A DNA stretch of 64,000 nt from Candidatus Bathyarchaeota archaeon. Its GTDB lineage: Archaea > Thermoproteota > Bathyarchaeia > Bathyarchaeales > Bathycorpusculaceae. Positions 1-64,000 of the stretch are shown here, piece by piece. Position 1 is the first letter of the stretch, and the number at the start of each line of letters is the position of its first letter. The stretch spans positions 1,312,001 to 1,376,000 of the forward strand of contig OY970280.1 of NCBI GenBank assembly GCA_963715865.1, in the 5' to 3' direction. Below the pieces are notes generated by a model that saw only the letters and a program-made list of their open reading frames with translations, was not told the DNA's origin and did no database searches. The position numbers and the translations under genes are program-made.

Positions 1-398
1 ATGGATATGTATACAGAAAGGCTGGCTGCGTCACTAGGGCTAATAATCAAAGCTAATGGTTCAGCAACAGCAAAACAAATCAAAGACAAAATTGTTCCGC
101 TGATAATCTCAAAAATTACTCCCGAAACAATCACATCATGAATTTCCGAGTCCTTACCCGCAGCCCTTAAGCTGGCTATCTGCTGGGTCATTGCGGAGTT
201 TATGCCCCAGTCTCTAAAGAAATTGATGATAGATGACGGAATCAGAGCCATTCCGTATAGACCAACATCATTAACTGATAAAAGTGCAGCTAAAACGAGG
301 GTGCCAATAGCCATTATTACAGTTGATCCGACTACGCCGATTAACAGGTGGTAGCTTCCCGTTGCCGAAGTCTTGCCCATCTCTGCAGCTTTATCCAT
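1..398 (-). CDS. Oligosaccharide flippase (Wzx/RfbX, MOP superfamily), N-terminal part; runs off the window
   Basis: Hand translation from ATG at 398: MDKAAEMGKTSATGSYHLLIGVVGSTVIMAIGTLVLAALLSVNDVGLYGMALIPSSIINFFRDWGINSAMTQQIA..., a hydrophobic pattern typical of Wzx N-termini (L..YG...DxG...A). Open to position 1; same strand as the glycan locus. Not in the ORF track. Confidence 0.75.
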   Translation of the reverse strand, partial: MDKAAEMGKTSATGSYHLLIGVVGSTVIMAIGTLVLAALLSVNDVGLYGMALIPSSIINFFRDWGINSAMTQQIASLRAAGKDSEIHDVIVSGVIFEIISGTILSLICFAVAEPLALIISPSDAASLSVYIS

Positions 399-1694
399 AT
401 GGGATCAATACCTGTTCTTTCCACTTTAGAAGAATCTGATTTTTATAGGCTTTGGAAATATTGCCTCCAAATCTCTAAAGCCATTCAGAATAGTTAGACG
501 CCAGCTTGTCTTTAAAAAACAATCCACAAAAAATATTGCAGTTCGTCAAAATGCGCTTGGTTAAATGAGGAAAATTCCTTTGTAATATTTGGAAAGCAGT
601 AGATATTGCAACTAAGTGCGTCTCTGCGTTATTTGATTTTCTTTTTGACGGTTCGCTTCCACGTTTCGACCCATTCGGTATTGCTTTCATCCAATGCCTG
701 TAACTGCTCTGGGTCGTCTGAAGCCCCACAATTGTTTGCAGAATGGGTCTTTTTTGGCAATTCTGTTTTTCCTCTCTCTTCGGTATAGTAACCGCTGGTT
801 TTGCATATAAGTTTTCTGTATTTGAAGGTTTTGCGACAAAATTAATCTCCAAGAACGTCTTTTCTCGAGATTTTTCAATCGTCGATTGAGAAGTTTATAG
901 GGTTGCATCACATAAGTCATTGACAGATTTAGTTTCATCAAAGTCAGATGTCGTTAGAAAAAGAACCTTTTCTTTCCGTTCCACGGAAGTGTAATTTGCA
1001 ATCAAGATTTTTTGGTAAATGCGCTTACCAATATGTACAACTATATTTCGGCCATGGCTAAGAAGCTAGAGTTCATTAGGATAGAAAAAATGTTCTGCCA
1101 AAACTTCAACTTCCACTGAGCATATAGCTCAAAAAAGGAATTTAATCTAAATTCGATATCATGCCGAGATTGTTAAACAATTACCTATCAGTATCCTAAG
1201 CAGTTCTGCAATATTTACGGAATTTTCAGGAGAAAGAGTCATCTTAACTCAGCTTGACAACAAATATTAACAAACTTAAGGGCTCCTATTCAGCTAACTG
1301 GAATGGAGACAAAAAAGAATGGAGAGAAGTCGATGTTTGAATGCGCTTGCTAATGCATGCAATTGTTAACTTTGCAAACTTTGCAAACCTTGTTAATTCG
1401 GCTTCGCATGTTTGTTAATAAAATTTGCAAAATGGGTTCGAGCTTTTTTCACAAATACATAAATATGATTCATTCGATACAAATGCTCTAAAAATTCAGG
1501 AAGAGAGAGAGAAAAATGAAAACGCACAACTTAGAGAACATACTAGATTCTATAAACCTCAGAAAGCTTGCAAAACCCTCAGTTCTATGCATCAATGCAC
1601 TATTCATCTTAAGCATGTTGCCAGCGTTGCATACTTCAGGACACACAATACTAGATGCCGACAACAATGGTTTACTTCAGCGAGGGGATAACTA

Positions 1695-3188
1695 GTGAAA
1701 CAAAAAAATATAACAGCAGTAGCTCTATTGGTTTCTCTGATTCTGCTGTCCTCTACATTCATAATCTTTCCTTTGCAGTCTAATAATGTCTATGCTATGC
1801 ATTATCGTTATCGTTGGCCTTCTCTGACTCCTTCACCATCACCTACTCGGACGCCAACACCTACGCCAACACCAACAGCGACTCCAACCCCCGCACCTAC
1901 CCCAACACCAACACCCATATCAACGCCGACACCTGATCCGTCGCCAACACCTACACCAACACCCACACCAACAGCGACTCCAACCCCCGCACCTACCCCA
2001 ACACCGACACCAACTCCAGAACCAACACCCGCACCAACAGCGACTCCAACTCCCGCACCTACTCCAACACCGACACCAACACCTACACCGAGCCCTTCTC
2101 CCACCAACTCGCCCATGTGGCTACACACATCTGGTACAAAGATATACAACGCAAATAACCAAGAAGTAGTTTGGAATGGCATTGACTCAAGAACTCTCTT
2201 AGGGTACTGGCAATATGCAAGTAACGGTCAATTACCAGTAGATTTTAGTGCAAGTGACGTTTCGGTAGTTCGCAGCCACGGCTTGAATTTCATAAGAGTT
2301 TGGGTCGCATTTAACTCCGCTGTTTACGGCGTACCCTACACCGCTGAAACACCAACAAACCTCGTTTACTACCCTGCGTTTTGGACAACCTTGGATAGCA
2401 TAGTGAATGCAGCAGCGCAACAGGGCATGTGGGTTGACATTGACTTTCACCTTAGCGATGGCTGCTGGGCTAACTTGGGCACGAGCAGCTACTGGCCTGC
2501 CGCCAACGGTTTCCCGCAATGGATGTACGATGGTTCATGGAGCTATTTCAACAAAGTTTACACGAATGACGCTGCTGGACGGTCGGATGCTATTCGCGAC
2601 TTCTGGAACACAGGTGACCCAACAGCCGCCAACGTTCGGACAGCATACCAAACCTTCTGGAGAGACATAGCCACAAGATACGCAAATGCACCTAACGTTG
2701 TATTCAGTCTCTTCAATGAACCTATGGCTAAATGGGGCGGTCCTGAACTGTGGACTACCAACGCGGATTGGGCAACTCAGGCTCAAATGTACAGGGACTT
2801 CATGGAGCAAACGATTGACATAATCAGAAATGTAGACGGCGGCACGCATCTTGTCATAGTCAACGAAGCCTACATGTGGGATTATAGCTGGAACCTACAG
2901 ATAAATCGGCCGAACGTTGTCATAGAAAACCATGGATACGGCATATCCAGCAGTACTCTTCAAAGCTACGCACAGCTTGCATGGCGATACAATCAACCTT
3001 TTGAGCTCGGTGAATTCGGCGGAGTTGAGCAGGGTTTACAGACCGAAGCCTCAGCTATTGCAACGATGCAAGCAGCTAACCAACTTGATGTGGGCTGGGT
3101 ATACCTCTATTATAACCCGCCAGCGGCTCCTTCCGCCCAAACCTGGACAGACCTACAAAACAACCTTTGCCCCAACCTCATATACTAA
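1695..3188 (+). CDS. Secreted GH5-like (cellulase family) glycoside hydrolase with N-terminal Pro/Thr linker
   Basis: Signal peptide ending NNVYA, about 95 aa of PT repeat, then [16 protein letters not shown], acid/base motif FSLFNEP and nucleophile motif PFELGEFG. Confidence 0.85.
1826..2112 (+). repeat. Pro/Thr low-complexity tandem repeat ([16 protein letters not shown] units)
   Basis: Degenerate (CCNACN)n; the block ccaacagcgactccaacccccgcacctaccccaacacc recurs near 1871, 1968 and (variant) 2034. Confidence 0.95.
2519..2612 (+). repeat. 94-bp near-identical tract shared by the two GH5 genes (second copy 4355-4448)
   Basis: atggatgtacgatggttcatggagcta(t/c)ttcaacaaag...cttctggaacaca, one mismatch by eye. 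Confidence 0.9.
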
Positions 3189-3190
3189 AT

Positions 3191-3223
3191 TGGCCTGCAC
3201 TCTTTAGCAGGACCATTTTTTTC
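3191..3223 (+). terminator. Putative terminator (short hairpin plus T-tract), also present after the second GH5 (about 5041-5078)
   Basis: tggcctgc-actcttta-gcaggacca followed by a T-run directly after the stop codon; a homologous sequence follows the paralogue. Confidence 0.35.
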
Positions 3224-3794
3224 TGTTTTTGTAAGAAGGTCATTTTCTGTCTCCCTGGTAATCGTTTAAACAAAGCCGAGTTAAAGCGTAGCTAAAAAAG
3301 GCGATGCCAATCCGGTCTTGAGCCGTTCCAATTTTGATTATTCTTGTCTGTCTATTAGTTGCGCCTTTGACAAGGATATTTCAACGAATTTCACGAATTT
3401 TTTCTCTGAAGCGAAATCTTTTCCTTAAGAGAACACAGCGTTTCCCTTTCATCTTCTCTCGAGTGCAATATTCGAATGCCTTCAGTTAACTGCGCAATGA
3501 ATGAAAGAGAAAAAGGCACTAATACGTCAAGGCATACGCAGCGGAGTTATTACGTGCTTAGCCTAACAGCTTAGCCAACTTGCTCTGCAACGTCGATCAT
3601 GTTGGCCGGCGAAAAATGTCCTGTTGTTCTTCGCTGAACAGCTTCAGAAATGTTTATTTTATTCATACGATAAATTATTAGTGATAAGAGCGATGCACAG
3701 ATAGGCTGTTTCTATATCCAGCAAGTTCAAAGCTACAGTCATTAGGCGTCATTTTGGTAAGCCGACAAGCACTGAAAATAGGGAGCAGAAAACA

Positions 3795-5039
3795 ATGATA
3801 TCGCATAACCTTAAGACTGCTGTAATTGCAGTTTTGCTTATTGCTGTTTTTGCCACAGGTATCTTTGCTCCTTTAATCATAAATACGCTTCTAACTCAGT
3901 CAACATCAATCTTGAATATCGGTTCGGGTGCGGACGATTTTTCAGGCAGCACACTCATGTGGCTACATACTAATGGAACAAGAATATATGATGCAAACGA
4001 TCAAGAGGTAGTTTGGAATGGCATTAATAGTAAAAGTTTGTTCGGATATTGGATTTATCCACCATCGGAGGAATTTCTAAGCACAAACGATATTTCCGAT
4101 ATTTCTATAATTCGGAGTTACGGACTAAATTTCATCCGGGTTTGGATAAGCCTAAGCCAAGCCGTTTACGGCGTACCCTACACCGCTGAAACACCAACAA
4201 ACCTCACATACTATCCACAATTTTTTACACTCATCGACGAACTCGTTAACGCAGCAGCGAAACACGGCATGTGGATCGACTTAGATTTTCATCTCAGCGA
4301 TGAAACATGGTCTAACATCGGCGGGTTCTGGGGCGACGGTTCAGGCTTCCCCGCATGGATGTACGATGGTTCATGGAGCTACTTCAACAAAGTTTACACG
4401 AATGACGCTGCTGGACGGTCGGATGCTATTCGCGACTTCTGGAACACAAGCGACCCCACAGCCGCCAACGTACGTACTTGGTACCAAACCTTCTGGAAAG
4501 ACATAGCTACTAGATACGCAAATGCACCTAACGTTGTATTCAGCCTCTTCAATGAACCTATGAATAAATGGGGCGGTCCTGAACTTTGGACTAATGACGC
4601 GGACTGGGCAACTGCTATGCAGGTGTATCAGCAATTCATGCAACAAACCATTGACATAATCAGGAACTTGGACGGCGGTACACATCTTATCATCATCAAC
4701 GAAGCATATGCTTGGGATTTCAGCTGGAACCTGCAGATAAACCGTCCAAACATTGTCATAGAAAACCATGGATACTGGAACGACAACAGCACCAACATTT
4801 ACAATGATGTTCAAAACTACGCGCAGCTTGCGTGGCGGTACAATCAGCCCTTTGAGCTGGGGGAATTCGGGGGTATTGAACAGGGTTTGCAGACTGAAGC
4901 TTCAGCCATCTATACAATGCAGGCAGCTAACCAACTTGATGTCGGCTGGGCATACCTCTATTATTACCCACCGACGATGCCTTCCGCGCAAACTTGGACA
5001 GACTTACAAAACAACCTCCGCTCCAACCTCATATACTAA
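3795..5039 (+). CDS. Second GH5-like glycoside hydrolase (tandem paralogue, no PT linker)
   Basis: N-terminal hydrophobic signal/anchor, FSLFNEP and PFELGEFG motifs, C-terminal half highly similar to 1695..3188. Confidence 0.85.
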   Translation: MISHNLKTAVIAVLLIAVFATGIFAPLIINTLLTQSTSILNIGSGADDFSGSTLMWLHTNGTRIYDANDQEVVWNGINSKSLFGYWIYPPSEEFLSTNDISDISIIRSYGLNFIRVWISLSQAVYGVPYTAETPTNLTYYPQFFTLIDELVNAAAKHGMWIDLDFHLSDETWSNIGGFWGDGSGFPAWMYDGSWSYFNKVYTNDAAGRSDAIRDFWNTSDPTAANVRTWYQTFWKDIATRYANAPNVVFSLFNEPMNKWGGPELWTNDADWATAMQVYQQFMQQTIDIIRNLDGGTHLIIINEAYAWDFSWNLQINRPNIVIENHGYWNDNSTNIYNDVQNYAQLAWRYNQPFELGEFGGIEQGLQTEASAIYTMQAANQLDVGWAYLYYYPPTMPSAQTWTDLQNNLRSNLIY

Positions 5040-5407
5040 AATGGCCTGCATCTTTAGCAGGACACCAATTCTTTTTTGTTTTGTAACCTTTCGACACAAC
5101 AAAATTCTGTTTAAAACATTTTTCATTATTCACTCAAACAATTTAAGTTGCGATTCGACCTCCTTCTGTTATCAAACTAATCCAAGGAGACCCGTTAAGA
5201 AGATGTTAACGTTAAGCCATTCAAATCGTATCGTTTTCAAAGTTTTCTTTTTTTAGAACTCCGAAAAAATACTTGCCCTCAATTCTGTTTTTCACATGCA
5301 TATGCATGCTTTTTGTGCCGGTTCTTTGAGAGGTTCACCGATTTTGCATAAAGAGGAAGTGCAACTTAGCATTGAACAATTTTCGAATTATGTGGACTGC
5401 GAATTAA

Positions 5408-6556
5408 TTACAATGCAGCTGTTAGAATAGTGTATAGCTTGTCACCGACTACTTCTGCTGTTCGCTTCGTGTATTCCTCGTAGCCGTTGCTCTGAAGTTT
5501 CTTGTAAAGTCCAGCATCATTGTATAGCTGATTTATATTTTCAACAAGATCACTATCAGTTTTGCTTACTAGTGCGTTTACGTTGCTAGATACATAATTG
5601 TCGTTATGGGTCATTACGATAGGAGTTTTCATACTCCAACAATCACCTATGAAGCCCCATCCACCTGTTCTGACAGGCGTATAAGCGAAAAAACTACTGG
5701 AAATAGCCCGAAGTGCGTCATTTCTTGAAACCTGAGGAATATAGCAGATCCGGTTACTGTATTTTTGTTTGAGCTTCTTTATTATGGCGGCGTGTGTGCC
5801 AGGGCCTATTATAACAAACTGCTTTGTGTTGGTTTTTTCAAGGATGAGAGGTAATGTCCACTTAAACTCTTGAGTGTTCTTAAAGGGGAATAGCGAACCC
5901 ACATAAATGCCTCGGGTTTTTTCCCTAATAGTTGAAGGCTCGAAGTCGCTGGGTACATAAGAAGGCCAAGGCAGATAAAATACAGGTTTTCCATTAGACA
6001 ATGAAGATAGAATTCTTTGATCTCTTGGATGACATGTAATTAAGACACCAGCTTTTTCGCAAAGCCAAAACCAAAATTTCTTGTTCCCTGAGGGCATACC
6101 GAAAAGGTTCATCAAAAACCTCGTTCTTGGACTATTGTTTGACGCTCCTGAAAAGATTCTTCCTGCATCCTCGACGAGTACTGCTATGGGCCTATCGAGA
6201 TATTTTTGGATCATAAGAGCTAATCTGATATTCATTTCTTGAGAACAGAATATCAAGTCAGGTCTTAGAGACTTCGCTATTTGTAAAACTTTCGCTGATT
6301 GCCTATGCGGAAAAAGAAACATTTCGTCGGAATTTCTGTACAGCCTATGTATGGGGACTCCATCCATATTTTCGTAGCGGGGAAGTTTTCCATGCCCTTT
6401 TAGACCCATGGACATGCTTGTTATCACTATAGGTTGTGCACCTTTGTCGTGGAGCCTAACTAGCATAGCTGCGTTGTCATTTGTGCCTTTGTTCATCCCA
6501 GGATACAAACATAGAATTCTCAAACTAACGCCGCCCACATAACAACTTGTATACAA
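5408..6556 (-). CDS. Glycosyltransferase, GT-B fold (GT4-like)
   Basis: LRILCLYP start, ENMDGVPIHRL, IYVGSLFPFKN and KTPIV motifs; glycan-locus context. Confidence 0.75.
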   Translation of the reverse strand: MYTSCYVGGVSLRILCLYPGMNKGTNDNAAMLVRLHDKGAQPIVITSMSMGLKGHGKLPRYENMDGVPIHRLYRNSDEMFLFPHRQSAKVLQIAKSLRPDLIFCSQEMNIRLALMIQKYLDRPIAVLVEDAGRIFSGASNNSPRTRFLMNLFGMPSGNKKFWFWLCEKAGVLITCHPRDQRILSSLSNGKPVFYLPWPSYVPSDFEPSTIREKTRGIYVGSLFPFKNTQEFKWTLPLILEKTNTKQFVIIGPGTHAAIIKKLKQKYSNRICYIPQVSRNDALRAISSSFFAYTPVRTGGWGFIGDCWSMKTPIVMTHNDNYVSSNVNALVSKTDSDLVENINQLYNDAGLYKKLQSNGYEEYTKRTAEVVGDKLYTILTAAL

Positions 6557-6814
6557 TTCATTCTTCAGTAGAGATTTGCCAAAGCGATTGGATTAATACA
6601 ATTTTTTTTAGAATTCGTGATAATCTTGAAAGATTGTGAATTTTGATGACCAGGCGGAACCCCAATAAACAGGCGAGTACGCGAATACGAGACGAATTTG
6701 TGGAATCAAAGCATCCATCAGTTGGCTATTCGAACTCAGAGATTGTTAATCTTTTTCTCTATTCTTCCTATTGATGAGTCTATGTTCTTATCTTGACTCT
6801 CATCGACTTATCGA

Positions 6815-8405
6815 TTATCGATTCTTAACAGCAAAAAATGATGGACCTGAGTTGTAAACGATATCGTAATTTGAATCTTGAGTAATGTTGAATTGCGAGA
6901 TGTTATCGCCTGCAAGGTTTTTTTCCAGACCGACCGAATACAGAATGGCGTCATATGAGTCAATGTTTCCTGGAAAGGTACCGTCCGCCTGAGTAACGAA
7001 AGTAGCATTGCTTCCGCTCCTAGTTGTCAAATAAAAAGCATCGGGCGTACTCGAAAGTATAGTGCTGCTGTTGCCTAAGTCGTAGTATTTAAAAATGAAG
7101 TCGGCAGTCTGATGAGCTTCAACTGTCTGGAATTGGATTCGGCCATCAATTGCAAGGTAAAATGATTGGTGCATAGGCATAAAAAGAAATAAGATAAGGG
7201 AAAATAGAAAAAGAGCTTTTACATAGGATTTAAACCTGCTTTCTAACAGCTTAGAAGCTCCCAACGACAAGGGGAGGAGTATTAGCGGAATTGCACGCTC
7301 GCTTAGGTTCGGAATCAAGAAGCCGATAGCAGTATAGATTACTCCCGTAAGAAATATCGCCTTATCAGTAGATCTAAGGTTTCGTTTAATGAAAAGGATT
7401 AGGAAACCTACGCCACACAACACGCCAGTAAAGATTACATCTAGACGACCCAACTGCTGCGCCATTGCATCTAGTGGAGATGGGGTAATACCCGCGGCGG
7501 TCTGGGTATAGAATTTTCCGAGGGCGTTGGAGCCCGGTTGGATATCTGTTAGCTCTGGAAGGTATCTGAGCTAGGAAAACTGTGTCTCGAGTCATTAGTA
7601 TAGTAAGATAGATCGCTGTAGCCAAAGCGAAGAGGATAGCATATTTTTTTTCTCTCCTGATTACAAGCATAATCAGAAGGTAAATGATAAAGAAAACAGG
7701 TACGTATACATGGGTAAATGTTACAATTGTGAACACTAATAGCTCCATTATCTGCACCTTAGCTCCTCGTTCCGTTGAAGCTTCTAGAGCAAACAAAAGC
7801 AGGAGGAGAGAGAAAGCAAAAGTATAAGGAACCCACTGCAAATTCAAGAAACTAAAAGCAATTACGAAAAAAGGCAATACCGCAAAGTACCCATTCTTCT
7901 TATTGAAGCTTGAAAAATAGACATACAATGAAGTGACAGAGATTATCACTGTTAACGTGAAAAGCAGAAACTCGGCCTGTGTCAAACTCAGGTTGAACAG
8001 CCACGTGACCAGCTTGTTCAATTCAAAATACACTGGCCATTGATAGTAAGAATGATATGGTATTGAAGGCTTTAGATCTCCGGTAGATAGGAAGTATTCT
8101 GACAACCCTCTAAAATAATGGGAATCAGAGCCCGGCATCAGGGCGTAAAAATAAGTGAGCGATATCATACTTAATACAATCCCCAAGACACATGCCCAAG
8201 TCAAAACTTTGCGCCTATTGGAAGTAGCGAAGAAATAAAGAGAAACAATGACTATAGGTAAACCAATCCAATAAAATATCGAAAGATGATTAAAAATATA
8301 ATCTTGTGTCGATGTGACTGACAAAGGAAAACTTACTATCCAAGAATATGCCATCAAAAATAGCCCGCAAACCAAGGAAAAAAGCGGAAAGATATATCGA
8401 CGCAT
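6815..8405 (-). pseudogene. Multi-pass membrane protein (GT-C/Wzy-like), split by a 1-nt frameshift near 7561
   Basis: ORF 7386..8405 is hydrophobic to ...RDTVFLAQI and then loses sense. The frame of ORF 6815..7465 is open upstream of its ATG (LPELTDIQPGSNALGKFYTQTAAGITPSPLDAMAQQ). Deleting one G of GG 7561-7562 joins them into about 530 aa. GGTGA SD precedes 8405. Confidence 0.7.
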
Positions 8406-8427
8406 AATGTTTCACCTAATTTTTTTC

Positions 8428-9651
8428 TCACAATTTTCTTAGATAATTCTCGAGCTTTTCGGAAACTTTCGCCCAAGTATATTCATTTTCTATGAGGAAT
8501 CGTCCTTTAGCTCCCCAATCTTGCAGCCTTTCCTTGTTATCATACGCAAATACAATAGATCTAGCTATGTCATCGGGCCGAGTTGATGGTGAGTAAACTC
8601 CACATTCGCTGTCGCCTACAATTTCTCGATGACAAGGGATATCTGTCAAAATGACAACTTTCTTCATGGCAAGATACTCAAGAAGTTTAAGTGGACACTG
8701 ATTTCTCCACTGCGGTAGATTAGGAAGTGGGATTATTCCAACATCGCACATCGCAACATATTTCGGAACTTGCCTGAAGTTTACTGGTTCATGCACGATT
8801 ATTCTATTCTCGAGTCCGTTATCTCGAATGAGTTCTTTCATATCTTTCAATGTCTGCCTCGAGCCTGTGCCCAAGAGAAACAGGGTTATTGCAGAGTTAC
8901 TATCTTTTAACAGCGATATAGCGTTCATAGTGTCTATCAATCCCCTGCTTTGAGTGAATCCACCATGGTAGCAGATCAAGAATTTGTCGATAAAGCCTAA
9001 TTCTTTTCTGAGTTCTAACGCTTTGCCTGCAAATTTCTCATAATCGAAAAGTTTTGTTGATACCCCACTTGACCATACGCCCACCCATTTTGGGTCGATT
9101 TTAAACTCGTTGCAAATCTCCTTTTTCATCAAGTCTGTTATGATGGTCATTCCATCCAGTTTTTTCTTGGCTATTTCAACGGCAACGTAGAAGGAGAGAT
9201 CTATCAGACGTTGAATTATTGCCACTTTACTCTCTGAATTCAGGACCGGTGTTGGAGTACTCCGTATATCAAGAATGATTTTTGATTTGAGCAAACGGTA
9301 AAGTGGAAGAGTCGGCAAAAGACCGTAAATGCTATCTGGGTCAACGACAACGAAAAGCGGCTTTATCTTTATGAGAAAATAGATATAGTAAAAGAATTGC
9401 ACGAAGGTGAAAATAAAGCGCGAAACGAAAGGCAGATTCTTTCCTACGGGTACGGAGAACACGTGAATTCTTGGATTTTGGAAAATGCTTGTTTTCTGCT
9501 TAGAATGAGCAGAAACAAAGAATACTTCATAACCATGTTCTGCCAGTTGCTGTAAAATTCCAATCTCCGTCGTTTTATGCAGATGGACATCTAGAAGGAT
9601 GTCCCTTGCCCAGACGATTCTCATTTCGCTGTGGTTTTTGTTTCTTCCCAT
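8428..9651 (-). CDS. Glycosyltransferase family 4
   Basis: YHGGFTQSRG, DVGIIP, PLKLLEYLAMKKVVILTD and YTWAKV motifs. Confidence 0.88.
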   Translation of the reverse strand: MGRNKNHSEMRIVWARDILLDVHLHKTTEIGILQQLAEHGYEVFFVSAHSKQKTSIFQNPRIHVFSVPVGKNLPFVSRFIFTFVQFFYYIYFLIKIKPLFVVVDPDSIYGLLPTLPLYRLLKSKIILDIRSTPTPVLNSESKVAIIQRLIDLSFYVAVEIAKKKLDGMTIITDLMKKEICNEFKIDPKWVGVWSSGVSTKLFDYEKFAGKALELRKELGFIDKFLICYHGGFTQSRGLIDTMNAISLLKDSNSAITLFLLGTGSRQTLKDMKELIRDNGLENRIIVHEPVNFRQVPKYVAMCDVGIIPLPNLPQWRNQCPLKLLEYLAMKKVVILTDIPCHREIVGDSECGVYSPSTRPDDIARSIVFAYDNKERLQDWGAKGRFLIENEYTWAKVSEKLENYLRKL

Positions 9652-9984
9652 ATTCGCAAGTCCGAACGATTGGTAATCTCAAGATAATTTGAATTTGATA
9701 TTGCCATCGCAGGCGTTAATTCAGAAGAAACTTTGTTAAGAGAAGTCGCCAAGAACAGTTCCTGTTGCAGGACATTATAAGCAATTTTCCCGATAGTCGA
9801 GACACTATAACAAGAAGACGTATAGCTCGTTACAGTAATCTTGCAAGAATAGTATGGCATAGCGCGAACCGACGGGATAATAGTTTGAACTTTGTTTCGT
9901 TCTCGGGGCTCAATCAATGAATGACAAAAAGCGAGTCCTAATCGAATGAAAGATAAATGAAACGATCTCAAACAGATGGAACAT

Positions 9985-10644
9985 TTAGCAAGTGACTTTT
10001 AAGTACTCCATTATGCCCAAGTGTACGCTGTCAAAAGAAAGTTCCGCGTCAAAAGTTTTGATTTTCAAGTAGCTGCTAATTATCTGATAATTATCTCTTC
10101 TGACACGGAGAAACCTTTCGTCCGGGACATCGTTCCTTCTGGCAAAAGCAGTTTGGGCGTTAACATTCAGGCGAATAATAAAAACAAAGCTCGGTTTCAA
10201 AGCGAGGATAAGTCTACCTATCCTTTTTCTGTAAAGCTCTTTATCGCCCACATCAGCCGTTAATTCAACAAGCGCATCGTGAACGAAGCGGTCGCAAACA
10301 ACCGTTGTGCCCCGCCAAACAGGCACACACACACGAAATAACACTAGGACAAACAGATCAAACAGTTGTATCCAGGGCCACACTGACGCCAAAGCCTTGT
10401 TTTTGTAATATTGATGTTCTTGGCACACAATCCTGTTCGGCAACGTATGGTTCTTGGTGTATCCAAGTTTGTTGCATAGAAACATGAAAGGATAAGAGAG
10501 CAGGTAAGGTTGACCGAACCAAGCGTAGCGGCAATTTTTTCCTTTAACTCGAAGTTCCTCTATAATTTTCGTGGCATGCGCAGTTTTTCCAGTTCCGTCC
10601 CCGCCGACTAAACAGATTGCTTTGGGAAAATTGTTTTCCTGCAT
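9985..10644 (-). CDS. Thymidylate-kinase-like P-loop kinase
   Basis: P-loop GGDGTGKT and the TMPK-type VCDRFVHD motif; located in a glycan locus, so probably not the housekeeping tmk. Confidence 0.7.
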   Translation of the reverse strand: MQENNFPKAICLVGGDGTGKTAHATKIIEELRVKGKNCRYAWFGQPYLLSYPFMFLCNKLGYTKNHTLPNRIVCQEHQYYKNKALASVWPWIQLFDLFVLVLFRVCVPVWRGTTVVCDRFVHDALVELTADVGDKELYRKRIGRLILALKPSFVFIIRLNVNAQTAFARRNDVPDERFLRVRRDNYQIISSYLKIKTFDAELSFDSVHLGIMEYLKVTC

Positions 10645-10666
10645 TGTTTAGCCTTCAACCGTTGTC

Positions 10667-11722
10667 CTATATTTCAATGTAACCAATGACTCTTCGCCGC
10701 AAGATATCAGAAAGAACATAATCGACATGTCGAGATTTTTGATAGAAAGAAAAGTGCGGGTTCCAGAAAACTTTTCGCAGGAAAAACAGGGCTGAAACTC
10801 CGTATGGAATGTTAAATTTTCCAAGTGAATCAAAGGTTACGGTTTTAAGAGCCAACTGGGCTTGCTTAGAAATATCAGGTTTGTCTAATTCTGGAAAAGC
10901 TTTTCGTCCAAAGCAGCAGGCGCTCATGCGGTTGAGAAGTCGCAGGTTAAGGGCAAAAGCGTCGCTCCATCCTAGTTCTGCAGCTTCATTAAACATGTAA
11001 TCCCAGTCTGGCTCCCGCTCCCTTGAAAGCTCCCACAGCTTGAGCAGGTCGTAAACCTTGATTTCATGGTCTTCAAAAAAATAATGCGCTACGGTGATGA
11101 GTATTGAGTCTTCAATCGATGGAACTAAAGTTCCTGTTTCTTTGTTGATGAAGGGGCGGGCCCGTTTTCTGAGTTTTTTGGCATCTACAAATTCCGCCGC
11201 TTCCCATTCCACCCTTGTGTGTATGTGCAGCGGTAAATTTTTTGGTGTGGCTATTTTTCTGTACAGGAATTTGTGGGGTTCTCTGGTTATGGGAAGTTCT
11301 TGGTAGCCTTCATCTCTGAGTATTCTGTCGCATATAGCTAACTTGTCGGGTTCTATGAGACAATCAAAGTTACTGCTTTCGTGAGGAAACTCGCCGGCTG
11401 ATTTGATTAAAAGCAGATGCACTTCTTCTCTTGCTAGTAGCTTACTTATTTTTAGAAATTCGTTAAGTTCGCTTATTTGGCGGCTTTTTAGTTCTTCGTT
11501 TAGCTTCTTCAATTTTGGATACGCTGACAGGAATCTCTCTGCAAAGTTAGGTTGGGAATCAAGTTTCTTGCTGAATTTGCTGAATACTTTGCTTTTTTTT
11601 AGAATTTGGATAAGCTTTTGTTCATCTAACCCTGTGAACACTTCTTCCTTAGGTTCACTGAAGTGCAAGAAAGGGTTTAACGTTTGGAGAATAAATTTCA
11701 GTTCTCTGCTTTTTTTGTCCAA
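10667..11722 (-). CDS. Nucleotidyltransferase family protein (NTP_transf_5-like)
   Basis: LLLIKSAGEF..SSNFDCLI, LHIHTR, PSIEDSILITVAH and YDL motifs resemble the uncharacterised NTP_transf_5 family. Confidence 0.62.
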   Translation of the reverse strand: MDKKSRELKFILQTLNPFLHFSEPKEEVFTGLDEQKLIQILKKSKVFSKFSKKLDSQPNFAERFLSAYPKLKKLNEELKSRQISELNEFLKISKLLAREEVHLLLIKSAGEFPHESSNFDCLIEPDKLAICDRILRDEGYQELPITREPHKFLYRKIATPKNLPLHIHTRVEWEAAEFVDAKKLRKRARPFINKETGTLVPSIEDSILITVAHYFFEDHEIKVYDLLKLWELSREREPDWDYMFNEAAELGWSDAFALNLRLLNRMSACCFGRKAFPELDKPDISKQAQLALKTVTFDSLGKFNIPYGVSALFFLRKVFWNPHFSFYQKSRHVDYVLSDILRRRVIGYIEI

Positions 11723-11780
11723 AATTGTACCTCATTATTAAAAATGGCTGTTAAAGCAAGCGTTCGGCAGACATCAGGTT

Positions 11781-13022
11781 TTATTTTGCTTCTGAAACTG
11801 CTGTTGCGAGCACTTGCACAAACTGTTCAGCTACATCATCCCAATCAGGAAGTGAGTTCGCGAAGAGCTGGGCGTTCCTTCCAAAAACGGCGACCATCTT
11901 CGGGTTCCTTGCAAGAAACGAAATTGCTTCGGCTAACTTATCGACATTTCCAGGTTCAACCAGAATGCCTCGGTTTTTTCCAATGATCTCACGCAAACCG
12001 CCCAGATTAGTAGTTATGACGGTTTTGCCTAACCTCATAACCTCGAAAAGTGACAATGGCGGTTCACTTGAAACCAACCTGAAGGGAAGCACGACAGCAT
12101 CGGAAGCCTGCAAATATTGTTGCATTAAGGTTTTATCAAGGAAGCCGGGGATTATATCAAGGTGGTTATCTACTTTCAGTTTTTTAGCGAGTTTCTGGAG
12201 ATATTCTTCTTCCATTCTAAAATATTCTTGACCTCGAGAAGTGTCGCCTATGACGCGTCTGGAAAAAACCAGCAGTCTTACGTTTTTGTTTTCCTTGAGG
12301 ATTTTTCGCATGCTGATGATGGCAACGTCTGGTCCTCTGAGCAAGTGGGGCGCACCGAAATAGGTTATGATGAATTCGGTGGTTTTTAATCCCAGTTTTG
12401 CCCGGAGGTATTTCGGATTATTTGGATTGGTTTGAGCGATTTCCTTCGCTTCTATAGTTGAGGGAATTATCACTAATTTTTCCGCGATTACTCCTTTTTT
12501 GCATAATACGCTTTTGAGGTAGATGTTAGGCACAATGATTTTGCTGACAAATAATGAGTTAGCAACTGTTGCGATGATGAGTCGGCAATATGTGGCTGCA
12601 ATCAAGTAAGTGTAAAGCTGGTTGATTGGATTAAGAATTTCTTTTAGCGGAATTCGACTAAGAAATCTGAGATCGTACAAGTCAGTGTCGATGTCCCAGA
12701 TTAACGGTTTACCAAGCAACTTAAATCGTGTCAAGTAAATTGCGCTAAAAGGGGAGCCATACCAGACAACGACATCAGGGTTGGTTTTCAGTATGACTGA
12801 TATGAGATTTTTTACGTTTAGAAACGGTGCGAGCATTAGTTTGCTTATTCGGACTATTCTTATGTTTTCAATGTATTCTTGTTTTTCTGAATATCCATCT
12901 GTTATGATTGTAACGGAATTGTCTTTGGACAACATTCTTTTTGAAAGTTCGTAAAGTCGCCGCCAAGGCTGAAGACGAATGGATGAACTGTCAAATCCGT
13001 CACAGATTATTGTTGCATTCAA
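11781..13022 (-). CDS. Glycosyltransferase family 4
   Basis: ASDAVVLPF, PPLSLFEVMRLGKTVITTNLGGLREI and GILVEPGNV motifs. Confidence 0.88.
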   Translation of the reverse strand: MNATIICDGFDSSSIRLQPWRRLYELSKRMLSKDNSVTIITDGYSEKQEYIENIRIVRISKLMLAPFLNVKNLISVILKTNPDVVVWYGSPFSAIYLTRFKLLGKPLIWDIDTDLYDLRFLSRIPLKEILNPINQLYTYLIAATYCRLIIATVANSLFVSKIIVPNIYLKSVLCKKGVIAEKLVIIPSTIEAKEIAQTNPNNPKYLRAKLGLKTTEFIITYFGAPHLLRGPDVAIISMRKILKENKNVRLLVFSRRVIGDTSRGQEYFRMEEEYLQKLAKKLKVDNHLDIIPGFLDKTLMQQYLQASDAVVLPFRLVSSEPPLSLFEVMRLGKTVITTNLGGLREIIGKNRGILVEPGNVDKLAEAISFLARNPKMVAVFGRNAQLFANSLPDWDDVAEQFVQVLATAVSEAK

Positions 13023-13065
13023 TTGAACTCAATTCCAGTGATTTCTGGTTTATAGCTAAAGCTTT

Positions 13066-14262
13066 TCATGCATGTAAGCTGGAAAACTCCCTTGCATCCT
13101 CATACATTTTAAGATACTGATCAATTAGTGTGTCCCAATTGTGCTTTCTCTTCACAGACGCATAGCCATTTTCAGCTATCTGAGCGGACAATTTTTCGTC
13201 GGAGAAGAGCAGACGAATTTTCTCAGCTAGATCCTTTACGTTTTTCTTTTCTGCGAGCAATCCATTGTGCATGTGACGGATGACTTCTTGCGAAAATGGG
13301 TAGTCGAAAGCTACCACAGGTTTCCGCAGCGCCATGCCTTCGAGCACAGCGACGGATTGAGCTTCAGCCATGCTTGGTGCGACAACAACCTCAGTTTCTT
13401 TAATTCTTTTCCAAAGTTCCTTGCGAGGGGCAAACCTTCTAATTTCCACATTCTCCGTTAGTCCAAAGTTGGATACAAGCTGGTCTATTTTGCTCCTGTA
13501 GGGTCCGTCTCCAAAAATTCTCAGCTGTATGTCTGGAAAATCTTCTTTCAGATTTGCCACGGCTTCAATAAGCAAGCCAACGCCTTTAATCCAAAAAAGA
13601 CGACCATAGAAAATAATCGAATGCCGCCTCACAGGTTCAGTTGGTGTAATTGAATCCATCCCTTCAAAATCGATTGCGTTCGGAATAACGGTAACTTTCG
13701 CTAAATCCAAATAGGGAAAAAGTCGCTCCAACTCAGCCACGGTGCCGAAGTTGCAGACAGCGATTCTGCTGGATGCACGCAGGCAACTATTAAACAGCGA
13801 CGTATGCAATGGATATCCCAAGAATCTGAAGCCTATGTCACCAAAATTCCAAGCTGAAAAAGGTGAACTTATTATTTTTTTCAGAGGATACAAATAAGTA
13901 CCGTGAATAGACATAACAACAGGTATACCGAATTTTTTCCCAAGATAAGCCGTTGATGCTCCAGCTTCAGGATTGACAATATGTAAGACAGAAAAATTTC
14001 TGAATATTCTTTGGAAGAGCTTCAGGTTTTGAAGCTGAAACCATAAGAAACGAGGCGGGTAATCAAAACATGGCAATCGTATAACTTTCAAGTAGTTATT
14101 GACTCTCTCCACTTCCAAACGTTTTGCCCTTCCGCAAAGAACCGTGGTAGAAATTCCCCTTTTAGAAAGGGCACAGGCTAGGTCATGGCAGACTGAAGCG
14201 ACACCTCCAAATGCAAAAGGCGGAAACTCTTCTGAAATTAAAGCAACTTCAAACGACGGCAA
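13066..14262 (-). CDS. Glycosyltransferase family 4
   Basis: EEFPP..GG, FYGRLFWIKG, PSMAEAQSVAVLEGMALRKPVV and NGLL motifs. Confidence 0.9.
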   Translation of the reverse strand: MPSFEVALISEEFPPFAFGGVASVCHDLACALSKRGISTTVLCGRAKRLEVERVNNYLKVIRLPCFDYPPRFLWFQLQNLKLFQRIFRNFSVLHIVNPEAGASTAYLGKKFGIPVVMSIHGTYLYPLKKIISSPFSAWNFGDIGFRFLGYPLHTSLFNSCLRASSRIAVCNFGTVAELERLFPYLDLAKVTVIPNAIDFEGMDSITPTEPVRRHSIIFYGRLFWIKGVGLLIEAVANLKEDFPDIQLRIFGDGPYRSKIDQLVSNFGLTENVEIRRFAPRKELWKRIKETEVVVAPSMAEAQSVAVLEGMALRKPVVAFDYPFSQEVIRHMHNGLLAEKKNVKDLAEKIRLLFSDEKLSAQIAENGYASVKRKHNWDTLIDQYLKMYEDAREFSSLHA

Positions 14263-14279
14263 AATAAATCACAACTCAA

Positions 14280-15470
14280 CTATTTTTTTAGATTCGCAAG
14301 CAGAATTTTTTCCAGTTTTTCTGCAAGTATATTCACATCATGGTTCTGTGCAAACTGTTTAGCTTTGTGAGATAGTCTTAGCCACTTATCATAATCGGTA
14401 AGTAAAATAGAAGTAGTTTTTGCAAGTCCTTCGGCGTCGTGGAAAAAGAGTACATGCTCGTTGTGAAGAGACATGACTTCTGGAAGAGGCGTTGACAGAA
14501 TTGGCTTTCCGTGGGCTGAGTACACGAACAGTTTCTCAGGCAAACGGATTACTGCACTGTAAAAATCAGTCCGGTATGGCATGATGCAGCAGCTTGCCTT
14601 ATCCAGATATCGAACGAGCTCATCATCTGAAACATAGCCTGTAATCTTAACATTGTCCTCTAATTCTTCTTTTTCAATGAAGCTTTCGATTGATTTTTTG
14701 AACTCCTGATTTCTCCACGAACCTATTATCACAAATTTTATTCCTGGGAACTTCACGGACAAAATTTTAACTGCCTTAAGCGGGGTAATAAGATCAAGCC
14801 AATCATCGATGACACCCATCACAATTAATGTTGGCGACAAGTTGCCGTCAGTTTGCTCTAAATTTAATTGATTCGATAGGCTCCTGTGCCTGGTGTGTTT
14901 AACAACATCCACGGAGTTGCTTAAAAAAAAGCACGGTTTTTGGCTATCAATCAAGTGAACGTTGTTGATAAACGATTGGCAGACTGATAGACAAATGTGG
15001 GCCGCTTTGATGTTCAGGTTGTTTATGGCGAGGGTAACCGCCTCAACGACTTTTCTCACTATGGGAGAGGATTTTTCATAGTAAATTGAAGCGGATTCTG
15101 GAAAATAGTCCGAATAATCAAAAACTTTCAAAACCGAGTTTCCTGAAACTAAGAAACTGATTAATCCGCTGAAAATGTTCTCATTTATGACAACATTAAT
15201 TTTGAATTTTCTAATGGCTTTAAACATTGAAGGGGCTTGAAATAGCGCGTTGAAGGTGAAGAATAAGGCTGCATCACGAAACGGGAGCGTCTTGGATTTA
15301 ACCAAAACAACCTTCTTTGGCACTCTTCGAACAGGCTCGTTTTTGTACAGATCAAAATTCCAAGCATAGATTTTATGACCTTTTTCTGCAAGACTTTCAG
15401 CAATATAATTGATATGACCGTGGCCGGGCGCTCTCACCCAGTCGTTTGTAGGAATGATAAGAATATTCAA
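14280..15470 (-). CDS. Glycosyltransferase family 4
   Basis: MNILII start, LPEKLFVYSAHGKPILSTPLPE motif. Confidence 0.82.
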   Translation of the reverse strand: MNILIIPTNDWVRAPGHGHINYIAESLAEKGHKIYAWNFDLYKNEPVRRVPKKVVLVKSKTLPFRDAALFFTFNALFQAPSMFKAIRKFKINVVINENIFSGLISFLVSGNSVLKVFDYSDYFPESASIYYEKSSPIVRKVVEAVTLAINNLNIKAAHICLSVCQSFINNVHLIDSQKPCFFLSNSVDVVKHTRHRSLSNQLNLEQTDGNLSPTLIVMGVIDDWLDLITPLKAVKILSVKFPGIKFVIIGSWRNQEFKKSIESFIEKEELEDNVKITGYVSDDELVRYLDKASCCIMPYRTDFYSAVIRLPEKLFVYSAHGKPILSTPLPEVMSLHNEHVLFFHDAEGLAKTTSILLTDYDKWLRLSHKAKQFAQNHDVNILAEKLEKILLANLKK

Positions 15471-15476
15471 GCAACT

Positions 15477-16853
15477 TCATGTTCCTATTGTTCTTTTTTC
15501 AATGAGGCTTGATGGTAAATCTGCTTCAATTTCATTATCAGACGAAAATTTGCTCAAAATTTCTTCGTAAGAGCCATTTTCCAAGTGCGCAAATTGGTAA
15601 TCAGGATGAACAAGCAGCACACAAAGCCCACCTATATCTTTTATTAAATCCACCAGTCTGAACCAAGACTCTACAGTTTGGCTAAGGGTCAGATTCAAGA
15701 CTGTGAGCATCTGATGATCCTGTGGTAAAGTGATTGGCAATTCGACCAAGCCCTCGGCTTGGAACATAAATGTGGTGCCAATTCCGTGGGGTTTCATGGT
15801 GCACGGGTGCTTCGGTTCCCAAGCAGGAACAGACGAATCGTAAATGTAGCCTGCAGCTTTGATAGCTTGAAGTATCGTGGGATTGTGTTGAAGCAAAGGC
15901 GCCCTAAAACCACTGATCTGCCGACCCGTTGTATTTTCAAGCCTTTCCTTTGCCTCAAGCACCCGTTGTGTTGCTTCAGCTTTAGAGGCAAAAATGAGTT
16001 TTCCGTCGTGCTTTGTGTCGTGAGCGCCGATTTCGCCAAAGTTTGCAAGCTCTTTGATGATTTCCAGATCAAGTGGATAATGATTAGACGGCAGATACCA
16101 AACGGATGGGAGATTGTATTTTTCTTCGATTTTTTTTAGGGCTATAGCTTTTTTTAGGCCTTCGCTGCCGTCAATATCATGAGTTATAATGAGCGTTGTT
16201 TTTTTCTTGTTTGAGGCTTTGAGTTCAGGTTTCTTTTTCGTCAACTCTTCAATCGCTCTAACAATAAGCAGCCTCAAAGCGTCTATGGAAAAAAATGCGC
16301 AAGATGATTGGTCGATTAGACGCCCAGTTTTTTGTCTCATCACAATGTTCTTAAGCGCTTTTGGCGCTATTGAGTAATGTAAAGGCGAACGGGTTAAGAG
16401 ACTATATGCCTTTGATGGTTTGGCATTGATACAGTCGTTGAATATGTTATTGAACTCTTGAATGACATCTGTCGCCAAAAGTAAATTGTCTGATCCTGAA
16501 GTGATCCATCCGTCTGAATTTACACGATTATTTGCTGACAATGCTTGACTGATGACGAATTGAGGGATGACCGTTAGTGAAGTTTGTTCGCCTAGCGGAA
16601 CTTGAATAGCTGTGTGTGAATCCGTTGTAATTTTCAATTTGTTATTGTATGTGTAAATCTTAAGGTCGTCGGATGAAGGAATAATTATTGATTTTTTGTT
16701 TTCAACAGGCCTTTTCTTGTAAACGAATGCAATGTCCGCTTCATCTAAACCACAGAAAGAAACGTCCCACGGTGAAAGAAGCTCCCCTAAAATTTCTTTA
16801 CTTTTGTCTGATCCCTCAAACGCTATTTTCAAAACACTTGCACCAAAACCCAA
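15477..16853 (-). CDS. Polysaccharide deacetylase (NodB/CE4 domain in the C-terminal half)
   Basis: ITHDID, EIGAHDTKH, GFRAP, YDSS, ELPITL and LLVHPDY motifs. Confidence 0.8.
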   Translation of the reverse strand: MGFGASVLKIAFEGSDKSKEILGELLSPWDVSFCGLDEADIAFVYKKRPVENKKSIIIPSSDDLKIYTYNNKLKITTDSHTAIQVPLGEQTSLTVIPQFVISQALSANNRVNSDGWITSGSDNLLLATDVIQEFNNIFNDCINAKPSKAYSLLTRSPLHYSIAPKALKNIVMRQKTGRLIDQSSCAFFSIDALRLLIVRAIEELTKKKPELKASNKKKTTLIITHDIDGSEGLKKAIALKKIEEKYNLPSVWYLPSNHYPLDLEIIKELANFGEIGAHDTKHDGKLIFASKAEATQRVLEAKERLENTTGRQISGFRAPLLQHNPTILQAIKAAGYIYDSSVPAWEPKHPCTMKPHGIGTTFMFQAEGLVELPITLPQDHQMLTVLNLTLSQTVESWFRLVDLIKDIGGLCVLLVHPDYQFAHLENGSYEEILSKFSSDNEIEADLPSSLIEKRTIGT

Positions 16854-16939
16854 CTAGAAACTGACAAAAAAAGAAAAATCAACTGTCTTAACGCTAAATT
16901 CTCACAAGCTTACTAAACAAAAAGCAGAAAGCGAATTTT

Positions 16940-17908
16940 TCAATTAAGCTGAGAATGGTTTGCGCTATACCATTGGACGAGACTCGCGATTCCTTTTTCG
17001 AAAGAATACCTAGGCACAAACCCAAGAATGCTCTTTGACTTGCTAATGTCCGCATACCCGTGCTTGACATCTCCAACGCGGGCTGGCTCGTAGATGTTTA
17101 CCAACTGTGGTTTGCCTAGGCTCTTCTTAAGCACTTCAGCGACCTGGTTGATGCTTACTCTGCTACCACTACCTATGTTAAACGCTTTACCAACAGCGTT
17201 TTTGCACGTTAGCGCCAGCATATTCGCTTCAACAACATCATGGACCGAAACGAAGTCTCGCGTTTGTTCACCGTCGCCATAGATTACGGGAGGCAGGTTT
17301 CGAAGAATCCTGTTTAGGAAAATTGTTATGGCACCGCCGTACGCACAGTTTATGTCGAATCTTTGTTTGGGGCCGTAAACGTTAAAGTATCTTAAGGCAA
17401 CGGTTTCTAAACCGTAAAGTTTCCAGAATGCTTTAACGTAGCTTTCGCCTGCAAGTTTCGTGATACCATACGGGTTGGATGGCTCCAAAATCATGTCTTC
17501 ATTTTTTTCTGGCGGGAGGTCTTCTCCATAAACCGCTGCGGAAGAAGCAAACACAAATCGCTTAACGCCTACGTCACAGGCGGCCTTAATCAGGTTGAGG
17601 GTTCCATTTACGTTGATTTCGTTTGCAAGAATTGGGTCCTTCACGGAACCGGTTATGCTTACGTAAGCAGCTTCGTGAAAAACTGCTTCCATACCCTTGA
17701 GAGCTACCCTAGCCGCTTCTGTGTCGCAAATGTCTCCTTTTATGATGCGCAGACGCTCTTTGTTTGTAACGTCTTCGAGGTTCTGCATTTTTCCAGATGA
17801 GAAGTTATCGAAAACTGTAACTTCGGAGCCGTCGGCGATAAGTCTGTTCACTATGTGGCTGCCGATGAAGCCTCCTCCACCCGTCACCAAGATTCTTGAA
17901 AACTTCAT
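16940..17908 (-). CDS. NAD-dependent epimerase/dehydratase (extended SDR, GalE/WbpP-like)
   Basis: GGGGFIG Rossmann motif, YGITK (YxxxK), LRYFNVYGP, GDGEQTRDF. Confidence 0.92.
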   Translation of the reverse strand: MKFSRILVTGGGGFIGSHIVNRLIADGSEVTVFDNFSSGKMQNLEDVTNKERLRIIKGDICDTEAARVALKGMEAVFHEAAYVSITGSVKDPILANEINVNGTLNLIKAACDVGVKRFVFASSAAVYGEDLPPEKNEDMILEPSNPYGITKLAGESYVKAFWKLYGLETVALRYFNVYGPKQRFDINCAYGGAITIFLNRILRNLPPVIYGDGEQTRDFVSVHDVVEANMLALTCKNAVGKAFNIGSGSRVSINQVAEVLKKSLGKPQLVNIYEPARVGDVKHGYADISKSKSILGFVPRYSFEKGIASLVQWYSANHSQLN

Positions 17909-17929
17909 AATCTCTGCCTTTTTAGTTTC

Positions 17930-19069
17930 TCACTTGGATAGCTGCTCTAATGTGTAAAGGCAGCTGTTCATGACATATTTTGCTTCATCTTTTGATAAAG
18001 CTGCATGCACTGGCAAAGTTATGGTTTGCGATAGAACTTTTTCAGCCACAGGGAGTGTATCCATGCGATTTTGAGCGCTGAGTTTCTTATAAACAGTCTG
18101 CAGATGGCAAGGTGGATAGAACACGTTGCCTGTTTCGACGCCAAATCGATCCATTAAAATTTGCGTAAACTGCTTCGTATCGACGCTTTCATCAAGGATC
18201 AATGGATATTTGTAGTAGCTACACCTGCAACCCTCGGTACACCTCACTCTGTGCATCTTTATGGATTTGTCGATTACTTTGTTGTAGATTGCTGCAATTT
18301 CGTTTCTCCACGTGATGAATTCTTCTACACGTTTAAGCTGGTAGAGGCCCATGATAGCTGAAATCTCAGACAACATCATATGGCGTCCCAGGTTGACAAA
18401 GTTTGTTTTTCCGGTACCTGAACCATAGTAGCTGAATCTTTTTGCTTCCTCAGCCAACTTGTTATCATTGCTGACCAGCATAGCTCCTTCGCCAGTAGTT
18501 AGAATTTTTGTGGGTGTGAAAGCGAAAACTGCTGCATCGCCGAACGTCCCTGCTTTTTGGCCTTCAACCGTGGCACCCACTGCATGTGTGGCATCTTCGA
18601 TGAGGAAGAGGTCATTGTCTTTGCAGAGTCGGATTATTTCCTTCAAGTCGGGGTTGGGGAAGCCCGCGATGTGGGTAACGATTACCCCGCATGTTTTATC
18701 TGAAATTTTGTTTTTGACGCTTTGGACATCGATGGAAAGAGTGTCTCCTCGTATATCAGCGAAAACCACCTTGGCTCCAGAATAAAGCACGCTGTTTGGC
18801 ACAGAAATGAAGCTATTGGTGCAAACTATGACTTCGCGGTCCTTTACGCCGAAATAATGCAGTATTGTTTCGAAAGCGCTTGAGTCAGAGTCAAACGCAA
18901 CGGCGTTTTCAATTTTTAGGTAATCTGCGAATAATTTTTCGAATGCACTTAGGTTTTTGCCGTCTCTCAGCCTTCCTTCTTCCAAAGCTAAGCGGATATC
19001 CTGCAAAATCAAGCTGATGTCTTCGGGAGGAAAAAAAGGTCTAGAAGAACGGATAAGTTTGGTGCTCAT
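17930..19069 (-). CDS. DegT/DnrJ/EryC1/StrS PLP-dependent sugar aminotransferase
   Basis: LIEDATHAVG, AFTPTKILTTGEG (PLP lysine), ITLP. Confidence 0.9.
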   Translation of the reverse strand: MSTKLIRSSRPFFPPEDISLILQDIRLALEEGRLRDGKNLSAFEKLFADYLKIENAVAFDSDSSAFETILHYFGVKDREVIVCTNSFISVPNSVLYSGAKVVFADIRGDTLSIDVQSVKNKISDKTCGVIVTHIAGFPNPDLKEIIRLCKDNDLFLIEDATHAVGATVEGQKAGTFGDAAVFAFTPTKILTTGEGAMLVSNDNKLAEEAKRFSYYGSGTGKTNFVNLGRHMMLSEISAIMGLYQLKRVEEFITWRNEIAAIYNKVIDKSIKMHRVRCTEGCRCSYYKYPLILDESVDTKQFTQILMDRFGVETGNVFYPPCHLQTVYKKLSAQNRMDTLPVAEKVLSQTITLPVHAALSKDEAKYVMNSCLYTLEQLSK

Positions 19070-19082
19070 TCTTTCTCCTCTT

Positions 19083-19718
19083 TTAAAAACTGTAGCTTAC
19101 TGTGAAGAGATGCAAGGTCTCATCAAGGATGGCGTGAAATACTTGCCAGCTTGAAGAGAGGTAAAGCTTCTGAAAAATAAAACCGAAACGGAGCTGACGC
19201 CTTTCTCCGTTTCCAATAGGCTTCACGTATAGCTTGCTGCCCCGTTTAGAAACAATCCACTTGTGAACGTCTTCGCCGTAAAGAATTTCATTTAACCAGG
19301 AGGGCGCTTGAATGTACCCATGCCTGGAAACCCGCTTCAACTCCTTAAACAAAACACCTGGGTTGTCGATGTGTTCAATCAAGTAGTAGCTGGTAACGAA
19401 TCGGAACGCTTTGTCTCTAAACGGAAGGTTGTAACAAGAGCACAGAACAAACGGTTTTCCATTAGTCACCAAATTTTTCATGCTTCGGTCTGGAACAGGT
19501 TTCGCATTAAGGTCGCAGAGGACATCGGCTTTTGGGAAAGGCTTGGCTCCGCATGCGATGTCAAGGCAGAGATGTGAATTGCCCTTTTCGGTCGGGACTG
19601 CTTTGTAATACATTTTTTTCCCAAGGCGAAAACGGTCAAGGTCTGCTTTATGCAAGGGAACCTTATTTAGCATCAACGAAGAGTTAGCGTAAGTACTTTC
19701 TTCTTTTGGAGTGCTCAA
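19083..19718 (-). CDS. Class I SAM-dependent methyltransferase-like protein (Methyltransf_11 type)
   Basis: LDIACG, LPFRDKAF, IEHIDNP..LFKELKRV motifs. Confidence 0.7.
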   Translation of the reverse strand: MSTPKEESTYANSSLMLNKVPLHKADLDRFRLGKKMYYKAVPTEKGNSHLCLDIACGAKPFPKADVLCDLNAKPVPDRSMKNLVTNGKPFVLCSCYNLPFRDKAFRFVTSYYLIEHIDNPGVLFKELKRVSRHGYIQAPSWLNEILYGEDVHKWIVSKRGSKLYVKPIGNGERRQLRFGFIFQKLYLSSSWQVFHAILDETLHLFTVSYSF

Positions 19719-20869
19719 TTCGGGTACTTTCCTGTAAAACGGATTTCATTTTGAAGACAGCCCGCCAGAGCCTGCGAAATGTATGTCGTATTTTCTTCGG
19801 TTAAGCCAGGATGCATGGGTAAGCAAAGAGTTGATTTAAGCACCGATTCAGAGACGGGTAAGTCTCCCGCTTTCGTGCCAAAATTATTCATGTAGAATGG
19901 ATGAAGGTGACATGGAGGATAGTATATACTTCCTGTTTCGATGCCATATTTTTCTTTGAGAGCAACTGCCACTTTAGCCAGATCAATTTCTTCATTAAGT
20001 CTAACTGGATACTTGTAATAGCTGTGCCTGATATTGGGAGTTTTCGGAAACAGAGAAATGCCATTGACATTTTTCAATTGTTGTTCGTACGATTTTGCAA
20101 CCACGTTTCTTTTTGATATGAATTCTTCTAATCGTTCTAGCTGGTGTTTGCCGATTATGGCTGCGACTTCGTTTAGGCGCCAATTATGCCCTAATATTAT
20201 CATCTGCCTGCTTGCGTTTTGCCCGTGCGTACGCATGCACCGCGCTTCGTCAGCCAAACTGTCGTTATCTGTTATTATCATTCCGCCTTCGCCGGAAGTC
20301 ATGACCTTTGTTGGATAGAACGAAAAACAGCCTGCATCACCCAGTGTACCTGCCATTTTACCGTCTAACATGGCGCCATGGGCATGTGCCGCGTCCTCCA
20401 GCAGGAAAAGGTCGTTATCCTCACATAATTCGGATAGTTCATCCATTTGTGGGCATGGGAGACCAGCGATGTGAACCACAATGATTCCCGCTGTTTTAGG
20501 TGACAGCTTGTTTTTTACGTCTTCAACATCTATGCAGAGTGTGTCCTCTTTGATATCTGCAAAGACAGGTGTACCGCCTGCAAAAATAACCGAGTTAGGC
20601 GTCGCCACAAAAGTGTTTGTTGGAACGATGACCTCTTTGCCCTTAAGTCTTAAATAACGCTGCGAAATTTCCAGCGCAGCAGTTCCCGAATTTACCGAAA
20701 CTGCATGTTTAACTCCACAGTACTGGGCAAATTTCTTCTCAAAATCAGCAGCGTTGGGTCCATCAGTCATAACTCCGCTTCTTAACGTTTGCTCTATGTC
20801 TTTCAAGATGGCTTGAATGCTTAAATCGTCAAAAAAAGGAAAAGCTGATCTGATGAGTCTTTTTTCCAA
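19715..20869 (-). CDS. DegT/DnrJ/EryC1/StrS aminotransferase (paralogue of 17930..19069)
   Basis: VNSGTAAL, LLEDAAHAHG, SFYPTKVMTSGEGGM, LCLPMHP. Confidence 0.92.
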   Translation of the reverse strand: MEKRLIRSAFPFFDDLSIQAILKDIEQTLRSGVMTDGPNAADFEKKFAQYCGVKHAVSVNSGTAALEISQRYLRLKGKEVIVPTNTFVATPNSVIFAGGTPVFADIKEDTLCIDVEDVKNKLSPKTAGIIVVHIAGLPCPQMDELSELCEDNDLFLLEDAAHAHGAMLDGKMAGTLGDAGCFSFYPTKVMTSGEGGMIITDNDSLADEARCMRTHGQNASRQMIILGHNWRLNEVAAIIGKHQLERLEEFISKRNVVAKSYEQQLKNVNGISLFPKTPNIRHSYYKYPVRLNEEIDLAKVAVALKEKYGIETGSIYYPPCHLHPFYMNNFGTKAGDLPVSESVLKSTLCLPMHPGLTEENTTYISQALAGCLQNEIRFTGKYPN

Positions 20870-21538
20870 TTAAAAACTTCCTCCTGTGCAAAAGAGATAA
20901 TCTACAACTGAAAGATTGGGCACAAATTCACCATAGAGCTGACGGTAAACAGGATACTCGAAATCTTGAAAGACAACCCTTATTCCTTCGTCTTCAAACC
21001 GTTCAACGTTCAGGTAGGCCTGAGCACCTGCACCTGCAAGCTGGATATTTGCTTTAAAAGCTTTACATTGGTTCAATATCAATTCGCTTTTTTTTTCACA
21101 AATACCTAATGATGAAGCCATTACCAAGGGTTTGTCTATACTCAGAAACTTCATAATTCCTTTAATAAGATGCATGTTCAGATCGATTAAGAACTCCCAT
21201 TTTTTGTTATAAGTTTCTTCAAAAAAGCCGCTGTATTTCTTCCAATAGGGAGCATGCATATAATGATGCTTCAAACTCAGCCAATGACATTTTTCCCACG
21301 TAGACTGTGAATTGTTAGCTATTCTCACCTCATTAATTAACAAAGGTCGACCTGTATGTTCAACTGGCACCGTTAGCCATTTGGCTCCATGCGATGTCTT
21401 AATTTTATTTCTGTTAATGAACCCATTATGTTCGTATTGAACGTTATCTTCGATAATAAAAACATCGCATTTTGATATTTTATCGAAGAACCCAAGCCAA
21501 GGCAGGTAGTTGGGCTGATGGCCAGCGGTAATCAACAA
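20870..21538 (-). CDS. wbqC: WbqC family protein
   Basis: HQPNYLPWLGFFDKI, NRNKI..WLTVP and Y.QL..EFVPNLSVVDYLF signature motifs. Confidence 0.9.
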   Translation of the reverse strand: MLITAGHQPNYLPWLGFFDKISKCDVFIIEDNVQYEHNGFINRNKIKTSHGAKWLTVPVEHTGRPLLINEVRIANNSQSTWEKCHWLSLKHHYMHAPYWKKYSGFFEETYNKKWEFLIDLNMHLIKGIMKFLSIDKPLVMASSLGICEKKSELILNQCKAFKANIQLAGAGAQAYLNVERFEDEGIRVVFQDFEYPVYRQLYGEFVPNLSVVDYLFCTGGSF

Positions 21539-22186
21539 TTAAAGTCCCTTGTTTAACGGTCTTTTTTCAACGTATCGGATAACTTCAAAAGCTTCAGCAG
21601 CAGAAATGCCTGCTTGACTGCCTCTGAAGGAAGCTAAATTAATCATAGATTCGTAAGTCAGATATCTTTTTTGACATTGGGAAAGGTGGCATTTTAATGC
21701 TTCCCATTTTAAGCCAATTGTTTCAGAAATGTCCACGAAGTAAGTTGGTGCAAAAGTGCTGTTAACGCGGGGGCTTTCGTAAGCTAGTATTTTAGGCACG
21801 GTTCTTAGTGCAGCCAAAGAAAGCCAACCGACTTGTCTGTGGTCTTGATGAAAATCGTTCACTGAATGAGTTAAAACGGTGTCGGGTTTGTATTTTTCAT
21901 AGAAGCTTTCTAAGAAATCTATCGATTTGCGCGAATTGGGGATTTCTGTGTCTGCGAAATCTCCGAAGAATACATCTTTTATGTCGAATAGCGAGAAGGC
22001 TTCTTTGCTTTCTTTGACCCGATCGTCAGGGTTTCCGCTTCGTTCTCCTTTAGTCAAAAAAACGGCAACGACTTTCTTGCCCATTTTGGATGCATTACAA
22101 AGTGTTCCACCACATCCTAGTTCGATGTCGTCAGGGTGGGCTCCTACCGCAAGTATAACTTGGGATCTAAAAACCGTAGCAATCAC
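21539..22186 (-). CDS. PIG-L/LmbE family deacetylase
   Basis: AVGAHPDDIELGCGG, HQDH, H.SQ and AEAF motifs. Confidence 0.9.
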   Translation of the reverse strand: MIATVFRSQVILAVGAHPDDIELGCGGTLCNASKMGKKVVAVFLTKGERSGNPDDRVKESKEAFSLFDIKDVFFGDFADTEIPNSRKSIDFLESFYEKYKPDTVLTHSVNDFHQDHRQVGWLSLAALRTVPKILAYESPRVNSTFAPTYFVDISETIGLKWEALKCHLSQCQKRYLTYESMINLASFRGSQAGISAAEAFEVIRYVEKRPLNKGL

Positions 22187-22210
22187 TTCTGATTATTTAC
22201 ATTACAATTA

Positions 22211-22956
22211 CTATTGCCTAATTCCCAACTTTAGGTAAACCAGTGGTCCCACTATTTTCCACCAATCACGAAGTGGGGAAATGTTGGAGTATCCACCTCT
22301 ATTTCTGAAATAGTAAACCTTCGAAACAGGCACTTCTTTTACTTTGTACCCAAGAGTTAGAACCTTATAGTGAAGGTAATACTCAAATTGGTAACCATCA
22401 AGCCAACCCTGCTGGATATTGATGTGCTTATCATAAAAAATATTCAGTTTATACGCTCGGAAACCATTTGTTACATCTGTGCATCGCTTACTTGTCAGTA
22501 AGGTCCAAACAAAAGGAAACAGTCGGCTAAACATGCCTCGTAAAAAAGGCGTCTTCACGGGTTTGCCGCCTGGCAAGAATCTAGAACCTTGAACATAATC
22601 AAAATCTTCTGACAATATCGGAATTAGGAGCCGGGGGATTTCACGTGGCTTATCTTTGCCGTTCCCTGCCATGACGACGGCTATATCATACTTATTGTTC
22701 AAGGCGTATTCGATGCCATCCCTTATGGCTACACCCACACCTCTTCTTTTTTGACTGTTTATAACGTGGATAGGAATCCTGTTTTTGAAGGCTGCGTTTT
22801 CTACCTGTTGAAGGTCGCTTTTGTTAGCACAATCAATGACAATGCATATTTCGTTGACCGTGTTCTCCTGAAAATTGCCTATAACCTCTACTAGCTGTTT
22901 GGTGTTATGGCATGAGGGAATTATTACAACCTTCCTACTATATGCCTTGATTTCAT
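22211..22956 (-). CDS. Glycosyltransferase family 2 (DPM1-like); start probably the ATG at 22956 with a 1-nt frameshift near 22932
   Basis: [35 protein letters not shown] motifs. The ORF-track start (23053) overlaps the upstream gene. The ATGA-coupled ATG gives MKSRHIVG and joins KVVIIP if one A is added. Confidence 0.72.
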
Positions 22957-23429
22957 TTGCCTTCAATCCCGATTCTCCCAATAATGCGGCTTGGGTTCCC
23001 AGCCACAACTGCCCTGCTGGGCACGTCTTTGGTAACCACAGAACCTGCTCCAACCATGGCTTCCTCGCCTATGGTGACTCCGGGAACGATTACACTGTTT
23101 GCACCTATCGAGGCTCCCTTCTTGACTGTAGTGGGCAAACGTTTCCATTCCCCCTGTGCTCGGGGGTACTTATCGTTGGTGAAGGTGACGTTTGGCCCGA
23201 TAAACACGTTGTCTTCTATGGTGACTCCAGTTGGAATGAAAACAAAGGGTCTAACTTTGCAGTTGTCCCCTATAACTACGCCTTCCTCTATGTAAACATA
23301 CGAGTCGATTTTGCAATTCTTCCCAACCTTACACTTGAAAAGATTAACCTGGTCAAAAACTCGAGTTCCTTCCCCGATTTCCGCTCCACTAATCAAGGCG
23401 TAACGAGGAGCTTTCTGCTGATTAGGCAT
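22953..23429 (-). CDS. Hexapeptide-repeat N-acetyltransferase (WbpD/WlbB-like)
   Basis: Left-handed beta-helix hexads, [28 protein letters not shown]. Confidence 0.88.
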
Positions 23430-23433
23430 ATAA

Positions 23434-24411
23434 CTATTCCACTAGTTCAGTTCTGCCATTTCTCATGGCTTTTTGAGTTATTTCAAGAAGCCTAACAACG
23501 TTGGCTCCAACGAGACCGTTGTTCTTATTCAAGAAAGCGTAGTTGCAAGCGCGGCATTGCCGGATGCAGCTGATGAAGTGCGAAAGTTCCTCATTTATAG
23601 TATTGCTCCTTTTCACTGGCACTTCGTAAAAACGGTCCCTTTCGTAAGCGTAAACTTTTTGCGTTATGCAGTCGATTTTAGCAAATCTGTCCGAGCCCAT
23701 AATTTGGACCTCTCGGATTTTTTCCGGATGCAGCCAACTGACTTCTATGTGGGCCATCATATTGTTTTTGAACTCACTAATGATGTGTGCAGTTTCCTCT
23801 TTCTGACCTTTTCTGAAGGATTTTGCAACGCAGGTTACTTTGGCTGGCCAATCATTAGTGAGGAAGTTTAATATGTCAAAGGGATGCGGTGCTAGGTCGG
23901 TTATTACGTCTCTATCAATCATTGGAGGCATCAGAGCGGTCCAAGTTAGTTTCATCCAGTAAAGGTCGCCAAACCAGCTGCCTTCAACTAAGCTCTTGAC
24001 CTTCTCGATTGCCGCATCGAATCTGAAAATATGGCCTACGGAAAGGACTAGGTTTTTTTCATGCGCTAGATCAACGAGGTTGAGGGCTTCAAAGGAGTTG
24101 AGTGTCATTGGTTTTTCTACCGTTACGTGTTTTCCAGCGTTCAGTGCTTCTCGGCAGATTTCGTAATGAGTTGCGCTGGGTGTGCATATGTGCACAGCGT
24201 CGATGTCAGGGTTTTTGAGTAGTTCCTCAGGGGTTTTTGCTAAGAAGGGAACGTCGTATTTTTCTTTGCAGAATTTTAGGTTTTCTTCGAATACATCGCA
24301 GACACCCAACAAATTAACACTAGGATCGCTTTTACCCATTAATGCGTATTCTGAGGCTACTTTCTTACCCCAATATCCAACTCCGATAACGGCTACATTC
24401 ATTTTATCCAT
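23434..24411 (-). CDS. Gfo/Idh/MocA oxidoreductase (WbpB/WlbA-like)
   Basis: [30 protein letters not shown] motifs. Confidence 0.85.
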
Positions 24412-24437
24412 AAATCATGCCTTCAATCGGTTCAGTC

Positions 24438-25541
24438 TTATTTAGCAAAAAACTCGTGAATTTTCATGGCCACTTGTTCAACCCCTGCCTCTTCAAGGTC
24501 AGGATACATGGGGAGACTCAGAACCTGGTTGCAGACTCGTTCACTGACTGGAAATTCTCCTTCTTTGTAACCGTACAACTCCTTATAAATTGGCTGCAAA
24601 TGTATAGGCAGGGGGTAATGGATTCCGCATTGGATGCCGTTGCTTTCAAGGTAGATTTTCAGTTCGTTTCTGTAGTTTGTTTTTACGACATAAAGATGAT
24701 AGACAGGCAGGATGTTGCCGTTTCCTGCAGGTGGCAATTCGAGCCCTTCTATGTCGCCAAGAAGTTTATTGTAAAGCATCGCTACGTTCCGCCTTTTTTC
24801 GTTCCATTCGTCGATACGTTTCAGTTGCACTCTGCCAATGGCTGCGTTGACGGTGTTAAGCCTTGCAGTGTAACCCATCAGGTCGTGTTCGTAATGTGAC
24901 TTTCTTCCACAATCGCGTAATTTTGCTATCTTGTTAGCCAAATCTTTGTTGTTAGTTATTGCCATGCCGCCGTCACCACATACGGTCATATTCTTGCTCG
25001 GGTAAAAGCTGAAACAGCCAACATCTGCTATGCTTCCGACTCTTTTGCCATGGTAGATTGCTCCGTGGGCTTGACAGCAATCTTCCACGACGCCGCAGTT
25101 ATTTTCTTCAGCTATGTCTAAGATGCAGTTCATTTCAGCTGGGTAACCGTAAAGGTGAACAGGAAGAATGGCTTTTGTCTCATCAGTTAGCTTTTGCTCA
25201 ACCAATGATGGGTTAATGTTGTATGTTTTTACATCTATGTCTGCGAAAACTGGTTCTGCTCCTGCAAAGTAAGCAGCGTTTGCTGTGGCAATGAATGAGT
25301 ACGGCGTTGTAACAACGTTGTCTCCATGGCTTACTCCAAGGGCTTGTAACGCAAGTTGCAGCGCAAATGTCCCTGAACTCGTGGAGACAGCGTGTTTTAC
25401 TCGGCAGTATCTGGCAAATTCTTCCTCAAACTTGAAAACGCTTTCACCCATTACAAACTTATCGTTTTGTAGAGCATTAATAGCTGCGATTTTCATTTCT
25501 TCATCAAAAATCGGTTTTGCTAATGGAATGTTCATTTTCAT
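24438..25541 (-). CDS. DegT family aminotransferase (WbpE/WlbC-like)
   Basis: SSGTFAL, PVHLYG, EDCCQAHG, SFYPSKN, LSLPMYP; start set at ATG 25541 behind an AAAGGTG SD. Confidence 0.92.
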   Translation of the reverse strand: MKMNIPLAKPIFDEEMKIAAINALQNDKFVMGESVFKFEEEFARYCRVKHAVSTSSGTFALQLALQALGVSHGDNVVTTPYSFIATANAAYFAGAEPVFADIDVKTYNINPSLVEQKLTDETKAILPVHLYGYPAEMNCILDIAEENNCGVVEDCCQAHGAIYHGKRVGSIADVGCFSFYPSKNMTVCGDGGMAITNNKDLANKIAKLRDCGRKSHYEHDLMGYTARLNTVNAAIGRVQLKRIDEWNEKRRNVAMLYNKLLGDIEGLELPPAGNGNILPVYHLYVVKTNYRNELKIYLESNGIQCGIHYPLPIHLQPIYKELYGYKEGEFPVSERVCNQVLSLPMYPDLEEAGVEQVAMKIHEFFAK

Positions 25542-25656
25542 AACACCTTTTACTGGGTTTTTCTGCATGAAATCAAATGAGCGCTAAAAATTCGAAGTTC
25601 AGTCGGAGTAACAGTACTCTTGTGCTCTCACCATTTATTAGTGTGATAAAGCATAT

Positions 25657-25884
25657 TCACGTAACTTCATGTGGTTCCTTTTCAATGAGACTTAATGGTA
25701 AATCTGCTATAATTTCATTATCAGACGAAAGTTTACTCAAAATTTTTTCGTAAACGCCATTTCCCAATCCTAATTCTATGTCATCAGCGTGAGCACCTAC
25801 TGCTAGAATAACATCAGATTTCAAAACCAAATATGATACCTCCATCAAAATTCTTAAACAATTATCGATAAGTAACCTAACCAA
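25657..25884 (-). pseudogene. Chimeric remnant: PIG-L deacetylase N-terminus fused to polysaccharide-deacetylase C-terminus
   Basis: VILAVGAHADDIELG matches 22115-22175; GNGVYEKILSKLSSDNEIIADLPLSLIEK matches 15496-15584 at protein and DNA level. Confidence 0.85.
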
Positions 25885-25888
25885 AAGA

Positions 25889-26488
25889 TTAAGTGTTCAT
25901 TTTTAGCCATAGGCTAACATAATGCTGATGGTATTGGAAAAAGTTAACTGTATCGTTGAAAATCCATAGCTCAAAGAATAGATTCCCATTGAAGTCTTTT
26001 CTTTCGGTGTCCCAAGCAATGGTTGTTGTGTTAGCGTTTAACACAGCACCGTTGAGTATAATATTTTGCATATCAAGCTGGTCTGTATTGCTCGCGTCAA
26101 CTTTATACCGAAAGGAAATGTTAATTGGTAATTCTAATGTTTCTTTATCGGCTACAAAAAATGAGATATTGCCTAAGGATGGCTGATTACTGTTGGCGTG
26201 GTTGAAACTGTCTGGTGCTGATTGTGTTTGATTGCGGAATTCCACTTGGATAAGATAATAAGCACACGAGCCTAAACGGTTTCCAATGTCAAGGTATAAG
26301 CGGTAATTATCGCCAGCTGAGACGTTGTAAGGATAAGTAGCATTATGATAAGGACCCAAAAGTGAGAGTTCCGTAAAATACTCCGTTTGAGGAAGCACTA
26401 CAAGTTGCTGAATAGCAGGGGTAGCAACAAATAATGCTGAAACAACGGTCACAACAAGTAAAAGCGTTTTATACTGTTGGAGGCCCAT
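25889..26488 (-). CDS. DUF1616-like membrane-anchored protein
   Basis: N-terminal TM, EYFTELSLLG..YP motif, LFFELW and C-terminal VSLWL. Confidence 0.65.
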   Translation of the reverse strand: MGLQQYKTLLLVVTVVSALFVATPAIQQLVVLPQTEYFTELSLLGPYHNATYPYNVSAGDNYRLYLDIGNRLGSCAYYLIQVEFRNQTQSAPDSFNHANSNQPSLGNISFFVADKETLELPINISFRYKVDASNTDQLDMQNIILNGAVLNANTTTIAWDTERKDFNGNLFFELWIFNDTVNFFQYHQHYVSLWLKMNT

Positions 26489-26954
26489 TCAAGTTCTTCC
26501 TGTTTTTTCTATTCAAAACAATCCAAGCAATTGTGCCTACACATAAAATAGCTACAGAACCTATTATCGATAAAACAATGATTGTGAAATTTTGGTTATC
26601 ATTATTGATGGCGGTTTCCTTTAGGGCTGCAGCTTGAGAAATAAAGCCGTTAAGCTTGCTTTTGCTTTGGGTTGCATAACTATAGGCTGAATCATAATCG
26701 TTACTCGCGTAGGCCAATTCAGCTTTAGACAGCAATCCAGCGACATCGTTAAGAGTACCCATTAAAGAATCTACGTTTGCTCCTGCAGCTTCCGATTCTT
26801 TAACAGCATCGTAGCAACCTTTGATGGTGTTTTTTGCTGAAGAAATGGCGGTTTGAGCGCTTTGTTGATCCGCAAAAACTGGAGAAGCAAACGATGCTGT
26901 AGTTATAAAGAGAATCATAATGGCTGCGATAGAAGCCTTGAGATATTTAATCAA
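26469..26954 (-). CDS. Secreted helical protein with C-terminal TM anchor (hypothetical)
   Basis: Signal peptide ending VFA, Ala-rich helical body, TM plus basic tail RKNRK. Confidence 0.7.
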   Translation of the reverse strand: MIKYLKASIAAIMILFITTASFASPVFADQQSAQTAISSAKNTIKGCYDAVKESEAAGANVDSLMGTLNDVAGLLSKAELAYASNDYDSAYSYATQSKSKLNGFISQAAALKETAINNDNQNFTIIVLSIIGSVAILCVGTIAWIVLNRKNRKNLNGPPTV

Positions 26955-26987
26955 AAATTAATTCCGCCAAAATTAAGCATTTTTTGC

Positions 26988-27329
26988 TTAGTGTTGAGCT
27001 GATTGGGTTAGGCTTTGTTTAACTGCGCATAAGTTTTCTAAAACTTTCTTTTTGGTGGAAAAATCATTAAGGCGTTTTTCCATGCTTTTGTTGCATCGGG
27101 AGAATTCTTTGTAAGCATCTAAATATTCTTGCCCTTTATACGTTAATTTGTAGCATTGGTCTTGGTTTTGGAATTTTACAAGGGATGCCTCAATAATTTC
27201 GTTTAGATATCGCTGCAAGACTTTGTAGCTTAAATTAGCTTGGTACATTATCTTAGTTTTTTTGGCGTCTCTACTTGCAACATTAAGGATGTCAGCTATG
27301 ATGTCTAGTCTATCTCTGTAATTACCCAA
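26988..27329 (-). CDS. Winged-helix transcription regulator (ArnR1-like/HTH_45 type)
   Basis: RDRLDIIADIL, KTKIMYQANLS, YKLTYKG signature; first gene of the co-oriented glycan locus. Confidence 0.82.
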   Translation of the reverse strand: MGNYRDRLDIIADILNVASRDAKKTKIMYQANLSYKVLQRYLNEIIEASLVKFQNQDQCYKLTYKGQEYLDAYKEFSRCNKSMEKRLNDFSTKKKVLENLCAVKQSLTQSAQH

Positions 27330-27369
27330 GCTGATTTCCCCTAAAAATCAAATAAAAATTTCTTTACCT

Positions 27370-27762
27370 TTAGATGTGCAGCCAACCTCTGCCGTTTTTC
27401 TTTAATTGTTGCTTTTCCTTCTTTTCTTCAGCGTATAGTTCAGCTAGTTTTTTTCTTTTCGGTTGTTGGTTGTTAATATTATTTTTAACGAATTTTGTCC
27501 ATCCGCCAACATGTGGGTCAGGAGGGATGTATCTTTCAGCATTCAAGATTTCGTATTGTTCTAGGATTTCTTTAAAGTTTAAGGCTTTGAAGTCTCTAGT
27601 TGCATGGATTATTGTGCCCTTGTCGATGAACAATTGATTGTAGTCGTCCACTGCTATGCCTTCGGCTCTAACTTTATCGTCTATTCTTTCGCGCCAGAGC
27701 CTTTTCCATTGAATTTTTAATTCGTCAACTAATCCTTTTTGATCTAGAGACATTGCTAACAA
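27370..27762 (-). CDS. Hypothetical protein
   Basis: 130-aa ORF with natural composition and a GGAGG SD; no family recognised. Confidence 0.65.
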   Translation of the reverse strand: MLAMSLDQKGLVDELKIQWKRLWRERIDDKVRAEGIAVDDYNQLFIDKGTIIHATRDFKALNFKEILEQYEILNAERYIPPDPHVGGWTKFVKNNINNQQPKRKKLAELYAEEKKEKQQLKKNGRGWLHI

Positions 27763-28168
27763 ATCCCTCCATGATAGAAGTGGATAAGAAAAAATTTACT
27801 TAGCTTGATAAAACTAGCGTGAGGCTTTTCCTCAACTAATTACTGTCTTAATTGGCTTATTTAAAGTGTAAGGATAAATTGTTCTATTTTTATCTAAAAC
27901 TGGGTCTTTTTTTCTGTATTTTTCTTGATTTTTTGCTGGATTTTGTTATTGTTTGCTATAGAACATTGCGTAATTTTAATAGAAGAATTTTACTTATTAG
28001 TGTCTATTGCGAGGGTGGGGTCGGTTAGAAACCGCTGAGTTCTTGACAGAAATTATGTAAATAATTTAACCCTTAGAAGTCTAATAAAGATTACCCCTTG
28101 CTTACTTGGTTGGCTTGGCTTTGCAATGTTTAAATTCTACTTTAACAATAAATGAAAAGGGATTATTT

Positions 28169-29353
28169 ATGGCAAGCTCAGTTTCTGCTAGAGATGTTTA
28201 TTCAAAAGGGTTTAATACTGTTCAAGAAAGCGATACACTTTCCAGATGTTTAGAAACATTCAAAACAGTTATGCCTCCAGTTTTAGCTATTTTAAATGAC
28301 AAAGGCAAATATGAAGGCATGATTACCAGGCGTTCGATTTTAAGGTCAAGACTTGATCCTGCAACAACTAAAGTTAGAACCTTGATGAAAGTTGCACCAC
28401 CAGTAACTTTTGATTTTTCTCTCAGTAAAATGGCTAAGTTGATGATTGAGAGTGGAATGAGGCAACTTCCGGTTTTTGAGAAAAATAAGCTTTTGGGGTT
28501 TGTTACGGACGAAAATATTATTCATGCAGCTGTAACTGAAGATTGGGGTAACACTGCGATAGAGAAGATTATGACCAGAGCACCCCACACGATTGACGCA
28601 AATCGGTCTGTGGGAGCAGTTCTTAGTTCAATGAGAGAGTATGGTATTTCGCATGTTCCAGTTATGGATAGTGGGAAACTTGTTGGTATAATTAGCATTC
28701 AAGATATTTTGGAGAATATTTATTGGCCTCAAAGGCACCAGACAACAGGAGATATAGTCGGAGAAAAAATTGAAACCTTAAGTGTTCCAGCCAAAGGCAT
28801 AATGGCAAGACCAGTAATTACGGTTGAATCTCAAACGAGCTTGCGCGAAGCAGAGAAAAAGATGCATGATCATGATATTTCCTGTTTAGCAGTTATTTCA
28901 AACGAACGGCTAGTTGGTATCGTGACGAAGCTTGATTTTCTCGAGCCAATCTCCCAGTTAGAAGCTGCTGCTGAGCGGAAAATATCAGTGCAGTTCGGTG
29001 TTAAAGGAGTGGAGATAAACCCTGAGCAACAAGGGTTCATGATGGAAGAATTTGATTCCTTTTCACACAGATACCAAGACGCTTTCCAGTTAGGAACACT
29101 TTTCGTCTACATGAAAAGCCATCGCAACACAAGCCTTCGGGGAACACCGCTGATTCATTGCCGTTTGCAGTTTAGGACGGTGAGGGGAACTTTCTTTAGT
29201 GCAAGTGAAGGTTGGGGTGTTGAACCAACTTTTAGAGTGGCATTAGATAGGCTTGAGAGGAGACTGCTCAGAAGTAAAGAGCTGTTAGCTTACAATCCTA
29301 AATATGCTAAAGATTACTTGCGAAAGATCGGGCTACCTCAAGAAGAAACCTGA
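28169..29353 (+). CDS. Four-CBS-domain protein with C-terminal HPF/RaiA-like domain (Hib-type ribosome hibernation factor candidate)
   Basis: CBS motifs (LPVFEKNKLLGFVT, VPVMDSGKLVGIISIQD, VISNERLVGIVTKLD). The C-terminus ASEGWGVEPTFRVALDRLERRLLRSK parallels HPF/RaiA AESEDMYAAIDLAVDKLERQLRK. Start moved to ATG 28169. Confidence 0.72.
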   Translation: MASSVSARDVYSKGFNTVQESDTLSRCLETFKTVMPPVLAILNDKGKYEGMITRRSILRSRLDPATTKVRTLMKVAPPVTFDFSLSKMAKLMIESGMRQLPVFEKNKLLGFVTDENIIHAAVTEDWGNTAIEKIMTRAPHTIDANRSVGAVLSSMREYGISHVPVMDSGKLVGIISIQDILENIYWPQRHQTTGDIVGEKIETLSVPAKGIMARPVITVESQTSLREAEKKMHDHDISCLAVISNERLVGIVTKLDFLEPISQLEAAAERKISVQFGVKGVEINPEQQGFMMEEFDSFSHRYQDAFQLGTLFVYMKSHRNTSLRGTPLIHCRLQFRTVRGTFFSASEGWGVEPTFRVALDRLERRLLRSKELLAYNPKYAKDYLRKIGLPQEET

Positions 29354-29718
29354 TTTTTAGTTACCCTCTTTTTCTTCTAAACGACCAAACAAAAAACCAT
29401 ACAACTCCTGCAGAGTTGCACGTATTAGTTTACACTATTGCGGTTGGAACGCCAATAGTTATGACTATACTCCGCGCGTTAGCATGTTGAAACCATGTAT
29501 CAAAAACCAATAGTTATAACTTTAGCGCCAGGACTGACTTTGACTATACTACCGTAGAACTGCTGGCTGGATTGTTTGAACAAAACTTTTACGCGATCGA
29601 ACAAATCTAGCCTACTCCCCAATTGTCTCGACAAAACAAAAAACCTTTGACTCGACTAATCCACAACGTTCAAGCTTCTAAAGCAAAACATCCCATCCCC
29701 TCTTGAAGAAACGCGTAT

Positions 29719-30006
29719 CTACTTGGGTTTAACTATGTAATCTGCTTCGAAGTTTCTTGGGGTTATCTGCCTTGTCTTTCCAACCTTCAACTCCACTTTA
29801 GCACTTAACGCCTTGAATTGTTGAGCGAAACCTTCAACATAATCCAATACTCCGCAGCCATAGCAGAAGCCTCCAGAAAACGAAACCGTAAGCATCACTG
29901 GCGACAGAAATACAAGTTTGGCTGTGACTTCAGGGCTCCTGAGCCTGTTGTAGAGGAGGATGGCTTTTCTCGCAAGCTCTTCCAGTTCCGGCTGAGACAA
30001 CGACAT
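29719..30006 (-). CDS. Small CxxC protein (Nfu/NifU-C-like), last gene of the pyrD-pyrK unit
   Basis: LTVSFSGGFCYGCG; starts 13 nt after the pyrK stop. Confidence 0.6.
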   Translation of the reverse strand: MSLSQPELEELARKAILLYNRLRSPEVTAKLVFLSPVMLTVSFSGGFCYGCGVLDYVEGFAQQFKALSAKVELKVGKTRQITPRNFEADYIVKPK

Positions 30007-30018
30007 CTTAAACGCCGT

Positions 30019-30837
30019 TTAGAAGGGTATTCTTGAGCCGTCAAAGCCCATTTTTGAAATTCCCAGCTCATCCTTAACTTCTCGTAGCTGTGCAGCCGTG
30101 AAAACTGGGCCATCTCTGCAGACGCGGTATTTGCCAATTACGCAACTTCCACACAAGCCAATGCCGCAGCGCATCAGCCGCTCTAGGCTTGCTTCTATGG
30201 GTAACTTGCGTTGTTCTGTTAACTCAAAAATTTTCTTAACCATGACTTCTGGACCGCAAGTGTAAATCATGTCGAATTTTTCTCTGTCCAAGAGGCTGCT
30301 TAGGGGCTCAGTTACCAAGCACTGCAAGCCATAAGTGCCGTCTTCCGTTGTTGTAATCAAGCTTTTCTCATTACATACTCCGTTAAGCTCTCTGATAAAC
30401 AACAGTTCATCCTTGGTTTTTGCGCCCTCAACAAAGGATAAGCGTTCGGTTTTAGCTGAAAGCTGCTTTGCAAGAAACAGCAAAGGCGCCGTTCCCGTGC
30501 CACCGCCCACCAAAAGGACTCTGCCTCGGCTTTCAGTGAAACTGTTGCCAAAAGGCCCGCGTATGCCTACGGTTTCGCCTGCCGCCATGCTATGCAAATG
30601 CCTAGTTGCGTCGCCAACTTGCTTAACTGAAACAGAAACCAACCCGTTGCTGGTGTCCATTATGCTTAATGGGATTTCGTCCACACCAGGAATCCAAAGC
30701 ATCAGGAATTGTCCCGGTTTAGCTTTTGAGCATAGTCTGTCTGGAATGATGAAGGTTTTAACGGTTGGACTCTCGGTTCTAACTTGCACGATTTCTGTAG
30801 TTCTAAGCGTGTTAGCTGCGATGAGCGAGGCCGACAA
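30019..30837 (-). CDS. pyrK: Dihydroorotate dehydrogenase electron-transfer subunit
   Basis: PGQFLMLW..EIPLS, GIRGPFG, GGGTG, and the [2Fe-2S] motif CGIGLCGSC...VCRDGPVF. Confidence 0.92.
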   Translation of the reverse strand: MSASLIAANTLRTTEIVQVRTESPTVKTFIIPDRLCSKAKPGQFLMLWIPGVDEIPLSIMDTSNGLVSVSVKQVGDATRHLHSMAAGETVGIRGPFGNSFTESRGRVLLVGGGTGTAPLLFLAKQLSAKTERLSFVEGAKTKDELLFIRELNGVCNEKSLITTTEDGTYGLQCLVTEPLSSLLDREKFDMIYTCGPEVMVKKIFELTEQRKLPIEASLERLMRCGIGLCGSCVIGKYRVCRDGPVFTAAQLREVKDELGISKMGFDGSRIPF

Positions 30838-31736
30838 TTTCTTTTACACTCCTATAATGTTTCTTTCTCATGTAAACTTCTACTCCTTTAGTTATGGCTT
30901 GGAAAACCTCCGTGTCCTCCAACGCGATGGCAGTGCCAATTTGAACCGCTGAAGCACCAGCCAAGAAAAACTCAACAGCATCACGCCAATCCAGTTATTC
31001 CGCCACAGCCTATCAGTGGCACGTCGGGCAGTTCCTCGCGAATGTCATATACGCATCGTAGGGCTACTGGCTTGACGGCTGGACCAGATAAGCCGCCTTT
31101 TATGTTGCTTAAAATTGGACGCCCAGTTTCAACGTCAATCGCCATTGCTTTAAGCGTATTCACAGCGGTTAAAGCGTCTGCTCCAGCCTCAACGGCTGCC
31201 TTGGCTGTCACAGTTATATCTGCAACGTTTGGTGAAAGCTTCACGATTATGGGTTTGCCGACTGCTGCCTTCACTTTTTCAACGACTTCAGCGAGGAGTT
31301 TTGGGTTTTGACCGATTTCTGCGCCAGTCTGCTTTACATGCGGGCAGGAAACGTTTAGTTCCACGGCGTCAGCGCCTGCCTCAACGGCTTTTTTGGCAAC
31401 TGTTGCGTATTCATCTGCTGAGTAACCAAACACGCTTACTATGAGTGGAACGCGTAGAACTGTTTTGGAGAATTTTATTTCTTCAGCGTACAAGTCGATG
31501 CCAGGGTTTGGAAGACCCATAGCGTTTATTAATCCAGCCTCTGCTTGAACCACTGTTGGATTCGCATAGCCAACTCTAGGTTCTATGCCGATGGATTTTG
31601 TGACTACTGCTCCTGCGCCGCCCTTGGCTACGCGGTTTAAGGATTCTGCTGAGTAGCCCAATATTCCAGATGCTAGAATAGTTGGGTTTTTCAGTTCCAA
31701 GCCTGCTAAGCTTGTACTTAACGGATTGCTTTCCAA
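30812..31736 (-). pseudogene. pyrD: Dihydroorotate dehydrogenase class 1B catalytic subunit, apparently frameshifted at 30991-30992
   Basis: LNVSCPH, VKLSPN, GGLSGPAVKP, IGCGGIT. Removing one G restores ITDWRDAVEFFLAGASAVQIGTA...GLAHRS* (stop 30812-30814). May be a sequencing error rather than a true pseudogene. Confidence 0.88.
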
Positions 31737-32284
31737 ACAAATTCACCCGTTCAATCTAGTTTATTACTTTTAAAAAGATAAAGCTTCTTTTAAGGCAAAT
31801 TATTTCAACCGGCAAAAAAGAGGCTAAAATGCTTTTTTGAATAGTTATAACGCTTTTTATGTTTACTTTGTCATGCTGTTGAAGGAAATGAGTATTTTCT
31901 TGTGAAAAAAGAAAATGAGGGTATAGGCAAACTTTGTAGCGCCTTATTTCTTCTTTTTACCCTTTTTCTCAACCTTTTTAGGAGCCTTAGCCACTCTAAT
32001 AACCTCAAAGCTACAATTGGCTTCGATTTATATTTAAAATTTGCTAAAGGTCAAACATTCTGGCGCAACTCAATAAAAGCGCATTAAAAATGGCGCTATA
32101 AGCAAAATAACCCTAAAAATAGGCGACTAATTTAGGCTTTTTCGCATGCTTTTTTGGCAGGTCAGTTTTTACATTTATGTGTCAATATCTAAGTGTTGTT
32201 TTTGGACAGTTTTTTATTCGGAAAGTTTTTTATAGCAGTCCATTGTAAAAAATTACACAGCGATGCAAAAAATTCCCAAGGTGA

Positions 32285-33100
32285 TTAAAGATAATCAACC
32301 CAAGCAAAACAAGCCAAAGAACCAAACAAATCGCCACACTCACGATTTTTACTGCACTCTACATTGTTTTACGGTTCATCCCATTCAGCTTGCTCATAGG
32401 AGGAGGCGGATACCTTTCCTTCTCCGATTTCTTAGCTCCAATATTAGGCATCCTGTTAGGACCCTACCTTGGAGGCTTAAGCGTATTAATCGGTAATTTT
32501 GGAGCAATCGGTTTAGGCAGACCCCCGATGTTCTTGGGCTTAGATTTTCTACCTGACTTTGTCGCCGCTGTTTCAGTAGGCTTCCTGATGAGACGCAAAT
32601 GGTTACCAGTAGTTATCTTGAACGCTGGTTTACTGCTTCTGTTTTTTGTTGACCCACTAACCAGCATATTTGTCACCATTCCAGGCACATCTATTTCAAT
32701 TCCTTTTGCTTGGATGCACATTGCCGCATTCATAGTACTACTTTCACCCCTAGGGCGAAAAGCGGCAAAATGGGTTGAGACAGCTAACAAAACTGAACTC
32801 GTAGCCGGTGGACTGACAATTTTAACTTTAATTGGAACAATGATGCAGCATCTTACAGGAAATTTACTTTTTGAATTTGTATTTGGACAAATTAATCCAC
32901 CTATAATTCCGGCGGCAGCATGGCCAACAGAATGGGCTCTTGTAGTCTTGGCTTATCCCGTGGAACGGACAATTCTAATTATTTCCGCTGTACTAGTCGG
33001 AACCCCACTTATATTGGCTGTCACTAAAAATTCTCTCATAAAAATTGGAAAACAAGAACAACCCAAGACCGCTTCAGCAGAGCAACCCTCTACTTCTTAA
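32285..33100 (+). CDS. ECF-transporter S-component-like membrane protein
   Basis: The frame is open 35 codons upstream of the ORF-track TTG (LKIINPSKTSQRTKQIATLTIFTALYIVLRFIP...), then APILGILLGPYLGGLSVLIG, as in S-components. About 6-7 TMs; no canonical start codon after the upstream TGA. Confidence 0.6.
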   Translation, partial: LKIINPSKTSQRTKQIATLTIFTALYIVLRFIPFSLLIGGGGYLSFSDFLAPILGILLGPYLGGLSVLIGNFGAIGLGRPPMFLGLDFLPDFVAAVSVGFLMRRKWLPVVILNAGLLLLFFVDPLTSIFVTIPGTSISIPFAWMHIAAFIVLLSPLGRKAAKWVETANKTELVAGGLTILTLIGTMMQHLTGNLLFEFVFGQINPPIIPAAAWPTEWALVVLAYPVERTILIISAVLVGTPLILAVTKNSLIKIGKQEQPKTASAEQPSTS

Positions 33101-34652
33101 ACAAAAGACTATCCTGAATGTATTCTTTTCCAGTTCGCAGTGCTATTTCAGCCTTTGCCAATTCGCTTCCCAAATAAGCAGCATGATCCAGCCTCGTTAC
33201 CAAGCCCAGTTGCATAATTTTATCGTATACTCCCTCAGCGGTTTTGCCCTTGATAACGTTAATCGGTTTATTCATCTCAAGCGAAGTATAATGGACTGCA
33301 ACCAAAACGTTTTCAACACGGTCTACGGCGATTTTAAACATGCCTTCTGCATCCAGAATTGCTGGCTCCAGCTTCTCAGATGCCCACACAACTTTGGCGT
33401 CTGCTTCCGATTTTTTATCGTAAGGCTCTTCGTGCACGCGTTTGTCTTTAAGGACAAGAAGGTCTATGCCTAGGTCTTTAGGAACTGAACCTCGTTTTTT
33501 CGCTAAAAACATCATTTTAGCCGCCGCAACCTCCTCGCTTACAGTGCCTTTCGCCTTGTCACTTTTCTCCGTAGCCAACAAAATGCTTGCGCCAACTTCT
33601 GAGGATAAACGTGCAAGTAAAGCGTTAACGCCAACCGAATCTGCATCCATCAATTCAGTAACATTCGAAACACCAACAAACAACGGCACACTAGGGTTTC
33701 TATCAGCGAATTGTCGAAAAGCAATAAACGATTCCAAAACATCTGACGGTTCAAGAATCAAGTCCGCTATGCATTTTGTCATGCCTAACTTCTTTGCTTT
33801 CTGAATTATTTCCTCTAGGAACTTAACGCGTTCTTCAGCTTTTTTTGGGAAATAGCCTTGGCGTTGATTTGTCGGAATGACAACCACAGCGACGTCCGAG
33901 ACGAAAGGTGCAATCGCTTCAATGTTACCTGCATCTGCACTTAATACGAGGTCTGCGCCAGCAAGAACTGCTTCTCGAATCTCATCTGGATCAAGCGTAT
34001 CTATGCTCACAGGCACATCCACAGCTTGCTTGACAAGTTTAACAATGCGCCTTGCATCTGAAGGTCTGGATTCACCTGCAACCATTCCAACGTCAATAAT
34101 GTCTGCGCCAGCCTGAACGAAATGTTTTGCTAACCTCTGGATTGTGTCTTTATCCATTAAGGGGGCATCAACGATTTCAGCCAGCACACGCATGGGAAAG
34201 TCTTTGCCAACCGCCAAGTTTCCAATCAGCATGCTGCCAGGTTTCTTTAGCAGTTCATCACGGTTTTGCTCTGCCTTCTCTATTTCCTGCAACGCTTTTT
34301 TCTGAAGTTTCTCCCGCAGCAAATCGCACGCTGGCACAACTGTTGAAAGCTGAACTTCTCCAAGCGAATCCAGCACTGTTGGCAAATCAGCAGCGTACCT
34401 TGGACCTTTAAAGGTCTGGACGCCAAACGCTTTTGTAATTACTGATGTGTCTCCTCGGACGAGCCCTGGTACCAAAATCATGTCAAAGCCTTTTAGGTTC
34501 ATGTTTTCTAGGGCTTTGGCGATGGTTTCAGGCGTTAGCAAGGCAGCAACTGGAATCTTGAGGGCAACTGTTTCGGTGTTTACGCTGCTTTCTTGTGCAT
34601 AGCGTTTAACCGTGTCCTCTGCGAGTGCACCTGTAATTAAGAGTACCTTCAA
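33090..34652 (-). CDS. Dihydropteroate-synthase-like protein (MJ0107-type, with C-terminal DUF4346-like domain)
   Basis: LLITGALAE start (TTG 34652), GADIIDVG, VSIDTLD, GVSNVTELMDADSVG, HAAYLGSELAKAE.AL..GKEYIQD. Confidence 0.85.
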   Translation of the reverse strand: MKVLLITGALAEDTVKRYAQESSVNTETVALKIPVAALLTPETIAKALENMNLKGFDMILVPGLVRGDTSVITKAFGVQTFKGPRYAADLPTVLDSLGEVQLSTVVPACDLLREKLQKKALQEIEKAEQNRDELLKKPGSMLIGNLAVGKDFPMRVLAEIVDAPLMDKDTIQRLAKHFVQAGADIIDVGMVAGESRPSDARRIVKLVKQAVDVPVSIDTLDPDEIREAVLAGADLVLSADAGNIEAIAPFVSDVAVVVIPTNQRQGYFPKKAEERVKFLEEIIQKAKKLGMTKCIADLILEPSDVLESFIAFRQFADRNPSVPLFVGVSNVTELMDADSVGVNALLARLSSEVGASILLATEKSDKAKGTVSEEVAAAKMMFLAKKRGSVPKDLGIDLLVLKDKRVHEEPYDKKSEADAKVVWASEKLEPAILDAEGMFKIAVDRVENVLVAVHYTSLEMNKPINVIKGKTAEGVYDKIMQLGLVTRLDHAAYLGSELAKAEIALRTGKEYIQDSLLFKK

Positions 34653-34665
34653 ATTGTCCGCTTTG

Positions 34666-35636
34666 TTAATTGACAAGTTTAATGGTTGCTCCCTTATTGT
34701 TTGCTTTTGCAATGAAGGCTTGTCCGCCCACGTTTTTGTTCAGGTAAGCTTTGACTTTTGAGAGCACTTGTTTAGCTTCTTCTTGTTTTACCACGCCGTA
34801 GAGTGCTGGTCCCCAGGAACTTTGTCCAACTCCGTAAGCGCCAATTTCTTTCATGAACTCTATATAGTCTGCAATGTCAGCTCTTGTGGATCTTCCGCCT
34901 TGCACTTGGGCAAAGTACCCTCCAATTATTTCTTGAATTGTGGTTAAGGCTTCTCCAAAATTTTTAATGTCATGTTCAGCCAATGCTGGAAGAAGCTTGA
35001 GCATGGTTAAACGGCAGATTTTTCCAACCTCTTCCGCTCGCATTTTTTGCAATTTGTTAAAGGCTGAGTTTTCCTCCGAATTAGATAAGCCTTCAATCAA
35101 GTTTGGAATGGCAACGATGAAACGCCATTCTGTGGGAAATGGTTGGCGATAAATTAAAGGCGGAAACTTTGCATTGCCAACTATATGGCTTTTCCTCCGT
35201 CAACCACGAATCCGCCTTTTTCAAAGATTGCCGTGCCAACGCCTGTTCTTCTGGCTCTATCCATGGCAACTGTTAGTTCCTGAGTTGAAGCTTTCACATT
35301 GAACAGTTTGGCAAGAGCTACCGCGATGGCAAGGGATAGTTGGGTTCCGGAGCCTAAGCCGACATGTGCTGGAATTGACTGTTTAACGTTTATGTGGACA
35401 TTGGGTTGCATCGGGTAAGCGGTGAAGAAGCGTTTTGCCAGAGCATTTACAATTTCGGTTTCTTGGCCTTCTATGAATAAGTTTTCTGATTGTTCAGCTT
35501 CAACGATGACGTTCGGGTGGTCTATGCCTACGCCTAAGCCGCCAAACATCCGCCCCAAATCGCCATTTAAATCTATCAGTCCCAAGTGAAGTCGAGCTGG
35601 AGTTTTAACGTAAACCTTCACTTGCTGTTCCTCCAT
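34666..35636 (-). pseudogene. mptG: Beta-ribofuranosylaminobenzene 5'-phosphate synthase (GHMP family), split by a 1-nt deletion in the T4 run 35190-35193
   Basis: TPARLHLGLIDLNG, HVGLGSGTQ, GGFVVDGG; adding one A gives GGKSHIVGNAKFPPLIYRQPFPTEWRF...GQSSWGP. Confidence 0.85.
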
Positions 35637-36268
35637 GAATCAATTCTTTTCATTAAATCAGCCATAACCATAGAGTAAGATGAGTTTGGAGCTACTCGAT
35701 TTACGACGCTGCTGCAGTTTTCAATCAGTTCCAAAAGTTTGCTAACGTGTTTTTGTTCCTTTTTGTCGTTTATTAGAGCTTTTACGCGGGTTGCGTGTAT
35801 GATGGCCTCAACCGTTGCTGACATGGCGCGGCAGTAAACTTGAGGATAATTCTGCGTTGCCTGCACTAGTTTTACGTTGCATACGGCTTTGGTTTTTTCT
35901 GTGCCGATTGGCATCATGTCATTGACTGAAACATCGATTGATGCATCTGCAAAACGTAGTCTAGGCGCGTTAACAGTTTTTGCTGGTTCAAACCATTCTT
36001 CAGGCGGTTTTCCGCTGGGGTTTGCTTCTTTGAAGGCTGTTTTGTAAAAAACCTCTATGTTGCTTGTTAAATTTACAACTGCACACCTGTTTGCTTTAAT
36101 GTTACTGCAGGTTGATGATGAATTGAAAAGGTTAATGATGAGATGCTGTTCGTCCTCCATGATGGCGCCCATTGGCGCCGCGTTCGGTTTTCCATCTGTG
36201 TTATAGGTGGAAACTATGGTTTCTGCAATTATGCCTTTTGAGAAGCCTAAATCAGTTAACTTCGCCAT
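35618..36268 (-). CDS. DUF447 family protein
   Basis: ETIVST..PNAAPMG, FMN-split-barrel-like N-terminus, EAIIHATR; start set at ATG 36268. Confidence 0.78.
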   Translation of the reverse strand: MAKLTDLGFSKGIIAETIVSTYNTDGKPNAAPMGAIMEDEQHLIINLFNSSSTCSNIKANRCAVVNLTSNIEVFYKTAFKEANPSGKPPEEWFEPAKTVNAPRLRFADASIDVSVNDMMPIGTEKTKAVCNVKLVQATQNYPQVYCRAMSATVEAIIHATRVKALINDKKEQKHVSKLLELIENCSSVVNRVAPNSSYSMVMADLMKRIDSWRNSK

Positions 36269-36690
36269 CAAACCAACCGAGCCACCTAGGAGGCCGTAAG
36301 CATTTTGTTTCAACCGAATGTAAAATTTCACAGTGGCATAATAAAGTTTTGCCAACCTAAACGTCAGTTGCATTTTAGACAGGCAGTTTTTTGTAAGGTT
36401 GGTGCGCAAACGTTGAAGTATGCTTACTATGTAAGGTTTTTAAGGAATTAAACGTTCTAATTTTTATGAGTTTTTCGAGCTTTTCATTTTTTGAATACTC
36501 ATTGTTTGGTGGTTAAAAACTAAAATGGCAATTAAGGTAGCTTTGGTTTACCCGTATTTTCACATGGCGAACGATAATTCAATTTTCCGTTTTCAAAAAT
36601 TTTCAAAAATTGTTTAATTGATAGGCAGGCATTTAATCTCAAACCCGCAAGAATATGGAAGGCAAAATAACACTATAAAAGTGCAACCAG

Positions 36691-37191
36691 TTGCAAAAAC
36701 TAATCATAATCCCTACCATCATCAGTTCACTAAGAATCGTAGTTCTACCCCTCTTCTTTTACCTCTACAACGCAGGAAACATAACCTTGTGTTTAATCCT
36801 GTTCGCTTTCTCGGCTGCCACGGATTTATTTGATGGCTATTTAGCTAGAAGATTAAAGGTAGCCTCAAGGTTCGGCGCCTATTACGACGCAGCAACCGAC
36901 TTTGCCCTTGTAATCGGTATATTCACATTCTTCGCAGCCAAAGGATACTATCCTACATGGCTATTGCTGCTCATAACCGCATCATTCATTCAATTCCTAG
37001 CCACAAGCCTTTACGCCAAAAAACTATACGACCCAATCGGCAGATACATTGGAAGCGCCCTATACATAGGCATAGTTCTAACGTTAATTTTCCCAACACA
37101 AGCAACATTCAGCTTTGTAGAATATGCCTTCGTAGGATTTTTCTTAATCTCGCTTGGAAGCCGAGCAGTGAGCTTGGCTAAAAAAACATGA
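36691..37191 (+). CDS. CDP-alcohol phosphatidyltransferase family protein
   Basis: DLFDGYLARR......GAYYDAATD signature. Confidence 0.88.
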   Translation: MQKLIIIPTIISSLRIVVLPLFFYLYNAGNITLCLILFAFSAATDLFDGYLARRLKVASRFGAYYDAATDFALVIGIFTFFAAKGYYPTWLLLLITASFIQFLATSLYAKKLYDPIGRYIGSALYIGIVLTLIFPTQATFSFVEYAFVGFFLISLGSRAVSLAKKT

Positions 37192-37208
37192 TTAGGCGTA
37201 CTCTTGAT

Positions 37209-37469
37209 TTAGGTTTTAAGGCTTGTTTTTATCATTGCTTCAAGTTTTGGGTTATTTACGCCTGTGCAGATAATTTTTCTTTTGTCGAAATCTATTTTGC
37301 CTGAAGCTTCCAGATTATCTAAAATTCGTTTGTAAGTTTGGTATGGTATTTTTTTGGGTAGCCTTCGCCAAAGTTGAGTTCTTGTGTAGTAATCATCAGC
37401 ATTTAGAAGCGCATTCTCCACTGTAAGGATTGTATCTAGCTTGGACTCGTGAATGACTCTTTTTGGCAT
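37209..37469 (-). CDS. Small winged-helix-like protein
   Basis: LDTILTVE...TQLWRRLP...YQTYKRILDNLEASGKI helix-turn-helix-wing pattern. Confidence 0.6.
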   Translation of the reverse strand: MPKRVIHESKLDTILTVENALLNADDYYTRTQLWRRLPKKIPYQTYKRILDNLEASGKIDFDKRKIICTGVNNPKLEAMIKTSLKT

Positions 37470-37623
37470 TATTTCACTTTGTCAATTGCTATTATTCTGT
37501 GGACAATTATATAATTTAGTGGATTCACCGCTTCATTCCGCGAGTTTGCCCTAGCGAGACCATTATTAATAAATCGTCCTGCTCCTTCTCTCTTACGGTT
37601 GGCAAATTAGGTCGTTTAGTATA

Positions 37624-38640
37624 TTGGAGCAAAAATCTTTCGCAAGTCACTTTCCTGACTTAATTCGCGTTTCAACAGGCACCGCCATAGTTCTCGAACT
37701 GTTAAAAGGCAAGTTAGATGCTGAGCCTACAACGGCGTATCTGATGACTTACAAGGCGGGCAAGTGCACGGCTAACTGTGGTTTCTGCCCCCAAGCTAGA
37801 GGAAGCAAAAGCAGCACGGAACTGCTGTCTAGGGTTTCATGGCCAACCTTTCCAACCTCAAACGTCCTAACAGCGCTTAGCAACGTGTCAAAGCAGGGAA
37901 AAATCAAGCGCGTTTGCATCCAAGCCCTAAATTACCCAAGCGTTTTTGTGCATCTTGAAGCGCTCGTGAAAGAAATAAAAAAACGCGCTGCCATTCCTGT
38001 TTCGGTTTCATGCCAACCCCTCAATAAAGAAAACATACAGCTCTTGGCAAAAGCTGGCGTTGACAGGTTAGGTATAGCATTGGATGCAGCAACCGAAGCC
38101 TTGTTCAATAAAGTTAAGGGTAAAGGTGCAGGCGGCTCTTACAGTTGGGAAAACCAGTTCTGCATGTTAAGTGAAGCAATAGCGGTTTTTGGGAGAGGAA
38201 ATGTAAGCACACATGTAATTGTTGGATTAGGTGAGACAGAGAAAGAAGCAGCCCAAATAATTCAAAAATGCGTTGATATGAGTGTTTTGCCAGCTCTTTT
38301 TGCTTTCACACCAATCCGAGGCACGGCATTGGAAACCAATCCTCCGCCGCCGCTTGAATCATACAGGCGACTGCAGCTTACGAGGTACTTAATAGTTAAT
38401 GGTTTAGTGAGATATGAGGATGTACGCTTTGATGGTGAGGGCAAAATAACAAATTTCGGCTTAGCAAGTGATGCGTTAAAACCGATAATTGAATATGGCG
38501 AGCCCCTTCTCACTTCCGGCTGTCCAGACTGCAACCGCCCCTTTTACAATGAAAAACCAAGCGGACCAATCTACAATTACCCAAGAAAACCAAGCCACGA
38601 AGAGATAGAAAAAATAAAAAAGCAGCTGAAATTCTGCTAA
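37624..38640 (+). CDS. Radical SAM protein, biotin-synthase-like; LipS2-type lipoyl synthase component candidate
   Basis: CTANCGFC (CX3CX2C) and C-terminal TSGCPDCNRP matching the TXGCPXC(N/D)RP motif I recall for LipS2. Confidence 0.65.
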   Translation: MEQKSFASHFPDLIRVSTGTAIVLELLKGKLDAEPTTAYLMTYKAGKCTANCGFCPQARGSKSSTELLSRVSWPTFPTSNVLTALSNVSKQGKIKRVCIQALNYPSVFVHLEALVKEIKKRAAIPVSVSCQPLNKENIQLLAKAGVDRLGIALDAATEALFNKVKGKGAGGSYSWENQFCMLSEAIAVFGRGNVSTHVIVGLGETEKEAAQIIQKCVDMSVLPALFAFTPIRGTALETNPPPPLESYRRLQLTRYLIVNGLVRYEDVRFDGEGKITNFGLASDALKPIIEYGEPLLTSGCPDCNRPFYNEKPSGPIYNYPRKPSHEEIEKIKKQLKFC

Positions 38641-40004
38641 GTTAGCAGCTGATCGGCTGTTTGCTGGGATTGCTTTTTGTCGTTTTTCGGCGGTTTGGGT
38701 TTTTGCCTTGTTACCTGCTCAACTAAACGCCAGAACTCGTCCATGGTGTAGCCTTTTAGCAGGTCTTTCATGAGTTTTTTAACTTGGTAGTATGTCATTT
38801 GGGCTTCGCCTTTGTCCAAGCTTTCCTGCGGACCCTTAATGCGCCTGAAAAGCTCGTCCATTTGCCGTGGTGAAGCCCTAACTCCTGCTTTCTCCAAAAG
38901 TTTCTGAATGAGGGTTTGCCCAGTGTTTCTGCCTATGAAAATTATTGTTTCTCTGCCTACGATTTCAGGTGGGAAGGGCTCGAAAACCAGGGGGTGAGCC
39001 ATCATTTCCTCCGCTTCTTCTTCTACTTCATGGGTGAAAATGTTTTCGCCAATTATGGGTTTGTGGAATTGGATTGGTAAGGCAAATGCTTTTTCAGCTG
39101 ATTGAGCAAGGCGGTAAATTTTTCCCATATCTATTCCAGTATCGATATTATAAAGCAGTTCTGCTGCTGTCACAACCTCTTCAAATGGAGCTATTCCAGC
39201 GCGTTCGCCAAAGCCAGCAATGCATGTATGCAGGTATGACACGCCTTCTTCCATAGCCGCTAGGGTGTTTGCTGATGCCAAGCCGAAATCGTTATGGCAG
39301 TGAATTGAAAGCGCTGCTTTCTTTTTCACAGAGTCAGGCAAACCATCTCGAACATGGGAAATTAAATAACGCATAGAAAGCGGCCTTATGAATCCAACAC
39401 TGTCAGCTATCGCTAACCTTACTGCTCCAGCGTTGGCTGCGGCCTCAAAAACTTGCAGGATATCTTCCAGAGGCGTTCTTGTGCCGTCCATGAGAACGAA
39501 GCTTACGGCTGCTCCGTGCTTTTTTGCGTAGTCTATGCTTTCAACTATTCTTTGTAATGCTTGTTCTTTGGTTATTTTTAGTTTGTATTGCAGGTTTAAA
39601 CCGTTAATGGGTGACTCAATGGTTACTTCTTTTATACCGCATTCTAAGCAGGCGTTTACGCTGTTTTTGGTTGGTTCAGCTGAGGCCGTAAGTTTTGCGT
39701 TAACGAAACTTTCGTTTACAATACGTTTAACGTTGCGTTTTTCGTCTTCGGATATAGCTGGGAAGCCCACGTTAATTATGGCTACGCCTGCTTCATCCAT
39801 TAACTTTGCAAGCCTAACTTGCTCAACATAAGTTAAATAAACCGTTGGTGCCTTGATGCCTTCCCTGAATGTTTCATCCCAAATAAACACTCGATCAGGA
39901 AGTCTGGGCGGTAAATTCTTTCTTAAACGATTATAATTCGCAATTAGCCCTTGCGCTTCAAGCTTTTTAAATATCGTCTTTCTCATCGAGACACAATCCA
40001 ACAA
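38637..40004 (-). CDS. DRE-TIM (LeuA/homocitrate/citramalate synthase-like) protein with degenerate active-site motifs
   Basis: DETFREG, ADSVG, HCHNDFGLA, GERAG, FEPFPPEIVG; no LeuA regulatory domain. Confidence 0.8.
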   Translation of the reverse strand: MLDCVSMRKTIFKKLEAQGLIANYNRLRKNLPPRLPDRVFIWDETFREGIKAPTVYLTYVEQVRLAKLMDEAGVAIINVGFPAISEDEKRNVKRIVNESFVNAKLTASAEPTKNSVNACLECGIKEVTIESPINGLNLQYKLKITKEQALQRIVESIDYAKKHGAAVSFVLMDGTRTPLEDILQVFEAAANAGAVRLAIADSVGFIRPLSMRYLISHVRDGLPDSVKKKAALSIHCHNDFGLASANTLAAMEEGVSYLHTCIAGFGERAGIAPFEEVVTAAELLYNIDTGIDMGKIYRLAQSAEKAFALPIQFHKPIIGENIFTHEVEEEAEEMMAHPLVFEPFPPEIVGRETIIFIGRNTGQTLIQKLLEKAGVRASPRQMDELFRRIKGPQESLDKGEAQMTYYQVKKLMKDLLKGYTMDEFWRLVEQVTRQKPKPPKNDKKQSQQTADQLLT

Positions 40005-40206
40005 TATAGAAGCTGAACGGTATGTTTAATTTGCTAATTCCTATATAAAAACTGCATCTATCAAGAGCAACCGCGCTTACAGTTCACCATAAAAATATTA
40101 GAAAACAGCGATTTTTTTAAAAAAAAAGTAATTTTACAGAGCAATTAATGGCAAAAGTCTTAAGTGCAAAAAAGACAATGTATAAGCCGCCAAGGGGAAG
40201 CAAAAA

Positions 40207-40419
40207 ATGAGCAGCCTCAAAAACACAATTGAAAAAATAAAAAATTTAGAAACTGAAAAGAAAAACCTTTTACTTGAAATTGAAGAACTCAAAAAAATGG
40301 CTGACGCAAAGGCTACTGCTTTGGAAAGCGAAGTTGGCTCACTGCGGGATGAAGTGAAATCGCTAAAGACTCTGATAAATGGGTCAGAACCAAGCGTAGA
40401 CCAAGGGCTCAAAAAATAA
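40207..40419 (+). CDS. Small coiled-coil protein
   Basis: 70 aa with continuous heptad pattern. Confidence 0.65.
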   Translation: MSSLKNTIEKIKNLETEKKNLLLEIEELKKMADAKATALESEVGSLRDEVKSLKTLINGSEPSVDQGLKK

Positions 40420-40471
40420 ATTTATTTGTATAGTTAGTTAAGCGTTCGAATGACTAGCTTGTTAGTTTTGG

Positions 40472-41335
40472 TTATTGTTGCTCAGGCGGTGAGGGAGTTC
40501 TTTGGAGAAGAGCGTTTACAGCATTAGCCAGCGTGTTGCATGCTGCTTGCCTTGCGTCTATGGATGTGTCAGTTTCGAGTTTTTCAAGCTCTTTATGTAA
40601 ACTGTCCACTTTCTCCGTGATCTCTTGTTTCTTCTTCTCATAACTGTCGTGAAGTTTCTCTTGGTCAGCAGTGAAATTCTGCAGTGCCACTTCTAACTCG
40701 TTCTTTGTGGACTTCAGGTTTTGTTGTGTTTGAGCAAGTTTTTCTGCAGCTTTTTTACGTGCTATCGGCTTGAAAATGCTGATTTTAATTTCTTCTTGGC
40801 TTGCTACATCGTCTTCTAATTCGAGGATTTTATGTGTTAAGCGTTGAACCTCTGCGTTTCTTTTGAAGCTTAGCTCTCTTGTTTTTTCCGCGTATTCTTT
40901 ATCGGTTTCCACTAGGAGATGGTTGGTGTCCGCTAGTTCTTTTGCTTCGCCTGTGAGGTTTGATTCTTGAAGCTTTTTTTCTGCAAGTGCACCTTCAACG
41001 TCAAGGAAAATCTGCGAACGCTCCTTAACAAATTGCTCGTCTACATTTATGGCTGAGTTGGACTCGAATTCTGAAATTATTTGCCGCAGATTCACAAGCC
41101 AATCATCAAAATATTGACTGAAAGGCGAAAGAGCAAAAACTTGATTACCAAGTTTGCTTAAGCCACCGAGGGTTTTCTCCACAACCTCTTTTGCAGAAAA
41201 TTCAGGAGTTTCTTCTAGCAGGTATTTGCCGCCGGACCGCCTTTTTTCTTTTGCTTTCTTTTCATGCGCAGATTTTGAGTATTGCCGAGCAGCGCTTCGG
41301 CGTGAACCAGTTTGAGGCCTAAAGCTCATAAACAA
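40472..41335 (-). CDS. Long coiled-coil hypothetical protein
   Basis: K/E-rich heptads over about 170 aa, basic N-terminus. Confidence 0.72.
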   Translation of the reverse strand: MFMSFRPQTGSRRSAARQYSKSAHEKKAKEKRRSGGKYLLEETPEFSAKEVVEKTLGGLSKLGNQVFALSPFSQYFDDWLVNLRQIISEFESNSAINVDEQFVKERSQIFLDVEGALAEKKLQESNLTGEAKELADTNHLLVETDKEYAEKTRELSFKRNAEVQRLTHKILELEDDVASQEEIKISIFKPIARKKAAEKLAQTQQNLKSTKNELEVALQNFTADQEKLHDSYEKKKQEITEKVDSLHKELEKLETDTSIDARQAACNTLANAVNALLQRTPSPPEQQ

Positions 41336-41423
41336 ACCAGAGTGCGCAAGAAATATTTAAACAATGACACGTTTCGCAAGATGATTCTGCTTTAGGGTTT
41401 AATGAGGATGACAGCGGCAATTT

Positions 41424-42377
41424 TCAACGATGCGCTTGTTTCTTAGATTTTTTCTCTGGTTTTACAGTCTCCTGAGGCTTACGTTTTCTTAACATCAGTA
41501 CGGTTCCAGCTACTGCAATAAGGACTACCACAATGACTATTGCGTAGATTACCGCTGGGTTGGAGGCGTTATTTGAGTTGACGTCTGTAGGTGATGACGA
41601 GCTTGATGAAGAGCTTCCACTGCCTTGATAGGGAGTAACTATAGGTGCAGTTCCTTGAAGAATTGGTCCTTGCGCCTGAACTAGTAGTGAATAGCTTGAG
41701 ATTTTCTCGCCTGAAGATACCACTGTCTGATTTAAGTCAAGTGCAGCAACTTGGAATGATATTGTTCCAGAAGAAGATAGAGTAGCGGGAGTTAGGTAAT
41801 TTGTGTATCCTACCGCGACTACGGTACCTGTAGCGTTGTAAAAGGTCGCAACCACTGTTATGTTTGTAGCTGTTTGGCTGCCTGTATTTTGAATAATGCC
41901 GTTGACCAAGTAGGCACCGTTATAACCTCCAGTACTGCCAATTGATGCTGAACTGCTTGTGATTTTTAAGTCTGGGTATTGATAGCCGCTTGTTGCATTC
42001 GCTATGAAGGGTGTCAGGGTAATCTTTGAGATGTCTTGCTGTTGCCAGATTCCAATGCTGCTTGAAGGCTGAAATTCCATGTAAAAGGGCGCTTTCTGCT
42101 GTGGCGCTAGGTATGATACCCAAACTTGACAGTAAGAATTACTTTGGTCCGTCCCGTCTGACGAGTACACTGAACCTGTCAGGTAAACTGGATTAACGGT
42201 ATTGGAACCGACATTCTGGATTTCTCCGACGACGTCAAGAATTCCCATGTTGTCAACGTAATAGCTATAGTTTACAATCTTGATGTTTTGTGTTTGGCTA
42301 AATGCGTTCGGAATTAAAGTTAATCCTAAAGATAGGAGTGACAACGCAATAAAGAAATAAATTGTACTCTTTCTCAT
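41424..42377 (-). CDS. Secreted FxLYD-domain protein with Ser-rich linker and C-terminal TM anchor
   Basis: Signal peptide, two repeats of (V/I)xG.(I/V)QNxG...VxxxxY...G, poly-Ser, TM plus RKRK. Confidence 0.7.
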   Translation of the reverse strand: MRKSTIYFFIALSLLSLGLTLIPNAFSQTQNIKIVNYSYYVDNMGILDVVGEIQNVGSNTVNPVYLTGSVYSSDGTDQSNSYCQVWVSYLAPQQKAPFYMEFQPSSSIGIWQQQDISKITLTPFIANATSGYQYPDLKITSSSASIGSTGGYNGAYLVNGIIQNTGSQTATNITVVATFYNATGTVVAVGYTNYLTPATLSSSGTISFQVAALDLNQTVVSSGEKISSYSLLVQAQGPILQGTAPIVTPYQGSGSSSSSSSSPTDVNSNNASNPAVIYAIVIVVVLIAVAGTVLMLRKRKPQETVKPEKKSKKQAHR

Positions 42378-42645
42378 GAAACGTCATCTCATCCGTACAA
42401 GCCCAAGAAAAGAACTTTGTAGTATAAAACGGTTTTTCAAAATTAGACCTAAAAGTCAAAAATGAGCTTGGCTGGATGCGTCGGATAGGTTTTTACTTGG
42501 TTTTGCAAATACAAACTAACGTGGAACAACGGATGCTGTAATTTAATAAATAAAGGCTGATTTTCAAATATTACTAATAGAGCAAGAAGTGAAAGCATAA
42601 TTCTTAAATGTAAAAGTATGGATATGCTATTTACAAGGGAATCTT

Positions 42646-43116
42646 ATGGCTGAAAAGTTACATCCCTATGTAGTATTTCTACCAACCGAGAAAAAAGATA
42701 AGATACTAAGCGCCATATTCGGTTCAAAGGCAGGCGTCGACGTTTTAAGATTCTCACTAAAACAGGGGATATCAAAAAATATCTATCAAAAAGATCTCGT
42801 GAAAAAATTAAATTACTCAAACAAGACAATCATCGAAAACCTAAAAGCCCTAACCACATTGGGTGTTTTAAACGAAAGCATGGAGAAAAACGAGAAAGAG
42901 GGGAGAATCATCTGGGTAAAAACCTACCAACTAACAAACCTAGGGAAATGGTTTGCTCTGTTGCTGGCAGAAGAAAAAGAACTCTCAGAAAAAGAAAAAG
43001 CCGAAATTCTCCAAAGCCTATTCCGAACCTACGTGAAACAGGTTAAACGCTTAGCAGAAGAAATCGGCATAAACAAGAAAACGCTCGAAGAAACCTTCAG
43101 AGAAGAAATGAAGTAA
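42646..43116 (+). CDS. Winged-helix transcription regulator
   Basis: IYQKDLVKKLNYSNKTIIENLKALTTLGVL...YQLTNLG. Confidence 0.7.
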   Translation: MAEKLHPYVVFLPTEKKDKILSAIFGSKAGVDVLRFSLKQGISKNIYQKDLVKKLNYSNKTIIENLKALTTLGVLNESMEKNEKEGRIIWVKTYQLTNLGKWFALLLAEEKELSEKEKAEILQSLFRTYVKQVKRLAEEIGINKKTLEETFREEMK

Positions 43117-43272
43117 CCCTAAAAACCAACGGAACCAAAAATCAGAAATTTATTGGGTTGTGGGGTTTGGAGATAGTTTGAGGGGGGAGAAGGGAGAGCG
43201 TGCAAAAATATAATTTCTCCAAACCTTTCCACCCAACCCATTGTTTTTGGTTTTTGTTTTTTGCCCTCCATG

Positions 43273-44457
43273 TTACAAGGCTTTGAAAGCGTCGAACCAT
43301 CTGTTATACATCGACAACATGTCTAAGGAAACGCTTGGTTTGCGTTCTTCCAAGATTTGTCGGAAATCAGCCATCGTTAACGCTCTTGGCTTTGCCTCTT
43401 TATCCATTGCTTTGCCGGACTCGAAGAATTCGCCGATGAGGCTTAGCTGGGCTGATTGGCAAACGTCTCGTATGTCGCTTCCTGAGAAGCCCTCAGAAAG
43501 CCGTGCTAATTCCTGCAGGTCCACATCCGTGTCTACCTGCAGATTGCTTGAGTAAAGCTTAAGCATGCTCAGTCTAGTGGCGTTATCCGCTAATGGAACA
43601 AGAATTCTTTTCTGGAAACGCCGAATAAACGCCCAATCCAAATCCCAAGGCTTATTCGTGGCGCCAATAACGTAAACATGAAGAGCCTTGCCCTTATCAA
43701 CAATGCCGTCCATTTCCTTTAGGAACTGGTTACGGACACGAATTTCTCCGCCGACCTCGTTAGAATGCTGACCCATCAGCGAGTCTAATTCGTCAACAAA
43801 CACGATAGCTGGCTTACCCTCGTTTGCGGATTTGCGAGCTGAACCAAACAATTTAGCAACATTCTGCTCACCTTCCCCAAGCCACTTTGACATAATCGAT
43901 GCCGCATCAATAGAGTAAAAGTTAGCATCAATCTCCGTTGCAACCGCAGCCGCAAGCAAAGTTTTACCGCAGCCAGGTGGACCAAAAAGCAGTATGCCTC
44001 GTGGCCAGCCTAACGGGAACAAGTCAGGTCTTTGAACTGGGTAGACAATGGCTTCTTTGACTGCTTTTTTGGCAGTCTCTAAACCTATGACTTCCTCCCA
44101 ATTCACTTTCGGTTTCTCAGTAACTACAAGCTCTTCGCTGTTTGGTTTTCCGTTTCCGCTACCGTTGCCTTCCGCGGTTGCTCCTCCGCCTTCACCATCA
44201 TTGTTGCTTGCTTCATTCATTTCACGGGATGAAACGGCTCCTTGCAACGCTTTGATTCTTTCTTGATAAGCGATTGCTCTTTGAACGTAAACTTTATTCA
44301 AGCCATATTCAGGGTAAAGCTGCACAAGTTGCAAGAGGCTCTCGATTGCTTTTTGGTAGAAGGTTATGGCTCTGCCTTTTTGCCCTTGCTTATCTAAGCG
44401 TACAGCATCTAAGGCGTAAGTTGTTGCCGCTTTCTCTAGTTCATTTGAGGCGCTCAT
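43273..44457 (-). CDS. cdvC: CdvC/Vps4 AAA+ ATPase with N-terminal MIT domain
   Basis: MIT helices (AVRLDKQG..AITFYQKAIE), GPPGCGKT, FVDELD, GATNKPWDLD.AFIRRF, GFSGSDI. Confidence 0.95.
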   Translation of the reverse strand: MSASNELEKAATTYALDAVRLDKQGQKGRAITFYQKAIESLLQLVQLYPEYGLNKVYVQRAIAYQERIKALQGAVSSREMNEASNNDGEGGGATAEGNGSGNGKPNSEELVVTEKPKVNWEEVIGLETAKKAVKEAIVYPVQRPDLFPLGWPRGILLFGPPGCGKTLLAAAVATEIDANFYSIDAASIMSKWLGEGEQNVAKLFGSARKSANEGKPAIVFVDELDSLMGQHSNEVGGEIRVRNQFLKEMDGIVDKGKALHVYVIGATNKPWDLDWAFIRRFQKRILVPLADNATRLSMLKLYSSNLQVDTDVDLQELARLSEGFSGSDIRDVCQSAQLSLIGEFFESGKAMDKEAKPRALTMADFRQILEERKPSVSLDMLSMYNRWFDAFKAL

Positions 44458-44471
44458 TTTTTGTTCTTCTC

Positions 44472-45391
44472 CTATTCAGGCGATTTTAACTCAATTTTTA
44501 TTTTGCCCTTTGTTCCCAAATTCTCAAGGGCACGCTCAATGTCTTCATTGGAAGTTTGCAGTTCACTTGAACAGCGACTTAAATCTATCTCGCCATTAGT
44601 CTTGCGGACATATTCGAGAAGCACATCTTCCAAGCAAGGCTTTTCAACCTTCAACGAGAATTCTTTAATTTCAGACTTCTTGTACGAGAATAGAGTCTTT
44701 GATGGTTCAAATCCAGTTTCTTCAGAAGCTTTATGTCCAAAAACCTGTGAAGAGCTGGCCGTGAGGGCAACAAGCTCCTTAATCGGCGTTTTCTCTTTCA
44801 CTTGTGAAGCGACAGGTGGTTCTGGAAGAGTTTCAGCTAATTTCTGCTCCATGAAGCATGCGACTTCTTTTAGTATTTCTTCGCCACCTTCCGTCTTCTT
44901 TCCCACCGGAATCAAGTTTTCATCTGTTGAAATCTTTGCTGCATGAAGCGTTTCTTGGATTGTTTCATTAACGGTATTAAGTTCTGAGCTGACATCAGGC
45001 AAAAGTTGGAATAGCTCTTGAGAAACACCTTGAAGCAACCGCAATGCAGGCTTCAAATCGGCAACAATGTCACCTAGTTCTCTTATTGTTTCAAGGCGAA
45101 GAATCACACGTTCAATAGCTAACTGAACATTATAGAGAAACTTTACAAGTTTTCGAACTTCAGCAATTTCAGTAGCGCATATTGCAGCTTTTTCTTTATT
45201 GTTCTTTTTCAGGGCACCCATGCAAGTTTCAAAAAGTATTCGGTCTCTTTCTTTTAAGCGAAAACTTGCCTGCTCCAGCTTATTTTGCTGAATCTTAAGT
45301 GTGGCAATAGATTTGGCAGCGACTTCACGTATAGGTGGAGGGGTTGGGTTAGTTAGACCTTTGATATCTTATCCCTCCACAGAAATGGCAT
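44472..45391 (-). CDS. cdvB: CdvB (ESCRT-III with C-terminal winged helix); apparent frameshift near 45362-45370
   Basis: The ESCRT-III core continues upstream of the ORF-track ATG (DIKGLTNPTPPPIREVAAKSIATLKIQQNKLEQASFRLKERDRILFETCMG). ATG 45391 (MPFLWRDKI) is in another frame. Proline-rich LPEPP and a wH tail follow. Confidence 0.85.
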
Positions 45392-45399
45392 TTTGGCTA

Positions 45400-46113
45400 T
45401 TATATGCCAGCTTTACCAATCTCTTTTACGTAAACAACCACTGGAGGCTCAGGCAGTTTTGGAGCATCATTTACATGTTCTGCATAAATTTTTGATTTCT
45501 GCGGGATTTCTAGCGAATCGCCTAGCAGTACGCTTGAAACTTTGCTTTTTGTCAATTCAAAATCTGTTTTTTCTGAGGTTGCACGTTTAAGTGTTTCTTG
45601 GAGCAGCGCGAAAGCTGACTTGTAGTTTTCTTCGTCTACTTTTCCTATTTCATGTTCGATTTCAAGATTGGCAATGGCATAGCTTAGGGATGATATTTCT
45701 TCTTTGCATCGTTCAATTTCTATGGCAGCTTCATCGATAATGACTTGCGCGTCCTTCTTTAGTTGAGTTAAAACGCTCTGAAAACTATTATGAAGTTCTT
45801 GGTAGAGTTCTGGAGCGATTTTTCTTTTTTCATTCAGATCTTTTAGGGCTTGGTCTTTTCGCCATATGAGAGGTATTTGGTCGCAAAGGATACTTGCTTG
45901 ATTTTTAATTTTTGATATGAATGTGACTTCAGCGCCATTAAATCTTAAGTTTTCCATGGTATGTTTTGAGAATTGACCGTCACCAAACTCGATAAATACA
46001 GCGTCAAATTTCCCGCTTGGTGTTAATCCGAAAGATGCAACTTTACCGATTATACGACCGTACTCGTTTTTAATAGGTTTACCAATATAAAGAAAAAGAT
46101 TGGAGTTAGACAT
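45400..46113 (-). CDS. cdvA: CdvA (PRC-barrel plus coiled coil)
   Basis: YIGKPIKNEYGRIIGKV PRC barrel, LIWRKDQAL, LEIEHEIG, C-terminal beta-strand VVVYV. Confidence 0.9.
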   Translation of the reverse strand: MSNSNLFLYIGKPIKNEYGRIIGKVASFGLTPSGKFDAVFIEFGDGQFSKHTMENLRFNGAEVTFISKIKNQASILCDQIPLIWRKDQALKDLNEKRKIAPELYQELHNSFQSVLTQLKKDAQVIIDEAAIEIERCKEEISSLSYAIANLEIEHEIGKVDEENYKSAFALLQETLKRATSEKTDFELTKSKVSSVLLGDSLEIPQKSKIYAEHVNDAPKLPEPPVVVYVKEIGKAGI

Positions 46114-46133
46114 GTTTGTTTTTTCCTCCTATT

Positions 46134-46799
46134 TTAGAAACTCTCTGTTGATTTCTCTGCTTGTGAGGCTGGGGCTGATGGCATTCCTGGGGGCAGATCT
46201 GGGAACTTGTCCTTGATCTTCTGCTCAGCGACTGTTGCTGCTTCTGTGAGAATCTTTGCTGCGTCTTCGTTTACTGTGTCAAAGTTTAGTGTCATTCCTG
46301 AACCTTGGCCTGCTTCGATCATTATTCCGCTTAGCATGTTGCCAATTTCGCCTAGTTCGTTTTCTGCTTCTGGAAATACGCTTACTAAGCCTGCTCTGAC
46401 TGAACGTAGAACTCCTACGGCTGGGCCTAAGGTTGATACTACGTCGCCTAGTTCTGATACTGTTCGTAACCGTAATGTGATTTGTTCGAGTGCAAGTTTA
46501 GCGTTCATGATTAACTTTGACATTTTCCGAACTTCAGCTAACTCGTTGGCGAAAACGTTTGCGCGTGCACTGTCATGTTTTGCATAAGCATCAACTATTC
46601 TGGCGAAGATTGCTTTGTCTCTTTGGCTGAACCTGTCTGTGGCTTGGTCAAGCTTTTGTACTTGAAGTTCGATGCGTCTGACGGCGAAGTCAAGTCGTGG
46701 CTTCAATGGTCCTGGTGGCTTCACGGCGTCTTTAATGCGGTTTGAGAATGGCTCATCTTCCCTTTTGCTTTCCCACTTTTTTGCAAATCTTTCTGACAA
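46134..46799 (-). CDS. ESCRT-III/Snf7 paralogue without winged helix (CdvB1/B2-like)
   Basis: RANVFANELAEVRKM, LEQITLRLRTVSELGD, ILTEAATVAEQKIKDKFPDLP. Confidence 0.9.
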   Translation of the reverse strand: MSERFAKKWESKREDEPFSNRIKDAVKPPGPLKPRLDFAVRRIELQVQKLDQATDRFSQRDKAIFARIVDAYAKHDSARANVFANELAEVRKMSKLIMNAKLALEQITLRLRTVSELGDVVSTLGPAVGVLRSVRAGLVSVFPEAENELGEIGNMLSGIMIEAGQGSGMTLNFDTVNEDAAKILTEAATVAEQKIKDKFPDLPPGMPSAPASQAEKSTESF

Positions 46800-47025
46800 T
46801 TTAAATTACCTCTGCAAGACAAAAATGCGGAAAACAATCTTATACATTGTTAACATGATGGAAATATGCTCGTATATATGTACAGATATACGTCATGTAA
46901 AAAATGGTTATAGCCTTTAACTATAAGAGTAAAAGATGATGCTAGCGCTAAAGCGATTAGACAAAAAAATGTAAGTTAGACTAAAAAGAAGCGTGAACTA
47001 ATGCTAAAACAAAAAGGTGAATTGA

Positions 47026-47250
47026 ATGAACAGCAGATTGAAAATATTCGGCTTAATAGCTCTTTTAGGCTTCGTAGCAGGCGTCATAGCACAGCTCACA
47101 GCAGTAGTTATTATCCCATGGCTTGTGGAAGTTTTACCGTTGCTAGGCGGTGCAACAACCTACATAATTTCAGGATTCGCCGGTGCATGCCTAACAGTTG
47201 TGCTTGTCGGCGTTTGGGCGTACATGACTGGGAAAAAAGAGCCCTACTAA
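47026..47250 (+). CDS. Small two-TM membrane protein
   Basis: Two hydrophobic helices; GGTGA SD. Confidence 0.7.
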   Translation: MNSRLKIFGLIALLGFVAGVIAQLTAVVIIPWLVEVLPLLGGATTYIISGFAGACLTVVLVGVWAYMTGKKEPY

Positions 47251-47314
47251 ATAAGAGCCTACTCTCCAGCCTCTTTCTTTATTGAAATCTTACTTTTTTA
47301 ACTAAAAATTAATT

Positions 47315-47339
47315 CCTTCATCCTTTGCGTTTCATTTTT
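47315..47339 (+). repeat. 25-bp direct repeat flanking vapBC (second copy 48167-48191)
   Basis: ccttcatcctttgcgtttcattttt, identical at both positions. Confidence 0.92.
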
Positions 47340-47365
47340 TGTTGACTTCCCCGTAAGGAGTTCGT

Positions 47366-47770
47366 TTATGCCCATTTGGTTTTGATTTCTTTAATTTGTT
47401 TAAGGTGTTTGTCGTCGGTGAGGATAAAGTCGGCTGAGGATTTGATGGCGGAGGCTGCTATGATTGCGTCTGCTGTGGGCAAGTCTGTGTATTTGCATCT
47501 TAATCTAGCGGCTTCGATTGCTATGTTTGAATCTAGGTTGAGGGTGGTTAATTTTGATTTCAGGATAATGTTAGCTCGGATGTTGGCCACATCTATGCCA
47601 AGGGTTTGCATTTCAAACTTGTAGAATTCGTGAATTACTATGGAGGGTACGATTCCATGGTTAGCTTCTTTTTGAAGGGTTTCCAGGGTTGTTTTGGTCC
47701 ACTTTTTTGTTTCTTCATCCGGGGCCAGAAAATGTGTGACTAAAAATCGGGTGTCTATGACGGCTTGCAT
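47366..47770 (-). CDS. vapC: PIN-domain toxin (VapC)
   Basis: AVIDTRFL, IVIHEF, TADAIIAASA, ILTDDKH; start set at ATG 47770. Confidence 0.9.
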   Translation of the reverse strand: MQAVIDTRFLVTHFLAPDEETKKWTKTTLETLQKEANHGIVPSIVIHEFYKFEMQTLGIDVANIRANIILKSKLTTLNLDSNIAIEAARLRCKYTDLPTADAIIAASAIKSSADFILTDDKHLKQIKEIKTKWA

Positions 47771-47771
47771 G

Positions 47772-47999
47772 TTAATATCTGTCTTCAGAGCGCATTTTGT
47801 CAATGATTTCGAGGGCTTTTTCCACGGTCATTTTTCCGGCGTCTATACCTGCGAGGTTTTCGATTTTTGGAATGACTTTGAAAATTATGCCGGAGGGGGA
47901 ATCTTCAACGGTCATTTTCATGCCTTCCTCTATATTGTATTTGCGTCTTAACTCGATTGGGACGGTAACTTGACCTTTGCGAGTAACCATTACTTCCAT
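47772..47999 (-). CDS. vapB: AbrB/MazE/SpoVT antitoxin (VapB)
   Basis: VTRKGQVTVPIELRRKYNIEEG, directly upstream of the PIN gene. Confidence 0.9.
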   Translation of the reverse strand: MEVMVTRKGQVTVPIELRRKYNIEEGMKMTVEDSPSGIIFKVIPKIENLAGIDAGKMTVEKALEIIDKMRSEDRY

Positions 48000-48169
48000 A
48001 ATCCGACCTCAACTTCTGGTACAACTTAATATGAAAGTACTACTTAACTTTTGTGGCGGAATTAAGGATTAACCCGAATCAGGTTATCGCCAGAGTAAGA
48101 GTTTCAATTCTCATGCTTTGTGTTTGCGAGATTATGGATTGTTTGGCAGGCGATGTCTCGTTTTAGCCT

Positions 48170-49192
48170 TCATCCTTTGCGTTTCATTTTACCGTAAATC
48201 AGAAGTGGCAAACCTAGGAAAACGCAAGCTACTGCCCACAGATTGGGATTGTGAAGTGGACCTATTACTTCGTACCATACGCTTGGATGAGCTTCGTAGC
48301 CGCCAGTAAGATAGAAATACAGTAAATTGAAAAGGAAGTAGCCTCCGAACGCCGTCAAAACTATTCCTATGCGTGTCAAGTTGAGGCTGGTTGTCTGTTT
48401 TTTGATTGCAGGAAGAGTTGATATTAACGTTGCAATGGCTAGTGCTAACAAACCGAAAACGGTTAGGCTAAAGCTGAGTAGATTGGCAGGTTGCAGCAGA
48501 AAATCCAGCCCATACTGTTCATAAACTCGGGTGTAAGGAACCGTGATGCCAGCCCACAGCATAGAGTAATTGAACCAGAAAACAACGAAGAGGTATGCAA
48601 CTGCGGTCAAGCAGCTCCATTTAACGATTTCTTGATTGGATGACTCATGCTTGATGGCTGCTCTGAGCTTTAGCAGGAGCGGCGGAACAACAAGGACAAT
48701 TGCAAGACATGGGATTGCTGTACCATAGAGCAAGAGCAGCCCTGGAGTATGGCCAAAGTAGAACAGGTTTTCGCTTGTTGAGTTATAGGCGAGTGCGGCG
48801 ATGATTGAAGGAATCAAAGCTAGAAAGAATCCAGCTTCCAGTAGCAGTGCGGTGCTGGCACTTTTTCTTATTTTTGGCATTGCCGCGTCTTTTTTTCTCC
48901 AAAACAGAAAAGCTGCATAAACAGCAAAGGCTCCTGCGATGGCACGACTGATAATTGCAACTGACCCAGAGACGCCCTCACTGCCATAGAAGAGGACCAT
49001 CCACCACCAAGAGTTCTGCGACAGCGAATTGTAAATGTACTGATTGGAGATCATGCCTACACTGTCGCGCATTCCGCTCGCTGCAAAGTAGAGAGCGTAC
49101 GCAAAATAGGCAGCAACTACAATTAAAATCCAGAAGCGAAGGGAACCCGCATATTTCTCAAGCCATTTTCCCATCAGAGCTCGCCAATCCAC
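48170..49192 (-). CDS. Multi-pass membrane protein (about 8 TM), function unknown
   Basis: Alternating hydrophobic segments; ends with HPSVWYEVIGPLHNPNLW...GKMKRKG. Confidence 0.75.
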   Translation of the reverse strand: MDWRALMGKWLEKYAGSLRFWILIVVAAYFAYALYFAASGMRDSVGMISNQYIYNSLSQNSWWWMVLFYGSEGVSGSVAIISRAIAGAFAVYAAFLFWRKKDAAMPKIRKSASTALLLEAGFFLALIPSIIAALAYNSTSENLFYFGHTPGLLLLYGTAIPCLAIVLVVPPLLLKLRAAIKHESSNQEIVKWSCLTAVAYLFVVFWFNYSMLWAGITVPYTRVYEQYGLDFLLQPANLLSFSLTVFGLLALAIATLISTLPAIKKQTTSLNLTRIGIVLTAFGGYFLFNLLYFYLTGGYEAHPSVWYEVIGPLHNPNLWAVACVFLGLPLLIYGKMKRKG

Positions 49193-49545
49193 TTTGTAGG
49201 TTTTGGGCTATTTAGTTCTAATGGAGGAACAATTTGTTCCACCCCTGGAACAGTACACTTTGCTTGTTTGATTGTTTACTTTGGCTGAAATAGGATGTTT
49301 TAGTGGACTCGGTAGCGGAAAAAGATGTCATTCGCCTTAAGCGTCTTCGTACCTCGATTTCCTCATTGTCCGAAGTTATAGAGCATCGCACCAATTTATT
49401 TACGTTTCCTGAAGAGTTAGTCTCGTTTTCGCAGTTCCTATCGGTGAATCTCTGCATTTTCTTCTTTGAGAACCTTGATTGAATTCTCTAGTAGTTACGA
49501 TTGTGAAATAAAAAATACATATAAGTCATTTCTGTCCTGCTGTTA

Positions 49546-50160
49546 GTGATGGGCATGGTTGATTTTAAACTAGATTCGAATAAGACAGCGTTAGTTGTTA
49601 TAGATGTGCAAAAAGGCATAGTCGCGCTGGATAGAAAACTTGAACCCAACACTGCAAGCCAAGTTATAGCAAACGTCTCACAGCTTGTAAAAAAGTTTAG
49701 AGATGCTGGAATGCCCGTTTTCCTAGTTCACGTAACGTCTATCGATGGAAAAGACGTGCTGCGTCCCATAACGGATCAGCAGGTTCAATGGGGTTCAGGT
49801 CAAAGACCTGCAAATTGGACAGAATTTATAGATGAAATAAAGCCCACAGAGAAGGATATAGTAATAACGAAGAGACAGTGGGGCGCGTTTTACGGAACCG
49901 AACTCGATTTGCAACTAAGGCGCAGAAAAATAGAAACAATAGTCCTCTGCGGAGTTTCAACCAACATAGGCGTGGAGACAACTGCAAGAGACGCATATCA
50001 ATGTGGATATAACCAAGTCTTCGCCGTAGACGGGATGGCAGCAAACAGCAAAGACGAGCATGAAGCAACTCTAAAGTACATTTTTCCAAGGATAGGACTG
50101 CTAAGGACAACGGACGAGATTCTAAGAGCCATACCAGAAAGCCATTTTACGCTAGAATGA
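49546..50160 (+). CDS. Isochorismatase-family hydrolase (YecD-like)
   Basis: VIDVQKG, KRQWGAFYGTELD, GVSTNIGVETTARDA. Confidence 0.88.
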   Translation: MMGMVDFKLDSNKTALVVIDVQKGIVALDRKLEPNTASQVIANVSQLVKKFRDAGMPVFLVHVTSIDGKDVLRPITDQQVQWGSGQRPANWTEFIDEIKPTEKDIVITKRQWGAFYGTELDLQLRRRKIETIVLCGVSTNIGVETTARDAYQCGYNQVFAVDGMAANSKDEHEATLKYIFPRIGLLRTTDEILRAIPESHFTLE

Positions 50161-50324
50161 CCGTTAACCTTGGTTCAAATCCGTCTAAATTAATACAAAT
50201 AATTTTGGATTTGTTAAGTAAGTAGATAAATATACGGTTGCATTATCGTGTGAAGCAAAGAAAGGGCAAACCCGGTGTTTAAGGCTGGTAAACGTGCATA
50301 AGAAGCCGCTCTGGAGTTGATTAA

Positions 50325-51539
50325 ATGAAGTATATACTTATTGTTGGAGATGGAATGGCTGATTATCCTATTCCTGAATTGGGAAACAAGACTCCGCTTC
50401 AAGCAGCATACAAACCAAACATGGATTCGATAGCAGCAGAAGGCCGAAGCGGCCTAATCAAAACAGTTCCTGACGAGTTAACTCCAGGCTCAGATGTCGC
50501 CATATGTTCAGTACTGGGTTACGACCCGAAACTGTACTGCACGGGCAGAGGTCCACTTGAAGCGCCTTCTAGAGGCATAAAATTAGGAGATAACGATGCA
50601 GCTTACCGATGTAATTTGATAACTGAGAAGGATGGAGTTATCGTTGATTATTCCGCAGGTCACATAACTACTGACGAATCATCCAAATTAATAGCAACGG
50701 TAAAGGAAGCTTTTGAGAAACCTAATGAAATCGAATTCTTCTCAGGACTTGATTACAGGCACTTTTTGATACTGCGAAATTTCCCAAATCCAGAGCTTAT
50801 TCAGTGCACTCCGCCGCACGATGCTATCGGAGTAGATGTTTCAGCCGTGTTGCCAAAAGCCAAATCGGCAAAAGCAGAAAAAACAGCGCATTTGCTCAGA
50901 GATTTAATTAATGGTTCCAGGGATATTCTGCGGTCTCATCCTGTAAACGTTGCGCGAGAGAAGACAGGTAAGAGACCGGGCAACCTGATTTGGCCTTGGG
51001 GCGGCGGGAAAAAACCATCCATGCCAACGTTGAAAGAGAAGTACGGTTTGAAAGGGGCAGTCATATCTGCGGTTGATTTGGTGAAGGGAATCGGCACTTA
51101 CGCTGGAATGGAAATCATTAACGTTCCTGGAGCAACGGGGTTGTATAATACTAACTATGAAGGCAAAGCAGACGCTGCATTAAAGGCTCTTGAGGATAAT
51201 GATTTGGTTTTTGTCCATGTTGAAGCGCCAGATGAAGCTGGACATGTTAAAGATTACGATCTAAAAGTAAAAACGATTGAAGACTTAGACAAGAGGCTGC
51301 TGGGCAGGATTCTCGACGGCTTAAACGAGCCATACGCGATTGCAATATCGCCTGATCACCCCACGCCCATCAGAATCGGGACGCATTCAAGAGACCCTGT
51401 GCCTTTCGCCATTAAATCGCCGTTTTTGAAACCTGATGGAGTTAAAAAGTTTGATGAGTTTTCTGCAAGAAAGGGAGCGTTCGGTCTAGTCGAACATGAC
51501 TATCTCATTTCGCTTCTTATCTCTTCATCCAAGCGGTAA
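50325..51539 (+). CDS. apgM: Cofactor-independent phosphoglycerate mutase, archaeal type
   Basis: GDGMAD, PGSDVA, HVEAPDEAGH, PDHPTP, HSRDPVP. Confidence 0.93.
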   Translation: MKYILIVGDGMADYPIPELGNKTPLQAAYKPNMDSIAAEGRSGLIKTVPDELTPGSDVAICSVLGYDPKLYCTGRGPLEAPSRGIKLGDNDAAYRCNLITEKDGVIVDYSAGHITTDESSKLIATVKEAFEKPNEIEFFSGLDYRHFLILRNFPNPELIQCTPPHDAIGVDVSAVLPKAKSAKAEKTAHLLRDLINGSRDILRSHPVNVAREKTGKRPGNLIWPWGGGKKPSMPTLKEKYGLKGAVISAVDLVKGIGTYAGMEIINVPGATGLYNTNYEGKADAALKALEDNDLVFVHVEAPDEAGHVKDYDLKVKTIEDLDKRLLGRILDGLNEPYAIAISPDHPTPIRIGTHSRDPVPFAIKSPFLKPDGVKKFDEFSARKGAFGLVEHDYLISLLISSSKR

Positions 51540-51579
51540 TATGTAAAAGTAAATTTGCTCAGTTGCTGAAACTAAGTTT

Positions 51580-51894
51580 CTAAGCATCTTGCTTCGAGTC
51601 TATGTCTTTCATTCGTTTATTTATGACCCTTTGAATTTCCGGGTCTTTTTCTCTATGCCTTGCTTCAACTAAGAGCTTTTTTGCTACGGAAAGGCTTTTT
51701 TCTCCAAAAATTTTCGCAAAATTGCTGGATCGTCTTTCAAGTAAGCGGAGATATCGAGGTAGGACGCAGACGAAGTTTAACGGGTAGCGCTTGCCTTTGT
51801 CTAAGTCAACTACGACCAGTTGGATTGAATTGTTTAGTTTTTGATTCCCTTTTTTGATTGCATAGAGTTTTAAGTTCAATCTACCCCAACCCAT
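51580..51894 (-). CDS. Hypothetical protein
   Basis: 104-aa basic ORF filling the gap between convergent/divergent genes; no family recognised. Confidence 0.55.
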   Translation of the reverse strand: MGWGRLNLKLYAIKKGNQKLNNSIQLVVVDLDKGKRYPLNFVCVLPRYLRLLERRSSNFAKIFGEKSLSVAKKLLVEARHREKDPEIQRVINKRMKDIDSKQDA

Positions 51895-52107
51895 AGTTAA
51901 CTTATCAAGTTTATGATAACTACAAGAATAACTATTCGTTATATCTCCTTAAACTTCGGCTCCATATTAACTTTCCTAAAAAACAAAAAACAAACCTGAT
52001 AAGACGCAGCAATTGTCGAGACAATTGAGCTGGGTCTAATCGGCAGGTATTCTCCTAGCTTTTTATAAATCTCTTTACGCAAACAATTCACTGGGAAGTA
52101 GCAAGAG

Positions 52108-52872
52108 ATGACTAAGCAGGTAAATAGAGCGCTGGATTATGGTAATTGGGTTTCGAAGCGATTAATCTACACGTTTGGCTTATTGGGCATTGTGTTTTTT
52201 GCATTAGCGTTTCTGGTTTGGGTGTTGGTAATTCCTGCTCTGCTATGCCTCGCAGTAGCTTTGTATTTTCTTTATGCACGGTACCTGTTTTCGCCCAAGG
52301 GAGGAGGCGTGCAGAACAGAATCTGGGAATACGTGATTTTAAATTTGGATTGGAACGGTGAAGGGCAAGCGTTGGATGTTGGCTGCGGAAACGGCGCATT
52401 AACAATAAAGCTAGCACGCAAATTTACCGCGGCACGGCTAACTGGAATTGATTATTGGGGAAAAAGATGGGAATATTCCAAAAGCACTTGTGAGGCAAAC
52501 GCTAAAGCTGAAAGCGTAAATGATAGAGTCGTTTTTCAAAAAGCGAGCGCTTTGAAGCTGCCGTTTGAGGATGAATATTTTGATGCAGCCGTAAGCAACT
52601 TAGTTTTCCATGAAATCAGCGACGCTAAAGACAAACGTGAATTGATTCGCGAAGCGTTGCGAGTGGTTAAGAAGGGCGGAAAATTCGCTTTCCAAGACCT
52701 CTTCCTACTCAAACAAGTATACGGTGACGTTGACGAATTAGTTGCAACCATAAAAAGCTGGGGAATTACCAAAGTAGAGTTTGTAGAAACTAGAAACGCA
52801 TCTTTTATCCCAGTTGCTTTGAAGTTGCCGTTCATGGTGGGAAAAATAGGCATAATCAAAGGAGAAAAATAA
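52108..52872 (+). CDS. Class I SAM-dependent methyltransferase with N-terminal TM hairpin
   Basis: LDVGCGNG, LPFEDEYFDAAVSNLVFHE, RVVKKGG. Confidence 0.88.
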   Translation: MTKQVNRALDYGNWVSKRLIYTFGLLGIVFFALAFLVWVLVIPALLCLAVALYFLYARYLFSPKGGGVQNRIWEYVILNLDWNGEGQALDVGCGNGALTIKLARKFTAARLTGIDYWGKRWEYSKSTCEANAKAESVNDRVVFQKASALKLPFEDEYFDAAVSNLVFHEISDAKDKRELIREALRVVKKGGKFAFQDLFLLKQVYGDVDELVATIKSWGITKVEFVETRNASFIPVALKLPFMVGKIGIIKGEK

Positions 52873-52883
52873 GAATAGGCTAA

Positions 52884-54761
52884 TTATTGTTTAGACAGGA
52901 ATTTCTCAATCTCTTTTTCCGCATTGTCTGCTTTGATGAATATGGGTACGTTCTCCATTCCCGTAGCAATATAGCTGCTCAGGAGCCATTCGCCTGGCGC
53001 AAACTCAAGTGTCTTCTCCAAAATGCCCTTATCAATCATGAACGTTTCACTAACCAAAGCCCTGTCGTATGGTCTTGGTAGGGTGCCGACGAAATACGTG
53101 TGCAACTGCTGAAGCGCGTTAGTGTTCAAGTATGCGATGCGTTGTGTGGCTATGCATACGCCTAAACCGTACTTGCGTCCTTGGCGGAGCAGCGTTTCCA
53201 CGTGCGCGGAGCATTTGCCGTCTATGCCGCCTTCTTTGCTGCTGATGAATTCCTGTGCCTCGTCGAAGACTAATAGGATGTAGGGTTTTACTGTGAATCG
53301 GCGTTTCCTACGTACAAGCAAGTCCTGAGTCAAAGCTATGGCAAGCTCTTTGATGGTGAATGGGTCACTAATTGAGATCACCACGAGGTTAGTTGATGGT
53401 TCCTCGAGCAGTTGCCTTATCCCTTCAACCGTCAATCCTTCTGCGTCGCGGTCTTTCTTCTCGCTGCGCTTCTTGAACAAGTCAGCTATGGTACTTCTTG
53501 TTGTAGCCCATGCGTACAATCCGCTCTTATCATGGACTTTGAATTTCTCAACCGCAGCTCTTGCAACCTCATCAATGTATGGAACAAAGCCTTCGCTGAC
53601 TTCTTGGTTCTCGCTTAACCCTTGCTTCTCAACGTACTCTCGCACGGCATCATGAATTTCATCAATAGCATTAACGTAATGTCCTTTACCAACGGAATCC
53701 TTGCGCTGGTCATCGAGTTCCTCCATGAACTGGCCGTAAGTTGGAATTTTTTGCTTTGGCTTTGTGTAATACGACAGCTTCCCCTGATCTATGATTGCCT
53801 GCAAACCAGCCTTCGTTCGCAGGTCACTTTCATATTCTCTTGGCTTAACCACGGAGTTAAAGAGTTGCTCGAGCGAATCAATCCTATGTTCTAAAACCAG
53901 TTTAGCCTTCACGGCTGGGTCAGCCAGCACATCAAGCAAGAGAAAAGCGTATTCGCAGCTGATGTCGAAGATAACAATCTTCTTCTCATCCATATGAAAC
54001 ATTATTCGCCTCAGAACATTAGACATCAAGTTGCTTTTGCCACCGCCAGTGAACGCGAAAACGCCAAAGTGGTAACGGATCAGTTTTTCGAAATCAACGT
54101 AAATTGGGATTTTGGCTTGGTTGGCTTCGAACATTTTAATTACGCCAAGTCTGGGGTCAATGCGTGCGTCCTCAACGGTTTTTGCTGTGTCAATGCCTAG
54201 TTGTGTAGCGATTTTCTGGTTGTACATGCGGTTAATCATTTCGCTGTTTAGCAGGAGCACGGAGCTGCCGACCACTGGGTAAGAAAACCCTTTAGCAAAC
54301 TCAAACGTACAACCGCCCTTAATGATTAAGTCATAGTTGATGGGAATCGCGTCAATCTGAATCATCATTGTTGACTTGTCATCAGTCTGCCAATCGGCTT
54401 CTGACTGCTCGATGATTTCAAACTGCATCGGATAATATCCATGGTCACTGAGCCCGCGAAGCCCGAAGTGTTCAGGCCAAACGCGGCTAATCTCCATAAG
54501 CGTATACCGCTCGGCTGCGCTGGTTGCGGGCTTAAAATTTTTAACAGCCAACAGCATGCCCTCTTCCAATAAGCCCATCAAATCTTTTTGGTACTCTATT
54601 TTGACTCGGCATTGGTAGCGTGCGCTTGTGCCTGTAACTTTGGAGTCGCCGCCTTCGCCGCCAGCGTAACGGGGCATAACCGCCGCTAAGCGGCCATGAA
54701 ATTTGTCGTCAAAATCTGTGAAGCATTCTTTGTTAACGGTTTTCTCTTCTTGCTTGTTCAA
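52884..54761 (-). CDS. herA: HerA-like FtsK/HerA ATPase (HAS-barrel plus DUF87)
   Basis: Walker A FAFTGGGKS, FDISCEY, Walker B FDEAQEF, LRQGRKYGLGVCIATQR. Confidence 0.88.
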   Translation of the reverse strand: MNKQEEKTVNKECFTDFDDKFHGRLAAVMPRYAGGEGGDSKVTGTSARYQCRVKIEYQKDLMGLLEEGMLLAVKNFKPATSAAERYTLMEISRVWPEHFGLRGLSDHGYYPMQFEIIEQSEADWQTDDKSTMMIQIDAIPINYDLIIKGGCTFEFAKGFSYPVVGSSVLLLNSEMINRMYNQKIATQLGIDTAKTVEDARIDPRLGVIKMFEANQAKIPIYVDFEKLIRYHFGVFAFTGGGKSNLMSNVLRRIMFHMDEKKIVIFDISCEYAFLLLDVLADPAVKAKLVLEHRIDSLEQLFNSVVKPREYESDLRTKAGLQAIIDQGKLSYYTKPKQKIPTYGQFMEELDDQRKDSVGKGHYVNAIDEIHDAVREYVEKQGLSENQEVSEGFVPYIDEVARAAVEKFKVHDKSGLYAWATTRSTIADLFKKRSEKKDRDAEGLTVEGIRQLLEEPSTNLVVISISDPFTIKELAIALTQDLLVRRKRRFTVKPYILLVFDEAQEFISSKEGGIDGKCSAHVETLLRQGRKYGLGVCIATQRIAYLNTNALQQLHTYFVGTLPRPYDRALVSETFMIDKGILEKTLEFAPGEWLLSSYIATGMENVPIFIKADNAEKEIEKFLSKQ

Positions 54762-56646
54762 TACTTGCTCGCCTCTCTCGGAAGGTACTCATGTAGAATA
54801 TGAATTTTCTCAATTTATGGTTATTCAAAATCCAGTTCGCTGTGGAATCTGCAACGCATTTGAATTGGCTGTAATTCCACTTGGCAATCTTATCTGCCAC
54901 AAACAACGCTTTATTATGTCCAAAAGCCTCCGGAATATTAACTGGCGCCATAGCCACAAGCATACTCATAACCAGATTTTGCATCTTGTTAGCTATCGAC
55001 TTATCCTTGTATAGAAAGACTTCCACAGGTTCTCTTGTGCCGTCGCTCATTTCATTCCACAAGGCTAAGCAGCACTCGGGCTTGAGGTCAAAGTCAGCGT
55101 AAGCTAAACGGTCAATCAGCAATACGTTGCTCCTCAATAGCGGGTCAGATTTGGCTTGGCTAAGCTGCACATAAGTCTTCAAAAAAGCCTTCTCTAAACC
55201 AATCTTATTCTTAATAATGCCAGAAACATAGCCCTGACCCCTGTCCAAGTCAGCCTTCATCGTTCTAAAAGCTGAATCATACTCAATCAGGCTCCAAGGC
55301 GGCACCACTTTCTCTGGGTTTAAAACGCTTGCTGATTGGAGAATCATGCGGTCAGTGTTCGGGAGTGCTGTCAACGCTTCGTTTTCCACTGCTGCTTTCA
55401 GTAAGCCTTCGTTTTGCATTATTGGAATTAACTGGCGCTTGAAATCCCTCGCTGAAGTGTCCTTTGTGATGCCTACAAGCAGGATGCGTTTTCTCCAACA
55501 CTCCTCCATAAGCATCTGCAAAGCGAACAGCGTCAAAAAAGCAATATCAAGCGTGGTTAACCAGTGCTCTTTGCCATCCTTGACTATTTTCATGCTGCTG
55601 GATGTTTCTGTCGAGAGGTTTTTTGTGGAAAAAAGTTTGTCGCCAACTTCGATGGTTAAACGTTTTGTATGCTCCCAACTGTCAACATACTGCTTGTTTA
55701 AAGCGTAAATGCCATCGGTGTCTGTTAGGATGTGTTTTGTGATTAAGCGTGATAGGGTTTTTTCGACCCTTCTTTTACGTTTATCATCCACTATCCCTAA
55801 GGCTTCGCAGATTTGCGTTTGCGTCAACGTTTTGTTTTCTTCCGCTAGGCAAGTTATTGCATGACGTAGGTAATCCGCCCTTGGAGCAGGCAAACCCAAA
55901 GCCTTATTGCAAACGTGATGGCGTGCTATGGCTAAATCGTTCGGATCAACTTTCCTTCCGTTGATACTGTAGCCAACGAGTGCGCTTTTTGCATCCCAAA
56001 AATCTGTTTTCCTAGTTTCGTATAGGAGGCTTGCGCGTTCCGTGGATAAGCTTCTATCCATTAAAAGTACCCTAATGTTCTGTGCCTGGTCAACGGCAAG
56101 CTTGTAGGCTAAGTAAAACTCTGAAAAAGTCATGATTACGTTAGCTATTAGCGAATTGTTTGCAATTTCTTCATCTGTAGCCGGCTTTGAAGGGTTAACT
56201 TCGCCGGGCTGCTCTTCCGCCGAAAACGAAGTGTCAACATCAGGGATTTCGTTTATGTATATTGGGACGACGCTGGATACGCCTATGTTTTGCTGAATCG
56301 TCTTAGCGTCATATTCAACTTGAGGCTCAGCTGCTTCTGCGAATCTTACGGTGCCTGTTGAGGCGTAAGCGCCGCCGAAAAAAATAACCATGTCAAACAG
56401 TGGTCGCGAGTACATTGTGCCGTCTATGCCTGCAAAGCGAACGCTGTCTGAACCGAAGAATTCTTTAGCCGTTTCCCAAGCTTCCTTCGGATTGAAGCGT
56501 GACTTTATCAGGTTCACAAGTAAACCATCATAAGCGTCTTTCAGGATTGAGAAGCGCTGCTCATAGTCGGTGACTTGTTTGGTTGCGCCTTGCCTCAGAT
56601 TATCGCATGTATGTTTCATTGTGTCGCTAAGCGAAGGCGCAGTCAC
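54733..56646 (-). CDS. nurA: NurA-domain nuclease, unusually long, with an inserted winged helix
   Basis: FAGIDGT, LLMDRSL, LVGITKD, FGHNKALFVADKIAK; overlaps the herA start. Confidence 0.78.
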   Translation of the reverse strand: MTAPSLSDTMKHTCDNLRQGATKQVTDYEQRFSILKDAYDGLLVNLIKSRFNPKEAWETAKEFFGSDSVRFAGIDGTMYSRPLFDMVIFFGGAYASTGTVRFAEAAEPQVEYDAKTIQQNIGVSSVVPIYINEIPDVDTSFSAEEQPGEVNPSKPATDEEIANNSLIANVIMTFSEFYLAYKLAVDQAQNIRVLLMDRSLSTERASLLYETRKTDFWDAKSALVGYSINGRKVDPNDLAIARHHVCNKALGLPAPRADYLRHAITCLAEENKTLTQTQICEALGIVDDKRKRRVEKTLSRLITKHILTDTDGIYALNKQYVDSWEHTKRLTIEVGDKLFSTKNLSTETSSSMKIVKDGKEHWLTTLDIAFLTLFALQMLMEECWRKRILLVGITKDTSARDFKRQLIPIMQNEGLLKAAVENEALTALPNTDRMILQSASVLNPEKVVPPWSLIEYDSAFRTMKADLDRGQGYVSGIIKNKIGLEKAFLKTYVQLSQAKSDPLLRSNVLLIDRLAYADFDLKPECCLALWNEMSDGTREPVEVFLYKDKSIANKMQNLVMSMLVAMAPVNIPEAFGHNKALFVADKIAKWNYSQFKCVADSTANWILNNHKLRKFIFYMSTFRERRASIEQARRENR

Positions 56647-57009
56647 TTCTCCTCACTCTTCATTGCAAGAGTGATTGCTTGGGCTGTTAAAAGCATTGTT
56701 GACACTTAAACGCTTAAAACTACAATAAAAAAAGACTTTGTTATAGGTTCATTGACTAGTGGTGCTGTTGAAGAAAAGGCTCCCGCAAAGAAGGATAGCC
56801 TCTTTTTAGCTAGTATTTTAACAGTTAAAAAGCGGGTATCCCTCAGACACAGCGAGCACCAACAACATAAACTCTCACCTTATTAATGCTCTAATAGTGT
56901 GATTTGCAGTTTTCACTATACAGAAAGCAAAAATATCCGAGCGCCACACTCTACAATATAACCCAGACTTTGGCAGGTTCAAATTTTGCCAAGAAAAAGG
57001 ATTACCTGT

Positions 57010-57096
57010 GCGGGATTGCCCTAGCCTGGTAGGGGGCAGGCCTGCTAAGTCTGTGGTCGAAAGGCCGCGTGGGTTCAAATCCCACATCCCGCGCCA
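57010..57096 (+). tRNA. tRNA-Ser (anticodon GCT), CCA encoded
   Basis: Acceptor GCGGGAT/ATCCCGC, discriminator G, CCA; anticodon stem CAGGC/GTCTG with loop CTGCTAA; long variable arm; T-loop GGTTCAAATCC. Confidence 0.96.
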
Positions 57097-57368
57097 CGCT
57101 TCTTTTACAAATTAGGGCTTGATTATTGCTTATTTATCCAAATAGGGTGCAATAAACGCTAAGAAATTAGCCAATTTCCAAGTTTATTGGTAAAAAGATT
57201 TAGGGTTTAATTTACACATGCCACAGAAGTCTAAATCATTTGTTCATAAAGTGAGACTTTTCCAACTGAGAATGTTGACGTTGTTTCAAAGTTTGACGTT
57301 GAACAAAACTAATTAGTTTCATTCTTATCAGTATTTAGAATCTATTAAGACACTGGCGGCAAATTGCT

Positions 57369-58262
57369 GTGCATACTCTGGAATTGAATAATGTATCTTC
57401 CGGTTACAATAAGCAAGTCGTCTTGCATGATATCAGCTTCAAACTACACGAGCCCTCAATATATGTTGTTTTAGGGCCAAACGGCGCGGGCAAAACAACT
57501 TTGTTTAGAACAATCGCGGGTATACTTGAGCCATTTAGCGGTAAGGTCCTTCTGGACGACCAAAACATAACCACATCAGGCAAGACGCGAACAAGAATAA
57601 GCTTTCTCTCGCAGTACAACGCAATGCCTGAAGAGATGACTGTGTATAACGCGCTTAAGTTTTACTCTGACATCGAGGGCGGAGATACCGACGAGGTGAT
57701 TGATCTGCTGGATCTTAGCCAACTGAAAAATAAAAGGTTCTCCGATCTTTCACAGGGACAAAAAAAGAGAGCCGCAATCGCAAAGGTGTTTCTTCACGAA
57801 AGCGAGTTGTATTTGCTAGATGAACCCACCGCGAATTTAGACCCAGCAGTTTCAAAAGAAATTCGAGATATTATACTAAAATTAAGTAAAGACAAAATGA
57901 TTCTGTACTCTTCCCATAACCTCTATGAAGCAACCGATATTGGAACATACCTTATTTTAATCAAGAATGGCTCTGTGACATTGTTTGATAAAATCTCAAA
58001 CATTAAACCCAAACAGTTCCGAGTAGGCATCAACGCATCAACAGACATATCTAAAATTATAGACGCCCAACGTGAGGGCGATTATTTTGTTTTGAATGTG
58101 TCTAGCCCTGAGGAAGCAGGGCTTGCTTTGAAGAAATTGGTTGAAAGTGGTGTTTTGGTTACTGAAATGCGTCAGCTTGATAATCCTTTGCAAGAGCTTT
58201 TTGAGTCACCCAATGGAAACGTGGAAAAAACACAAAAGGAGTCACAGCAAGTTGCCAAATAG
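57369..58262 (+). CDS. ABC exporter ATP-binding subunit
   Basis: GPNGAGKT, LSQGQKKR, LLDEPTANLDP, SSHNL. Confidence 0.92.
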   Translation: MHTLELNNVSSGYNKQVVLHDISFKLHEPSIYVVLGPNGAGKTTLFRTIAGILEPFSGKVLLDDQNITTSGKTRTRISFLSQYNAMPEEMTVYNALKFYSDIEGGDTDEVIDLLDLSQLKNKRFSDLSQGQKKRAAIAKVFLHESELYLLDEPTANLDPAVSKEIRDIILKLSKDKMILYSSHNLYEATDIGTYLILIKNGSVTLFDKISNIKPKQFRVGINASTDISKIIDAQREGDYFVLNVSSPEEAGLALKKLVESGVLVTEMRQLDNPLQELFESPNGNVEKTQKESQQVAK

Positions 58263-58923
58263 TACACTGATTTTTGCTAAACGAAGCCTCAGTTTGAGCA
58301 AAATATATTCTGGAGCAGGAATTTTTCTGGCTATCTTTGGAATATTTGTATCAGACGCAATCATCCTTTCTGGTGGAGCGGCTGCACCGTACTTTCTTTT
58401 TCCAGCTGCGTTTATGGCTCTTGGACTTCTAATGTTCACAACGTCTGTTATTCTACTGTACGTCTATGACAAAAATAATGGAGTTTTGGAGTATCTACTT
58501 TCACTTGGCTGGAATCAAAGTGACATCTTTAAGCGTTACTTAAAAGCCGCGCTTTTCCTTGCGCTTACTCTTTTCATTGCTGAATTTGCCGCTAATGTTG
58601 TAGCAAGTGTGATTGCAGGGTCACTCTTAGGTTTAGTGACGTCAGCTTTTACCGCTGCGTTGGGTTTTTCAGCCGTTTCTTTAGTTACAATTGCTATGAT
58701 GGCTTTCAGCTCGTTACAAAAGCAGCGAGTAGGTGCCAATAGTCCTCTTGCTTTGTCGATTGGCGTCGTGGTTATCCTTCCCACGTTTTATATTCCGTTT
58801 CTTTTACCTTTTTCTGCAGCCATCTTAGTTGACCTGTTTATTGCTGGGCTTGCGGGTGGTCTGTCAATTGTGTTGTTGATTTTGTCAAGCAGGCTAATTA
58901 GAAGGGAAAAAATGCTTCCGTAA
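58252..58923 (+). CDS. ABC-2-type permease (about 6 TM)
   Basis: Hydrophobic ORF coupled to the ATPase stop, EYLLSLG motif; start moved from 58141 to TTG 58252. Confidence 0.75.
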   Translation: MPNSTLIFAKRSLSLSKIYSGAGIFLAIFGIFVSDAIILSGGAAAPYFLFPAAFMALGLLMFTTSVILLYVYDKNNGVLEYLLSLGWNQSDIFKRYLKAALFLALTLFIAEFAANVVASVIAGSLLGLVTSAFTAALGFSAVSLVTIAMMAFSSLQKQRVGANSPLALSIGVVVILPTFYIPFLLPFSAAILVDLFIAGLAGGLSIVLLILSSRLIRREKMLP

Positions 58924-58960
58924 ATACCAGGCGACCAACATTGCTTTCTCATATTTCTAA

Positions 58961-59007
58961 CTTTTCGTGTGGAATTTAAACGTGGGTGTAAACCTAACAT
59001 CCCGCGC
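58961..59007 (+). repeat. 47-bp repeat A ending in a degenerate tRNA-Ser 3' end
   Basis: cttttcgtgtggaatttaaacgtgggtgtaaacctaacatcccgcgc; 46/47 identical to 61954-62000; last 27 nt match the tRNA T-arm/acceptor at 22/27. Confidence 0.9.
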
Positions 59008-59294
59008 TTCGCCCCTTTTGCAAAATAGGGGTTAATTATCGTTTATTTGAGCAAATAGAACCAAGAAATTGCTTTTAAGTTATTTGCTCCTGTGGTTTCA
59101 TCGCATAAAAACTATCAACCGTTTAAATAGCACGCAAAGTAGGGAAGTATCTTAATGGAAATAGAATGATTGCGAATAGAATAATGTGTTCTATGTCTTA
59201 GAAGATGTAACTCATTAAATTTTGTCTTAAATATAAGAACCTTCATCATAGAGATTAGACGCTCGGAATAGTAAACGCCACCTTGTGATGCCTA

Positions 59295-60296
59295 TTGATA
59301 GACACGGAAAACTTGACAAAAAAGTTTGGCAACCTTAATCCAATCAACGAACCGGCAGGTCGAAAGAGCGTTGTCAACGTGAATCATCTCCGCAAGCAAT
59401 ACGGCACAACAGTCGCCGTCGACAACGTCTCATTCTCCATTGCCGAAGGCGAGATTTTCGGCATCATAGGACCTAACGGAGCTGGAAAGACAACCGCGGT
59501 TGAATGTATTTCAGGGCTTCGTGTTCCAGACTCGGGTTCCGCAACTGTTTATGACCTTAATCCCAGAGACGACCGTGAGGAACTGTGTAAATACGTTGGA
59601 GTCCAACTCCAAGAAAGCTCATTACCTCCACGTATCAAGGTCGGGGAGGCTCTTGAACTCTTTGCATCTTTCTATCAAAATCCTGTTAATCCAAAGGATT
59701 TACTCGAATCGCTTGGAATCGCTCAAAAAAGTAATGCCAAATTCAAACAACTGTCCGGCGGCCAAAAACAGCGACTTTCAATCGCGCTAGCACTTATTGG
59801 AAATCCAAAGATTGCTATTCTAGATGAACTTACCACTGGGCTTGACCCGGAAGCAAGACGCGAGACTTGGGAACTTATAGAGCGTATTAGGGATCGAGGC
59901 GTGACAGTGATTCTTGTAACGCATTACATGGATGAAGCCGAAAGACTGTGTGACCGACTGGCCTTAATTAATCACGGGAAAGTCGTTGCCCTCGACACTC
60001 CCGCGGCTCTTGCGGCACGCGAAGGCGGTGGCGCACGCATGCAGTTTGTACCTTCTGGACCTGTAGATGATAAGGTTCTGACTGCGTTGCCGGGTGTAAC
60101 TTCGGTTGAACATAAGGGTAGGCGTATCGTTGTTGTCGGTTCTGGTGACCTTACTACACAGGTGCTTTATGCGCTACTAAACGTTGGAGTGCATGCTTCG
60201 GATGTTCAGGTGGAAAACGGCAGTCTTGAAGATGCCTTCGTCAAACTCACACAGACAGACGATAATGCCAGAAAACATGAGGTAGGTCTGCAATGA
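59295..60296 (+). CDS. ABC exporter ATP-binding subunit (DrrA/NodI-like)
   Basis: GPNGAGKT, LSGGQKQR, ILDELTTGLDP, VTHYMDEAERLCDR. Confidence 0.93.
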   Translation: MIDTENLTKKFGNLNPINEPAGRKSVVNVNHLRKQYGTTVAVDNVSFSIAEGEIFGIIGPNGAGKTTAVECISGLRVPDSGSATVYDLNPRDDREELCKYVGVQLQESSLPPRIKVGEALELFASFYQNPVNPKDLLESLGIAQKSNAKFKQLSGGQKQRLSIALALIGNPKIAILDELTTGLDPEARRETWELIERIRDRGVTVILVTHYMDEAERLCDRLALINHGKVVALDTPAALAAREGGGARMQFVPSGPVDDKVLTALPGVTSVEHKGRRIVVVGSGDLTTQVLYALLNVGVHASDVQVENGSLEDAFVKLTQTDDNARKHEVGLQ

Positions 60297-61069
60297 GCGC
60301 ACAAGCTTCTAAAGCGTCAGAACACTATTCCTCCAATCCATTCTGGGAACTGGTCAAGGTCGAGGGGAAACTCGCCCTAAGGGAGCCAATTGGCATAATA
60401 TTTGGCGTCGGACTTCCTGTATTCTTGCTGATTATATTTGGTAGCATTCCTGCCTTCAGACAGACTGTTCCTGGCACAACATTATCAACATTCGAAGTTT
60501 ACATTCCGATTCTTATGATAACTGTGCTGATATTTATTGGACTATTTGGCTTACCTATTCCAATTGCTCGCGACCGTGAGATTGGTTGGCTAAGGCGGAT
60601 CTCTACCACGCCCGTGTCGCCAACCAAGATATTGGCTGCGCAGGTGACAATCAATCTTGTTCTTGCGGCGATATCATTTGCAATACTTACGGCTGGAGGA
60701 GTCTTTTTCTTCGGGGTGAAGGGGCCGTCTGAGATTCTTGGATTCGCTCTTTCGATTGTGCTGGCAACGATTGCAATGTTTTCTTTGGGATTGCTTATTG
60801 CTGCGCTCGCGCCTTCACAGGGGGTTGCTGGAGGTATGGCACAGGGTCTTCTATATCCGCTGTTATTCTTCGCAGGAATTTACGTTCCCATGCAGTTCCT
60901 TCCAGGCTACCTGCAAACAATAAGCAATTTCACTCCAGTTGGAGCTGCAGTTCAGGCTCTTGGAAGCTCGATGCAGGGAACATTTCCTTCTATTATACCG
61001 CTGCTTGTGATGGCTGCTTATGCAGTTTTCTTTGGCTTTGTCGCCGCTCGTTACTTCAGGTGGGAATAA
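60293..61069 (+). CDS. ABC-2 permease (DrrB/NodJ-like)
   Basis: LREP..IFG..LP, DREIGWLRRI..TP, FFAGIYVP, RYFRWE; ATGA-coupled to the ATPase. Confidence 0.9.
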   Translation: MSAQASKASEHYSSNPFWELVKVEGKLALREPIGIIFGVGLPVFLLIIFGSIPAFRQTVPGTTLSTFEVYIPILMITVLIFIGLFGLPIPIARDREIGWLRRISTTPVSPTKILAAQVTINLVLAAISFAILTAGGVFFFGVKGPSEILGFALSIVLATIAMFSLGLLIAALAPSQGVAGGMAQGLLYPLLFFAGIYVPMQFLPGYLQTISNFTPVGAAVQALGSSMQGTFPSIIPLLVMAAYAVFFGFVAARYFRWE

Positions 61070-61169
61070 GCATGGCGCTTGCTATCAGTAGTTAGCTATA
61101 TACCTGTTATGGAGGCACAGAAAGTCTTTAAAATAAACGTTAAGATATTGGAGCAAAAGGGTGCCATAT

Positions 61170-61313
61170 GTGAAGCTTCATTCAATTCCTGATCTTGAAG
61201 GTCGACCTGCCGGCAACTTTGAAAGAAATGTCAAGAAACCTCCTACCACTGTTCGAAAGAAAGTCATGCAAGAAGCATCTGTGCTTTTTGACCGGACAAA
61301 AATACGCGGATAG
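61170..61313 (+). CDS. 47-aa putative antitoxin for the downstream GNAT (not in the ORF track)
   Basis: GTG start after AAAGGGTG; MKLHSIPDLEGRPAGNFERNVKKPPTTVRKKVMQEASVLFDRTKIRG; stops 26 nt before the GNAT ATG. Confidence 0.55.
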   Translation: MKLHSIPDLEGRPAGNFERNVKKPPTTVRKKVMQEASVLFDRTKIRG

Positions 61314-61339
61314 TAACTGAGGTAGGTACCAGATTAAGA

Positions 61340-61879
61340 ATGTCTTCCAAATTCACCCCGAGTGGTCTGTCAGTCAAAAAACTAGATGATCGGACAGACC
61401 TTTCAAGTTTTAATTGCAACGAGAATGATGAGCTAAAGTTAGACGAGTTTATCCATGATGAGGCTCTAAATTTACAAAAAGGAAGCATGGGAACTACCTA
61501 TCTGTTTTACAACGAGGACAAAGTAGTTGGTTATGTAACGATATTAATGAGCTGCATCGGTGTGAACCTGAACAAACCGCGTTCGGACACTTCTAGACAC
61601 AAGCTGCGCAAATTGCACTATCCAGCTCTTTATCTAGCGAAAATAGCAGTAGAAAACAGATTTAGACGGCGATATATTGGAAAATTGATGCTCTTTTGGT
61701 GCATCGGCTTTGCACTAAAACTGTCAGAGGAAATAGGATGTCGTTTCATATTCTTGGTTACCAAAGGGGAATCTCGAGTTAAATTTTATCATGAATGTGG
61801 TTTTCAAGAAAGCAGTTTCACCCTTAAAAAAAAGACTGGCAAAGAAGAATGGAAGATGATGTACTTTCAATTAGTCTAA
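61340..61879 (+). CDS. GNAT N-acetyltransferase, AtaT/TacT toxin-like
   Basis: SSFNC...LDEFIHDEAL, TTYLF..VVGYVTI, YPALYLAKIAV..FRRRYIG, GCRFIFL, FYHECGF. Confidence 0.8.
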   Translation: MSSKFTPSGLSVKKLDDRTDLSSFNCNENDELKLDEFIHDEALNLQKGSMGTTYLFYNEDKVVGYVTILMSCIGVNLNKPRSDTSRHKLRKLHYPALYLAKIAVENRFRRRYIGKLMLFWCIGFALKLSEEIGCRFIFLVTKGESRVKFYHECGFQESSFTLKKKTGKEEWKMMYFQLV

Positions 61880-61953
61880 ATAACCGCGATTAAGGCTCTG
61901 AACCCTTTTGGATCTGGAACCCAGCGGTTCCAACAAATTCCGATTATCCATAG

Positions 61954-62002
61954 CTTTTCGTGTGGAATTTAAACGTGGGTGTAAAGCTAACATCCCGCGC
62001 CA
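61954..62002 (+). repeat. Repeat B, copy of repeat A ending in GCGCCA like the tRNA
   Basis: cttttcgtgtggaatttaaacgtgggtgtaaagctaacatcccgcgcca. Confidence 0.9.
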
Positions 62003-62029
62003 ACTTTGCAATTGTAGCTTAAAACGGGT

Positions 62030-62539
62030 TTATGAGTAGTGTTGTTTGATGAATTTGGCGAGGTTGATGATTTCGAGGTCGCTGTTGCATCTTGGGCAGG
62101 TTTTTTGTATTTCGGGTGCTTTTGCGCCGATTTTCAGCGGTGCTCCACAGTGGCAGCAGTAGTATGTTAGGGTTTGTCCTTTCTCCGAGAGGGTTTTGAC
62201 GAGGGCGGCTGCTTCTTTTTGCGTCTCGGTTAATTGTTTATCTTTCTTTTTAGCAGGATTTGCTTTTTTCTCGGTGGAGTAGTCTTTGCAGGTTTCTGCT
62301 TGAGCAAAGTACGTGTTAAACCCAACCTTCGCAGGCACCAACGCTTTCCCAGTCTTCTTGCAGGACTCCTCATCGAGGTAGCCGCAGTCTTCACAGGTTT
62401 TCTTCTTGTCATACTCCTTCCGAAGCGTCCACAAGCACTCCGCACAATACAGCCGCTCTTCACCATTGATACTCACGGTTAAGCCTGAACCAGAGAAGGA
62501 TTTTTTGCAACCGCAACATTCAAACCGCATAGTGTTCAC
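62030..62539 (-). CDS. Multi-zinc-finger (CxxC-rich) protein
   Basis: CCGC, CAEC, CEDC, CCHC and CPRC pairs with a Lys-rich spacer. Confidence 0.72.
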   Translation of the reverse strand: MNTMRFECCGCKKSFSGSGLTVSINGEERLYCAECLWTLRKEYDKKKTCEDCGYLDEESCKKTGKALVPAKVGFNTYFAQAETCKDYSTEKKANPAKKKDKQLTETQKEAAALVKTLSEKGQTLTYYCCHCGAPLKIGAKAPEIQKTCPRCNSDLEIINLAKFIKQHYS

Positions 62540-62704
62540 GTGAAAACTACTATTTGGTCAGGCTTTTATTTATTGTTTGATTTAGCATTTTGTGGAAATG
62601 CCTTGTTCACGAGCATAACAGCGAGGAATTCAGCCAAAAATGCCCAAGATGTACTTGATGTTTTCTATCTGTCCTCATCACGTCGTTTAAACAGCTGAAT
62701 TTTC

Positions 62705-63556
62705 TTATTGTAAGCGTTGCTTATGCACCGATAGGTATCTTCTGACAAAGTAGGTCACGAAGCCTTCTTCAGGTCGCTGCAGAGCTTTGTAGTAGGAGTT
62801 TCTCCTCTTGTATTCTATTATGAGCATGGGATAACCGTTTTTCCACAAGATAAAATTCATTAGAAGTCTGCCTATTCTGCCGTTACCATCGCCGAAGGGA
62901 TGTGTTTTTTCAAACATGTAATGCGCCCTTCCTGCTACCTCGACGGGATTCAGTCTTGATTCATTCACGAACGTTATTAGTTGCTTCACTAGCTTTTCCA
63001 AGTCACGCCAATCGGGTGCCACGTAAAGTCCCACTCTTACAACATAGTTTCTAAATTGCCCAGCGATGTCTGGTTTTGTCTCTTCGAAAATATCTTTATG
63101 CCATCTCAACAAAAGCCTCTCCGATATTTTCTCGTCCGTTTTTAGCATTCCTAAAAACACTTTTGCGTGAGATTCGGTTTCCCTGATGTCCTTGAGAGGC
63201 TTACTTGGAGCGACTTTATCTTCCAGTATTTGCCTTGCTTCCTCAAGCGTTATAGTGGATCCTTCAATCGCGTTAGTGTTGTAAGTAAAAGCTATTGCTA
63301 TCTCCTGAAGTTCCTTTTCTTTTGCAGATTCAGGATACCTTGCCCATTCTTTCTGATAGCGATTTTTTATTTTTTCCAGTTTTTCTGACAGAGCATCTTT
63401 AGCCTCAAGCATGAGTTTAGCTTTGATTTCTTCGATGTTGTCTGGCACTTTTTTGCCTAAATATAGTTCTTTGGTGACGACTTCTCCGTCTTTTCTGAAC
63501 GAGTGTTGCAGGTAAAAATACTTTGATTTACCCTTCTTTCTTTCAACAATGTGCAT
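62705..63556 (-). CDS. Fic-domain protein (class II, with auto-inhibitory helix)
   Basis: HPFGDGNGRIGR catalytic motif; TNAIEG inhibitory motif; short beta-rich N-terminal extension (KYFYLQHSFRKDG..YLG). Confidence 0.92.
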   Translation of the reverse strand: MHIVERKKGKSKYFYLQHSFRKDGEVVTKELYLGKKVPDNIEEIKAKLMLEAKDALSEKLEKIKNRYQKEWARYPESAKEKELQEIAIAFTYNTNAIEGSTITLEEARQILEDKVAPSKPLKDIRETESHAKVFLGMLKTDEKISERLLLRWHKDIFEETKPDIAGQFRNYVVRVGLYVAPDWRDLEKLVKQLITFVNESRLNPVEVAGRAHYMFEKTHPFGDGNGRIGRLLMNFILWKNGYPMLIIEYKRRNSYYKALQRPEEGFVTYFVRRYLSVHKQRLQ

Positions 63557-63691
63557 AAGCCTTTTACCATTACATCTCGTATAAATTTTTCGTTTTCATC
63601 AACTTCTGTAATGGTAATAGTTCCTTTACGTTTCGGGATTTTAACGAACATGAATACGAATAGAAACCAAAACAAACGACCAAATTCCACG

Positions 63692-63747
63692 CTGCTAAGT
63701 ATATGGTCGAAAGGGCCGCGTGGGTTCAAATCCCACATCCCATGCCA
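63692..63747 (+). repeat. attR-like copy of the tRNA-Ser 3' half, starting in the anticodon loop
   Basis: ctgctaagtatatggtcgaaagggccgcgtgggttcaaatcccacatcccatgcca versus tRNA 57042-57096; about 4 substitutions and a 1-nt indel. Confidence 0.93.
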
Positions 63748-63783
63748 CTTTTAAAATTTTAATTAAACAACTGAGCTTTTTCG

Positions 63784-64000
63784 TTAAACTACGAAATGAG
63801 TTACGCCAGTAAGAATGTATTGGATTGCAATGGCAGCAATAAGCAACGCCATAACCCTTGCTATAACTAAGGAGCCTGTTTTGCCTAAAAACCTGTAAAT
63901 GCCGTTTATGAACCTAAGAATGACCCATGTTAAGGATAACACAATTAAAACCGCCAGAATCGCTGTTACCGTACCGTAGGATTGAAGATTAAATATGGTT
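63784..64000 (-). CDS. MarC family membrane protein, C-terminal part (enters from beyond the window)
   Basis: Hand translation ...RFLGKTGSLVIARVMALLIAAIAIQYILTGVTHFVV*, the MarC C-terminal signature. Not in the ORF track. Confidence 0.82.
   Translation of the reverse strand, partial: TIFNLQSYGTVTAILAVLIVLSLTWVILRFINGIYRFLGKTGSLVIARVMALLIAAIAIQYILTGVTHFVV

Follow-up and report, generated by a model that had tools for sequence, protein, structure and literature searches.

The window, the whole stretch of 64,000 nucleotides that we analysed, comes from a peat-soil Bathyarchaeia archaeon and holds a single tRNA gene according to ARAGORN, tRNA-Ser(GCT). Two cassettes of 1.9 and 3.0 kb and then a segment of 1.7 kb separate this gene from the native chromosomal gene marC. 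The features are as follows.

57010-57096, plus strand: tRNA-Ser(GCT), the docking site (ARAGORN)
57097-57145, plus strand: type-1 left arm of cassette 1 (77% match to 59008-59058; nhmmer E 6e-22)
57369-58923, plus strand: cargo of cassette 1 (Pfam ABC_tran 1.4e-30; NCBIfam DrrA/GldA-like)
58962-59007, plus strand: right arm A with core, the junction of cassettes 1 and 2 (repeat search; nhmmer)
59008-59058, plus strand: type-1 left arm of cassette 2 (repeat search; nhmmer)
59295-61069, plus strand: cargo of cassette 2, ABC exporter genes (Pfam, NCBIfam)
61161-61879, plus strand: variable insert within cassette 2 (Pfam Acetyltransf_1)
61955-62000, plus strand: right arm B with core, the end of cassette 2 (nhmmer E 4e-22)
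62030-62539, minus strand: gene for a zinc-ribbon protein of 169 aa (weak Pfam DZR match)
62705-63556, minus strand: gene for a Fic-domain protein of 283 aa (Pfam Fic 2.1e-21)
63692-63748, plus strand: true copy of the tRNA-Ser 3' half, anticodon loop to 3' end (91-92% identity)
63784-64000, minus strand: marC, native chromosomal flank (Pfam MarC 1.4e-9)

Pfam and NCBIfam searches recovered the cargo listed in a preliminary description of this DNA: two DrrA/DrrB-like ABC-2 exporters, a GNAT acetyltransferase with a 50-aa ORF, and the zinc-ribbon and Fic proteins. Cassette 1 combines an ABC ATPase gene (57369-58262) with a downstream 260-aa ORF (58141-58923) that has no family match and is probably the permease of this ATPase. 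Cassette 2 carries a DrrA-like ABC ATPase (59295-60296) and an ABC-2 permease (60293-61069), and its insert contains the 50-aa ORF (61161-61313) and the acetyltransferase (61340-61879), which shows weak full-length matches to the structures of KacT, AtaT and TacT; the two probably form a toxin-antitoxin pair. About 250 nt of non-coding DNA precedes the first gene of cassettes, and the Fic and zinc-ribbon units lie on the strand opposite to the other cargo.

The preliminary description had split the island into three cassettes. Its sizes of 1.9, 3.0 and 1.7 kb are borne out, and the first two units are indeed discrete, integrase-less cassettes bounded by related attachment arms, but the third is of another type, composed of a Fic cassette and a zinc-ribbon gene. 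The Fic protein, with homologues in 11 loci, is the cargo of a recurrent cassette of ~1.2 kb that ends in a true tRNA half and is bounded by tRNA copies in loci L130, L050 and L188; the zinc-ribbon gene has homologues in 6 loci and, by synteny, directly adjoins marC in genomes G201 and G210. At the far end, as first described, the 3' half of tRNA-Ser(GCT) recurs from the anticodon loop, by our search over 57 nt. The insertion as a whole is bounded on its outer right side by this copy, and the joint of the empty site resumes in the flank directly after it.

The inner repeats are of a different kind. The stretches 58958-59007 and 61951-62000 share 96% identity over 50 nt, whereas their identity to tRNA-Ser is only 60-68%; what had been taken for two decayed tRNA copies is in each case a conserved 37-nt element-end arm followed by a tRNA-specific core. 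In right arm A, the 37 nt consist of TTTTCGTGTGG and a 26-nt pseudo T-arm, and the adjoining 9-nt core, ATCCCGCGC, equals the acceptor 3' strand of tRNA-Ser. The core of tRNA-Ser is identical to that of both inner repeats; the shared core amounts to the last ~11 nt of the tRNA, comprising the end of the T stem, the acceptor 3' strand, the discriminator and a C. Conservation of the motif stops abruptly 37 nt upstream of the core. Judged by its sequence, the right arm is a crippled version of the part of a class II tRNA that spans the variable arm and the T-arm. On the left side, 57068-57145 matches 58981-59058 at 77% over 78 nt, a match that includes the 37/48 likeness noticed earlier, and the T-tract directly after tRNA-Ser belongs to the type-1 left arm of cassette 1. 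Each arm profile matches exactly three places in the 2.35-Mb genome (nhmmer E 1e-16 to 1e-24), and the repeats are far beyond chance. The same layout recurs at tRNA-Leu(GAG) elsewhere in this genome, with the same left arm and a Leu-specific core. As in short-att elements of tRNA 3' ends, the two junctions are identical only at the tRNA 3' end (11 nt at both Ser and Leu); we place the putative crossover in the ~11 nt at the acceptor end and not at the anticodon loop, where it had first been assumed.

A search for the repeats, proposed with the preliminary description, revealed the same arms genome-wide, class-wide and in metagenomes. Among 201 genomes of this family, the right-arm pattern is present in 19 (the reversed control gave no match). 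The 26-nt pattern was matched by 61 stretches of GTDB species genomes, which belong almost entirely to Bathyarchaeia, and by at least 120 stretches of metagenomes. Altogether we count 186 distinct instances of the arm, almost all in Bathyarchaeia; the 37-nt arm is kept near-invariant across many genera. Scanning viral_contigs for the right-arm pattern gave 0 matches and therefore no viral carrier. In 48 of the 59 instances that have an upstream tRNA, the core matches it with at most one mismatch, and nearly all assignable targets are Ser or Leu tRNAs. The 90 bounded cassettes have a median size of 1.9 kb, the smallest measuring 0.18 kb, and units as small as 0.18-1.2 kb retain both arms. When 1,666 ORFs were clustered, the commonest clusters were ABC ATPases (19 loci), Fic (11) and heliorhodopsin (6), with neither a universal cassette-encoded gene nor a candidate recombinase among the clusters. 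Exporters, toxin-antitoxin pairs, catalase, peroxiredoxin and heliorhodopsin are found as cargo across units that bear the arm and core. No account of this element family was found in the literature searched.

The interval between the tRNA and marC differs in every same-genus relative that we fetched, while marC itself is kept in 36 of 41 same-genus genomes. An invariant interval, which would have pointed to one old island, is thus not seen; instead the interval is highly variable, and an exact empty site, with 57097 joined to the marC flank, exists in four of four peat metagenome runs. On the peat contig L188, cassette 2 recurs at 97.5% identity between flanks of 91.5% and 89.5%, directly behind tRNA-Ser as the first unit of the array, where it is second in our genome; its variable insert (61161-61879) is replaced by other DNA, the Fic and zinc-ribbon units stand in a different order, and neither copy of the cassette has an integrase. 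Because cassette 2 is so much closer than its ~90% flanks and occupies a different array position, the comparison indicates that at least this cassette has recently moved or been exchanged. Cassette 1 has a different history: it is common as a whole to genome G215 at 85.5%, with flanks at 86%, and being as divergent as its flanks it has long been inherited vertically, which marks it as old. Its relatives occupy position 1 or 2 in other arrays.

Exchange of this kind might also arise when imported DNA recombines with the chromosome by homology, anchored by the tRNA and the arms, with no site-specific recombinase at work today. In locus L108, the region around the junction of cassettes 1 and 2 (58915-59339) is 90% conserved and the junctions are kept, with unrelated cargo between them, which such swapping could also produce; metagenome depth is highest on the arms and low on the cargo, and homologous recombination between the two 50-nt repeats could remove cassette 2. 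We nonetheless judge this explanation improbable, since the arms are just 37-50 nt long, the boundaries fall exactly at the core, and one and the same arm is found with different tRNAs, each time next to a core that matches the tRNA concerned, which points to site-specific retargeting. Two read joints in the metagenomes (62003 to 58962 and 63751 to 57043) are unusable as circular junctions, coming from one run only and lying inside repeats with 31-34 letters on the short side; a third (57500 to 59925) connects two paralogous ATPase genes with 26 letters on the short side and is unreliable. Positions 61120-61839 are not covered in the four runs, to which we attach no weight by itself.

The preliminary description had found no integrase in the island, and our searches agree: between the NurA-like gene and marC there is no PF00589 match and no tblastn similarity to seven integrases, and no integrase similarity appears anywhere in 56800-64000. 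A split, SSV-type integrase in the window was rejected, as the sole open frame across junction A (on the reverse strand) overlaps the permease gene and lacks integrase similarity. The nearest integrase match found in the genome lies >200 kb from the array. Of the 90 bounded cassettes, 88 are likewise devoid of any integrase similarity.

In relatives, an integrase of ~295 aa does share arrays with the arms at three loci (L065, L250, L290), where an integrase module or element is accompanied by type-1 or type-2 left arms and by right arms; in one of them (L065, genome G194) it stands at the array head, next to the tRNA. A fragment is present within the array of L192. In locus L295 the integrase lies directly beside tRNA-Ser(GCT), with the same HerA-NurA neighbourhood. 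The gene overlaps its own att site, through which its frame runs: the start codon lies within the antisense acceptor in L250, L290 and L292, and in L286 and L287 the rebuilt junction leaves the frame open across the T-arm. The overlap covers only the first 10-40 codons. These arrangements suggest that this family is likely the engine acting in trans. Few members carry an integrase (about 4 of roughly 200 loci), and our genome has only fragments of this integrase and no intact copy, so that its array probably does not change at present. The integrase modules seem to be mobile in their own right. We do not use phyletic co-occurrence as evidence: the motif is present in 2 of 4 sampled genomes with this integrase (>=60% identity) against 18 of 200 overall, numbers that are too small and come from too narrow a set of lineages. 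The 395-aa integrase that the genome itself encodes (G000:933161-934348, beside a primase-helicase) is 44% identical to one in L214 whose distance to a right arm is 2.7 kb, but was dropped as a specific partner because its family is widespread (150 of 201 genomes) and 15 of its closest relatives are not consistently beside Ser or Leu tRNAs or arms.

The cassettes could instead be decayed stumps of successive integrase-bearing elements, each of which integrated itself and lost its integrase later, with no mobilisation in trans. Tandem re-use of tRNA sites followed by decay is well known (PMC6563490; bioRxiv 10.1101/2020.12.28.424599). Several integrase C-terminal fragments lie near tRNAs in this genome, including tRNA-Cys and tRNA-Arg(TCT), and therefore such decay does occur here; L192 has an integrase fragment inside its array, and the age of cassette 1 is also compatible with this history. 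Decay fits poorly with 88 of 90 cassettes lacking any integrase trace yet carrying a near-invariant arm in many genera, with units of 0.18-1.2 kb that still keep both arms, and with a cassette 2 that moved or was exchanged recently although neither copy encodes an integrase. We therefore regard it as unlikely.

The preliminary description had likened the locus to an integron-like stockpile, which in its strict form would require a host integrase, promoterless cassettes, a fixed site and a common promoter. An array with a repeated junction element and the integrase at the array head in G194 are what such a platform would offer. Here, no integrase adjoins this array or most others, single-stranded junction DNA folds no better than shuffled sequences (z -0.70, +0.23, +1.20), which reveals no attC-like hairpin, cassettes hold 2-4 genes on either strand with upstream regions of 200-300 nt of their own, and the integrase modules are seemingly mobile. 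The likeness does not hold at this level, and we consider a true integron-like platform highly improbable.

The explanation that we favour, and hold to be probable, is that the interval is a tandem array of non-autonomous integrative cassettes at the 3' end of tRNA-Ser(GCT), mobilised in trans. A cassette of the main type consists of a ~50-nt left arm, cargo, a 37-nt right arm and a 9-11-nt core. The left arm supplies the T-tract just downstream of the tRNA, and the core has the same sequence as the acceptor 3' strand of the tRNA that is targeted. Recombination and its direction are inferred: a tyrosine integrase supplied in trans would recombine the arm-core-arm junction of a circular cassette with the tRNA 3' end or, alternatively, with an existing cassette junction, and new units would therefore stack up and could be lost again. 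An event with a longer att would account for the Fic cassette and the true tRNA half at its end.

The conserved end signal across the class suggests a shared, trans-mobilised accessory gene pool. A wider and more tentative proposal, which seems to us possible but somewhat doubtful, is a class-wide cassette exchange in Bathyarchaeia that would parallel integrons in function with different parts. Ser and Leu tRNA 3' ends would be its docks, the pseudo-tRNA arm with its retargetable acceptor core its cassette recombination signal, and a small integrase wired through its own att its shared, intermittently present engine, while genes for efflux, toxin-antitoxin pairs, oxidative stress and rhodopsins would be passed around as a pool common to the community.

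Bathyarchaeia, which rank with the most abundant archaea of peat and sediments, have barely been cultured; to our knowledge, little is known about gene exchange among them. The simple signature defined here, a 37-nt arm with a tRNA-matched core, identifies about 190 small units of cargo, and these vary from one close relative to another. If mobilisation in trans is correct, it would give a tractable account of strain-level variation in gene content in Bathyarchaeia, a compact archaeal att/integrase pair of potential use as a genetic tool, and a second, independent route to the integron-type solution of a cassette array; if not, the arrays remain a reproducible hotspot of gene turnover.

Several known systems resemble these arrays in part. 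Integrons, including those of archaeal MAGs, share arrays of small cassettes, a repeated recombination element and a single docking site, but have an adjacent intI, attC-like folded sites and a common promoter logic that are absent here, where the cassettes dock at the 3' end of a tRNA. Among archaeal elements, SNJ2 uses a 14-nt att at a tRNA 3' end and SSV-type elements have the att inside the int gene (PMC8371274, PMC7253208). The identity block of ~11 nt at the acceptor end recalls SNJ2, a likeness of att layout alone; likewise by att layout, the ~295-aa integrase of relatives, with an att within the 5' end of its own gene, recalls the SSV type, whereas the cassettes in the window have neither int(N) nor int(C) halves. 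Tycheposons of Prochlorococcus are also cargo units stacked at tRNA genes, with partial tRNA copies between them; newer insertions push older ones outward in islands of niche-adaptive genes, each element encodes a tyrosine recombinase, and pieces that lack an integrase are regarded as remnants (bioRxiv 10.1101/2020.12.28.424599). Here, by contrast, the integrase-less form is dominant and conserved, and the arm is not a plain partial tRNA. Cis-mobilizable elements (CIMEs), known from site-specific accretion in streptococci, are att-flanked elements that lack recombination genes and lie in tandem with integrase-bearing kin at a single site (reviewed in PMC5704250 and PMC7563491). The units described here have the same marks of non-autonomous elements, namely att-type flanks, no recombinase of their own and, in L065, L250 and L290, a tandem arrangement with an integrase-bearing element. 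They differ from CIMEs in their archaeal host, in their target, the 3' end of a class II tRNA, in their much smaller size (median 1.9 kb), in their dedicated, conserved 37-nt pseudo-tRNA arm with a retargetable core, and in forming multi-unit arrays across many genera.

A repeat search of the window recovered all the repeats that the preliminary description had listed behind tRNA-Ser(GCT), the sole tRNA that ARAGORN finds there:

57010-57096: tRNA-Ser(GCT) gene.
57097-57145 and 59008-59058: left-arm pair, 77% identical over 78 nt, shared tRNA end included.
58958-59007 and 61951-62000: two inner sites, 96% identical to each other over 50 nt and just 60-68% identical to tRNA-Ser(GCT).
63692-63748: 57-nt tRNA copy from the anticodon loop to the 3' end, 91-92% identical to tRNA-Ser(GCT).

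Our annotation of the cargo also agrees with that description, comprising two DrrA/DrrB-like ABC-2 exporters, a GNAT protein with full-length but weak matches to the KacT, AtaT and TacT structures, a 50-aa ORF preceding it and, in the remaining units, a zinc-ribbon protein and a Fic protein, with marC as the flank gene. Within the heterogeneous third unit, the Fic cassette is a recurrent one that ends in a true tRNA half, and the zinc-ribbon gene adjoins marC in the related genomes G201 and G210. Neither Pfam nor tblastn with seven integrases detected an integrase in the interval, in line with the earlier view of the island as integrase-less.

The window (G000:1312001-1376000) belongs to a 2.35-Mb genome in one contig, G000, whose relatives are Bathyarchaeia MAGs of peat and soil and many of whose tRNA genes contain archaeal introns. 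Profile searches of this whole genome place each arm at exactly three places, and the third pair lies in a second array:

G000:C1:2240291-2248075 (L017:2291-10075): third arm pair, in the tRNA-Leu(GAG) array; the tRNA is at G000:2240291-2240376.

Behind this tRNA come the same left arm, a 7-kb cargo (peroxiredoxin, catalase-peroxidase KatG, a Fur-family regulator, an IS transposase and a PNPOx-like protein), the same right arm, vapBC and a true copy of the tRNA-Leu 3' part (60 nt, 98% identity), which ends the array. The right arm resembles a crippled variable arm and T-arm of tRNA-Ser; its last 9 nt are CCTCCGCAC, the Leu acceptor 3' strand, at tRNA-Leu(GAG) and ATCCCGCGC at the Ser sites. 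Since the Leu array carries the same arm but Leu-specific last nucleotides, the inner sites are not decayed tRNA copies, as had been proposed, but a conserved element end followed by a target-specific core. This anatomy is directly visible across 182 distinct junction windows, in which the conserved block consists of TTTTCGYGTGR plus a 26-mer and conservation is lost abruptly upstream of it, at the start of the cargo. The sequence after the core is the type-1 left arm in 53 windows, a second left-arm type starting CATTTCCAAATTCAGCC in 24 and something else in 105.

Among 201 genomes of the same GTDB family, 19 contain the 26-nt pattern AATTTRAACGTG..T.TRRA.CTAAC, spanning 10 of 70 genera; the reversed control gave no match in these genomes. 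The pattern also occurs in at least 120 metagenome stretches and in 61 stretches of the GTDB species set, nearly all labelled Bathyarchaeia or Bathyarchaeota, so that conservation of the arm across the class is observed directly; four SMAG bins in that set carry the names of other taxa and may be mis-binned. It was absent from the viral-contig set searched. Matching of the core to its target is equally direct: in 48 of 59 instances the core corresponds, with at most one mismatch, to the T-stem end and acceptor strand of the upstream tRNA on the same strand. The tRNAs targeted are Ser(GCT), Ser(GGA), Ser(TGA), Leu(GAG), Leu(CAG) and Leu(TAA). ARAGORN labels a few others Gly, Phe or Arg, with introns; their 3' ends are of the Leu or Ser type. 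In one apparent tRNA-Val case the core does not fit the tRNA.

We bounded 90 cassettes, taking the tRNA, the previous junction or a true T-arm copy as the left limit and the right arm with its core as the right limit. Their median size is 1.9 kb (range 0.18-8.6 kb), and only two, both composite intervals, show tblastn similarity to the seven-integrase panel, so the units themselves are integrase-less. Clustering of all ORFs found no gene shared across loci, the commonest clusters being ABC ATPases (19 loci), Fic (11), heliorhodopsin (6) and the zinc-ribbon protein (6). Heliorhodopsin, mostly with a SOUL haem-binding protein beside it, recurs at right-arm loci (L051:379-1798 and five others) and may travel as a cassette.

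Comparison of the tRNA-Ser-to-marC interval across relatives revealed that both its content and its order vary. The flanks are kept within the genus (upstream flank in 37 of 41 genomes, marC flank in 36 of 41), and the content between them is different in each relative fetched. G215 shares cassette 1 at 85.5% identity (flank 86%) and continues, without cassette 2, into other units; in G225 the interval is down to 1.6 kb and one true half copy; G221, with flanks at 93-94%, has the right arm of another cassette directly adjoining the native marC flank; and G218 and G231 have no arms. In the fetched stretch L108, junction regions about 90% identical enclose unrelated cargo, and relatives of cassette 1 occupy position 1 (L083, L130) or position 2 (L110) of other arrays. 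The exact empty site is present on contigs of four peat metagenome runs: the tRNA 3' end (57097) is joined to 63784 through 31 diverged letters equivalent to the native flank. In run X3, a contig with a true T-loop immediately upstream of 61990 hints at a variant that lacks cassettes 1 and 2 and in which the third unit adjoins the tRNA.

Most telling among the relatives is the peat contig L188, with one cassette far more similar to the window than its flanks are. Its upstream flank and zinc-ribbon gene are 91.5% and 89.5% identical to the window, and the stretch matching 58981-61082 (cassette 2 left arm and exporter) is 97.5% identical and lies immediately behind the tRNA. The exporter is followed by a right arm, the Fic cassette, a 79-nt tRNA copy and the zinc-ribbon gene, an order unlike that of the window. 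The GNAT and small-ORF pair (61083-61950) is absent from this cassette, which has other DNA there; the pair was apparently inserted into cassette 2 at a later time. The interval varies among relatives and the arms recur in G000, in the same GTDB family and in metagenomes, contrary to the invariant interval and lack of further repeat copies that, by the preliminary description, would have pointed to one old, decayed island.

G000 contains other elements next to tRNA and RNA genes:

G000:C1:935614-940468 (L270:9614-14468): 4.5-kb integrated element encoding a 306-aa tyrosine integrase, at the 3' end of the RNase P RNA gene.
G000:C1:413834-417208: interval at tRNA-Lys(CTT).
G000:C1:1525493-1532447: interval at tRNA-Lys(TTT).
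G000:C1:1731489-1740367: interval at tRNA-Ala(TGC).
G000:C1:1903945-1905406: interval at tRNA-Val(TAC).

On both sides of the first lies a 33-nt direct repeat (94% identity) taking in the end of the RNA gene. The four small tRNA intervals are bounded by 19-30-nt copies of tRNA 3' ends, and a genome-wide integrase search gave no match inside them. Hotspot behaviour may be general in this genome.

Several tyrosine recombinases are encoded in G000, and neither array has one nearby. One of them follows a primase-helicase gene:

G000:C1:930610-934806 (L270:4610-8806): 849-aa primase-helicase (D5_N/DUF5906), then directly a 395-aa divergent integrase.

No att sites were found for this element, and we dropped the 395-aa integrase as a specific partner: its family is almost universal, and Ser or Leu tRNAs are not a consistent neighbour of its relatives. 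A family of ~295-aa integrases is the better candidate, with 64-69% identity between the JGI contig L250 and the MAG G194 (L065). L065 reads tRNA-Ser(GCT), integrase module, att remnant, type-1 left arm, 7-kb cassette and right arm. In the Danish soil MAG stretch L290, tRNA-Ser(GCT) is followed by a 7.2-kb integrase element, whose antisense integrase begins within the antisense acceptor sequence, then by a type-1 left-arm cassette with right arm and a type-2 left arm; L250 has the same arrangement. L292-294 carry a similar 6.7-kb element at tRNA-Ser(GCT), with an integrase start that likewise lies in the antisense acceptor, and no right arm on the contig. In L295 the integrase stands immediately behind tRNA-Ser(GCT), and the HerA-NurA surroundings are those of the window. 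Physical co-occurrence in at least three independent arrays and a shared target point to a link between this integrase and the cassettes, short of proof.

The start codon and first ~9 codons of the integrase lie on the strand opposite to the tRNA acceptor/T-arm copy at the right end of the element (L250:2187-2230; L290:10001-10030; L292:1369-1400). With the start inside the tRNA-copy end, integration would cut the gene off from the sequence that precedes it in the circular form; the integrase frame stays open through T-arm and core in a junction rebuilt in silico. Other family members sit behind tRNA-Leu(CAG), tRNA-Leu(TAG) and tRNA-Arg(CCT), and some head arrays with other conserved right arms. 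A different conserved right arm (GCGGGTGAYATCTCCAC...; L286:9518-13443, G181:C9, and L298:18074-18130) precedes T-arm/acceptor copies in a tRNA-Arg(CCT) array headed by this family and occurs at a tRNA-Leu(TAG) array too; several arm families seem to exist. G000 itself has only C-terminal fragments, which match only the last ~75-110 residues at 41-59% identity:

G000:C1:476921-477145: integrase fragment.
G000:C1:1106978-1107241: integrase fragment.
G000:C1:437842-438030: integrase fragment.
G000:C1:309646-309969: integrase fragment.
G000:C1:942551-942823: integrase fragment.

They could represent remnants of decay or, alternatively, a small gene family standing on its own; one of them is located 43 nt after tRNA-Cys, on the other strand.

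We propose that an integrase supplied in trans would recombine the arm-core-arm junction of a circular cassette with either an existing junction or the 3' end of the tRNA, and that crossover would probably fall inside the ~11-nt core. A T-tract from the left arm could then terminate the tRNA transcript. Because the enzyme is absent, the present array is presumably static.

Our literature search found no description of this cassette family. The array is no integron, since it has no adjacent integrase, its junctions fold no better than shuffled sequence and its cassettes hold several genes. The earlier observation holds, and its interpretation is upheld in part. The array is one of non-autonomous integrative cassettes, a known kind, and is notable for a conserved pseudo-tRNA arm, a retargetable core and its spread across Bathyarchaeia. 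The short 3'-end att of the cassettes recalls SNJ2, and the att within the gene of the candidate integrase recalls SSV-type integrases (PMC8371274, PMC7253208). Closest in behaviour are cis-mobilizable elements with their accretion (PMC5704250) and tycheposons with the tRNA-anchored islands that they build (bioRxiv 10.1101/2020.12.28.424599).
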